A DNA stretch of 64,000 nt from Mobula hypostoma. Lineage: Eukaryota. Numbering within the stretch: position 1 is the stretch's first letter; each line of letters starts with the position of its first letter. This document shows positions 1 to 64,000 of this stretch, piece by piece. The stretch is taken from NCBI RefSeq assembly GCF_963921235.1, contig NC_086097.1, positions 60,886,001 through 60,950,000 on the forward strand, read 5' to 3'. The translations under genes and the position numbers were made by a program. The notes under the pieces were generated by a model. The model made no database searches. It was not told the DNA's origin and saw nothing but the letters and a program-made list of their open reading frames with translations.

Positions 1-339
1 CAAGAATGCACCTGCTGGACTACATGCTGAGAACTGCAAGAACTGGCAACATATTGACGAGAAACGAATGCTGTGCTGAAATTATTATCAGTTTCAGCTC
101 GATGATACATAAGGAAGCACAACAATGAACCTCACAACCATGGTTCTCTTTTATAATGTAAATTTCACAAAGAAGAAAATGGCTTGGAGAAATTTCTAGG
201 GTAATTTCTAGGTCTTAAAAGCAGAAAGGATGCCACACAACAGTAGTAAAATCTCACATTATGATAATCATATTTTATTAAAAGGTGGACCAAAAGTATA
301 AAATTTAAATACATTAATTAAGTTGCTGTGTACATACAT

Positions 340-1143
340 CTACTGATGCCTCTGGACACACCTTCAGTGATGTTCCTGGAATCATCGGGTGTTTCGGGTC
401 TTTCAACATCATACACCCTTCTCCAGGTGACCCAGCCGGGGCTGATCAGACCCCAGCTTGTGTCCCGATGGCTAGCTACTTATGGTTCCCCTCTTTTGAG
501 CCACAGCCATCTTGAGGCCCTCTCTGCCGCATCGGTGGTACTGCTGATGGCTCTCCTCTTTCTCTCTCCCTTGATGCCCAAATTGCTAAAGGCTCTGACT
601 AAAGAATGGGCTACGAATTCCCTACATCCAACCTCCACTGGGAGACACCTCGCTCTCCATCCAGCCTGCTGACAGTTGCTGACCAGTCCTGTGTACTTGG
701 AGAGCTTCTTTTCAAAGGACTCTTCCAAGCGATCTTCCCATGGGACTGTCAGCTCCAGCAGCACCACTTAGTAGATTCAGACACAAGGACAATGTCTGGT
801 CACAGGGTGGTGGCTGCGATATGGTTGGGGAACTTCAGCTGCCATTCGAGGTCCACCAACAGCTGCTAGTCCCTTGCAGAGGTCAGGATGCCTGCAGACG
901 TTCTTTTGGCGGGTATTGGCTGCTCCCCAGCTCTGACAAAGGCAATGGTCTGCTTAGAGGGTCGGGACCGCTTCGCCCACTTAACTCCTGCGCTGATGGC
1001 TTCAGTGATGGTCTTCAGGACCTGATCATGCCTCCATCGGTACCGTACCTCACCAAGTGCCCTTGCGCAGCCGCTGAGGATGTGCTCCAGGGTTCCTCGC
1101 TTGGAGCACAGTGGGCACGCAGATGACTCTGACTTGCCCCATG
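340..1143 (-). mobile_element. 3' part of an RLE-type non-LTR retrotransposon (HERO/R2-group-like), decayed
   Basis: Minus strand encodes a CCHC knuckle (CPLCSKRGTLEHILSGC...RYRWRHDQVL) followed by a restriction-like endonuclease region (LLELTVPWEDRLEESFEKKLSKY...PVEVGCR; ORF 480-767), with frameshifts. Confidence 0.8.
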
Positions 1144-1849
1144 TGTGCTTTGCCCAAACAGGTAAATTATTTGGGCAAACATATGTGGTAACAAGCAGAA
1201 TATAAATACTTCAAATATTCAATAGAAATCACCAAGATACATTTAAATTGTTTTAATCTTAAGTTTTGCCAAAGAAAATAACAATAGTACAGTGATTATT
1301 AAAATGCTGCAATAAAAAATATATCCACAGTCATGGGCAAAATAGATGTCAGTACTAAAAGGCTATTAAAATTTTGATCTAGTTAAGCAGTTACATGCTA
1401 CTGGGACAAGATAGAAGGCATTCAAGTGTGAGAGAAATTACATCAGAAGAGAAAAAAAATTCCATGTTGTTGCTTGGTTTAAAAAAAACAGTGCCTGAAG
1501 ATTCTCCTTGTTAGTTCATTTGCAAAGAACAATTCAGTCATGGTTCTCAAAATTAGCTAAACATTAACTCTGTGAAAAGGTATTTGTTTTTCTGGAACTA
1601 ACCCAGCTGTATTTAATGAGAGCAAAGACTTTAACTGCAAGCCAATATTTTTAACAATTAGCCACATTTGATCAATTTTTAATGCTCTATAATTCCCCAT
1701 TTGTGTACAAAGTTGACCAGCTTTCAAGTTAACAGATAATGTCATGCCTCAGAAATATTTGACTCTTTGAAAACATGGGTCAAGTTGCGCAGTACTGTAG
1801 CATTCTAAGTATAAAAGATGACACCTATCCTGTTTGACAGGCCAATAAA

Positions 1850-2125
1850 TATGCAAATACATAGAATGGATCACATAGAGGAATTGTATAGACTATGAGC
1901 TGAGGTCTGGAGTAGATCAGTCATAGAGTCATTGAGCACTACAACACAGAAACAGGTCCTTCAGGCCATCTAGACCATGCTGAACTGCTATTCTGCCTAG
2001 TCCCATAGTCCCCCGTATTACACCCACCCATGTACTTATCCAAACTTATACTTAGCCATGATCATATTGAGTGGTAGGGTAAGTTTGAGGGGCTGAGTGC
2101 CTTAGTTCTGCTCCTAATTCGTTAT
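1850..2125. mobile_element. Short degraded CR1 3'-end remnants in both orientations
   Basis: Resembles the CR1 tails elsewhere in the window (agatcag...ccatgatcatattga...tgctcct), with an opposite-strand tail fragment inside. Confidence 0.5.
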
Positions 2126-2738
2126 GCACTTGTGTTAAGCAGGAAGCCACTCCAAATCTATAAAGGAGTCATTAATGATGCACACACCTGTTGAAGACAT
2201 ATCTGTGGGTTTGCTTACACAAAACTGCAGTAATTTGTGCTCATTATCGCAGTGATGCCTTCTCCAGTTTTGTCACTGCGAATGCTGGCAGTAGACCACA
2301 TTGATAATTGCTCTCAAGTTTAAGCCTCAAGACATATTGCTCAATGGAGAAGGTGGAGCTAGGAGGGCTGATCCAGAAAAGCCCTGGGAAATTGATCTTA
2401 TCAGCCAGAACCGTTATCTTCCCTTCCCCCTCTCCTCTCCTCTTACTCCTGATCTTTTTGGGGACCTAGAATGATCTAGAGCACAAGGAAGTGGATGGGG
2501 GTTGAAAAAAAATCTAGCATCAATGGTGTCACTCAAGCCTGCTTGAAAGGAAATGTGCAGTCAGTAGATCAGGGCTGATAGAAAGGAAAATGTAGCAATG
2601 AATGCAGTGAACCTGGTGAGAGGACAGCAGGAGGGATAGGGAAGGGGAGAGAAATCTTTTAAGGCCATAGCTCCATCACAAATCAAAAAAGACCTCCAAG
2701 GATGTTAATAGCAGGATCTCAGTATAATTGTGACAAAA

Positions 2739-3028
2739 GGGCCGACTGGTGGCGCAATGACATTGGTGCCAGACCCGGGAGCAGACGTTCCCGGGTTTGA
2801 AACCGGTCAGGTCCACTCCCCAATACGCTTTCCATCCGTGCCGGGTTGAGTGTCAGGATCGCAACTCGACCTCGTAAAAGGGAAAAATACTGCGAAAATG
2901 TCTGTGTGGGGAGTGGCGCGCCACAAAACCTCTCTCTCTCTCGTTCGCACCTTGTAAAAAGCCATGAAAAAGACATCATCACACATGCAGATGCACATGC
3001 ACAGACACGCACGCACGCAGGCAAAAAA
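2739..3028 (+). mobile_element. tRNA-derived SINE
   Basis: Pol III A-box-like TGGCGCAATG and B-box-like GGTTTGAAACC; central domain shared with 39145-39197; (CACG)n/oligo-A tail; TSD aattgtgacaaa (2726-2737) / aattgtgtcaaa (3029-3040). Confidence 0.8.
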
Positions 3029-3481
3029 AATTGTGTCAAAGGCTGTAGGATTCATATCATGGTTTGGGAGTCCTGATGTGGTCCCTGTACATCACCCCTC
3101 ATAGCTGAAGCAGAAGTAAATCCTTTATATCTTCCAAGTGAAGCTAAGATATGCAACATGCTTCTGGAAGACCAAACACGGGAAAGGATCCCTGTACAAA
3201 AGCATTTTCACACCATAGAATGTCCATCCTGTTATTTGCCGCTGGTTCAGGAAACACTATTAGCTAATCAATGTAATCACCTTTCCTCCACAGTCGCTGT
3301 TTCAAGATCCAGCCCATCTCTGTGGGTAGAATAAATTTCAGCAGGATTAAAGGACAAAGCAGCTTGGCAGTGACTAGAAACTCCAGAAGTGCCAGCCGTA
3401 CAGTGCAATGGTCCCACAAGAAATTCAGCAGCCTTGAAAGAAAAGCTAGGAAGGTCAGAAAGGGTCAACTCATTTTTACAC

Positions 3482-3695
3482 ACAGGAGATTCTGCAGATG
3501 CTGGAAACCTAGAGTAGCACAGATATAGTGCTGGTAAAATTCAGCATCTACGGAAGGGAATAAAGAGTCAGCATACTGGGCTGAGACCCTTCTTCAGGGC
3601 ATAATGAATCCTGATGAAGGGTCTTGACCCAAAATTTTAACACTATTTTGCTTTCCATACATGCTGCCTGACCTCCAGCATTTTATGTGTGTGAC
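3482..3695. mobile_element. Two Penelope-terminal-repeat-derived fragments in inverted arrangement
   Basis: ctgcagatgctgg...gagacccttcttcagg followed by its reverse-sense partner cctgatgaagggtcttgaccc...ccagcatttt; homologous to 56161-56290. Confidence 0.7.
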
Positions 3696-4113
3696 TCATT
3701 ATTATGCATTGTTATCAAGATGAAGTATTTCAGCATTTGCATCACCTCTTTATGTCTCCACAGTCACATATCATCCAGGTCTCAGAACTTCACCAGTTCA
3801 CATTTCAGACTTCATAGTGTTTATGATGAAGCCCAAAAACTGAAGAATTGAGGATTTTATATTATTAATATCTTCCTAGTTAAATATGTTCTTGCTTCTA
3901 TGGGAGAGAGCTTCAATTGACAAGAAAGCAGATTAGGTAAATGCTAAAATTGTTGTCACTTGGTATTTGTGATGAGGAAGCAGGACAAGACTAAATAGTA
4001 GAGATGACAGTGTAACCTTTCCTTTATGCCATTCTGTTCATTAACAGAACTCTTGCCTGTGAAAGTTTATGTCAGTATTTTAGTGCAGGAGGCTTAGCAC
4101 CAGTAAGCAGGAG

Positions 4114-4185
4114 TCAATGGTCAATATGAATAATGGTCAATGGTCAATAATGGTCAATAATGAATAATGGTCAATAATGGTCAAT
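4114..4185. repeat. Imperfect tandem repeat of (AATGGTCAAT)-like units
   Basis: aatggtcaat / taatggtcaa units repeated several times with aatg interruptions. Confidence 0.85.
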
Positions 4186-4299
4186 AAAAATAAATGATAG
4201 TGGTTAACTTGCTTAGAATTCCATCATATTTACAAAGACTTTTCTTCATGGAGAGATCAATTACCTTGCCTGAATGGCCAAACCATTGAATTCTCAATG

Positions 4300-5140
4300 A
4301 ATTCAAATTATATTTATTATCAAAGCATGTATACAGTAGGCAACTCTGCACTTCGTCTTCCCACAGACAGCCAAGAAATGAAGAAACATGGAACATGGAA
4401 CCCGTTGAAAGAAAAAGATATCGACAACCACCATGCAGAAAAAAGCACAAATGGCAACAAACATCAACCCCCGTGCAAAAATTAAATCATGCTAATGGCA
4501 ACAGGAACTTTACCCCACCCCCCACCCCCCGCTGGTGCAAATGGCTACAAGTAAGAACATGCAAAAACACAGAAAATAGAACACAAAATCAAAAGAGTCT
4601 ATATTCAGTTCAGCTTGGTGTTCTGGAGGCCACCCCAATTCAAAGTCACCCAGAATAGTAAAATAGTAACAGAAAATAGTCTAATCCACAAACCTCAGAT
4701 GCAGAACTTCATTTCCATCCTCCGATAGCTTTGAGGGAAAAATCGAGACCATTCGAATGCAGGGTTTTGCCTTGGGAGCAGTGAGTGAGAGGGAGAGAGA
4801 GACCATCATATGCAGACACATTCCTTCAGCAGCAGTGAGCAAGAGGCTGGTTCACGGTGCTGAACACTCACCTTGATGATTGAAATCTTCCTTGATACTT
4901 TAATCAGTGAGATCAGTGAGAAATTGAGTCAAACATGGGCTCGCACTCCAGCTCTAGGCTTCCTGGTCTCGAGGCCACTCACCTCCCGGAACATTCTTGG
5001 AGACAGCAATGCATCAGATCACTCAATCGGTCACATTTAAAAGAAAAAGAAGCCATAAAAGAAGTGAAAGAAACTGTTTTGTGGACCATCTGGAGAATTT
5101 CACCTGTAGTAGCATTGTTTACTGGCTTCCTCTTCTGGAC
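4300..5140 (-). mobile_element. Non-coding interspersed repeat (probable LINE-dependent non-autonomous element)
   Basis: Begins with the ttcaaa...tttattatcaaag tail motif also seen at ~55780; no coding motifs; family unassigned. Confidence 0.4.
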
Positions 5141-5757
5141 TTCAACAATGTTAGTATTTCAATGGGATAAGATTACCCAGAACAATAAACATGGTGGTGG
5201 GAAAGCTGGGAACAGTAACATGCCTGTTATGAAAAAGAACAATGTTACCTCTTGTGTTGGACGGTGCTTTATGCAAAAGTTTTCCGTGTTGTCTTTCCAG
5301 AGCAGTGATGACAATTAATTTGGTGCAGAGTGCTTTGGGACACAAAATACACAATAAGGTGCTGCATAAGTATGAATTCTTCCTTCTTACTGATTATGAA
5401 ATTGAAGTTAATATAGTTTTCATAAATACTTAATGTCTGGAACATTCTTTTATTTAATATTTTGTGAATTGGAAATGACTTTTGTTAATTTTGAGGACTG
5501 CCGTGGTGTGAGTATATAAAGACACTCTAATTACACAATCTGAAAAAATATCAAATAAAAGGCAAAGAAATATGAAAAACATTCAACTGGGAAAAAGAAA
5601 TAGATTTCATGAGACAGTGTTTTGTAAAGAGTCCTTCAACGAACAAAAATCACTAGTTCGATTACAATTTAGCTGTTCAGATGAAGGCTCAAAGTCATTG
5701 CTTAACAAAAATTATCAAGGGCTTCATATATTGAAATATAACACACGTTATTAATGT

Positions 5758-6810
5758 CCACTTTATTAGGTACATCTGGACATTTGCTCATTAACGTAAA
5801 TATCTCATCAGTCAATCATGTGGCTGCAGATATAAAAGTGTGCAGACATGGTCAAGAGGTTCAGTTGTTGTTCAGACCAAACAACAGAATGGGAAAAAAA
5901 TGTGATCTAAGTAAGTTTGACCGTGGAATGATTTTTGGTGCCAGAAGGGCTGGTTTGAGTCATTCAGTAACTGCTGATCCCCTGGGATTTTCATGCACAA
6001 CTATTTCTAGAGTTTACCGAAAATGGTGCAAAAAACAATCAACATCCAGTGAGTGCCAGTTCTGTAGGTGAAAGTGCCGTGTTAATAACTGTCCACCATC
6101 GGGTTTTGGTGAGGGTTGCGTGCCCTTTTGAAGGTGTGGACTTTAAAAATCAGAAGACAGGCTGCAACAGCATATTCAATGCAAAGGTTGTTATTGTGTG
6201 CCAAAGATAGAAAACTTTTAGAAATAGGGCAAAAATCTTTACAGTGGGAAAAATGGCAAATTAGCAAAAATGACAGAAGAGGAAATTACAGATATATGCC
6301 ATCAGAACTTTAGGACAACAGCTCCCAAACTTCAGTCTGAAAGTAATACATCTTCCCACACTCTCTTATCTCTTCCCTTAACAAAAGAGAACTGTAATCA
6401 GCAATCTTTTCATGCTAGAAAGGGAATAGCCCATTCTTTGGAATGTGGGTGGTGCAAAGAAGTTGTTAGCATAAGCCTGAATAATTGCACAAAACTAAAA
6501 TACAAGAATTCACAGCCTTCTTCACAGTCACAAATGTCCACTAATACATTTATCACAATGACATTGTGCAATAAAACCAATCAACTAACCATTTTCCGGG
6601 AGCCTGCATTCTTCCCCATGTTAGAGGAGAATGCCTAGACTGGTTCAAGCTGGAGGGAAAATGAGGGGAACTCAAGTAACCATGTGTTACAACAATGATT
6701 TGCAGAAGAGTGTCTCTGAATGCACAATACATTGAACTTTGAAGTGGATGGGCTGCATCAGCCGAAAATCCCATGAACATGCACTCACTCCTTTGCCACT
6801 TTATTAGGTA
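5758..6810 (+). mobile_element. Tc1-like transposase N-terminal remnant, split by a ~535 bp insert
   Basis: MGKKCDLSKFDRGMIFGARRAGLS...SRVYRKWC (paired-like HTH of Tc1) at ~5889-6085; continues at ~6620-6780; 15-bp direct repeat ccactttattaggta at 5758-5772 and 6796-6810. Confidence 0.75.
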
Positions 6811-7219
6811 TTTTTATTCTTTAGAAAATGTCAATTTCTATATAATGATAAAGAGACCAAATAATTACTATGAAGGATTGTTTTCCAATTAATCAGCCTG
6901 ACAGTATTTAAATCATATTGTGTTCTCCCACGTGCAATTTGGTGAATCAAACCCACATACCACAGTTCTAGTATGATACTTTCCTTGTCAATATCCCCTG
7001 CTTGACTCTCATGGGTTTGTTTTGCTTCTGCTGGGGATTTGAAGATGGCTGCAATTTTTGCTTCCTTCGCAGAGGTTATTTAGTTTTATAAGACTTCACC
7101 ACCACCCCCCCCCCCGCCATAGTTGCGAATGTAGGTAATTCAATAATAATATTCTTATTTCTCTCTCACTATTCACTGAGTTTTTCATTTCTACTTGATT
7201 TCTGTGCTGTATCTCGCAG

Positions 7220-7307
7220 GCATCTGGAAAAAAGAATAGACCTGGTTGTTAAACAACTACTCAATGCTCTGGAAGAGAGAGGCCATTGTCAACAAGAAGG
7301 TTACATT
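7220..7307 (+). other. Possible isolated coding exon (unassigned)
   Basis: Pyrimidine tract + cgcag acceptor, gtgagt donor; one open frame HLEKRIDLVVKQLLNALEERGHCQQEGYI. No homology recognised. Confidence 0.2.
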
Positions 7308-7599
7308 GTGAGTCCTCCTTAGGCATCTGGTAATGGTCAATAAGACCTTCAGCGTGTGGCTTATGGGAATAAACCTTTTTGTGGTAAACAGGAATAAACC
7401 TTTTTGTGAGGAACAGGGCCTACTGCTGTTGTGGATTTCTGGAGTTCAATATGAAGTCAAGAAAATTATGTGTTTGCTGTCAATCTCACCTTACGCTAAC
7501 AGAGTGTACACAATTCTCAGATCACTCCAGGCAATTGTTCCTGCTGTTCTCTGGTAAGGAAGAAGGACGTGAAGATCCTGAGAAAGTGCAGAACAAGTA

Positions 7600-8030
7600 A
7601 ACAATAAGATGCAACATCGTAATGATGATTGTGAGTTGAAGTGTCTACCTTATCATACTAGGAAGCTATTTAATACTTACAACAGTGGGATAGAAGCTGT
7701 CCCTAAGCCTAGTGATATGTGCTTTCAGGTATTTTTGACTTTTACCTGATAGAAGAGGGAAGAAAAGAGCATGGAGGGGAGGCTGGTTTCTGTAATGTGC
7801 TGAATTTTGTCCACAACTCTCTAGAATTTCTTGCAGTCACATTCAGAGTTGTTGCTATTCCAAGCTTTGGTGCATCTGGATAGGAGGCTTTCTGTGGTGC
7901 ATTGAGATAAATTGATAAGTTTCAATTGGGACATTGTTTAGCCTTCTCAGAAAGTAAAGGCATTGGTGAACTTCTCGCCCATGGCATCTATCTGTTGGAC
8001 CAGGACAGGCTATTGGCGATGGTCAGCCTG
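7600..8030 (-). mobile_element. Degraded Rex1/Babar-like LINE 3' fragment
   Basis: Similar to 17290-17720 (agaagctgtcc..., ttctcagaaagtaaaggcattggtg). Confidence 0.6.
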
Positions 8031-8749
8031 AACTTGTTGGTCTGAAGCGCCTGTATCTATGTTATGCTGCTCTCTGACTCCAGAGGTATTTAAATGCCTC
8101 CTATGTTCAACTAGAGGTTTTTCATTTGTTAAAATTTTTCATGAGTGTCCCTATAATGATATTTACTCATTGCATTTCCATGACTAGGCCATGCTGTTAT
8201 AGTCTGGGAAACTCCAGAGAGTGTATTCAGCTCTGCTGAGTTAGAGTTAAAAATACACATGGACTAAGATGTTAACTGTCCTGTGCTATCACCAGTAGGA
8301 TCATCAGTTGATCTGCCACCTGTCTTCAGGAGTTTCGGCCCACTTATGAACAAGGCTCCCTCGAGGTGGTGGGCCGAGAATGTGAGTAATGAGACCTGAT
8401 GGTGGAATGGGAAAGGTGAGGATCTAATTCTCAACCACAAGACACCTTAAGGCTTTAGAAGCTTATCCAAATGATAAATATCATTCTTCTGATCCATCAT
8501 CAACAAATTACTGTGGATCCCTTTAAACAATCCAGATGGCCAGGTTCTTCCTGATTCCAACTGTTAGGTGCTTAATACAGGAACTAATGTTACAGCTCGC
8601 CTGCTCTGTGTACTTTAGCCATGCACATACAGTTCCTTTTTAGCCATCTATGATAACTGCCAATTGGTGGAAGTTACATTAAAGATGAGTGCTGTGCAAA
8701 ATTTTGGTAGCACACTGGCATCTAGAGCACTAATCTGTTGGTCTCTGTG

Positions 8750-9200
8750 GCCATGTAGAGCATTGAAACAGGTCCTTCAGCCCAACACATCCATGCTGAC
8801 CAATGCCCCTTCCTGAGTTACTCTCTTTTGTTTGCATTTATCCCACAATTCTCCAAACATTTCCCATCAATGTACCCATCCAAATGGTCTATGAAACATA
8901 ATTGAACAATGGAACCTGCCTCAAACACTTTCACTGTGCATTCATTCCATATACCCTCCACCTGACAAAACAAAGCCTGACCCTTAGGCCTCATTGTATT
9001 ACTTCCTCATCACCCTAATTCTTTAGTTTTAGACTCCCTTACTCTGGATAAAATAATGTGACCATTCAGCTCATCTATGATCATCATGTTTTTATTAAGT
9101 TCTCTGAGGTTGTCCCTCAGTCTCTATCTCCCTAGGGAAGCATTCCCAGTCTATATCTCTTTTTAATTCAAGCCCTTCCATCCAGGTAGTATACTTGTGA
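8750..9200 (-). mobile_element. Degraded CR1 3' end
   Basis: aaacaggtccttcagccc...tccatgctgacc tail motif and degenerate ORF2 C-terminus. Confidence 0.55.
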
Positions 9201-9339
9201 ATCCTGATTTCATGGAGAATGTTATGCAGAGCGGTGAGTTGTGCCATTTTTTAAAAAAACTTCAAATAATTTCATATATTTTATTGCTGGTATTGTGTTG
9301 GATTTAAACAATTTAGCCATTGTTTCCTTGATTTGAATG

Positions 9340-10260
9340 GTTTTCTTAAGAGGAAATAGTGCTTGACAAGTCAGGTGGAATTCTTTGAGGAAATAACAGG
9401 CAGGATAATCAAAGGGGATAACAGTGGATGCTGTTTACTTGGATTTTCAGAAGGCCTTTAACAAGGTGCCACACACGAGGCTGCTAAACAGGATAAGAAA
9501 CCATGGTATTACAGGAAAGATACCAACATGGATAGTAGATTGGCTGACTGGCAGGAGGGAAAGAATGGGAATAAAGGTGAACCTTTCTAGTTGGCTGCCA
9601 TTGACTAGTGGTGCTCCACAGGGATTGGTGTTCAGAGTGATTCTTTTCACATTGTATGTCAGTGCTTTGGATGATGGAATTGATAGCTTAGTGGCCAAGT
9701 TTGTGGACGATACAAAAATAGGTGGAATCGCAATTAGTTTTGAGGAAGCAGAGAGGCTGCAGAAGGACTTAGATAGATTAGAATGGGCAAGAATTGGCAG
9801 ATGGAATAGAGTGTCTAGAAGTGTATGGTTATGCACTTTGGTAGACGGAATAAAGGCATAGTCTATTTTCTAAACAGGGAGAGCATTCAGAAATCAGAGG
9901 TGAAAAGGGACTTGTGAGTCCTTGTACAGTCCTTGTGCCTCCCAGTGGTAAGAAAGACAAATGCAACGTTAGCATTCATTTCAAAACGACTAGAATATAA
10001 AAGCAAAGATGTGAAAGCCTCAGAATAGAGGGATGTTCCTTTAGAACGGAGATGAGGCAGAATTTCTTTAGCCAGATGGTGGTAAATATGTGGAATTTAT
10101 TGCCACAAACTTGGAGGCCAACTTATTGGTTATATTTCAAGTGGAGGATGATAGGTTCTTGATTAGTCAGGATGTCAAATATTAAAGGGAGAAGAATAGG
10201 GTTGAGAGGAATACTAAATTAGCCAATTGGCCTAATTCTGTTCTTCAGTCTTATGTTGTT
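9340..10260 (+). mobile_element. CR1 LINE RT fragment with internal deletion
   Basis: ORF 9424-9861 DAVYLDFQKAFNKVPH...SGAPQG...KFVDDTK; jumps near 10015 to the ORF2 C-terminus and tail. Confidence 0.9.
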
Positions 10261-11699
10261 ATTGCTCTTGGTCTTAGAGAGTGATCCCTACTGCAAGCTG
10301 CGAGTGGGGAGTGAAGGATGTGCTTAGTAGTAGGATCCAAGTGTTGCTCAGAATTCCCAGCATCTCTTGTATTTATTACCCTCTACAATCTTTTAATACC
10401 TGAAGAAGTGGTGCAGGATCTGATCATACACCAAGGTCTTACTACACTCAAAGGCACATAGAGCTCAGTCTTTCTTGTGGGACAGATATTAACTGCTTCT
10501 CTTTCTACACACACTGCTTGACTTGCTGAGTTTTTGTTTAACCTTCAATATCAAATGAATGGTTCACCATTGTACTCCAGCCCTCTCTGGTTTAACTCTA
10601 AAGTGCTGGATGTGAAGTGCATCCAGTCCCTTTCCTTGTCTTCTCAGCGCTTCACTGGGTTCTATGTGACTTCCATGTTGCTTTGCACTCCTGAATGGGC
10701 ATGAGGGTAGAGGTGAACTAAGCTCCAGATATGTCAGAACATTCACTACCCCATTCAACCATTGACGTCTATTAGCTGAGTTCAGCACATCAATACAGGT
10801 AAGTTAATACAGACTGTAGAGGTGTCATTATTTTCTTACTGTAGTCGTCAGCATGAACTGGAAGAGGAGAAAAATGCTTATGCTTTCTGATAGCATTATT
10901 TTTAAAAATAATCATATCTAAAATATGCAGAGCTGTATAATAGAATAGGACATGGGATTTTAATATCATAGATAGGATTTTTATAAAAGAAGTGCTGAGA
11001 TTTACTAAACCTATTTATCTGTTTAATGCTAAAGTGAACAGAACAATGTGTACAGATGGCAGTACAGAGGTTCATCGATGCTCCTGTGCTAACTGAAGAT
11101 TATTTTTTGTCTGCAGATTCCACTGCTTCCACTTATCCATTCCCTACGAAGGACTATGATCATGAATAATACATCCCTATGTAGCATGAAAAATTCATAC
11201 CACATCCTTCTATACCAATTTACTCTTCCTGCACAGAAATGAACAGATTGAACAGAGACAGAGACTCGGTATAATATACTCTCTCTGCTGTAATACCCAG
11301 ATTAGTAGGGCAAGATCCCAAGAATGATTTCAGGTAGCCAAGACAATCAAGCATAGTTTAGTCAATTAATTATACTGGGAAACTTGGTTAATCTGCCATA
11401 CTGAGTGAATTCATGTACTGATAGGTTATGCCGATACCATTTTGGATTAACATAAAATATATCTAAATGCTGATGAAAAGTTTAAGAAAAATATAATAAG
11501 GCTTAGAATTGTTTGTATTGCAGTGGAGGTTATTACTGGTGATATCACACTCTCAGAGGAATTAACGCAAACTCCAAAATGGAAAGCCTACTTAATGCAT
11601 GTTACAAAAAGGATCACTGAGTTAGCAAGTAAGTTCCACCTCAAAACTTTTTAGGTGCTTGTTGTTTTGAAATACTTACTCCATAAGAAAGACTGTAGA

Positions 11700-12430
11700 G
11701 AAAATCCATCCAAATTCTCATCCTCAGTTTCTGTAAGGAACTGACTACTCTGCAGCTTTATTGAGTGACTGAAAGATATTTGATGCAAAGACTGACTCGA
11801 TTATAACAATGGGGATGGAATTATTGATATCAATAGGTTCAGTGGATGTGTTAAACTGAGGCAAGTGGATTTCAATAAAAGCAAATGAGAAGTTAAGTTT
11901 GGAACTCACCAGGGGAGATCCAAAGATCCTTGGAGGTCTTCACACATTGATTATTTAAGCACCACGGGTTGCTACAGCAAATAACCAAAAAGGTTAACAG
12001 AAAGCAGACCAGAATATAAGGGCCCAGATATGATTTAAAAACTGTAAAAAAATGAAGAGTAGCTAGTTCTGGACATAATAAAAAGGATTAAATCACTGAA
12101 GATTATGCAAAGTAGAACCGTGTTTTCTGAAATTTAGAAGGTTAAGGACTTATTTATTTAAAGATTTCAAAGCATCGATGTGAACTGGGAAAGCAAGGAG
12201 AGATCTAGGAAGTTACAAGTAAAAAAAAAGAACAGGATCATTTAAGATTGAAGTGAGGGCACACTTCTATATGTAAGGGTGGTTGAAATTTAGAATTCTC
12301 TTCAAAAAATAGCAATGAATTTGAGTTCAAATCTTCACTTTACATCAAAGTACAACAGATTTTGGTTAAAGACCAGAGGACAAATGTGTATATTGATGTA
12401 CAAGTATCAAGACAATAGATGGCCATTCTT
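11700..12430 (+). mobile_element. Old, heavily decayed CR1 RT/3' remnant
   Basis: Scattered CR1-like words (gtggatgtg..., ttttctgaaatttagaaggttaagg, ttctatatgtaagggtggttgaaatttagaattctct). Confidence 0.4.
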
Positions 12431-12912
12431 CTTCCATATTTATGAATCAGATGAGAAGATTTCATATTCAAATGATTGACAGTTAGCAAAATAATAGATT
12501 TTAATCTGAATAAACATTGTAATCAGCTATGGTAAATTTATAATAGCAGCTTGTTGAATGGAATTCCTTTCAAACTGATCATCATGATTTTATCCCATTT
12601 TTGACATTGTTGATGCCTATTAAATTAAATACAAAGAACAATGATTTATTAACATTGTTTTACTATCTATTAATTTATCTCAGTATAGTAGTCAAATATG
12701 GCAAAAGATGAAAAGCAGATCTGAACAATTTGTAAGTCCTGTACAATATCTCCCTTTAGACTTTATGGGGTTTAAAATAGCAAGGATAATACTGAAATAA
12801 GTAAGACCTCAGTCATAATATAATTTTCTGAAAATATTATAACACAATAAAACTCCACTTCATATAATTAGAAGTCAGAAATGAGTTGTAGAAAGGGAAA
12901 AATAGAAAACTA

Positions 12913-14025
12913 CTAGGCAACGGGGTGACCGGTTGGGGCACCCTTTGAGAGAAGGGTAATGCAGTCTGATGGGACCAGAATGAACATTAAATTATCCTGA
13001 ATGCTATTGATATTGCTTTGCTTTGAAAACTGAAGTTGAAAACCTCAGTTTATTAAAGAAGAACGACGCGTAGCAAAGTAAATATAGCTGCTCCTCATTT
13101 AACGAAGGACACTTTTGATGGCATCATTTCCAGTTTATCTGCCACCCTTTTGCCTCTCGTTGTCATTCTGGAGACATGCAGCCCTTTCGTCCCCCGTCTC
13201 TTCATCTCTTCTGCTGTTTGTTGTATGTCTCTGATCCTGGAGACGTGCATGCCTCTCCTCCTCTGTCTCTTCTCCTCTCATCTTTTTTTATCCTGACTCT
13301 TTGATCCTGGAGTCATGCGGCCCTGGATTCATCCGATTCTTGTTCTGTCCCTCTCCTTGCCGCTTGCCGAAGATGCTTGGTGTGATCTCTTTACCATAAG
13401 GTCCCCCTTCCCTTACCACGCGGCATAATTAGGCTGACCGTAATGCTGGATAGATGATATGAAGCAGTAACACCAATGGATGCTGATTATTCTTGAAAGG
13501 CGAACATAAGGAAATCTGCAGATGCTGGAATTTCCAGCAACACACATAAAAATTGCCGGTGAACATAGCAGGCCAGGCAGCATCTCTAGGAAGAGGTACA
13601 GTCAACGTTTCGGGCGGAGACCCTACATCATAACCTTATCTGTTATTGATGGGTGGCAGTTAGATCTGTCCCAATCCTGCACATGTTGATCAGCAGAATG
13701 TGACCCCTCGAAATAGTGCTGCCCTGCCCTTTTGCTCCGGTAGGTGTCGCTGCTGAGGCTGGCTGTGCATATGCGTCAGGCTGTTGCGTCCCGATTTCTA
13801 TGATGGCAGGTTGACTCTTGGGTTAAAAGGGAGCCTGTTGATTTTGGCGAATGAGCAATTTTATATGAATATATAACCCTTAACTTTGCCTGCATTCTGT
13901 AAGTTAGCACATTTTAATTCGATTTAGCCGAAAAACGTGCCGCTGTAATGCACCGTTTGCACTAATTGGAGGTCACAAACAGACAAACAGACAGACAGAG
14001 CATGAGAGTTTTAGTAGTATATAGA
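12913..14025 (-). mobile_element. Non-autonomous Helitron with STPR-like repeat remnant
   Basis: Minus strand starts A|TCTATATACTACTAAAACTCTC...GTCTGTCTGT and ends with a GC hairpin (GGGTGccccaaccggtCACCC, 12923-12943) and CTAG|T; inserted at an AT dinucleotide with no TSD; three 23-codon repeats inside. Confidence 0.85.
13504..13630 (-). mobile_element. Penelope-terminal-repeat-derived short element inserted in the Helitron
   Basis: aaatctgcagatgctggaa...gtcaacgtttcgggcggagaccctacatca matches the family at 20051-20157 and 56161-56290. Confidence 0.8.
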
Positions 14026-14119
14026 TAAAACATGTTTGATTGCTTTCTCAAAGGACCTTAAATAAGTGCATGACTTTCCTAAGAAATTATTCTTAGGAAA
14101 TTATTATTTCCTAACAAAT

Positions 14120-14260
14120 TTCAGAATCAGAATAAGGTTTATTATCACCAGCATGCGTTGTGAAATTTGTTAACCTAGCAGCAACTTTTCAATGTAATAC
14201 ATAAAATAGAAGAAACAAATAAAATAATAATAATAAGTAAGAAAATCAATCAATTTCAGC
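14120..14260 (-). mobile_element. Rex1/Babar-type 3' tail fragment
   Basis: (atcaga)n tail + ggtttattatcaccagcatgcgttgtgaaatttgtt, same tail as 27440 and 54990. Confidence 0.7.
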
Positions 14261-17008
14261 AGTAAGATCCTAACTGAATAAGGTAAATGGATACAAGTGC
14301 TCAAAAGTTCTCAGCCTATTTTCTGCAACCCCAATTAAATTTAGGAATCCATATTTTTAAAGCATAGCACTTATTAAAAAGTAAAGTTTTCAGAAAATAA
14401 AAAAATACTAGGATAAAAATATTTAGGATATTAAATACCTTTAATATTTCCAACCAATGTTAAGTTTGTAATTGAAATTCTTAACTATCCAACATTGGAC
14501 TTAAGGATCCTAACAAAATTGCTCAGGTCCCTAGCATTTATGCCAAGGGTGCATTTGTTGCCTATCTTCTAATACTGCCCAACAAACTATCCGAAGCAGA
14601 GGGAAAGTTCCGAGTTCACATTTTTAAGACATTGCATGCAATCACGTAAATAGTGGGTAACTTACCTGCCCTGGAGTCCACAGTCTGTGATATTTTTCCT
14701 CCTCCTTCCCTCTCCGTTCTCATTATCCAAATACACCATTTTATGGTACTACAATAACAATTTAACTGTGCAAGCCATAATCCTGGCCTGGGCTAATCAA
14801 TTAAATGGAAATTAGAGGTCCTACTGAGGCTAGAGTTCCTGAACTACCTGATCTTGGGAATCAGTGGTGCATCCTCAACAGCGTCATCAAAGCCTGCAGG
14901 ATCTCTTCCCCAATAATGCTCCCGTTCTTCAGTCTAAGGCCACAATTCTGCTGATATTTTGAACACAAATGTGAACACAACACAATGAAAAAATATTTTC
15001 ATTGGCTTAATTTAAGTATTTTATTTTCACCAAGATCATTAATCTGAAATACTAATTGTGTTTCTACCTTCATTGATAATGCCAAACCTGCTGAGTATTT
15101 CCAGTATTTTACTTTTACATTTAACTTTTAAGTTGAATCAATTTAAGCAGAAGATGGTTTTTTACGTCTATTCCAGATTATTTTCAAAGTAAAGGGATGG
15201 ATAAAACATCTGCTGTCAGGTCCTTTGCTGAACAACTTTCTCATGAATATCACATATATGCACTACTTTTTACTTCTGGACTTGAAAGATCTGATAAAAA
15301 AACCAGAGGAAGTGAGCATCAAATGACGGTAGATCTGATGATTCACCAACATTGCTTGTGTGTAACTGACTTCTAATCCTGAATTATTTAAGGATAATCC
15401 ATGTATCTGTGTGGAGCATTCTGGCATTACAGAACATTCTGAGCAATAGTAGCTTTATTGCATAACATGTTACCCAAATTCCTTGCAATTAAGTAGTTCT
15501 GTCAGAAACAGTACACTACTTTGGACACTGCTGGGGGGATGACCTATCAGGGCACAGTAGCAGTGGCCAGGCCAGTGGCACCATGGCTGACTCTGAGGCT
15601 CAGCAGGGAAGAGCAAAGTTAGGTAGAGTGATTGGGATAGGAGACTTGATGGTTAGGGGAATGGACAGGAGATTTGGTGGCCCCGAAAAAAGATGCCAGG
15701 ATGATGTGTTGCCTCCCAGGTGCTAGGGTCAAAGATATCTCAGAACATCTGCAGAATATTCTCAACAGGGAGGGTGAGCAACCAGAGGTTGTGGTGCACA
15801 TTTGCACCATTGACTTAGGTAGACAAGGGGAAGAGGTCCTATGCAGTGAGTATCAGAATTTAGGGAAGAGGCAGGACTTCCAAAGTAGTAATCTCTGGAT
15901 TACTCCCAGTGCTACATTCTAGTCAGGGAAGCAAAAGGGTGATAGTACAGCTGAATGAGTGGCTGAAGAACTGAATTTCTGATCTCCTGATCATTATGAT
16001 CATTAGGATATCTTCTGGGGACAGTATGACCTGCTCAAAAAAAAAACGTGCTACACCTGAATCTAACAGAGACCAATATCCTTGCAGCGTGTTTACTAGA
16101 GCTGTTGAAGAGAATCTAAAATAATTTGCCATGGGGATGGGAACTGAAGTGATAGGGCTGAGGCTGGGGCAGCTGGTATACAAGTAGATGCAGTGTGTAG
16201 TGAGGCTGTGAGGAAGACGATAGGGCAAAATTGCAGACAGTGGGATGAGTTGAAGAATAACATGGGGGCAAAATCAAAAAGGGTGATGAATAAAGGACAG
16301 AATGTGTTAAATTTAAACACACGTAGTAGATGATCTTGCAGCGCAGTTAGAGACTGGCAGGTATGACACTGTGGACAGCACTGAGTTGTGACTGAAAGAT
16401 CATAGCTGGAAGTTTAACATCCACGTATATACACTGTATCAAAAGGATAGGCAGGTAGGCAGAGTGGGTGGCATGCTGTGTTGGTAAAAGATGAAATCAA
16501 ATTCATAGAGAAAAGGTGACATAGGATCAAAGGATATAAAATCCTTGTGGTTAGAGTTAAGAAACTTCAAAAGTTAAAAGATCTTGATATGTGTTACAAA
16601 CAGATCAGTGAACAGTAGTAAGGATGTGGGAAATAAATGACAATGTGAGATAGAAAAGGCACGTAAAAAGGATAATGTTATGATAGTCATGTCGGATTTC
16701 AATAGGCAGGTAGATTGGGAAAATCAGTTTAAAGCTGGATCCCAAGACAGGGAATTTGTAGAAAATTTATGAGGTATCTTTTTAGAGCAGCATGTGGTTG
16801 AGCCCACTAAGGGAAAGGCAATTCTGGACTGGGTGGTGTGCAATGAATCAGACTTTAATTAAGGAGCTTAAGGTAAAGGAACCTTGAGGATACAGTGATT
16901 ATAATATGATAGAATTCACCCTGCAGGTTGAGAGGGTAAAGGTAAACACAGATGTATCGGTGGAGTAAAGGGACTTACAGAGGTATGAGAGAGAAGGTGG
17001 CCAAAGTT

Positions 17009-19330
17009 ACTTTATACATTATACTTTATACCTTATTGTCACCAAACAATTGGTACTAGAATGTACAATCATCACAGCGATATTTGATTCTGCGCTTCAC
17101 ACTCCCTGGATTACAAATATTAAATATTAAAGATATTAAAAATAGTTAAAATTAGTAAATATTAAAAATTTAAATTATAGATCATAAATAGAAAATAGAA
17201 AAATGGGAAATAAGGTAGTGCAAAAAAACCAAGAGGCAGGTCTGGATATTTGGAGGGTACGGCCCAGATCTGGGTCAGGATCTGTTCAGCAGTCTTATCA
17301 CAGCTGGAAAGAAGCTATTCCCAAATCTGGCCATACGAGTCTTCAAGCTCCTGAACCTTCTCCCGGAGGTGAAGAAGGACGAAAAGTCTGTTAGCTGGGT
17401 GGGTCGTGTCCTTGATTATCCTGGCAGCACTGCTGCGACAGCGTGCAGTGTAAAGTGAGTCCACGGACGGAAGATTGGTTTATGTGATGTGCTGCGCCGT
17501 GTTCACGATCTTCTGCAGTTTCTTTCGGTCTTGGAGAGGACAACTTCCATACCAGGTTGTGATGCACCCTAGAAGAATGCTTTCTATGGTGCATCTATAA
17601 AAATTAGTGAGGGTTTTAGGGGACAGGCCAAATTTCTTTAGTTTTCTCAGGAAGTAAAGGCACTGGTGGGCCTTCTTGGCAGTTAACTCTGCTTGGTTGG
17701 ACCAAGTCAGGTCATTTGTGATATTGACCCCGAGGAACTTAAAGCTTTTGACCTGTTCCACTTGCCCACCACTGATGTAAATTGGGTCGTGCAGTCTGCT
17801 ACTCCTTCTAAAGTCAACAACCAATTCCTTCGTCTTGCTGACGTTAAGGGATAGGTTATTGTCTTCACACCATGCCACCAGGTTCTTAATTTCCTCTCTA
17901 TACTCAAACTCATCATTACTCGAGATACGGCCTACAATTGTTGTGTCATCAGCAAACTTATATATTGAGCTTGATGGAAACTTGGCTACACAATCATGGG
18001 TGTACAGTGAGTACAGCAGGGGGCAGAGTACACAGCCTTGTGGGGCACCGGTGCTCAGAGTGATTGTAGAGGAGAGCTTTGCCCCTATTTTTACAGCCTG
18101 GGTCCTGTCTGTGAAGAAGTTGAAGATCCAGCTGCAGATCTGAGTGCCAAGGCCCAGGTTCCAGAGCTTAGGAATCAGTTTATTTGGAATGATGGTATTA
18201 AAGGCAGAGCTGTAGTCAATGAAAAGAAGCCTTACGTATGCATCTTTATAGAGCCGCAGCTCTAGCCTTTAAAAGGGACTTGACCTCATAATTCATCCAA
18301 GGTTTCCAGTTTGGGAATACCCGGATCGTCTTGCGAGATACACAGTCCTCCGTGCATTTCCAAATAAAGCCCCTGACAGTTGAGGCATACTCATCGAGGT
18401 TAGCTGCCGAGTCCTTGAATACTAACCAGTCCACCGATTCAAAGCAGCCATGGAGGACCTCATCTGTTTCTTCCGTCCAACGCGACATTACTTTTGACAT
18501 AGTGACCGCCCACTTCAGTTTCTGTTTGTAAGCCAGGAGGAGGAGTACGGCCTGATGGTCCGATTTTCCAAAGTGAGGTTGTTGGACGGAACAGTAGGCA
18601 TCCTTGACTGCTGTGTAGCAGTGATCAAGTATATTCGGGCCTCTAGTGGGGCAGGAGACATGTTGGTATAACTTTGGCAGCGCCCTTCTGAGGTTGGCCT
18701 GGTTAAAGTCCCCGGCTGTAATGAGAAAAGCCTCCGGATACCTGGTCTCAAGTTCACTGATGCTGGCATACAGTATGTTCAGAGCACACTCCACGTCCGC
18801 CTGGGGGGGAATGTAGACCGCTGCCAGTATGACCGAGGTGAATTCCGGTGGCAGATAGTAGGGACGACACTCCACCAACAGGTGCTCCAGGTCCGGGCTT
18901 CAGGAGCTTGTCAGTGCCACTGTGTCCGAGCACCACCCAGTGTTGATCAGTAGGCAGACACCACCTCCCCTCGTCTTGCCCGAAGATGCCGTGCGGTCCA
19001 TCCGATGGATCGAAAATCCCTCCGGTCGGATGGCACAGTCGGGGGTGGCAGGGGAGAGCCAGGTCTCGGTGAAACAGAATACACAGCAGTTCTGCATCTC
19101 CCTGCAGTAGGTGAGTCTCCCTTTAAGATCATCCACCTTTTTCTCTATGGCTTGCACATTAGCTAGTAGGATGGTGGGCATAGGGACCCTGAAGCCCCTC
19201 AGCTTCAATCTGACCAGCAGCCCAGCTCTTTTCCCACGCTTCCTCAGTAAGTAGTGCATCTTTCTAGGTCTCCATTGATGCAGTGTGTTGTTGTCAGCTC
19301 TTTGATGTTAGTGGACGCGCCCCGTGGGAA
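17009..19330 (-). mobile_element. Rex1/Babar-clade LINE with internal deletion, inserted in CR1
   Basis: APE motifs (LLANVQ, CFTETWL, GGGVC, VYIPP, GDFNQ, LDHCY, SDH) at 18246-19259 are joined directly to RT ([21 protein letters not shown]) and the C-terminus at 17480-17878; (tataaag)-like tail at ~17010-17035. Confidence 0.9.
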
Positions 19331-19526
19331 GTCATTGAAGTTGGTTGAAAGGAGTTACTAGCAGGAATAGCAGTAGAACAGCAATGGCTGGAGTTTTTGT
19401 GAGCAATTTGGGAAGTGCAGTATAGATAAAAAATGAAGATAAAGAAGTATTCTAAAGGGAGGACTAGGCAACTGTGACTAATGAGGAAAGTCAAAGCCAG
19501 CATAAAAGAAAGAGCGAGGGCACAAT

Positions 19527-19610
19527 GAGAATCAGGTTTAATATCACTAGCATACGTCATAAAATTTGTTAACTTTTCGGCAGTAGTACAATGCAATGCA
19601 TGATAAATAT
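19527..19610 (-). mobile_element. Short Rex1-type 3' tail insertion within CR1
   Basis: agaatcaggtttaatatcactagcatacgtcataaaatttgtt, homologous to the 14120 and 27440 tails. Confidence 0.7.
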
Positions 19611-20050
19611 GGATAAAAAGGAATATAGCAAAAAATACTGGGACATTTGAGGATTGGAAAGCTTTTAAAAACCAACAGAAGGCAGATAAAAAAGCTATAA
19701 GGAGGGAAAAGATGAAATATGAAAGTAAGCTAGTCAATAGTAGAAAAGGGTATACCAAAAGACCTTCCAGATATCAAAAAAGGTCAATAAGAGGCAAGAA
19801 TGGATATTGGACCACTAGAAAATGATGCAAGGGAGAAGGTAATGGGAACAAAGAAATGGCAGACAATCATAAATATTTTGCATCAATCTTCACCATGGGA
19901 GACAAACAGTATGCCAGAACTTCATTAGTGTCAGGGGTCCGAAGTGTGTGTAGTTGCTATTACTTCTGAGAAGATGATTGGGAAGCTGAAAAGTTTGAAG
20001 TTAAATATGTCACTTGGCCCTGATGAAATACCCCACAGGGTTCTGAAAGA

Positions 20051-20157
20051 AACATCAACTGTACTTCTTCCTATGGATGCTGCCTGGCCTGCTGCGTTCC
20101 ACCAGCATTTTGTGTGTGTTGCTTGAATTTCCAGCATCTACAGATTTCCTCGTGTTT
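20051..20157 (+). mobile_element. Penelope-terminal-repeat-derived short insertion with 13-bp TSD
   Basis: Exact TSD gggttctgaaaga at 20038-20050 and 20158-20170 inside CR1 ORF2. Confidence 0.9.
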
Positions 20158-20342
20158 GGGTTCTGAAAGAGGTGGTTGAAGAAATTGTGGAGGCATCAGT
20201 AATGATCTTTCAAGAATCACTATATTCTGGAATGTTTCCAGAGGACTAGAAAATTGCAAATGTCACGTCACTCTTTAAGAAGGGAGAGAAGCAGAAGAAA
20301 GGAAATTATAGGCTGGTTAACCTGACCTCAGTGGTTGGCAAA

Positions 20343-20948
20343 TTAGATTAGATTAGATTATCAGGACACTCAGTCCTCGTTTATTGTCATTTAGAAATGC
20401 ATGCATGCACTAAGAAATGATACCATGTTCCTCCAGAGTGGTATCACAAAAAAAAAGAACAAACCAAAGACTAACACTGACAAGACCACATAATTATAAC
20501 ATATAGTTACAGCAGTACAAAGCAATACCATAATTTGATAAAGAGCAGACCATGGGAACAGCAAAAAAAAGTCTCAAAGTTCCGATCGACTCCCGATAGT
20601 CCAGGAGGGAGAAACTCTCCCTGCCATAAACCTCCAGGTGCTGACAACTGTCGATGCATTGGAAGCACCCGACAATAGCCGACTCTGAGTCCGTCCGAAA
20701 ACTTCGATCCTCAGACCAGCCGTTCGACACCGAGCACCGAGCACTACCTCTACCGAGCGCTTCGACCCCACCCCGGCCGCCAAGCAACAAGCAAAGCCGA
20801 GAACTCGGGGCCTTCCCCTCCGGAGATTCTGGATCACACAGTAGCAGCAGCAGTGAAAAAGGCATTTCAGAAGTTTCTCCAGATGTTCCTCTGTTCTCTC
20901 ATGTCTGTCTCCATCAAATCAGGATTGTGCATGGCACCCTACTTGACA
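20343..20948 (-). mobile_element. Non-coding CpG-rich retroposon with (TCTAA)n tail, inserted in CR1 RT
   Basis: ttagattagattagatta tail at 20343-20360; the CR1 frame (LTSVVG...MESII) resumes at ~20949. Confidence 0.65.
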
Positions 20949-22479
20949 GATGGAGTCCATTATTAAGGAGGACGTTTTAAGGTACTTGGAGACACATGAT
21001 TAAAAAAAAGGCCAAGGTCAGCATAATTTCCTTAAGGCAAAATCTTGATTGACAAATCTGTTTGAATTTTTTTAAGAAATAGTGGGCTGAATAGACAAGG
21101 AGATTCAGTAGATGTTGCTTGGACTTTCTTCTCTTGGACAAACTGCCACACTTGAGATTACTTAACAAGATAAGAGCCATGCTATTAATGAAAAGGTACA
21201 AGATTGGATGCACATTTGGCTCTCTAGCACTAAAGAAGGCCTTTTCTGGTTGGTGGCCTCTGACTAGTGGTTTTCCACAGGGGTCTGTAGTTTGGTTGCT
21301 TCATTTCATGTTACATGTCAATAATTTGGATGAAGGAATTGATGGCTTTGTGACCAAGTTTGCAGATATTACAAAGATAGCCGGAGGTGTAGGCAGAGTT
21401 GAAGAAGCAGGAAGTTTGCAGAAGGATTTAGACAGACGTGGCAAATGGGTAAAGAAGTAGCAGGCGGAATATACTGTTGGGATGTGTATGATCATTCACT
21501 TTGGTGGAAGGAGCAAAAGGCAGAGATTATTTGTTAGACAGGGTGAAAATTCAAAAATCAGAGGTGCAAAGGGACTTAAGAGTCCAGTACAGTATTCTCT
21601 AAAGGTTTACTTACAGGTGGTAGAAGGTAAATGCAATGTTGACATTCATTTCGAGAAGAGTAGAAAATAAGTGCAAGGATGGAATACTGAAGCTTTGTAA
21701 GGCACTGTTCAGACTGCACTTGGAATTTTGTGAGCAGTTTTGGGCCCCTTATCTACTGGAGATTGTTCAGAGGAGGTTCACAAGAATGATTCAAGGGATG
21801 AAAGAGTTATTGCAAGATAAGCATTTGATGGCTCTGGGCCTGTACTCACTTGAATTTAGAAGAATGAGGAGGGATCTCATTGAATCCTATCAAATATTGA
21901 AAGACCTAGATAGAGTGGTTATGGAGAGGATATTTGCTATAATGGGTGAGTCCAGGACCAGTGGGCACAGCCTCAGAATAGAGGGACATCCATTCAGAAT
22001 AAAGATGAGTAGGAATTTCTTCAGGCCATGGGTGGTGAATTTGTGGAATTGATTGCCACAGGTGGCTGTGGAGGGAAACTGTTGAGTACATTTAAAGTGG
22101 AGGTTGATAGATTCTTGATAAATCAGGGCGTTAAATGTTATGAGGAGAAGAGAGGTCTCATGGTCTTAAGGTCTAAGTTTTCTTAATTGTCTAGAATAGT
22201 CACATTTAGTAAATGAAAATGAAATAAAATATTAACAGGAATACTTTAAAAAGTTCAGATTTTAAATGCATTCCTTAAATGATAACCACACGGGCCATTT
22301 AACAGACAGTGGCAGAGGAATTTTTTAATATAACGTGTCTTTCAGGGACTCAATGGGGCAAAATGTTAACCATGCAACAAAATATTTTTGAAGCATGATC
22401 TAAGCTAAGAAGACACAGGAGATAGTTTGCATAAATATCCAAAATTCCATTAAGACTAATAGGACAAATGAACAGGTAA

Positions 22480-22790
22480 GACTATAAGGCCATAAGACCT
22501 AGGAGCAGATTTAGGTCATTTGGCATGTCGAGTCTGCTTCGCCATTCCATCATGGCTGATTTATTATCCCTCTCAAACCCATTCTTCTGCCTTTTCCCTG
22601 TAACCTATGTCACCCTTACTAAACAAGAACCTCCCCTTTATACATACTCAATGACAGTGTTACTGAATTCCAGAGATTCACAAACATTTAATGATAGAAA
22701 TTCCTCACCTTTGTTCTAAAGGAAGTCCTTGTATTCGAGGCTGTGCCCTCTGATTGCATACTCCCCTCCCTTTTGGAAACATCCAATATA
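22480..22790 (-). mobile_element. CR1 3' end fragment
   Basis: (gaccataa)n tail + ggagcaga...ggtcatttggc; ORF2 C-terminal remnant. Confidence 0.75.
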
Positions 22791-23349
22791 TTTATGGGGT
22801 TAAGGGTGAAATGTTTATCCCAATGTCTAATTAGTTTCTGCCAGATTTTTAATAGTATAATTCTGTGTATCTGTGGAGTTGGTGGTCTTGGTTTCACACA
22901 CTATCCAGCAAATAACATTTACAAGAATACCGCTCTGAATACTGCACTGAAACACCAATGTTATATACTCATCCATAGTTTCCTTTGAAACCTATTACTG
23001 ATAAAAGGCCGAATAGAGGAGAAAATAATTGCTATCAAAATATGCATATTTTCTATCGAGAAGAAGCTGTGGAAGTGGAAGGGTAGCCACTCAGTTTAAA
23101 ATTATTTCTTCAGAAACCTAATGCAATTGCTCAGCTTTTGAAAACTCATGCAAATTAAATTCCTGATGTTTGAGTGAACAGAATAGAAACACTTCCCACA
23201 AGTGAACACCAGTTCAAATTTGTTGAATAAAGACCTGTGTGTACTAAAGTCAACAGTTTTGTTCAATTTAAATGTTTTAATGTTTTTGGTAATGGTCTGA
23301 AATATAGTTTATTTGTGTTTACCCATGTCTTCATTAAAACTAAACAATT

Positions 23350-24308
23350 GGACATTGAACATAGAACATCACAACACAGTACAGGCTCTTCGGCCCTTGA
23401 GGTTGTACGACTTGTTAACTTATTCTTAAGGTCAATCCAACCCATCCTCTCATATAGCTCTCAATTTTTTCTATCATCCATGTACCTATCTGAAAGTTTA
23501 TTAAATGTCTCTCATGTATCTGCCGTTACCATCACTCCTGTCACTAGGTTCCATGCACCCACTACCTGTGTGTAAAAAAACTTACCTCTGACGTCACCTC
23601 AATATTCTGCACAAACTTCCTTAAAATTAATCCCCTTTAAATGGCCATTTCTGCACTGGGGAAAAGTTTCTGGCTGTTCACTCGATGAATGTCCCTTATC
23701 ATCCCATACTGCTTTATCAAGTCAAATCACGTCCTCCTTTGTTCCAAAGAGGAAAGCCCTAGATCGCTCAACTCTCTTCAAAAAACATTTTCTGCAATTC
23801 CTAATGCATAATCTCTAAAGCTTCCACATCCTTCCTATAATGAGGTTGCCAAAACTGAACACAATATTCCAAGTGTGGGCTCGGGAAGGTTTTATAGGAC
23901 TGCAATATTACTTCATGGCTCTTGAACTCAATCCCCAAAACCATACACATACTCAACAACTCGATCAACGTGTGTGGCAACTTTGAGGGCATTTTGGATG
24001 TAGACCTCAAAATCCCTCTGTTGCCCCACACTACTAAGAATCTTGCCATTAACTCTGTAATCTGCCTTCAAATTTGACTTTCCAAAGTGAAATATTTTAC
24101 ACTTTTCTGGGTTGAGATCTGTCTAGAGCTTCTCAGCACAGCTTTACATTCTGTCACTGTAAACCTCAACAAATTTTTACACTATCCACAACGCAACCAA
24201 CTTTAGTGTCATCTGCAAACTTATTAACCCACAGTTCCATTTCTCACCAAAACTACTATAAACATCACAAAGAGCAGTGGTTCCAGAACAATGTTCCCTG
24301 CAGAACAA
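23350..24308 (-). mobile_element. CR1 RT/3' part; host of the Gypsy insertion, continuing at 31827-32025
   Basis: PHLEYCVQFWQPHYRKD (23801-24049); the sequence ...ccctgcagaaca| continues as |aacaccacagatcactgagctccaggcagaat after 31826. Confidence 0.85.
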
Positions 24309-24446
24309 TGTTATGTTTTGTAACTCCAGAAATAAATTGAAAGAAATACCTAGCAAAGCCGGGGTAATCGGTGCCTAGTTTCATTTATACTACCAGTGAG
24401 GCTCACACTTATCATGTGCTGGTATAATAATGTGTGCCCTTGATGA

Positions 24447-27400
24447 AGACCATCAGACATAGGAGCAGAAATAGTCATATGGTCCATTGAGTCTGTTCCG
24501 CCATTCAATCATGTTAATCCCTTTTTCCCCTCCTCAGACTCACTCCCCAGCCTTCTCCCCGTAACCTTTGATGCAAGATCCAATCATGAACCGATCAACA
24601 TCTGCCTTAAATACACCCAACGGCCTGGCCTTCACAGCTGCATGCACTAACAAATTCCACAAATTCACCACCTTCTGGCGAAAGAAAGTTGTCCGCATCT
24701 TTGTTTTAAATTGAGTCTCCTCTATCCTGAGATTTTGCTCACTTGTCCTAGACTCCCCCACCATGGGAAACATACTTTGCACATCTACTCTGTCTTGGGC
24801 TTTCAACATTCGAAAGGTTTCAATGAGATACCCCCTCATCCTCCTAAATTCCAGCGAGTACAGACCCAGAGCTATCAAATGTTCTTTGTATGATAACCCT
24901 TTCATTCCAGGAATAATCCTTGTGTACCTCCTCTGAACCCTCTTTTCTTAGATGAGGAGCCCAAAGCTGTTCACAATAGTCAACATGAGGCCTCACCAGT
25001 GCCTTATAAATCCTCAGCACCACATCCCAGCTCTTGTATTCTAGACCTGTTGAAATAAATGCTAACATTGCATTTGTCTTCCTCATCACTGATTCTACCT
25101 GCAAGATAACCTTTAGAGTGTTCTGCTCAAGGACTCCCAAGTCCCCTTGCATCTCAGATTTTTGGATTTACACCTTGTTTGGTAAAAAAGTCTGCACATT
25201 TATTTCTACTACTGAAGTGCATAACCATGCATTTTCCAGCATTGTATTTCCTAATCTGCAGCCTACCAGTTTCCTCAACACTACCTATCCCTCCACTAAT
25301 CTTCATATCATCTGCAAACTTGGCAACAAAACCATCTATTCCATCATCTAAATCATTGATATACAGCAAAAAAAGAAGTGGTTCTAACACTGACCCCTGC
25401 GAAACACCACTAGTCACTGGAAGCCAACTAGAAAAGGATCCTTCTATTCCCATTCGCTGCCTCCTACCAATCAGTCATTGCCCTAACATTTTTAGTAACT
25501 TTGTAAATAACTTTGTAAGTAGCCTTATGTGTGGCACCTTGAGAAAGTTTTTCTGAAAGTCGAAATACACGACATCCATTGTATTCCCTTTATCCACCTT
25601 ACTTGTAATCTCTTCAAGGAATTCCAACAGGATAGTCAGGCAAGATTTCCCCTTAAGAAAACCATGCTGACTTTGTCCTACCTTGTGCTGTGTCACTAAG
25701 TACTCCATAAGCTCATCCTTAACAATAGACTCCATCATCTTTCCAACCACTGAGGTCAGGCTAACTGGTCTATAATTTCCACTCTGCTGCCTTTCTCCTT
25801 TCTTAAAGAGTGGAGTAACATTTGACTTTTTCCAGTCCTCTGGCACCATGCCAGAGTCAAATAAATTTTAAAACATCATTTCAAATGTCTCCATAATCTC
25901 TGCCACTACCTCCTTCAGATACCTGAGGTGCTGTTCACCTGGCCCGGGTGACTTATGTACCCTTAGGTCTTCCAGCTTTTTGAGCACTTCTCCTTTGTAA
26001 TAGTAATTACACTCACTTCTCTTCCCTCACACCCTTCAACATCCGGCACACTGCTAATGTCTTCCACAGTGAAGACTGATGCAAATCACTCATTTAGTTC
26101 ATCTGCCATCCCCTTGTCCCCTGTTATTATTTCTCCGACCTTATTTTCTAGTGGTCCTATATCCACTCTCAACTCTCTTTTATTTTTTACATACTTGAAA
26201 AAGCTTTTACTATCCACTTTGATATTGTTTGCTAGCTTGCTTTCTTATCTTATCTTTTCCCTCCTAATGCTTCTTTTATTTGCTCTATGTAGGTTTTTAA
26301 AATCTTCCCAATCTTCTGTCTACCGCTAATTTTTGTTGTATGCCCTCTCTTTTGCTTTTACATTAGGATTGACTTCCCTTGTCAGCCACCATTGTACTTT
26401 TTTTTTCCATTTGAGTTTTTCTTCATCTTTGGAATACATCTATTCTGCACCTTCCTCATTTTTCTCAGAAACTCTCGCCATTGCTGCTCTGCTGTCATCC
26501 CTGCACAGCATCTCCTTCCAATTTGCTTTGGCCAGCTCCCACAACAGCATCCAAAATGGTATACTTACTATTGAGGGGAATGGCCAGAGGGGTGCTCTGA
26601 GCTAACTGCTTATTCAGATTTCTATTTCTCCTGACTGTCTCCCAACTACTTGCTTCCTGCAACTTGGGTTGACTACTTCCCTGTAACTCTGATCAATTAT
26701 CTCCTCACTCTCCCATACAAGCCAAAGGTCATCCAGCTGCTGCTCTAGATCCCTAACATGGTCTTCAAGGAGCTGCAGCTGAATGCATTTCATGCAGATG
26801 TAGTTTCCTAGGAGACTCTGGGTCCCTCCGGATTCCAACATCTGGCATGAAGAACACACAACTGCAATTTATTACACTAGGTACAGTAGGAGAAACACAA
26901 GGGAACCTTAACAGAAATGTACCTGGAGCCATCACCTCTTCTGAGCCTAAGCCTCCTTTGGGCCAAAACTTGACATCCTGACTCTCAGCACTGGCCTACT
27001 CCCAACAATAGCGTGTCCCTTCTGTACTTTTAAACAAGCGTGGCTGACCTACGAGAAACCTTCTCGCTGAGGCCTGCTCCTGCTGCTGATTGGGTTGCCG
27101 GAATGAGCCTGAACACCTGCGAAGCTCTCCTTTTAAACAAATGTCACCGAGCTGCAAGAAACCTCATCAATGTGGCCTTCTGTTGCTGCTGATTGGGCCA
27201 CTGGAGCTGCTTGGCAGGTGAGACTTGAGACTGTGAAACAATCTTAGATTCTGGGGCTTCCTCTGTGCTGGCTTAGGAGTAGACTCAAGACATGCAGAAG
27301 TGATTTGAAAGCTCTGGACACTTTTCTTCTGGATGTGTTGGTATTATGAACAGTAAATGACAAGCTCCTCGATCTTCCACTTATTCCAGGCCACCAGACA
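24447..27400 (-). mobile_element. CR1 LINE (ORF1 zinc-finger/coiled coil and RT, internally deleted) inserted in the Gypsy 3' LTR
   Basis: ORF1 CSSCQM...YICMKCIQLQLLEDHVRDLEQQLDDL (26614-26859); RT NYRPVSLTSVVGK, KFADD (25154-25849); C-terminus 24540-24905; gaccat tail. Confidence 0.9.
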
Positions 27401-27437
27401 AAACTTCAGTCAATGCTTTAATTTTGACCACAACTAG

Positions 27438-28207
27438 ATCAGAATCAGAATCAGATTTATTATCACCGGCATGTGTTGTGAAAAATTTTAATTTAGCAGC
27501 AACATTTCAATGCAATACATAACATAGAAGAAGAGGAAATATAAGTAAATAAATAAATTACAGTATACATATATTGAATAGATTAAAAATCGTACAAAAA
27601 ACCTCAGAAATAATATATATTAAAAAAGTGAAGTTGTTTTCACAGGTTCAATGTCCATTTAGGAATCGGATGGCAGAGGGGAAGAAGCTGTTCCTGAATC
27701 GCTGAGTGTGTGCCTTCAGGCTTCTGTACCTCCTACCTGATGGTAACAGTGAGAAAAGGGCATGCCCTGGGTGCTGGAGGTCCTTAATAATGGATGCTGC
27801 TTTTCAGAGGCACCGCTCCCTGAAAATGTCCTGGGTACTTTGTAGGCTAGTACCCAAGATGGAGCTGACTAGATTTACAACCTTCTGCAGCTTCTTTCGG
27901 TCCTGAGCAGTAGCCCCTCCATACCAGACAGTGATGCAGCCTGTCAGAATACTCTCTACGGTACAACTGAACAAGTTTTTGAGTGTATTTGTTGACATGT
28001 CAAATCTCTTCAAACTCTTGATGAAGTAGTATAGTCACTGTCTTGCCTTCTTTATAACTGCGTCAATATGTTGGGACCAGTTAGCTCCTCAGAGATCTTG
28101 ACACTCAGGAACTTGAAGCTGCTCACTCTCTCCACTTCTGATCCCTCCATGAGGATTAGTATGTGTTCCTTCGTCTTACCCTTCCCGAATCCACAATCAG
28201 CTCTTTC
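27438..28207 (-). mobile_element. 5'-truncated Rex1/Babar LINE
   Basis: CTVESILTGCITVWYG...RKKLQKVV; (atcaga)n tail; close match to 54240-54990. Confidence 0.9.
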
Positions 28208-29813
28208 GTCTGGCACATAGCTCCTCCAACACTTTAGTTCTCAGCTTGAATGGTACAGCAACTTTCAATCCCCACATAAGGCAACCTCCAGCAAAGGTAA
28301 GTTCATCCCAGTTCTGGGAAAAATGAGGAAACTGGAGTTTATGCTGATTATTCCAGCCAAGTGGGGTGTAGACCTGGGAGAGCGTGGGGTCTTTTCTGGT
28401 TTCCTTTTGGATCGTCTCTGCCATAATAGGGAGACTTCTGATTTGTGTTTGGAAGAATGCATCAAGAGGAGTGTCCTCTCTTGTAAATGTTTTGGTTCTT
28501 CCCTTTCCCAAGGGTAAATGAGACAACCTATCAGCATTTCCATGATTAGTCGTCCTATTGAATTTAATCTTACAATTGCGCTCTCCAAGAAACAGAGCTC
28601 ATCTTTGCATCTGTGCTGCTGCTGTTAGTGGAACTTCCTTCTGTGGATTGAAAATAGACGCTAGTGGTAGGGACATCAGTGATGAGGGTAAACCCTCTCC
28701 CATACAAAAATATTGTACACCCCAAACTAGACTCATGACCTCTGTGTTAATCGGTATGGAATTTTTATCTACAGCTGTAAGGGAACATGATGCAAGGCTA
28801 TGCAGCATTCACCTTCATCACTCATAACATGCGACTTGACTGCACTTATGCCATAAGGCAAGGTGTCAGAGGCGAGCGTCACTGGACAACGTGGATCATA
28901 ATGTGTGAGTACTGTGTCTCATATCACCATTTCCTTTAATTTTTTGAAAGCCACCCCACACTGCTTTGTCCTTTGCCATTACTTCCCAATCTATAGTAAT
29001 GAGTTCAAGGGCTGGAGCACGTTGGCCAAGTTTGGCAGAAACGTGTTGTAGCAATTGACCGATCCTAAAAATGACAACAACTGTGACACATTCTTTGGCC
29101 TTGGGGCATCCACCACTGCTTGAATTTTCTCAGCACTGTTGTATAAATCTTGTGCGTCAATGGTGTGACCACAATAAACAATGCTTAGTTTAAAGAATTC
29201 ACACTTGTTGAGCCATTCTCAGAGTTCTTATCTTTTTAATGCTGTCTTGGGAGTTTGGAGGTGCTTCTTGTCATCCCTACTAGTGACAATGATGTCTTCT
29301 GGGTAACACTGAGTGCCTGAGCAGCCTTGTAGCACCTGATTCATAGCCTTCTGCCAGAGTGCAATTGCAGATGCTACTCCAAAAATAAGCTTATTATTGT
29401 GATAAATCTCTTTCTGAGTGTTTATAGTGAGAAACACTTTGGACTCTTCTTCCATCTCCATCTGTAGGTAGGCCTCAGCTACGTCCACGTTGCTGAAGTG
29501 TTTCTCTACAGAAAAGTCTGGAAAGATATTCTTTATCCTGGGCAGATAGTATTGATCTACTTTCAGTACTGGGTTGATGGTGACCTTAAAATCATCACAG
29601 ATCCTTACTAATGTATTCCTCTAAGCTGCTGGGATCACTGGCCTTGACGCTGAGCTCCACTGAAATTTGGAAGAAATTCCTTCAGCCTTCATGTGATTTA
29701 GCTCACTTATCATGAATGGTATAAGGAACCAGACGGGCTTGTAAAACTTTGGCATTTTAATTTAACATTATTATACCCTCGATATGCTTGAGTTTTCCAA
29801 TGTTATTCTTGAA

Positions 29814-30088
29814 AAATATTCTTGAGAAATAATGTATGAGATCATGAAAAGGCAATGTAACTTCACTGGACATGTGATTAAGAAAGAAGAGTTAGAATGC
29901 ACGGTAATTATGGGAAAGATTGAAGGGAAGAAAGCAAGAGGAAGACAAAGACAAATGATGATGGAGACAGCAGCCAGAGAACTGGAAATGAATACCAATG
30001 AATTAATCCGCTTGACCTGAAACAGGAGTGTGTGGACCAGGGCAGTCAAAACTCAAACTGGGCATGGCACCTGATGATGATGATGATG
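29814..30088 (+). mobile_element. RTE-clade 3' fragment with (TGA)n tail, inserted in Gypsy pol
   Basis: KRQCNFTGHVIKKEELE...GKIEGKKARGRQR; TSD attcttgaa at 29805-29813 and 30089-30097. Confidence 0.85.
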
Positions 30089-32027
30089 ATTCTTGAACGC
30101 TGTGGTTGCAGCACCTTTCATAATTTGCTTTCAGCTGACTATATTGCAGAGGATGTGGCATACAAATGTTGGATGGATCTCCAATCAAGTTGTAGTTGGC
30201 TCAGCCAATTATATCCCATGATGCTGGTACTCCTGTTTTTTTTAACGCATACAGAACAAGCCCAATGTAGCTTGTTGCTTGATATATTTCACTGTTACAA
30301 ATGTCATTTCCACAGGAGTTATCTTTCCTCCAGTATAAGTTCTTAGTTAGATATCTGCAGGCTCAGTTCAGTATCTTTGAAATGCTGTTCAAACTCATCT
30401 TGTGGAGTGACTGAAACTGCTGAGCTAGTGTCGTATTCCATTTTAATTAATTTGCCATTTACTTCTGGTGTAAGCAGTATTGCTTGTCTCTTGCTAGTTT
30501 TCACTTGTTAATATCAAGGCTACCCAGTCTTTTGTGACAATTATCATTATCAGATTTTTCATCGACAGCATAAAGATTAGTGCCCTTTTTGAAACTGCAA
30601 TTTGACTTTTTATTTTTTTCTCTTCTCTGTGCAGTCCATTTATTTTTGTCTACCTGAAATGCCCTTTGCATCTGTCCTACTTTGTTGCATTTCCTGCAAA
30701 TTTCACCTTTAAAGCTGCATTGCTCTGGTGTATGTAAGTCCCTGCAACAATGGTAACACAATTTGTTTGGCCAGGCCTGTTTCTGCTTAGACATTGCAAT
30801 TTTCTTCACACTTACTTTCATTCCTGACTGCAACTCAAATGTACCTCTAGTTACCGTTTCCATTGATACAGCTGTTTCAACTGCTTTTTAAAATATGAGT
30901 TGTGCTTCAGTTAGGAGCCATTTTTGAATGCTTCCTTGTAGGATTCCACAGTCTAAATAACCTCTGAGTGCATCATTAAACACACCACTGAACTGATGAT
31001 GCTTCGACAATTTATTCTGTTCAGCCAGGTAAGTTGAAATGGACTCCTCTTCCTTTTCAATCCACTTATGAAACCTTAATGTGTTCTGTGATCAACGATT
31101 GTTTCAGTTCTAATGGTATCTGCATTACTTACATGATATCAGCAAGGATCATTTTGGCTAATTTGGTTGAAGAGTTCAAACTTCTAAGCAAACTATATTG
31201 TCTTCCACCTATTACACTCAGAAAAACTGGCCTGTGTTCCTTGTTGGCTAACTCATTTGCTTCAAAATACTGCTCAATCCATTCAGTATACATCAACCAG
31301 TTACCTTTGGTGCAATCAGGTGTGTCTATCTTTTCAATGTAGCCAGCCATTTCTGCGTTTTACCATTTATGATTATCATCACTAGGTACTCATTATTTAT
31401 GAGCCTGTGAATTTCATCCATTGTCTGCCTTTTTTATCACGTGCTGCACTTTTTTTACTTGACTGTTTTGTTGCACTGTTTTTTTTAACTTGAGTGTTTT
31501 GTCGAGTTTCAACAGGTAGTTAGTCATCTCAGGTTCGTTTAAAAACCTGCTCATTACCACTGTTACATTTTGAAACTCCAACAATTAATTTAAAAAAGCA
31601 TGGGAGAGCTAGGGATAACTCATGTCTAGTTTCGTTTTTGCTTTCAGTGAGGCACGCACTTATGACGTGGTGGTGTAATGATATATGCCATTCACGTACT
31701 CCGTGCATATAAATGGCATTGAATTATGTAAACAACTAAGAATGCTCAATCAAATAATAATATTACTCAATTACTCAATTACAAGCAATATTACTCAATT
31801 ATTGCTGAAATATTAAATACACAACAAACACCACAGATCACTGAGCTCCAGGCAGAATATTCACCATCAACAAACACTCCCTGCCTTCTATGTATATGCC
31901 AATTCTGAATCCACACAGCCAAGTTCTTGTGGATACTGTGTTTCCTGACTTTCTGATAAGCCACCATGGGGAAGCTTATCAAATGTCTTACTAAAATCCA
32001 TATGCACGACACCAGTGCTCTACCTTA

Positions 32028-35000
32028 GACCATAAGACATCAGAACAGAAATAAGCTATTTGGCCCATAGATTCTGCTCTGCCATTCCACCATGGGTGAT
32101 TTGTTATCCATCTTAACCTTACTCTCCTGCCATTGCCACATCACCTTTGACACCCTTACTAATCAAGAAACTATCAACTTCAGCTTTAAATAAACCCAAT
32201 GACTTTCCCCCACGACCATCTGTGGCAACAAATTCAACATATTCACTAACTTCTGGCAAAAGAAATTCCTCCTCATCTCTGTTCTAAAGGACCGTCCCTC
32301 TATTCTGAGGCTGTGCCATCTGTTCCTAGACTCCCCTACTATAGGAAACCTCCTCCCCACATCCACTCTATCTAGACCTTTCAATATTCTGATAGTTTCA
32401 AAGAGATACCCCTCATTCATTTAAACTCCAGTGAATACAGGACCAGCGCTATTAAATGTTCCTCATAAGTTCATTCGCAGTATTATTCACGTGAAAACTT
32501 CCTTGACAATGTCAGCACATCTTATGTAGATAAGGGGCTCAAACTTCCAAGAGCAGTCTGATCAATGCCTTATAAGGTCTCAGCATTATCTCCTTGCTTT
32601 TATATTATAGACCTCTTGAAGATAATGCTTACATTGCATTTGGCTTCCTTATCACCAACTCAACCTACAACTAGACCTTGAGTGAATCCTGTACAAGGAC
32701 TCCCAAGTCCTCTTGCATCTTTGCTTTCTGAATTTTCTCTCTGTTTAGAAAATTGTCCTTGCCTTTATTCCTTCTACCTAAGGTTATGACCATACATTTC
32801 CCCACACTATATTCCATCTGCCACTTCTTTGGCCATCCTCCTAATGTATCTTACAGACTGCAGACCATCTGCTTCCTCAACACCACCTGCCCATCCACCT
32901 ATCTTTGTATCATCCACAAACTTAGCCACAAAGCCATATATTGCATCATTCAAATCATTGACATATAATATGAAAAGTAGCGGTCCCAACCCTGACCCTT
33001 GTGGAGCACCATTAGTAACTAGCAGCCAACCAGAAAAAGCTGACTTTTTTCCTGTTCTTTGCCTCCTGCCTATCAGATGTTCTCTAATATCTTTGCTAAT
33101 ATCCTGCTAATATGCATGTTAATATCTTTCCTGTGATACCAAAAACACTTATGTTGCTTATCAATGTCATGTTGATCACCTAGTCAAAAATCTTCTGAAA
33201 ATCCAAATGAATGACATCCATTGGTTCTGATTTGTCTATCCAGCCTATTATTTCCTCAAATAATTCCAACAAGTATGTCAGACATGATCTTCCTGAAGGA
33301 AATCATGCATGTTTTGGCCTATTTGATCATGTGCCTCCTACTACCCTGAAACCTCAAACTTAATAATGGATTCCAAAATTTTCCCAAACATTGAAGTCAG
33401 GTTAACTGACCTATAATTTCCTTGATTTTGCTTCACTTCATTCTTAAAGAGTGGAGTGATATTTGTGATTTTCCATTCTCTGGAATCATTCCAGAATCTA
33501 GTCATCCTTGAAAGATCACTACTTACTTACTGGCCATTATACCACTGGTATTTAGGGCAGCACTGATGTTGTTCAGAGCTTCATTCATCATGTCAGTAGC
33601 TTCTTCTCGGTTTTCACTACTATCAGTAAGTCCCGGCTGGAAACTCAGGAATACTGTTGCACACAGATGCAGAAGGATTCTTCATTGCTGTCTGTGGAAC
33701 AATCTTGTATTACGAGGGTTAACATAGTGAAAACTGATGCAAAAAAAACAATTAGTTTATCTGCTATTTATTCGCCCCATTGCTATCTCTCCAGCATTAT
33801 TTTCTAGTGGTCAGAAATCCACTCTCTTTTATTCCTTATATATCTGAAAAACCTTTGGTATTGGCTAGCTTACCATCATATTTTATCTTTTCTCTCCTTA
33901 TTGCTTTTTTATTTGCCTTCTGTTGATTTTTAAAAGCTTCCCATTCCTCTAACTTCTCTCAAATGTTTGCTATATTTTATACCCTCACTTTTGCTTTCAT
34001 GCTGTCTTTTTTGTGTTTGTCACCCATGATTGCCTCATTGTCCATTTAGAATACTCTTTCATCTTTGGGATTTATCTATCATGTGCCTTCTGAATTACCT
34101 CTCGAAATCCCAGCCATTGCTATTCTACCATCATTCCTACTGGTGTATACTATCAATCAACCCCTCTCTCATACCTCTGTAATTCCATTAACTTCAATGT
34201 AATGGTAATACATCTGATTTTAGCTTCTCTCTCGCCAACTGCAGGGTGAATTCTATCATGTTACGATCCCTGCTTCCTTAGGTTTCCTTTTCCTTAAGCC
34301 CTCTAATAAAAAATTGTTTATTACACAACACCTAATCCAGAATTGCTTTCTCCCTAGTAGGATCAACAACAAGCTGCTTTAAATAGGCATTCCAAAATTT
34401 CCCTCTCTTGAGATCCAGCACCAACCTGATATACCTAATCTACCTTATTATTGAAATCCTCCATGACTATCATAATATTGCCCTTCTGACATGACTTTTC
34501 TATCATGTATTGCAATTTGCACCTCACAACCTGGCTGTTGTTCGGAGACCTGTAAATAACGCCCATTAAGGTCTTTTTACCCATAGGGATTCTACATCTT
34601 CTGCTCCTAAGTCACATCTTTCTAAGGATTTGATTTCATATTTTACCAACAGAGTCACTCACCCTCCCTGCCTCCCTGCCTGTCCTTTCAGTACAATGAG
34701 TATTCTTGGATATTCAGCTCCCAGCTAAAATCATCTTGTAACCATGACTCAGTGATGATCACTACATGCCAGTCTCTAACTGCACTACAAGATCCTTCAC
34801 CTTATTCCATGTTCTGCTTGCATTTAAATATAACATCTTCACCCTGTATTCATCACCTTTTTGATTTTATCCCCATATGACACTTGAACTTATCCCACTA
34901 ATTGCAATTTCTTTGTGTCATTTCTCACATTCTTACGGCGCACTGGACCTTCTGGTACACCAACTGTCCCATCCACAGCTCTATCACTCTAGTTACCGAT

Positions 35001-35280
35001 CTAAATTAGACCCAATAGGTCTAGTAAATCTGCCAGCAAGGATATTGGTTCCCCCTTGGGTTTGGGTGTAACCTCTCCTTTTTGACAGGTCATACTTGCC
35101 CCAAAAAAGATTCCAATGATCCAGAAATCTGAAACACTGCCCCCTGCTCCAATTCCTTGGCCATGCATTCATCTGGCAAATCATCCTATCTTTACCACCA
35201 CTGGTGCCTGGCACAGACAATAATCCAAACATTAATACCCTTGAGATCCTACTTTTCAGCTTGCCACCCAACTTCCTATA
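32028..35280 (-). mobile_element. Long decayed CR1 LINE (ORF1 esterase, APE, RT, tail)
   Basis: ORF1 GLLSVP...MNAWPRNW...FRFLDHW (34993-35271); RT GPLLFILYVNDL...KFVDDTK (32807-32989); C-terminus 32163-32420; a small foreign insert at ~33525-33715. Confidence 0.9.
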
Positions 35281-35284
35281 TTCA

Positions 35285-36680
35285 CTAAGTCTGCCGATGA
35301 CTCAGAATTTTGGATGGTTACAAGGAAGCATACAGGAGTGAGATAGATCAGTTACTTGAGTGGTGTCGCAACAACAACAACTTTGTACTCATCATCAGTA
35401 AGACCATGGGAGTGATTGTGGACTTCAGGAAGGGATTGTCAAGGGATTATCAGTGGAAAAGGAGATCAATTCTAAATTCCTGGGTGTCAAAATCTCGGTA
35501 TATCTATCCTGGGCCAAACATACCGATGCAATAATAATGAAGGCATGGCAGTTGCTAAATTTCATTTGGAGTTTGCGGAGACTTGGTATGTCACTAAAAA
35601 CTACACCAAAAACCAAAGACACGGAAATTTCTACAGATGTACCATAGAGGGCATTCTAACTGATTGCATCAACATCTGGCATGGAAGGGTCGCAGCACCG
35701 GATTGGAAAAATCTGCAGAAAGTTGCAAACTCAGCCAGCTCCATCACGAACACTGGCCTCCACAGCATCAAGGTAAACTTCAAAATACGTTGCCTAAAAA
35801 TGGCTGCTTGCATCAATAAGGAGCCCATCACCCAGGACATGCCACCTTCTCATCACTATAATTAAGGAAGGCTTACAGGAGGCTGAATACACAAGGAATT
35901 TAGATCAGCTTCTTCACCTTGGCTATTAGATTTCTGAATGTATAATGAACCCAAGTACACTACCTCACCGTTTCTTTTTTTCTTTTTTTTTTGCTCTCAT
36001 TTTACAGTACTTATTTAATTATATTTACATATATATTGTAATTTTCTTGGAATATTCTTATTGTAATTTATAGATTTTGTTATGATGCATTGCACTATAC
36101 TGCCTATCTTTTTTGCCTACTGGAGCAACAGGTTCATAGCAGATGCCCTTTCATTAGCTCTTTACTCAACCCTGAAATATCAGCACGGTGAAGATGCATA
36201 CATCATGATGCTCTTTATTGACTACAGCTCAGCATCCAAAACTATCATTTCCTCAAACTAATCAATAAGCTTCATGTCCTTGGCCTCAATATCTTCTTGT
36301 GCAATTGGATCCTCAATTTCCTCACTTTCAAACCCCTGTCAGTTCGGATTGGCAACGACACCACATCCACAATCTCCACCTGCAGAGGTGCACCACAAGG
36401 CTGTGTGCTAATTCCCCTGCTCTATATGCTTTATAATTAAGTTGTGAGGCTAAGTACATCTCCAATGCCATATTTAAGTTTGCTGATGACATCACTGTTA
36501 TTGGCTGATTCAAAGGTGGTGATGAATCAGCATATAGAAAGGAGACTGAGTATCTGGCAGAGCTGTGCCACAACAACGACCTCATTCTGAATTTCAGCAA
36601 GACCAAGGAAATGACTATTGACTTTAGATGGTGGAAGCCGGAGATCCATGAGCTAGTCCTCACTGGGGAGTCACAAATCA
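35285..36680 (+). mobile_element. Two adjacent Rex1/Babar RT fragments
   Basis: FYRCTIEGILTDCINIW (35545-35865); second fragment LFIDYSSA...GAPQGCVL...KFADD at ~36115-36670. Confidence 0.8.
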
Positions 36681-37180
36681 GTACCCCGAAATAACAAACA
36701 GTACACAATATGTGATTAAACGATTAAGCCTTTTAACTTTTACTTTGATTACATGGTTAGTAGAGAAACAAAATAAAATTTAAAAAAAGGCCCAATCTTA
36801 TTAAACAGTCTGTGCGCAAAGTTGGAGCTCACTCATACGCCAATCGTTCACCATTGACCTCCTCCGACAGTCGCTGCCCTTCGGACCCTCACTTCAAGTC
36901 CACCCCGTCCAGCGGTCTACCAAATCTCTCCATTCGCGTCTTCTCTCATCATCTCTTTCTCTCTGGCAAGAGCCCGTGAAATCAACTCCTTCTAGATTCA
37001 CAAGACAAGGCAACAAAATCCTGATTGGCTAACATGCACAGCACAGTCCTGTTATCTCCAGCCATAACCCAAACATTGCTGCTACAGAGAAACCGCTACT
37101 TCAGCAATGAACATTACAGAGAAGCCATTTCATTAGCCTTAGCAGTGAATCATTACAGAGAAGCTATTACAGCACGTTAC
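36680..37180. mobile_element. Probable solo LTR
   Basis: Non-coding, CpG-richer segment ending ...cacgttaCA, with short internal repeats (cattacagagaagc); the start lacks a clear TG. Confidence 0.4.
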
Positions 37181-39094
37181 AATGCAAAAGAGAAATAGTG
37201 ATGTATAGTTCGTGGGTTCATGGACCAATCATGAATCTGATAGTGGAGGGGAAGAAGCTGTTCTTTAAACATTGAGACTGTATGAAAGCTTCAAAGATGT
37301 TCCATGTAAAAGCTTGAAGGATAAATCATGAAACTCAAAGACCATGCTGACTGAGAAGATATGGAGGAAGGATTTGAAAAGTGCTAAAATATTGAACTCA
37401 GAGTTTGAAGTTGAATTTCAGGATAATTTTTCTTCTGTTTCTTGCCCATTCACATTAACGTGCCAATAAAAGTGGTGGCTTCAACCATTTGTTTCACTTA
37501 CTTGAGTTGGCACCTCAAAATTCATGAAGTGGAAGGCTTTATGGAGTAAGAATGTCATGGGTGGAGGAGTCAGATGATCATAACAGAGAGAAACACAGAG
37601 ACTGGGGCACACATTATAGCTTTTTGATGGAGGTGGGAGGTGTTAGGCGGTAGCCAGGGAACTTGGATGGCAGCTATTAAATTGCAGTGAAGTCTCCAAT
37701 CTCTCAGAGATGGATACTTGTATTTTCTGTCAGTCATTGCTATGAAAGTCATTTCAGTCCTGCATGTGTTTGAGTGAGACTCATTCACCATTTCAAATTT
37801 TCAATCCCCTCAGCCGCTTTCACCATAAACTGTTAAGATGAAGGAAAACACATAAAGAAGAGAGGAGAAAATTTGAATATTGATCCCACATTGCTTGGCA
37901 CCAGAAGAAGCAATGATAGGTCACTTGAAAATGAGTTGTCACTAAAGAACAGTCTTTTAATGTATACATTGTGATTCACATTTAACCAAATGTTCATTGC
38001 ATGTGGCAGGTAAAGTCAAGGAAGCAGAACTCAGTTGCAACAAGAAATTATTCTTATGCCAAGCTTTAATACTGTTACAGAGACATTTTCCACTGAATCA
38101 ACTTCCACATGTTTAAAGCAAACAGGCACTCACCAAATCACAGGAGGTGGCTGAAGTTTGTTAAAATCTTTGGTCCAATTGAAATGTGAGCAGGAGACTG
38201 TGAGGTGGTAAGGTCAGTGAATGCTATCAACATTTGGGTGATGGTTCAGGTGTCGGGCACGTCATAATACAGTAGTGACCCTGGAAGATTTTTACAGTCA
38301 CCATAAATGCAACTTGATAAAAACAATTGTGATGGGAATGTTAACATGGTAATTACAATAGAAGCCATTGATAAAGGACTAATCAAGAACTTGTTCTGGA
38401 ACCTTAATCCAATGTGGTCCAACATTCAAATATCTCTGCAGTCAAGCATAGCAATCCATAACAAAGCAATACCATCAATATCAAGGCAAAGTTTTACAGA
38501 ATTTGGGGATGTTCAGTCATCTGGCACAGCAAGCATAATAAAATATCAGTCACTGGTGGTTCAAGTTCATGAAGTCAGTTTGGCTCAATTCCCTGCAGTC
38601 GGAGAAAATTGATCACTCTGTTGAATTTTTAGCTTTGTCATTATTATTTGCCACATTCTGTGCTCTGCACAGCCCAACCACAGGATCACTAATTATGTTC
38701 TTCAGTGCTACTATGGCTGAAATAATCATCATTAAAGCCACTCGCACATAGGCTTCAATGAGGAAGCCAATGACATTCACATAACGAGGTCTTCTGATAT
38801 TCAGGGAACACTGCAAATTGATTTGAAGATGAAGGTGTGGGTAATGTGGACAGCAGAAACAGGCCACCCTAGATCTTTCAAAACTGTAATGAGACATACT
38901 TCAATTGAAGTCACTCCCTGGCTACCCAGAGTTAACTGGAATCTTCATGCCAGATCTTCGACCCACTTCTGGCACTCTGACCCTTTGTCGGAAGCCTGGT
39001 TTCCAGTGGACAATCATACTTTTGGACTATTAGCCAGTTTACTAATATTATTTTCTTCTAATCTCCAGCGACCACCTGGAGAAACATTAATACA

Positions 39095-39318
39095 CAATGC
39101 GAAGGCTCCCGAGTTTGCGTCCAAGTTGGGCCACCCTCCGAGCAGGCTTTCCATCCGTGCCGGGTTGAGCGTCAAGCTAGCCACTCGGCCTTGTAAAATA
39201 AAAGGGTCGAGTCAGGAATGTTCATATCATGGGCCGGTTAATCCAAAAGGAGACTAATCCTGACAACACGCGCCAGATGAAAATGGCTGACTGTCTGGTG
39301 TGACACGCTAAAAAAAAT
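39095..39318 (+). mobile_element. SINE sharing its central domain with the 2739-3028 SINE but with a different 3' part
   Basis: gctttccatccgtgccgggttgagcgtcaagctagccactcggccttgtaaaa nearly matches 2827-2879; oligo-A end. Confidence 0.7.
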
Positions 39319-40339
39319 GCATAAAAAGGAATAAATAACATTAGTTACAGTACATATGGGATGAAAAAAATTTGTATGTGCACAACTGTTTCCGTGCTTT
39401 TTTGTGAATATATTCCAGCCCAAAAATCACAGGTAGAAACATTAAAATAAAATTACTCACATATGGAAACATGTCAACAATAATGCAAAACATTCTGTTG
39501 AATTTATTTATTAATTATGTTTCTTTATGTTGCTTTGTTCTATAAGAAGATACAATCTCTTTCCCCCCCATATTCTACCAAACCTATCCTCCTAATTTTT
39601 GACATCAATCCAGTGACTTGTGTGTGTGATAATAATTGGGGAACAGAGTGTAAGGGAGCAACAAGTTGGCGGTGAAAGGTAATTGGAAGAAACACAGCCA
39701 AATGCAAAAAGGAAGGAAATTTAAGGAGAAAAGAAACAGCTGGAGAATATGACTTCTCTATTGTGAGAATAAGATAAATGACGGGCTTGATGTGGGTGAA
39801 AGAAATATAGAATTGTAATTGAATAAGAGAAAACAGGGAGTGATTTGATTCATGTGGCTGTGAGACAACAAAGAGATGTAATTAGAGTCTCCTGAAAAAC
39901 AAAAATCTATGCAGCAGATTAGAGTGAAAGCTCCAACTCAGGCTTGAAGCCAGAGTTTTCAGGTGTTCTTTAAACCTTTAAGGAAGTGTATTGATTCTTA
40001 CTGAAATATTGCATTTGCTTTATCTGCACTTACTATTCTGAGAAAATATTTTGTTTTGGTGAAGTAGGGCTCATCTAAGTGTCATCTTCCAGGGATATAG
40101 CAAAATATTCATAAAACTGAAAATGCTGGCAATCCTCTGCAGATGAGACGGCATTTCTAAGTGAGAAACAAGATCGACATTTCAGGCTCACTATTTATCA
40201 CAGAGCTAATCATTTTCTTTTCTGAAGGAAGGACATTGACCTGAAGTACTGTTTCTCCATCCAGACAACGACAGGCATGCTGAATACTTCCAGCATTTTA
40301 TGTCACTATTTCAGAATCCTTAATTTACATTACCAAAAG

Positions 40340-40885
40340 GTTAATGGAATATTAAGCTTTTTTCTATATCTAGAAAGCAAGAATACAATAGAGAGTAACT
40401 AATAATGCCTGAAGTCAGGCCAACCAGCTGAATGCTGTGGATTGTGGCATGTGACTCAGAGAGGATACAATGATCTTAGAAGACATGGTCTAGAATTTTG
40501 CCAGGGTTCTATTGGCCCTTCTGTGCATGTGGTATCAACTATGCCAGACAAGGAAATACACAAACTAAAGTTTAGAAAGTTTATTAGTTCTTTATTAATA
40601 TATAAATAGCTGGAGGGCATAGGCTTAAGGTAATGAGTAAGAGGTTTCAATGGAATACAAGGAACATCTTCTTTGACTCAGAAGGTAGTTGTGGTTTGAT
40701 ACACACTGCTCAAAAGAAGGGCAGAGGCATAAGCTTTCACAACATTTAAGAAGTATGTAGATGAATACTTGGATCCCCAAACCATAGAAGGCTATGGACC
40801 AAGTGTTGGTAAATAGGATTAATGCAGATAGTCAGCTTGGAAAGGTGGGTGAAATGAACTGCTGCTATGCATTATTACTCTATGA
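40340..40885 (+). mobile_element. Old CR1 3' remnant
   Basis: Degenerate ORF2 C-terminus (ttctttgactcagaaggtagttg...acatttaagaagtatgtagatg) and tail. Confidence 0.55.
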
Positions 40886-43759
40886 GTCAAATCACTTGAA
40901 GTGCACAAGTGCTCAGGTAATCCTATTTACTCTTAATGCATTTATCCTACAGTTCTACTTTGATACTCATTACATTAAACCACGAAAAACTTTGTTTGAC
41001 TGGCATATTACACATTAGAGGTGAACTGGCCAGACTCACTTCAGTGGGTTTTAGTCTTCTCCATGTTCCAAAGTCAGAACTGTATTTCAGTAATTACTGT
41101 TCCCAGGTTCTGTCTGCCCGTGTGCCTGATGTCCTTTGCCTCATGTGTTTGCTCCTGATCTTCTAGAGTATTTAGCAACTGCATATCACAATGAAGAAAT
41201 ATGACGCTGTTATTTTTTAAAATGCAATTATTCAGCCAACCTGCCAAGTTGGTTTCATGCCTTCCTCCTCACCTCAGGATGGCTTGTAGAGCCATTATCT
41301 ATCCTAACTGTTTTCCTCCATTTTAAGCTGGAGACAGGAGATCTTCATCTATAGTACATCTGGTTACATAATTCCCTCACTTCGGGTCAGAGACCTCATT
41401 TGTCCCAGATAAATAAACACAATGCATTGCTTCATTGTTCTATTATCTACCTTTAATTTAGTAAACTTAGTGGCCACAAAAGTTGAATGTCTTTTACGAT
41501 TAGACACCTGTATATCCAATTTGGTTCATTTACTTCTCACAGTAACCTGGTTCTTCCTATCATATTCTGTAGCTAAGGAAGTTTGGAGATACAAGGCATT
41601 CAACAAAAAAAAAACACAAAGAGATAAATATTTGCACTGTCACTTTTCATCAGAATACCATGAAATATTGAATGATTTAAGTCATTAGTATCTGCTCAGA
41701 AATTGTTTGTGTTAGCAACAAGGTGTGGTAAACTGGTTTAAGGATCAAAAGTGAAACAAAATTATTGCAAAGCTAAATTTTATTTAAAGGTGTTGGGGAA
41801 AATAACCTCATGGCTTCCAAATCAGTTATGTACTATATGATTACAACTGAGTAACTGGTCTTTAACAGTAGGACAATCAACCTAACCTTAAGATACTAAG
41901 CTTTGCCAGATTGTGTGCAGAGGCCAATGATACTGACAAGTTAACATGTTTGGTGTCATATTGCACAGGCTACTAAGTGAAATTATTCTAGATCTTGAAA
42001 GACTTCTGTTCATGGCCAAATGCCATAAGCAGAGAGGAGAGGCTTATAACTCAATTTCTGTTTAAAATGCGGCAGGAGGTTTCTTCATCAACAATGTCTT
42101 TAGTTCAATGATTTTCAACAATCATATTCATTACTTTCATTAATCACATTTTTCTTCAGCATAGGTCAATCTAAACTCCAGAATCACTCCAATTCACATT
42201 GTCATCATAGTTCACTATTGAATAAACTGAAAGCCCCTTGGATACAGTAGCTATTTCTTCCTGAGCACTTGCTTCCTGTTCAATGCCCATCAGAAGAAAA
42301 ATTGACTAAAAAAATAGCGAAGGAGTTGAAGATCTGAACATTATAAGATAATTTTCAGCTCTTTCTCTTTCTTAATTCCAGCATTATAGGCTTCAAAAAT
42401 CTCCTGTCACTACCTCTCTGTCTTCTTATTCCCTTTTGTCACTTCCATCTGATGGTTATGTTTTGAAAAGGATAAAACAATTAGAGTTGCATACACAAAA
42501 TTTTGAAGTAAATCTACATAAAGAGTAAGTATTAGACAATAGTGCAGCACAGAAAAAGGACATTCCACTCTTCAGTCTTCAGTTCCTCAGTGGAGACAAT
42601 TTAAACTCACTCTCCTTCTTTTTCCTCATAACCTTGTAATTTGTTACCTTTATTTATTCTTTAGACGTTCTCCTTTTTTTTGGCAGTGTATCTGGGTCAC
42701 AACAACTCATTAAATTTTATTTGTACATTTTTTTAATATAGCCTTTGGTTACTTTGTCAATCAACTTTCTGCTACAGAAAGGGCAAAATATAGTCTGAGC
42801 AGAGAGAAAATAAAACATTGCAGTCTTTGCTCCCAGCAGTGAAAGACAAGGAAAATAAATGCAATTTTCTTTGGTTATTAATTGAACTCACTGCTTAGAT
42901 ATTGCAGAAACTAGGTCAAATAAATTATCAGTCTTAAATTGCCATAGCTACCTTCCACTGTAGATGAGAACACCATTTTATATTATCACAACATTCAGAT
43001 GCAATTGAAGTTTATTTCCTCATTGGCTGACATTTAATAGAGAGAGGAAAATCCAAGACAGCAAATATTAAATGTAAACATTAATATCTGGAATCTTTTT
43101 GAACTATATAAAAATAAAAGGCCAAAGAGAATAAATATTTCAATCTGAAGCCTTGTATGAATAGAAAATATTGTTGTTAAATGAAAGTTTAAAAGAAATA
43201 AATAGTAATACACAAATAATAGCATTACAGCTCTTCAACTTATGGTACTTGACTAAAGAAGATTTGATGTTCGTACCTATTTGTAAGGCCACTTGTATAA
43301 AATTCAGCAGCTGAAACCAATCTTTTTATACATTTTATGGGTTTGACTTTGGTTGCCAATGGATGAATCAGTTTAACAAATTACACAGAGTTAACATTTA
43401 TTTTGCCATGATGTAGAAGAAAATAATTCCATGGAACTTTTGAAGATTGGCTGTTATTTTCAGAAATAAATGTACATCATTATGAAACTTAATTTCACCT
43501 GCAGCTTGCTAGTAGGAACAGAATAATATTGCTGGATGATATTAAAAAGCTAAGCTGATATCTGCATTCAGTCAATCATAGAAATCCTACTGAGAGTTTT
43601 GAAATCCTGATTGCTTCATAGTGAGTGAAGCAGATGAATTACTGCTTTGAAATTTTTTAGAGTTTTTTTTGTGAAGAGAGTTATAAAGTTCAGCCATTTA
43701 TTAAAACTGAGAGCAGCATTCTTAATCAAACAACACAAGGCAGTGGATGTTCCTTAAGT

Positions 43760-44445
43760 CCAAATAGGCCCATCATATAAATATAATTGCAATAAAAGCA
43801 CGACAGCAACTCTACTTCCTCAGGAGTCAGTGGAAAGTCAGCATGTTATCATAAATCTCAGCAAACTTCTATAGATGTGTGGTGGAAAGTGTTTTGACTG
43901 GGTGCATTATGGCCTGGTATGGGAACACCAAAGCTTTTAAGTGAAAAATCCTACAAAAGGTAGAGGATTTGGCTCAGTACATTATGGGTAAAACCTTCCC
44001 AACCATTGAGCACATCTACATGAAACATTGCTGTAGAAAAGCAGCATTGATCGTCAGAGATCCTCATCACCCAGGCCATGCTCTTTTTTCTCTGCTGCTA
44101 TTAGTTAGAAGGTACAAGAGCCTCAGGACTCGCAACATCAGATTCAAGAACAGCAACTACCCCTCAACCATCACACTCTTGAACAAAAGGGGATAACTAC
44201 ACTTATTTAGGGACTCTTTTATCTTGTTAGTTCAAGCTCATTACTTATTGCTATTTATTGATTTTCTGCATTGGCACTGTTTGTTTACAGTTTACAGTTC
44301 CTAATGTTTAAAATTTACAAATCCTGTTGACTGTTACTGTTCTACAGATTTGTTAAGATGCATAGAGAATAAGAATCTCAGGCTTATATGTGGTGACATT
44401 ATGTACTCTGATAATAAAATTTGCTTTGAACTTTGAACTTTGAAG
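43760..44445 (+). mobile_element. Rex1/Babar 3' fragment with (TTTGAAC)n tail
   Basis: RDPHHPGHALFSLL...RRYKSLRTR...FKNS (43969-44196). Confidence 0.85.
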
Positions 44446-44459
44446 TAGGCCATGGATTA

Positions 44460-46950
44460 CAAAACATAGAAAACACAGAAAACCTACAGCACAATACAGG
44501 CCCTTCAGCCCACAAAGCTGTGCCAAACATGTCCCTACCTTTGAATTACCTAAGATTACCCATAACCCTCTATTTTTCTAAGCGCCATGTACCTATCCAG
44601 GAGTCTCTTAAAAGACCCTATCGTTTCCACCTCCACCACCGCCTCTGGCAGCCCATTCTATGTGTTCACCACTCTCTGCGTAAAAAACTTACCCCTGACA
44701 TCTTCTCTGTACCTACTTCCAAGCACCTTAAAAATATGCTCTCTCGTTCTAGCCACTTCAGTCTTGGGAAAAAGCCTCTGACAATCCACACGATCAATGC
44801 CTCTCATCATCTTATACACCTCTACCAGGTCACCTCTCATCCTTCGTCGCTCCAAGGAGAAAAGGCCGAGTTCACTCAACCTATTCTCATAAGGCATGCT
44901 CTCCAATCCAGGCAACATCCTTCTAAATCTCCTCTGCACCCTTTCTATGGTTTTCACGTCCTTCCTGTAGTGAGGTGACCAGAACTGAGTACAGTACTCT
45001 AAGTGGTGTCTGACTAGGGTCCTCTATAGCTGCAACATTACTTCTCAGCTCTTAAAGTCAATCCCATGGTTGATGAAGGCAAATGCATCATTTGCCTTCT
45101 TAACCACAGAGTCAACCTGCGCAGCAGCTTTGAGTGTCCTATGGACTTGGACTCCAAGATCCCTCTGATCCTCCATGCTGCCAAGTGTCTTGCCATTAAT
45201 ACTATATTCTGCCATCATATTTGACTTACCAAACTGAACTACCTCACACTTATCTGGGTTGAACCTCATCTGCCACTTCTCAACCCAGTTTTCTATCCTA
45301 TCAATGTTCGGCTGTAACCTCTGACAACCCTCCACACTATCTACAACACCCCCAACCTTTGTGTCATCATCAAATTTACTAACCCATCCCTCCACTTCCT
45401 CATCCAGGTCATTTATAAAAATTACAAAGAGTAGATGTCCCAGAACATATCCCTGAGGCACACCACTGGTCACTATCCTCCATGCAGAATATGATCCATC
45501 TACAACTACTCTTTGCCTTCTGTGTGCAAGCCAGTTCTGGATTAACAAAGCAATTTCCCCTTGGATCCCATGCCTCCTTACTTTCTCAATAAACCTTGCA
45601 TGGGGTACCTTATCAACTGCCTTGCTGAAATCTATATACACTACATATACTGCTCTACATTCATCAATGCGTTTAGTCACATCCTCAAAAAATTAATCAG
45701 GCTCGTAAGGCATGACCTGCCTTTGACAAAGCCATGCTGACAATTCCTCATCATATTATGCCTCTCCAAATGTTCATAAATCCTGCCTCTCAAGATCTTC
45801 TCCATCAACATACCAACCACTGAAGTAAGACTCACTGGTCTAAAATTTCCTGGGCTATCTCTACTCCCCTTCTTGAATAAGGGAGCAACGTCTGCAACCC
45901 TCCAATCATCTGGAATCTCTCCCGTCCTCATTGATGATGCAGATATCATCTCCAGAGGCTCAGCAATCTCCTCCTTCGCTTCCCAAAGTAGCCTGGGGTA
46001 CATCCCGTCCAGTCCCGGTGACTTATCCAACTTGATGCTTTCCAAAAGCTCCAGCACATCCTCTTCCTTAATATCTACATGCTTAATCTTTACAGTCTGC
46101 TGCAAGTCATCCCTACAATCACCAAGATCCTTTTCCATAGTGAATACTGAAGCAAAGTATTCATTAGGAGCCTCTGCTATCTCCTGTGGTTCCATACACT
46201 CATTTCTACTCTCACACTTGATTGGTCCTATTCTCTCATATCTTATCCTCTTGCTCTTCACATACTTGTAGAATATCTTGGGGTTTTCCTTAATCCTGTC
46301 CACCAAGGCCTTCTCATGGCCCCTTCTGGCTCTCCTAATTTCATTCTCAAGCTCCTTCCTGCTAGCCTTATAATATTCTGGATCTCTATTTTTACCTAGT
46401 TTTTTGAACCTTTCCTATGCTATTAGACCATAAGACCATAAGACAAAGGAGCAGAAGTAGGCCATTCGGCCCATCGAGTCTGCTCCGCCATTTTATCATG
46501 AGCTGATCCATTTTATCCTATTTAGTCCCACTGCCCCACCTTCTCACCATAACCTTTGATGCCCTGGCTACTCAGATACCTATCAATCTCTGCCTTAAAT
46601 ACACCCAATGACTTGGCCCCCACTGCTGCCCGTGGCAACAAATTCCATAGATTCACCACCCTCTGACTAAAAAAAAAATTTTCGCATTTCTGTTCTGAAA
46701 GGGCGCCCTTCAATCCTGAAGTCATGCCCTCTCGTACTAGACTCCCCCATCATGGGAAACAACTTTGCCACATCCACTCTGTCCATGCCTTTTAACATTC
46801 GAAATGTTTCTATGAGGTCTCCCCTCATTCTTCTAAACTCCAAGGAATACAGTCCAAGAGCGGACAAACGTGGGGTTCTTTTCTTCTTGACTAGATTTAC
46901 AACAGCCTTTGTACACCATGATTCCTGTACCCTACCATCCTTTCCCTGTA
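44460..46950 (-). mobile_element. Relatively well-preserved CR1 ORF2 (RT) with nested CR1 3' copy at ~46425-46870
   Basis: ORFs 45677-46306, 45045-45680 and 44658-44957 (NFRPVSLTSVVG, DFSKAVDKVPH, GVPQG, KFDDDTK); (aacatag) tail; inner copy has (gaccataa)n tail. Confidence 0.92.
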
Positions 46951-47104
46951 TGATGCCGTCTTCAAAGCAAAAATAGTCCGTACCAATGCATTTCAAATTG
47001 TAGTCAGAGATTTCAACCAGGCTTGTTAAAAGAACGCCCTATCTATTTACCATCCATATGTATCCTGTAGTACCAGAGGTCCCAACACACTTGACCACTG
47101 TTGT

Positions 47105-47656
47105 GTTCGTCCATCGTCAACGTTGATGAGGACCTCAACACCATTATGGTGTCCAGACTAGTGCGTGATTTGGATTTGAGTGAGGGAGAGATGCACAGCA
47201 TCAGCCTCACTCCCTCTTCCCAATTCCCATCTGGATCCAGTGGCAATACAGAGTTGAGACGGCTGGAGATGGCACTAGGCACAGTGGATGACCAGGACGT
47301 CTTCTGTGTCTTGTCTTGCTCTACATGTTCCACGACGCTTGCAGAGACTGCCTTCTTGACCGTTGGACCTTCCATTGGTCTCATCCACTCAATCCGCTAG
47401 AGTTTGTCTTCACATGCTGGGATAGACAACTCCCTATCTCACCGAGGGCTTGATACCTGTGGCTACCCTCACCTGGTTTAGCCGGCTTGTCAAAGCCGTT
47501 GCCCAGGGTGTGGCTGCTGTCGCATGCAAACAGCTACAGGGAGTCACAAGTGAGAGCTGAGTGCCAGGTGGGGACCAAAGGTGGACTAATCGCCTTGAAA
47601 AGGACGCGACATGTTCCCCCACTAGAGGTGCTACCCCTCCCTGACACCCATACACT
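47105..47656 (-). mobile_element. Non-autonomous RTE-5'UTR-derived retroposon
   Basis: 8-bp TSD actgttgt (47097-47104, 47657-47664); no coding motifs; sequence resembles the 5' UTR of vertebrate RTE-clade elements (from recall, not a search). Confidence 0.7.
47468..47650 (-). ncRNA. Candidate HDV-like ribozyme (variant, possibly inactivated copy)
   Basis: Hand-folded nested double pseudoknot: P1 GGGUGU/ACACCC, P2 CUCACUUG/CAGGUGAG, P3 GAC/GCC (one mismatch), L3 starting UCC, P1.1 CC/GG, P4 CGGCUU/AAGCCG, J4/2 GCUAAA. Confidence 0.55.
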
Positions 47657-50276
47657 ACTGTTGTACTAAGATAAGGAATGCCTACCGTTTCATGCCCCAG
47701 ACTGTATTTCAGTAAATCAGATCACTTAGAGGTCCTTCTCCCATCTGCATTTCAGCAGAGGTTAAAGAGCAAAGCTCTAGAGATTAGGACAACAAATATG
47801 TGGTCATGGGAGGCAGAGGAGTGGCTACAGGATTGTTTTGAGTCAGTGGATTGGGCCTCCTTCAAAGATTCATCTGTGGATCTGAATGAATACACCATAG
47901 TGTTATTGACTTTATTAAACCAGCCCTAGATGAGTGTGTCCTCACAAAATCATTCAGAGTCTTCCTCAACCAGACACTTGGATGAACGAGGCGATCCACA
48001 GTCTGCTGAGGGCCAGATCTGAGTCATTCAAGTCCGGTGACCAACTAAGTTACAAGATGTCCAGGTCCGATCTCCAGAAAGCCATCTCATGAGCAAAGTG
48101 GCAATGCGGACTAAACTTGAATCAACAAAGGACATTCGACAGAAGTGGCAGGGCTCGAATGCTTTCACTTCTTATAATATAAAATCAAGTGACATAGGTG
48201 ACAGTAGGGCTTCACTTCCAGATGAGCTCAATGACATCTCTACTCGCTTAGACCATCAACTGTGGAGGAACCATCACAAGTTCCCACAGCTCCCCATGGA
48301 ACAGAGACAGGCTCGCCCTAATCAACATCAATGGGACTGCAGCTGAGAAGGTGAGTAGTTTCAATTTCCTCGGTATACACATCACCGAAGATCTCGCCTG
48401 GACTGTACACACAGGCTTTGTGATAAAAAAAAACACAACAGTGTCTTTTCCACATCAGGTGACTGAAGAAGTTTGGCATGTGCCCCCAAAATCCTCAAGA
48501 CCTTCTACAGGGGCACCATTGAGAGCATCCTGACTCACTGTATCACTGCCTGGTACAATAACTGCTCCAACCTTGATTGCTGGGCACTGCAGAAAGTGGT
48601 ACAGACTGCCCAGTGCATCTGTGGATGTGAACCTCCCTCCATTGAGGACATTTATACAGTAGTAGGTTTGTAAAGAAGGCCTGGAAGATCATTGGGGACA
48701 CCAATTACCCCACCCATAAACTGTTTCAGCTTCTTCCATCTGGAAAACAGTACTGTAATATTAAAGCTCTGACCAGAAAGCTACAGGATAGCTTCTTCCT
48801 ACAAGCCATTAGACTTATAAGTTCACATGTCTGTACATTGCGATGGAGTCATAATGCAAAAATTTTTACTCTCTCATGTAGTGGGACGGATGTAGATTTA
48901 AATAAATTAAATACATTCAAATGATAGTGTGAGTTCAATCTCAGAGCCTTCGGTGGAGTGAACCCAGAAAAAGCATCCAACCCAGACTGGATACCTGGCC
49001 AAATACTAAAGATCTGTGCTGGTCAACTGGCTGGAGTGTTCACTGCACTCCTGAGCCTCTTGCTTCAGCAGTCTGAGATACCCACCTGCTTCAAGCAGCC
49101 TTCAATTATACCATTTCCTAAGAAGAGTGTGGTAATTTGCATCAGTGACCATTTCCCAGTGGCCCTTACGTTCATTGTGGTGAGGTGTTTTGAGAGGTTG
49201 GTGATGAAAGATATCAACTCTTGCCTGAGAAGTGACTTGGATCTGCTCCAATTTGCCTACTGGAGCAACAGGTCCACAGCAGATGCCATATCATTGGCTC
49301 TTCACTCAACCTTGGAACATTTGGGCAGCAAAAATACATACATCAGGATGCTCTTTATTGACATCAGTTAGGTATTCAATACCATCATCCCCTCAAAGTG
49401 AATCAATAAACTTCAAAACCTTGGCCTCAATACCTCTTTATGCAGTTGGATCCCTGACTTCCTCACTTACAAACCCCAGTCGGTTTAGATTGGCAATAAT
49501 ATCTCCTCCACAGTCTCCATTAGTACAGGTGTACCACAAGGCTGTGTACTCAGCCCCCTGGTCTACTCACTTTACACTTGTGACTGTGTGGCTAAGCACA
49601 GCTCCAATGGCATATTGAAGTTTGCTGATAACACCACTGTTGAAGGCTGAATCAAAAGTGGTGATGAATCAGCAGGTAAGAGGGAGATTGAAAATCTGGC
49701 TGAGTGATACCATCAGAACAACCTCTGACTCAATGCCAGCTAGGCCAAGGAGCTGATTGTTGAGTTCGGAAGGAGGAAACCACAGGTTCCTGAGCTAGTC
49801 CTCATCAGCAGATCACAGGTGCAGAGAGTCAGCAACTTCAAATTCCTCGGTGTTATCATTTTGGAGGATCTGTCCTAGGCTCAGCAGATAAATATCATTA
49901 TGCAGAATGCACAGCAGCGCATCTGTTTCCTTAGGAGCTTGTAAAGTTTCTGCATGGCATCTAAAAATTTTGACAAAATTCTGTAGATGTGTAATGGAGA
50001 GCAAATTGACTGGCTGCATCATGGCATGGTATGGAAAATGCTACAAAAAGTAGTGGATTGAGCACATCTACATGAAGCATTGTCGCAGGAAAGTAGCATC
50101 TATCATCAGGGACCCCCTCCACCTAGATTGTGCTCTCTTCTTGCTGCTGCCATGAGGAAGAAGGTACAGGAGCCTTAGGATTCATCTCTTGTCCTCAATA
50201 TTTAATTGGTTACTTATTATTATTATTAGTATTATTTACTTATTTATTCATCGATTCTATTATGGTTATTATTCTA

Positions 50277-50969
50277 TAGGTATGCATCGCTTAACGTCCA
50301 CAATACGTTCTGTGAAATCAGACGTTATGTGACTTGGACGCTGCGCGAACACCATATTATATACTTAGCAAACCTATATGGAGTACTGCAGTGTACCTGT
50401 ATTGACTAAATAGCCAAGAACTTACACTTAAACTGTATACTGTACACTATAATACATACATACGCTATAATATTTTATTTCATTTTAAACTTTTTTTTTC
50501 ACTTTTTAACCTTTTATGTAAACATTTTCTTAGCCTATATCATACACAATTTATCAAAGAGGATCAGGATAATCCACATCACTGTTCTCATCTTCCTCAT
50601 AGTGTGCCACTGGAAGAGTTTCAGGTCGAATAACCTGCATTGATAAACTATCACCAACAATGATAATATCATCTCCTGTAATGCCTGAAGGACCTGGCTG
50701 AGGCTCTTGTTCAGGAGGTGTTGGCTTCTTCAGGAATATGTCCAGTGTTGTTTGCCTAGTTTGCTTTTTCTTTACTTCATAAATTTCTCTATATGCAGCA
50801 AACACTGTGTGAGTATTCCTCTCTATCAGTGAAAAGCATTCAGTGTTTGGGTCCATCTCTCCAGCACTCTTCAGCAAGCTGTGGCCTGCAAAGAATTTGG
50901 CTAACCCCTTAACACTGACGTATATGTGATCAGACGTTGTCTGAATGGACGTTAAGCAGCGCACACCTG
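50277..50969 (-). mobile_element. Tigger/pogo-like non-autonomous DNA transposon
   Basis: Imperfect TIRs taggtatgcatcgcttaacgtcc / ggacgttaagcagcgcacacctg with TA TSDs (50275-50276, 50970-50971); carries a Tigger-like C-terminal remnant MDPN...AYREIYEVKKKQTRQTTLDIFLKK. Confidence 0.85.
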
Positions 50970-51776
50970 TATTATGGATTTATTGAGTATGCCCTCAAGA
51001 AAATGAATCTCAGCATTCTATATGGTGATATAAATGTACCTTGATAATAGATTTCTTTGAACTTTGGACTTTCAGTTGTCAGGATCAATAAAGAAAAGGA
51101 TATAGTCGGCAAAGCAATACTTGATGCTAAATTCATTTTTGCTCACCACAGGAAATACAGAAAATACATCTGCATTCATGTCTGCTTGTTCCTACAGAAG
51201 TTTACTCATTGAAGTGAGAGAGAAAAGAATAGACTGATCTTTTGTTTCAATTATTCATCCAAAACTCTTTAACAAATATTGCATGTGCTTATAGGGGTAA
51301 AAATAGATATGGCATTTCAATAGTAAATCAAAACTTACTCAAGGTTAGGCATAACATAATATCAATGAAAAGGTAAGGATGTTATCTTACAAAATATGAA
51401 GTTGTAGTGATATCAATCCATCGTAAATTATCAATCCATAGGAAATCAGTTTTCTGAACCCTTCCAGGCCTTTTGGTGAACATTTTTCCATAGTGCTATG
51501 AGTAGGGAATTTCAGGAAATAGACTCAGTGAAAATAGAGGAACAATGTGAATTTCTAAAGCAGGTAAATGCACAAGGTTCTGAAGAACCGGAAGGTAGTG
51601 TGTCTGTTCCACTGTTCTTTTTGGTTGTGGATCCCAGGGCTTTGTGAGATGCTGTCAGTGTAGCTAGAAAGTAACTGCAGTGCATTTCTAGACGTTACCC
51701 ACTGCAGCTCTGATACTGGTAGTGGATAGAATTCACACCATTGTGTTGGATAAGATATCACTTATGAACTTCTTAA

Positions 51777-53391
51777 CCCTTACATACTGCTCGGGTCAAT
51801 TTGACTGTTTTTAACCTTTGACCACGGTGAAAACCCCTAAACGCCTTTTTTTCCAGCCAAAATTTTATGACTTTTCCTAAAGTGACCTAATAAGTGCCAA
51901 AATGAAAAGATTTAAAAAAAAATTAAACTTTTGTACTGGTGCTACAATTTTTGCTATACTGAAGCTGTTCTGGGTCAAATTTTACCCGTACCGATTGCAA
52001 GCCAGGGAAATATGGGATAAAGATATTGGCAGCCTGTGATGTGCTTGGAATATGCAAGTGTATACTGGGAAGCCAGCTGTGGGAGGCACAGAAAGAAAGC
52101 AAGGCATGCGCGTCATGTTGGACATGACAGAAGGGCTGAAAGGACACAACAGGACCTGTGACAACTTCTTCACGTCTCACGAGCTTGGTCAGGTGCTCCT
52201 AAAGAAGAAAATCACAATGGTGGGTACTGTGAGGCGGAACAAGCTGGAGCTGCCACCTGCTCTGACTGAAAGAAGGGGGAGAGACGTCTTGTCTTCTAAG
52301 TTTGTGTTCACCCATGACACCACAGTTGTGTGGTATGTGGCAAAGAAGAACAAGAATGTGATCCGTGAGCACTTTACATAAGGCTGCAGAGGTAACCTTG
52401 TCACAGGCACATCCAGCTGCAAGAGAAGAACAGTCTGCTAGCCTCTCGCTATATTTCATAACATCATTGACATTTCCACATACAATGTCTTTGTCATCTG
52501 GAGTGACCTGTGCCCTACCTGGAGGGCAAGCAAGAGGAACAGAAGGAAGTTCTTTCTGGAGGAGCTTGGAAAGGCCCTTGTGACTCCTTCTATGCAAAGG
52601 TGAGAACACCTTGCCTGCACACCATTCTCAGCGGCAGTGGTAAGGGCAGTGCAGCAATCTGAACCTGGCCCTGCTCAACAAGTCCCACAAGAGGCCAAAA
52701 CAGGGGGACAAAAGAGAAGGAGATACAACTTCTGCCCTGCAAAACAGGACTGCAAAGCATAAACTACTTGCAGCAAATGTGGTAGACTCATATGCAAGGG
52801 CCACACACGCAAGGTTTCCCACTACTGCTTTGAATACAAAGACTAGTTTGCAAATAGCAACTACTTTTTTTTGTTTAGTTTGTTGGTTAAATGTTATTTA
52901 ATGTTGAATTAATAGTTAATAGTTATAATTAGATAGTAGTTAGTAGGATTTTTTTTATGATATAACAGTGAGGACAGAGTTTGCTGGTTGTAATGGTTAC
53001 AAATGGTTATATAATTATGGTTATATAATAAATCTCACAGTTCCAGAATGTTCTTGCCATTTTCAGTTTCAATAAAATATATTTAATTCTTTATGGCTGT
53101 TATGTTTTCATGTCTTACGTAAAATAGGTCATTATATTGTATGACGGTAGATATTTTTTCTCCAATGACGAGTGATGTCAAATCTAAAAAATACACTATC
53201 CCTCATCTCCAATACATTAGCTAAGGATTATTCACACTTCTATTAATGTCAGATAGGTTATTTTGACATTGTAAATAGATCAGTGGCTCAAAATTTGGTA
53301 TAGACACTTGTTATAGGGGGATTTTTGGGCCAGGGTCAAAATTGACCCTGACCATACTGGGAAGGTATAAAATCTGAATAGTATGTAACGG
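51777..53391 (+). mobile_element. Internally deleted piggyBac DNA transposon
   Basis: TTAA TSDs (51773-51776, 53392-53395); TIRs cccttacatact / agtatgtaacgg; transposase core KPGKYGIKI...MQVYTGK...CDNFFTS...VGTVRRNK; Cys-rich C-terminus at ~52710-52810. Confidence 0.92.
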
Positions 53392-53639
53392 TTAAGTATT
53401 GTTGATGCTGCACTCACCCAGACAAATAGAGGATACTCCATCACACTGCTACCTTGTGCCTTGCAGATGGTTGAAAGTCTTTGGCCTGTCACAGCTACGT
53501 CACTCACCTTAGGATATACCGCCTCAGTCCAGCTGTTGTCTTTGGAGCTTTTATATGGCTGGCCACCCAGAACCCTTCCATCTGCTGACAAATAAGATGG
53601 CCTCCTATAAAAAGTATCAACTTCTCCCAGGTCTTGGAA

Positions 53640-54990
53640 TAATGTAAGCTGCCTTAATGACTATCGCCCAGTAGCAATCACACCCACACTGATGAAATGC
53701 TTTGAGAGGTTGGTCATGACGAGACTGAACTCTTGCCTCAGAAAGGACCTGGACCCATTGCAATTTGCCTGTCACCACAATTGGTCAATGGCAGATGCAA
53801 TCTTAATGGCTCTTCACATGGCCTTAGACCACCTGGGCAATGGATACACCTATGTCAGGATGTTGTTCATCGACTATAGCTCAGCATTTAACACCATCAT
53901 TCCCACAATCTTGATTGAAAAGTTACAGAACCTGGGCCTCTGTACCTCACTCTACAATTGGATTCTCAACTTCCTAACCAGAAGACCACAATCTGTGCAG
54001 ATTGGTGATAACATCTCCTCCTCGCTGCCAATCAACACTGGTGTACCTCAAGGGAGTGTGCTTAGCCAGCTGCTCTACTCTCTTACACCCACGACAATGT
54101 GGCTAGGCACAACTCAAATACCATCTATAAATTTGCTGATGATGCTACCATTGTTGGTAGAATCTCAGATGAAGGTGATATATGCCAACTGGAGTGGTGT
54201 TACAGCAAACACCTAGCACTCAATGTCAGTAAGATGAAAGAGCTGATTGTAGATTTCGGGAAGGGTAAGATGAAGGAACACATACCACTCCTCATAAAGA
54301 GATGAGAAATGGAGAGAGTGAGCAGTTTCACGTTCCTGGATGTCAAATCTCTGAGGACCTAACCTGGTCTCAATATATCGATGTAACTATAAAGAAGGCA
54401 AGACAACTTCATTAGAAGTTTGAAGAGATTTGGTATGTCAACAAAAACACTCAAAAACTTCCATAGATGTACCACAGAGAGCATTCTGACAGGCTGCATC
54501 ACTGTCTGGTATGGGGAGGGGGCTACTGCACAGGACTGAAAAAAGCTGCAGAGGGTCTTAAATCTAGTTGTCTCCATCTTGGGTACTAGCCTACAAAATA
54601 CCCAGGATGTCTTCAAGAAACGGCATCTCAGAAAGGCAGCGTCCATTATTAAGTTTCCCCAGCACACAGGGCTTGCCCTTTTCTCATTGTTACCATCAGG
54701 GACGAGGTACAGAAGCCTGAAGGCACACACTCAGCGATTCAGGAACAGCTTCTTCCCCTCTGCCATCTGATTCCTAAATGGACATTGAACCAATGAACAC
54801 CACTTCACTTTTTTAATATATATTATTTCTGTTTTTGCATGATTTTTAATCTACTCAATATGCATATACTGTAATTGATTTACTTACTTATTTATTTTTT
54901 TTTCTCTTTCTCTATATTGCATTGAACTGCTGCTGCTAAGATAACAAATTTCGTGACACATGCCAGTGATAATAAACCTGATTCTATTCC
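53640..54990 (+). mobile_element. 5'-truncated Rex1/Babar LINE (RT to tail)
   Basis: NDYRPVA...MKCFERLV...DPLQFA...[10 protein letters not shown]...GVPQG...KFADD (53692-54305). Confidence 0.92.
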
Positions 54991-55546
54991 TTATTTTATG
55001 ATGTTTATTTGTAAAAAAAAACTGTGATGAGTGATCATACTTCAATATCATTTCAGTACTAAACATACATTTTCAGACATTTTGTTTCACTGGTAATTAT
55101 CATTGCGCATGCATTTTAAGCATTATTTTAAGTGAAACTTTCAAAAGTCAGCATCACTGCAATGTACTTCTTCAGGGTCAGTCTTTTGAATGGAACAGTC
55201 CATCAATCATAGTGATTTGTGACTCAACTGGGCAGCAGATTGATGAACATGCCAAGTTTTATCTTTTGATTTATCTTGTCTGTTATGCCTTTTCAACCTT
55301 GGCATTGTCCTACATCAAGGGTCTTGGCTTTTCAACTCAGTTTCTTAAAATAAATAAATGTGCTGAGCTGATGGATCTGCTTGAAGATTTTCACTACAGT
55401 CATTGAAGGACAGCTTCTCTGATGGCAAGTGCATTCTGGAAGGAGTCTGACATTGGATGAAGTGGGTAGTTTCAAAGCAGCTGCCCAACTTCAATGCTAT
55501 TGATTGCAGATTTTGTTATGAAGACCAAAGTTCAAAGTAGATTTTA

Positions 55547-55775
55547 AACATAAGAGATTCTGTAGATGTTGGAATTCCAGAGCAACTCACACAAAATGCT
55601 GGAGGAGCTCAGCAGGTCAGGCAGTAGCTAAAGAAATGAATAAACAGTCAATATTTTGGGTTGAGACCATTCTTCAGGACTGGAAAGAAAGAGGGGAAGA
55701 TGCCAGAATAAAAAGGAGGTGGGGAGGGGAAGGAGGACCAGCTAGAAGGTGATAGGAGAAACTAGGTGGGTGGTA
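55547..55775 (-). mobile_element. Degenerate Penelope 3' terminal fragment
   Basis: Homologous to 56161-56370, with a mutated hammerhead core (CUGAAGA...AAAA). Confidence 0.75.
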
Positions 55776-56252
55776 AAGTAAATTTATTATCAAAGTATGT
55801 ATATGTTTCCATATATTACATTGTGATTCATTTTCTTGCAGGCATTTTAAGGATAAAAGAAATACAATAGAGTTTAATGAAAAGCTACATAAACAAAGAC
55901 TACATAAACAAAAATAGATTATTTATTTTATTAATTCATGGAATGTGGATAAACCTGTCGATGCCAGGTAAAACAATCAGAGCTACCTTCTTGAACTATT
56001 GTGACCTATGTGACTAAGCTTGAATTGTTTTTATTAGAACAAAGGTGGTGAAGAGAGATTTAATTAAGGTGTATAGATCAATGGGCGGCCAAAATAGATT
56101 CTTCCTGTCACTCTGCTTTTTGCCAGCATGGATGTCAATAAATAGGAAACAGATATTTAAGACACAAAATACTCCGCAGATGCTGGGGTCAAAGCAACAC
56201 TCACAACACACTGGAGGAACTCAGCTGGTCGGGCAGCATCCGTGGAAACGAT

Positions 56253-56290
56253 CAGTCAAAGTTTCGGGCCGGAACCCTTCATCAGGACTG
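56253..56290 (-). ncRNA. Minimal type I hammerhead ribozyme motif in the Penelope terminal repeat
   Basis: Minus RNA: CAGUC CUGAUGA A GGG-uuccgg-CCC GAAA CUUU GACUG (helix I CAGUC/GACUG, helix II GGG/CCC, both conserved core boxes). Confidence 0.7.
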
Positions 56291-56844
56291 AAGAGGGAAG
56301 GGGCAAAGGCCTTGCAAAGAAGGTGGGGGACGGTGGGAAGGAGAAGGCTGGTAGGTTCCAGGTGAAAAACCAGTAAGGGGAAAGATAAAGAGGTGGGGGA
56401 GGGGAAGCAGGGAGGTGGTAGTCAGGAACGGTGAAGAAGGAATAGGAGAAAACACAATGGGTAGTAGAAGGAGGTGGAACCATGAGGGAGGTGATAGGCA
56501 GCTGGGCGAGGGGGCAGAGTGAAATAGGGATCGGGGAAGGGAGGGGAAGGGAATTACCGGAAGTTGGAGAATTCTATGTTCATACCAAGGGGCTGGAGGC
56601 TACCTAGACGGTATATGAGGTGTTGCTCCTCCAACCTGAGTTTAGCCTCATCATGGCAGTAGAGGAGGCCATGTATGGACATATCCGAATGGGAATGGGA
56701 AGCAGAGTTGAAGTGGGTGGCAACCGGGAGATCCTGTCTGTTGTGGTGGACGGAGCGGAGGTGCTCGACGAAGTGGTCCCCCAATCTGTGTCGGGTTTCA
56801 CCGATGTAGAGGAGGCCGCACCGGGAGCACTGGATGCAATAGAT

Positions 56845-57600
56845 CAGGGGTCCACAACCTTTTTTGCACCGTGGACCGGTTTGACAATATTCTTGCGCAC
56901 CGGCCGACTGGGGGTTGGTGTTCAAGTAGGGTTAAACTCACCTCAACATGTTAGGGTTGCCAACTTTCTCACTCCCAATAAGTGACAAAAGTAGCAGTCA
57001 AATCCCGGGACACTTTACTCCAAGAAAGACTACTATGACCATAAAGCTTTGCGCGGGCACCTGTTTGTGCATGCGCGTACGTGCCGATTTTCCCCCCAAC
57101 AAATCGGTTTTGCCTTCTTCTTCTGGACTCTACTGTACATACATTATTTCTACTTTATATAGGCTGTGTATTTATCATATCATTCCTGCTTTTACTATAT
57201 GTTAGCGTTATTTATTTTTGGTGTTATGTGTTATTTGGTATGATTTGTTAGGTTATTTTTTTGGGTCTGGGAACTCTCAAAAAGTTTTCCCATATAAATT
57301 AATGGTAATTGTTTCTTCGCTTTACGCCATTTCGGCACAAAAGGTTTCATAGGAACGCTCTACCTTAGCGGGGGAAATACGGGACAAGGGTGGTCCCGTA
57401 TGGGACAAACCAATTTAGCCCTATATATGGGATGTCCCTGCAACTACAGGACAGTTGGCAACCCTATGTTCAAGTTCAACAGTGTGTGACAGCGAATGAG
57501 GAAAGGCGCAGCTGACTCATTCATATCGTTTCCTCACGGCCTGGTGGCGCATGCTCTGCGGCCCGGTACCGATCCACGGACCGGTGGTTGGGGACCGCTG
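56845..57600. mobile_element. Non-autonomous hAT (Charlie-like ends) inserted in the Penelope ORF
   Basis: TIRs caggggtccacaacc / ggttggggaccgctg; exact 8-bp TSD caatagat (56837-56844, 57601-57608). Confidence 0.9.
56927..57466. mobile_element. Second non-autonomous hAT (TAGGGTTGCCA ends) nested in the first
   Basis: TIR tagggttgccaact (56952) / agttggcaacccta (ending 57466); exact 8-bp TSD tgttcaag (56919-56926, 57467-57474). Confidence 0.85.
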
Positions 57601-59737
57601 CAATAGATGACCCCAACAGACTCACAAGTGAAGTGTTGCCTCACCTGGAAGGACTGTTTGGGGCCCCGAATGGAGGGAAGAGGAAGTGTAGGGACAGGTG
57701 TAGCACTTATGCTTACAGGGATAAGTGCCAGGTGGGAGATCTGTGGGGAGGGACGTGTGGATCAGGGAGTTGTGGAGGGACATATCCCTGCGGAAATCAG
57801 AGAGGGGTAGAGAGGGAAAGATGTACTTAGTGGTGGGGTCCTGTTGAAGGTGGCGGAAGTTGTGGAGGATAATGTGCTGGATCTGGAGGCTGGTGGGGTG
57901 GTAGGTGAGGACAAGGGGAACTCTGTCCCTGTTGTGGTGGCAGGAGTATGGGGTGAGGGCTGAAGCGTGGGAAATGGAGGAGATGCGGGTGAGGGCATCA
58001 TTGATGACAGCAGAAGGGAAACCACGATCCTTGAAGAAAGGGGACATTTGAGATGTCCTGGAACGGAAAGCCTCATCCTGGGAGCAGATGCGGCGGAGAC
58101 GGAGGATCTGGGAATAGGGAATGGCATTTTTGCATGTGGTGGGGTGGGAAGAGGAATAGTCAAGGTAGTTATGAGAGTCAGTGGGCTTGTAGAAGATGCC
58201 AGTTATTGGTCTGTCTCCAGAGATGGAGACCGAGAGATCGAGAAAGGGGAGAGAAGTGTCTGAGATAGACCAAGTCAATTTGAGGGCTGGGTGGAAGTTT
58301 GAAGTAAAGTCGATGAAATTAACGAGCTCAGCACGGGTGCAGGAAGCAGTACCAATGTAGTCGTCAATGTAGCCAAGGAAAAGTTGGGGAGCACAGAATT
58401 GGTTTGGAGCATAGACTGTTCCATATAACCAATGAAGAAGCAGGCATAGCTGGGGCCCATGCGAGTGCCCATGGCTACACCCTTGGTCTGAAGAAAGTGG
58501 GAAGAACCAAAAGAGAAGTTATTAAGTGTGAGTACCAGTTCCGCCAACTGGAGGAGGGTAGTGCTGGTGGAGAACTGGTGAGGTCTATTGTACAGAAAGT
58601 AGCGGAGGGCTTTGAGGCCTTCTTGATGGGGAATGGAGGTGTATAATGATTGAACATCCATAATGAAAATGAAGCGGTTGGGACCGGGGAACTGGATATT
58701 TAAGACAATTGGTCAAAGTGGAGTTGAGTGTAAAAGTTGTGAAAGGAGTGATCTTAAATTTACTGCCTGAAAGAAGCAATGACTGGGGCATCATATTTAG
58801 ATAATACTGAAGGAAATATAAAGTCACCCCCATTAGCCTTCCCTATAATTCAGTAAGATAATGACTAAGTCCCTTTCTGAAAATAATTAGCCTCACATCA
58901 TCCTTCATTTTCATCTGGTCCAGTTTGAGATTACATTCATTAAAGTTTAAAAGAATGAACAGTAGTATTATTGAAATATATAAGCTTGGTAGAGGGCAAG
59001 ATAGAGTAAAAGATGAGAGGATGGTTCTTCTCACGGGACAGTCCAGAACTGGAAGATATATCTCAAAATAATGAGGCAGTCCTTTTAGAAAGAACTTCTG
59101 TTCTCAGAAGGAGCCTTCAGAAGTCTTTGCCAGACAACTGCAGGACAGAGGCCTTCAGAGTTAGGTAGATTTCTGATGTTGGGAATTGCTGTTGTAAACA
59201 CTTCTGTGCTGCAGCTTTCTGCCATCTTTTTTTCCAGTTGAACAATACAATTCTTTGTTCAACCTTCCAAAGTAAATAACTCCATTTTCCCCATATAATA
59301 CATTCCTTGCCAACTTTTGTATACTCAGTTGACCTATCAATATCTTTCTACAAACAGTTTGTATCCTCTTCCTAACTGAACTTCCCATCTACTGTATATT
59401 TGAGTCAAGCTCATACTTGGCTGCACACACTCACTTCCTTTATCCAGATCATTCATGTATGTTGTGAACTGTGCTCTAGTGGCATTGAGCCAGTGGCATG
59501 TCATTTGTCACAGTTTGGCAACATGAAGATGACTCCCTTTGCTACCTTCCTGTTAGCCAATCCTCCACATATGATCTTCAGAACCATACCTAATTTATGG
59601 CTTACATTTTTATGAAGCACCCTATCAAAGTTCCAGAATAATACCAAAATGAGGGAAGGACAAGATAGTGAACTACTTCAACTAAAAATATGAGGCACAA
59701 TTTCCCTTCCATAAAGCCATAGTGACTCATTTGATTA

Positions 59738-60057
59738 CATAGAAACATAGAAACATAGAAAACCTACAGCACAATAAAGGTCATTTGACCCTCAAAGTTG
59801 TGCTGAACATGTCCCTACCTTAGAAATTACTAGGCTTACCCATAGCCCTCTATTTTTCTAAGCTCCATGTACCTATCCAAAAGTCTCTTAAAAGACCCTG
59901 TTGTATCAGCCTCCACCACCGTTGCCGGCAGCCCATTCCACACACTCACTACTCTCTGAGTAAAAAACTTACCCCTGACATCTCCTCTGTACCTGCTCCC
60001 CAGCACCATAAACCTGTGTCCTCTTGTGGCAACCATTTCAGCCCTGGGAAAAAGCCA
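59738..60057 (-). mobile_element. CR1 3' end, same subfamily as 44460-44780
   Basis: (acatagaa)n tail; TRGHRFMVLGSRYRGDVRGKFFTQRVV. Confidence 0.9.
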
Positions 60058-60439
60058 GGGAAAAAAATTACATTATGACTTTCTGAATGTGCTGAGATTA
60101 CTACTTCAACACATGAATTAAATTTGCTGGAACAATTGATGCTAGTCTAGTAGGCCTAGAGTTTCTTGCCTTTTGACTCCTTCTTTCATCCAAATAGGGG
60201 TTTCATGTCAGTCAGTTTTTATAATCCTATTGCACTTCTCCAGAATCCATTGATTTTGGAAGAATTCTATCTAATGTATCACTATCTCAGCAGGTTCTTG
60301 GTAAACTAACAGATCCAGGACATTTATCAGTCTTCAACCCCATTATTTTGTATTTTTCTAGTGATAATTATGAAGTTTACTTCCACAATTTTATTTTTCA
60401 TTTAAGTAAAGGCCAAGTCAAAGACACAATGGTCAAAGT

Positions 60440-61345
60440 TGAATTTGTAGCCAAGTTTGCGGAAATGCTAAGATAGGTGGAGGGGCAGATAGTGTTGAGG
60501 AAGTAGGGAATCTGCAGAAGGACAGACAGATTAGGAGAATAGGCAAAGAAGTGACAGATAGAATATAATGTTGAGAAGTGTATGGTCATGCACTTTGATA
60601 GGAAGAGTAAAGGTATAGGCTATTTTCAGAGATGGAAAGGGGCTTAGGAGACCTCATGCAAGATTCTCTAAAGGTTAACTTGCAGTTGGGTCAGAGGTAA
60701 GGAAGACAAATGCAATGTGAGCAGTCATTTTGTTAAGACTAGAATATAAAAACAAGGATGTAATGCTGAGGCTTTATATGGCATTGGTGAGACCACACTT
60801 GGAGTATTGAGAGCAGTTTTGGGCCCCTTATTTAAGAAGATATATGTTGCCATTGAAGAGAGTCCAGAGGAGGTTTACGAGAATGATTCCAAGAATGAAA
60901 GGTTTAATGTATCAGGAATGTTTAATAGCTCTGCGCCTGTACTCATTAGAAATTAGAAGAAGGAGAGTGAATCTCATTAAAACCTGTCAAAGATAGAGTG
61001 GATGTTGAAAGGGTGTTTCTTATAGTGTGGTAGTCTAGGACCAGATGACACAGTCTCAGAATAGTGGGACGCTCCTTTAGAACAGAGATGAGGAGGAATT
61101 TCTTTAGGCAGAGAGTGGTGACTTTTTGGAATTCATTGCCATGAACAGCTGTAGAGGCCAAGTTATTGAGTATGTTTAAAGAAGAGGATGATACGTTCTA
61201 GATTAGTCAGGGCATCAAAGATTAAGGAGAGAAGGCAGGAGAATGTGGCTGAGAGGGAGAATAGATCAGCCAATGATGGAATAGCAGGGCAGAAATGATG
61301 GGCCAACTGGCCTAATTCTACTCCTCTGCCCTACAGTCTTAAGCT
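60440..61345 (+). mobile_element. CR1 RT C-terminal and 3' fragment
   Basis: AKFAE...; ALVRPHLEY*EQFWAPY; RNFFRQRVVTFWNSLP remnants. Confidence 0.85.
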
Positions 61346-61479
61346 GTTATGGAGGTTATTTTCATATACATATGTACCTGCATGCACAGGTGCAATGAAA
61401 AACTTGACTGCAGTAGCATGGTGGGTATGTAGGTACCATTGACAAGGAAAATAGAAATTAAGTAATACTTAATACCTCT

Positions 61480-62450
61480 GGTATTTTCTTGCCTACAGTG
61501 CTTCCCAAACTTATTTTCTAAGAGGCTAGATTGTCTGTTTTTATATTCTTCACTAGTTTTCCTTATTGTTTATTTTCTGATTCTTGGTTATTTTAAAATT
61601 GCCTTTGTTGGATTCTGTATTTATTTCAATATTCTGCTTTACTGTTAACTTTTGGTTCCTTTTAAATTTTCTCTTTCAGCTTAAGATTCTCTTTCACTTT
61701 CTTGATTAGCCATTGTTGGTCTAGCCCTCCCTTGGTATCATACTTTCTTCATGGGATTTCTCTTTTCTGAATGTCATGAACTACCTCCTTAAATGTCTGC
61801 CACTACCTGCCTTTCGTCGTCCCTGCTGAAATAATCACCCAGACTACTCAAGTCAATCATATCAACATGCCAAATTAATTCCCTTCATTTAAGTTAAACT
61901 CATTTGGTCCTGACCCAAATTTTTCTAATTCGAAACATTTCAGAATTCTGTCATATCATATCCATTAGCTCCATGTGGATCTTTAACTCTGTTGATATAT
62001 ATTGAATCTGTCTCATTACCCATTACCAACCAAGATATTCTGTTCCCTCGTTGGCTCCATAGCATACAGATCTAGGAAACTATTTCAAGAGCCCTGCTTC
62101 TACCTTAATTAGCCAATCTACCTGAAAATTACATTCTTTCATAATCATTACACACCCCTGATATTTGCAGATTAATACTCTTTCCTATTGTGTGGCTACT
62201 GTTTCTGGATCTATACACAGCTGCAACCAGATCTTCATGATCTCAGTTTTTATCCTCCACTCATATGGACTCAATCTTCATTCACTATTTTCCTTAGTTT
62301 GTCATGTATTGACAGCTATCCCTCTACCTTTTCCTTCCTGAAAATCAGGTAGTCCTGAAACTGAAATAATCCTGAATGTTATGTTCTTATCTTTGATTCC
62401 CCTGTAACCATGTAACAGCCATCAGATCTTATGTAATAATCTCTATTAAT
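61480..62450 (-). mobile_element. Old decayed CR1 APE/linker remnant
   Basis: Pyrimidine-rich degenerate match to 33780-34800; other pieces of probably the same old copy lie at ~59200-59720 and ~60070-60400. Confidence 0.4.
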
Positions 62451-64000
62451 GCATTATTTCATGTTTTATTATGTATATTTTGTGAAATAAGAAACAACAC
62501 AATTAGGTTTACCTTGTTCCCATTTTTAATCATCCTAGCTTTAATTTTGCTCTACGTCCTATTTGAATCTCATCCTCAATTTTGCATTCCACTGTTATTT
62601 CTTTTTAAAAAAAATAACATAAAGGTAAACAATCAGCAATATTATTAAACGGGTCTACATTTGTTTCTTTTTATCAAGGATCACTAATTTTTATCATCTC
62701 CTTGAGATTAAGAGGTAGAATATGCAAAACAAAAACAAAGTGAACAGACAAGATAATATGATCTTAACACAAAAGCTGCAGATGACAAAATGTACCGATT
62801 ATTTTAATTCTATTTGCACCATTGTTAGATCTGTAATGATGCAGTGTCCTATATTCCCAATTTATTTTGCAGCCTGGGCAGAGTGAGCCAGACACCTCCC
62901 TGTGCCATACATCAATACACTTCCATGAACAAAGTCTTTAGTTAGGTTGTCATCACATAACAAAATATTATATTAAAAGCACCTCAAAATTTGATGTGTT
63001 ATCTGTAGAAACAATAAATATTTTAGCAAATTACATTTATAGCAAACATATTGCAGCAATAACCTTAACACTTGAAGAATTTCTGCCCTAGAGTTTTGCA
63101 TTATGTATAATCTGTGAAGGATGTGGACGGCAAATTCTGGACATTAAAGGGAGAATGCTCATTCATATTCTGAAGCACACTTTGTCATCAACACCAAGGG
63201 CATTCACTGTACTGGAGCATCAGATTTCCATTGCACTGAAGTACTTTTTTAATCACACTGAATGTCAGGAAACAGATTTGATTAGAGTTTCTAAGCCAAA
63301 GTGGAAAAGTCACATCTGACTTCAAAGTTACATTATCATATGGCCATTGATGTTGAAATAAATTGTGAAGTTCTTCTGTTCCTCCTGTAATGATTAGGGT
63401 GTTACAGCTTGTAATCAGGTGTAAATTAATGAATTGAGGCCAAAATGCTTTAAAATGTATAACTTTTGACATTCATTTAAAGCATATAGAAATGTGAAGT
63501 ACAGTTTCTTGTGTATGTATTACCATTTAATGATATTTTGCTTCTGCCACCCAAATTAAAACTTCTTCACAATTTTTTTCCTATCTTCAATCATGAGAAT
63601 CATCAATCCTATCAAATGAAAAGTGTTGGCAATAGACAAGAAGGTAAAAAGTCAAAAGCTTTTATGAGAACAATAGCTAGATAGAGATATAAATTAGTGT
63701 CATCAGCAAAAACATGTTTTATTCAGCACCTTTTGTCAATAGATTTTAACAGTTCCATTAGAATTCGAAGAATATCTGAAGTGGGAAAGATGAAGCCTTG
63801 GAACAGAAAGTCTAGTTGAGCTCACACTTAGAATAAGATGTCAAAGTTCAACACTCACAGCAGATATAATTGGCTGGAGGATCATTAAGGAACTATTCTC
63901 TACTGGTGATCATTAGAGAAATTACAATGCATTTTGATGTATAGAAATTGGCCTAAATCACTCACCTACAAAGAAAGAAGTGGAGTTAAATTTCAGGTCA

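Follow-up and report, generated by a model that had tools for sequence, protein, structure and literature searches.

A non-coding RTE element in the window

The window, by which we mean the whole 64,000-nt stretch of Mobula hypostoma DNA that was analysed, carries on its minus strand a short, non-coding and non-autonomous RTE element (Table 1). Its start is placed at 47656 because of the 8-bp target-site duplication that bounds it, as an earlier note on this DNA had proposed. The element consists of the 5' UTR of a parent LINE (family positions 1-516) joined to a 3' tail (family positions 519-563), and the window copy has diverged from the family consensus by 6.5%. It sits (44430-49618) among decayed, nested fragments of LINEs in both orientations, some of them with reverse-transcriptase-like frames.

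The earlier note had described an HDV-like double pseudoknot heading an RTE-derived element, and both the fold and the link to the parent are supported by our results. The UCC at the start of L3, the hairpin inserted in L3, P3', P1', the P1.1 GG, P4, the J4/2 C and P2' were all found on the minus strand as first described, and so was the A-C mismatch in P3, a G-to-A change that occurs in 6 of 78 copies. P2 had been located correctly (47554-47547), but its length was understated.

The window copy itself is probably a dead ribozyme, because its P1 is 3 nt shorter and its P3 carries the mismatch. In all it fails three P1 pairs and one P3 pair and lacks a P1 of 6-7 bp, which agrees with the original expectation of an inactive copy in an intact family. 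Neither the strict nor the relaxed descriptor used below matched it, and folded alone it scored no better than shuffles (z -0.71). At E-values up to 10, Rfam searches matched no ribozyme family in this region of the window, in one near-consensus copy or in two copies of a second family, bearing out the prediction that standard descriptors would miss this RNA.

Table 1. Features of the element in the window (positions are those of the window; HDV numbering by analogy).
Feature	Position	Strand	Remarks
5' target-site duplication, 8 bp	47657..47664	-	twin copy at 47097-47104
3' target-site duplication	47097..47104	-	matches 47657-47664
Whole element, 552 bp	47105..47656	-	bounded by target-site duplications
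P1 5' strand, remnant (family positions 4-7)	47652..47655	-	from copy comparison; partners in relatives
Second copy of P1 motif, forming P1.2 5' strand	47640..47649	-	taken as P1 in the earlier note; one G lost here
Folded interior of J1/2 domain	47569..47639	-	fold z about -3 in 3 of 5 families and about -1.8 in the others
P1.2 3' strand	47559..47568	-	from folding
P2 5' strand, 10 bp	47547..47556	-	one two-sided change among 5 pairs counted
P3 5' strand	47543..47545	-	middle G to A here (A-C mismatch)
L3 core	47535..47542	-	U20 = 47542; C21/C22 = 47541/47540 (P1.1); G25 = 47537
Hairpin inserted in L3	47516..47534	-	5-6 bp stem and 5-9 nt loop across families; folds in 5/5 intact families
P3' (47514-47512) and P1' (47511-47505)	47505..47514	-	last base of P1' C to U by CpG decay
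P1.1 3' GG (47504-47503) and J1.1/4	47499..47504	-
P4 hairpin, 6 bp	47483..47498	-	two-sided changes in 3 of 6 pairs
J4/2, candidate catalytic C at 47481	47476..47482	-	invariant in 6/6 rows; role by analogy with HDV C75
P2 3' strand	47466..47475	-	pairs with 47556-47547
Remaining RTE 5' UTR, up to internal-deletion junction	47146..47465	-	match to parent
RTE 3' tail: stem-loop and short AAC repeat	47105..47145	-	91% match to parent's 3' end

The family derives from a LINE by internal deletion

A DNA search of the animal's own genome (3.48 Gb) gave 4,702 candidates, 40 of which were scored, and an exact 33-letter core pattern matched at least 1,112 times in the genome, compared with 0 for the reversed control. 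As an unbiased sample we took 50 core matches by position order; one was the window copy, leaving 49 others. The family consensus is 563 nt long, the mean divergence of the 49 copies is 3.7%, and 11 of them retain every pair and core base in the P1 register given below.

In one copy (L063/L081) the sequence runs on past position 516 into what is left of an endonuclease and reverse-transcriptase frame, now decayed, before closing with the same tail. L081 matches the family at positions 48-516 (97%) and 519-563 (91%), and these flank about 2.9 kb with the coding region. Since the coding middle of L081 lies between the shared ends, the short element arose by internal deletion from a LINE of RTE build: a bipartite, non-autonomous RTE with two ends common to a coding parent and the middle deleted. 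The parent has a single frame with AP endonuclease and reverse transcriptase, a short-repeat tail and target-site duplications; Pfam detected RVT_1, plus Exo_endo_phos below the cut-off on a 94-aa piece. A near-intact parent (L082), which starts at family position 1, has an open frame of 1,109 aa, full-length protein homologues measure approximately 1,060-1,100 aa, and the named protein matches of highest identity (84-88%) come from ray and shark. By this architecture the parent is labelled an RTE.

Bipartite RTE elements are already known (PMC5786205). RTESINE1/2, WALLSI3 and RTE-N2_Lch likewise join a 5' UTR to a 3' tail by internal deletion and retain the 5' end, but the available text of that source describes no structure for their heads, unlike the head of the Mobula family. 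Three motifs of our family are absent from its supplement, and a literature search found no paper carrying four of its motifs; the family may already bear a name in Repbase or Dfam.

The same genome holds a second, older family with an equally wide L3 (169 matches at up to 2 mismatches). Of its 16 copies that were fetched, at least 7 begin, judged by eye, at a doubled P1 motif. Six further loci (L083-L088) represent sister RTE families, which have UTR positions 232-505 in common at about 76%; no HDV-like head was present in the approximately 1 kb fetched at each, and GC-rich heads were found instead.

The P1 helix starts at the first base of the element

The family begins with a 7-nt P1 motif that is repeated after a 2-nt spacer, so that the motifs lie 9 nt apart. 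The earlier note had assigned the P1 5' strand to 47649-47644. This is the second motif, which is paired inside J1/2; the true P1 5' strand is the upstream motif, its first G is the first base of the family, and the cut site proposed originally was therefore 9 nt off. In the window copy family positions 1-3 are lost (the equivalent of G1 would be 47658, within the target-site duplication), and the U that had been read as a change at G1 belongs to the spacer between the motifs. The earlier note had asked whether the 5' ends of copies cluster at G1. Of the 49 copies, only 3 start at the G1 first assigned; 27 begin at the corrected G1, position 1, and 6 at positions 2-3 (33 within 1-3), while 8 begin at positions 6-14 and 8 further in. 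The flanks upstream of these 5' ends have no sequence in common.

With the first motif, P1 forms 7 of 7 pairs, opening with a purine-pyrimidine pair, in families 1 and 2 and in the metagenome RTEs L090, L102 and L124. Compensatory swaps preserve this pairing in L090 (pair 2 is U-A) and L124 (pair 1 is A-U). A partial energy model, without P2, P3 and P4, favoured the first-motif register by 12 kcal/mol. The second motif closes the folded J1/2 domain as P1.2 in all five families (z -3.1, -3.4, -3.2, -1.7 and -1.9), and when this stretch of the window copy was folded alone P2, the L3 hairpin and P4 formed and the second motif paired with 47568-47558, not with P1'.

These data bear on a reading that places the cut ahead of the second motif (family position 10), or allows it at either one. 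In families 1, 2 and L102 each of the motifs is able to make 7 pairs with P1', 3 of the 49 copies start at positions 9-10, and R2 elements with a duplicated P1 have been proposed to cut at either copy (PMC3774820). However, the 8 copies are spread across positions 6-14, so the 3 at 9-10 form no peak beside the 27 at position 1. A cut at position 10 would also remove the first motif from the progeny, in L090 and L124 the second motif falls short of 7 pairs, and in every family it is taken up by P1.2. We therefore regard cutting at the second motif as very unlikely. The R2 ribozymes with duplicated P1 likewise have two tandem candidate P1 5' strands and a conserved G25 in L3, and their P1.1, P3 and L3 are described as approximately 15 conserved nucleotides; according to the part of PMC3774820 available, their duplicate stems from the 28S target sequence, whereas that of the Mobula family belongs to the element and is paired off in P1.2.

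An A-C mismatch at P1 pair 6 is common to 11 of 61 copies, a sub-lineage that still starts at positions 1-3. Since this sub-lineage has spread with its ends in place, a perfect P1 is unnecessary for setting the end.

Relatives and conservation of the core

Relatives were collected with an alignment of 22 homologous proteins, from which we used the best 80 of 472 metagenome loci; in 61 of these the frame was preceded by 400 nt or more. A strict descriptor requiring U20, G25, P1.1 and the J4/2 motif matched 11 of these 61 RTE 5' UTRs on the sense strand, compared with 0/61 on the antisense strand, 0 in each of five shuffles, 1/80 on the coding side and 0/80 on the coding antisense. Three of the 11 have an L3 of 26-28 nt (L090, L102 and L124) and eight one of 7-8 nt (two being near-duplicates). 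With P1 and P4 left out of the descriptor there were 15/61 sense matches, 1 antisense, and 0, 0, 0, 0 and 1 in the shuffles. All counts are drawn from these controlled versions, an earlier loose descriptor having given many implausible matches with no control.

Chance pairing in a GC-rich UTR would account for the poor fold of the window copy taken alone and for its lack of an Rfam match. This explanation is exceedingly improbable given that strict matches fell on the sense strand of the RTE 5' UTRs only (11/61 versus 0), that helices change in a compensatory way, and that copies end at G1.

A profile search added L165, a decayed, 5'-truncated wide-loop copy in which P3 and the hairpin are broken. 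Scans by DNA pattern gave 0 matches in metagenome contigs and 0 in viral contigs, and a protein-based scan of viral contigs also gave no match. The protein-based scan of prokaryote genome contigs returned five loci, one of which was added to the first tree. The contig L169, assigned to a bacterial metagenome-assembled genome, codes for an RTE-type protein of 67% identity and is probably host contamination. On the protein tree the four wide-loop elements do not form one clade (75 rows; also with 13 rows, AU p 5.6e-9 under a simple model), and all four fall inside one 9-row group of the 13-row tree. The tree fits both a single gain of the hairpin with losses and swapping of heads between lineages.

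Covariation was counted over six aligned rows, L165 included; P1, P1.2 and the outer five P2 pairs, where the alignment is off, were excluded and read per family. Of 120 cells, 94% pair, compared with 14-47% in slid controls. Two-sided changes occur in 4 of 20 pairs, three in P4 and one in P2. None of 500 shuffles reached the pairing score, a result that related sequences can also give without structure. P2 and a 3-bp P3 form the outer pseudoknot; compensation in P3 was seen only in L094, and P3 is broken in the window copy and in L165. P1.1, formed by the L3 CC with the GG after P1', is invariant in 6/6 rows, which gives no covariation signal. U20, C21, C22, G25 and the J4/2 G-C-U-A-A, with its C followed by A, are likewise invariant in all six. 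The covariation called for in the earlier note was thus found in P1, P2 and P4, and for P3 in L094, whereas the L3 hairpin shows one-sided changes only.

Four elements with proteins 48-61% identical and remaining UTRs 54-69% identical retain a core of 74-89% identity (shuffles about 50%). Within family 1, substitution rates are 1.5-3.8% in most core parts and 2.0% in the rest of the UTR, so that the core is not clearly lower. By eye, J4/2 in family 1 could instead pair with the nucleotides that directly follow P2', a pairing that is not kept in L102.

A hairpin widens L3

L3 measures 26-28 nt in families 1 and 2 and in the three intact metagenome RTEs, with a hairpin after the G25 position. 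The widening of L3 claimed originally was therefore confirmed: the hairpin folds in each of these five intact families, and its loops differ in length. In its outer four pairs we counted two changes on one side and none on both. HDV-like ribozymes have an L3 of 7-8 nt (8 nt in genomic HDV, 7 in antigenomic HDV and 7 in CPEB3; bioRxiv 2022.09.22.508989), and because of this difference in length we file the RNA as a variant and not as a plain HDV-like member. L094, whose P1 5' strand falls outside the assembled contig, agrees in P2 and in the start of L3 and shows compensation in both P2 and P3, and its L3 is 7 nt long with no hairpin. This places the insertion after G25-N26 and indicates that the same core exists without it. 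The HDV base at the insertion point is U27, which is probably dispensable, the literature searched containing no confirmation. We found no natural L3 hairpin in HDV-like ribozymes in the literature searched, and one might appear in Ruminski 2011, Webb 2009 or Weinberg 2015 or in their supplements; the available parts of PMC4035085, PMC9901934 and PMC1874588 contain nothing on L3 hairpins.

In family 1, L090 and L102 the hairpin loop contains a self-complementary hexamer (window 47529-47521); family 2 and L124 have none. The hairpin could on this basis be a regulatory or dimerisation handle, whose loop pairs two RNAs or which keeps the core off until a partner binds. The hexamer carries a two-sided change between L102 and L090, L3-L3 dimers occur in crystals of the CPEB3 ribozyme (bioRxiv 2022.09.22.508989), and the heads with the hairpin do not group as a single clade on the protein tree. 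However, 6-11% of loop shuffles contain such a hexamer, the three families of five that have it are not independent draws because the families are related, one extra pair inside the hairpin would explain the L102/L090 change, and one gain with several losses fits the tree without head swaps. We consider a handle quite unlikely. A broader version, in which these RNAs form a natural HDV-like sub-class across many animal RTE lineages, with a selected hairpin (self-pairing loop or RTE-protein site) coupling cutting to RNA pairing or packaging and with heads moving between lineages as modules, is a speculative proposal that we would expect to fail.

A putative self-cleaving head

HDV-like ribozymes are established at the 5' ends of R2, L1Tc, RTE and baggins elements (cited in PMC6765202 and PMC5786205, from Ruminski et al. 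2011), and the RNA of promoter-less RTEs is proposed to be cut from host transcripts by such heads (PMC6765202). As far as these sources describe them, they have in common with the Mobula family the nested double pseudoknot, a cut site at the first base, an RTE host, the J4/2 C and U20/G25; they differ in their L3 of 7-8 nt. We think it likely, with a probability of roughly 0.75, that the first approximately 195 nt of the family act as a self-cleaving ribozyme of HDV-like type, freeing the element's RNA from host read-through transcripts by a cut just before position 1. The J1/2 domain would fold first, its closing helix P1.2 locking the second P1 motif away, and the first motif would then pair with P1'. 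P1.2 and the long P2 would draw P1 and P2 together, as measured for drz-Agam-2-1, a mosquito ribozyme, which this 'pinch' speeds by up to three orders of magnitude (PMC4908430). That ribozyme likewise has a large folded J1/2 closed by P1.2, short linkers and a P2 of more than 7 bp; the available text mentions no L3 insertion or doubled P1 motif, whereas the Mobula P1.2 is built from the P1 duplicate. The L3 hairpin, lying after G25 and outside the U20-G25/P1.1 core, would be an add-on that the core tolerates, and the J4/2 C would serve as general acid; G25 and this C are required in other HDV-like members (PMC13635239, PMC3774820). The freed RNA, full-length or internally deleted, would be copied by the parent's enzyme.

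Several points speak against cleavage. A transcription start at +1 would equally give sharp 5' ends, the sister RTE families at six loci of this genome have spread without this head, the outer hairpin pairs lack two-sided change among the five intact families compared, the P1-mismatch sub-lineage keeps its ends at positions 1-3, and core substitution rates within family 1 are not clearly below those of the remaining UTR. Contigs, which cannot show RNA ends, were examined from four runs. In one RNA run, a relative's contig begins at G1 directly after a sequence that we take to be a sequencing adapter, a weak hint in favour; in another RNA run, and speaking against cleavage, two contigs pass through the 5' end into the flank, though these could represent either RNA that was never cut or DNA. 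Run X18 (small share) yielded a single internal fragment and was left out.

A further reading is that the fold is of ribozyme descent, that the hairpin has killed or crippled catalysis, and that the structure is kept for another job, such as RTE protein binding, translation start or RNA stability, the 5' end then being a transcription start. A role in helping translation and protein binding has also been proposed for HDV-like heads (PMC6765202), our literature search found no wide-L3 HDV-like ribozyme, and the P1-mismatch sub-lineage still starts at position 1. Against this, all catalytic positions are invariant across the six aligned rows, compensatory changes keep P1 paired to the element's first base, and a non-catalytic fold needs no end at the first nucleotide of P1. 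Loss of catalysis is thus an unlikely explanation, and self-cleavage remains our preferred reading.

HDV-like heads on RTEs being established, the L3 hairpin is a new structural variant that is well supported as a fold, with putative activity. L3 contributes to the active site, its length is taken as fixed (7-8 nt), and descriptors so limited cannot detect wide-loop ribozymes. As 3 of the 11 strict matches in RTE UTRs have wide loops, the number of RTE ribozymes in vertebrates and invertebrates may be underestimated. Should the RNA cut, it would offer a new site at which a helix can be added to the HDV fold, which would help in designing switches, and family 2 with the hairpin and L094 without it form a natural control pair. 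The accepted view of how RTE RNA 5' ends form is unchanged.

Observations at the element's boundaries

The base before position 1 is T in 18 of the 27 full-length copies, against a background of 30% (p about 1e-4). HDV cleaves fastest with U at -1 (PMC1874588), but this excess could be due to the enzyme's choice of target alone.

The deletion junction (window 47156-47134) lies where 11 bp of the parent's 5' UTR are complementary to its 3' tail (L081 571-581 with 3485-3496). In 6 of 12 full-length metagenome RTEs the longest complementarity between 5' UTR and 3' end (8-12 nt, of differing sequence; controls 6-10 nt) lies 342-375 nt before the frame. Long-range pairing of 5' UTR and 3' tail could have guided the internal deletion. 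Four of the 49 copies (L044, L050, L053 and L075) carry a tRNA-like SINE of about 140 nt at the junction (about position 516); the inserts are 76-87% alike, and the four copies have the appearance of a composite subfamily.
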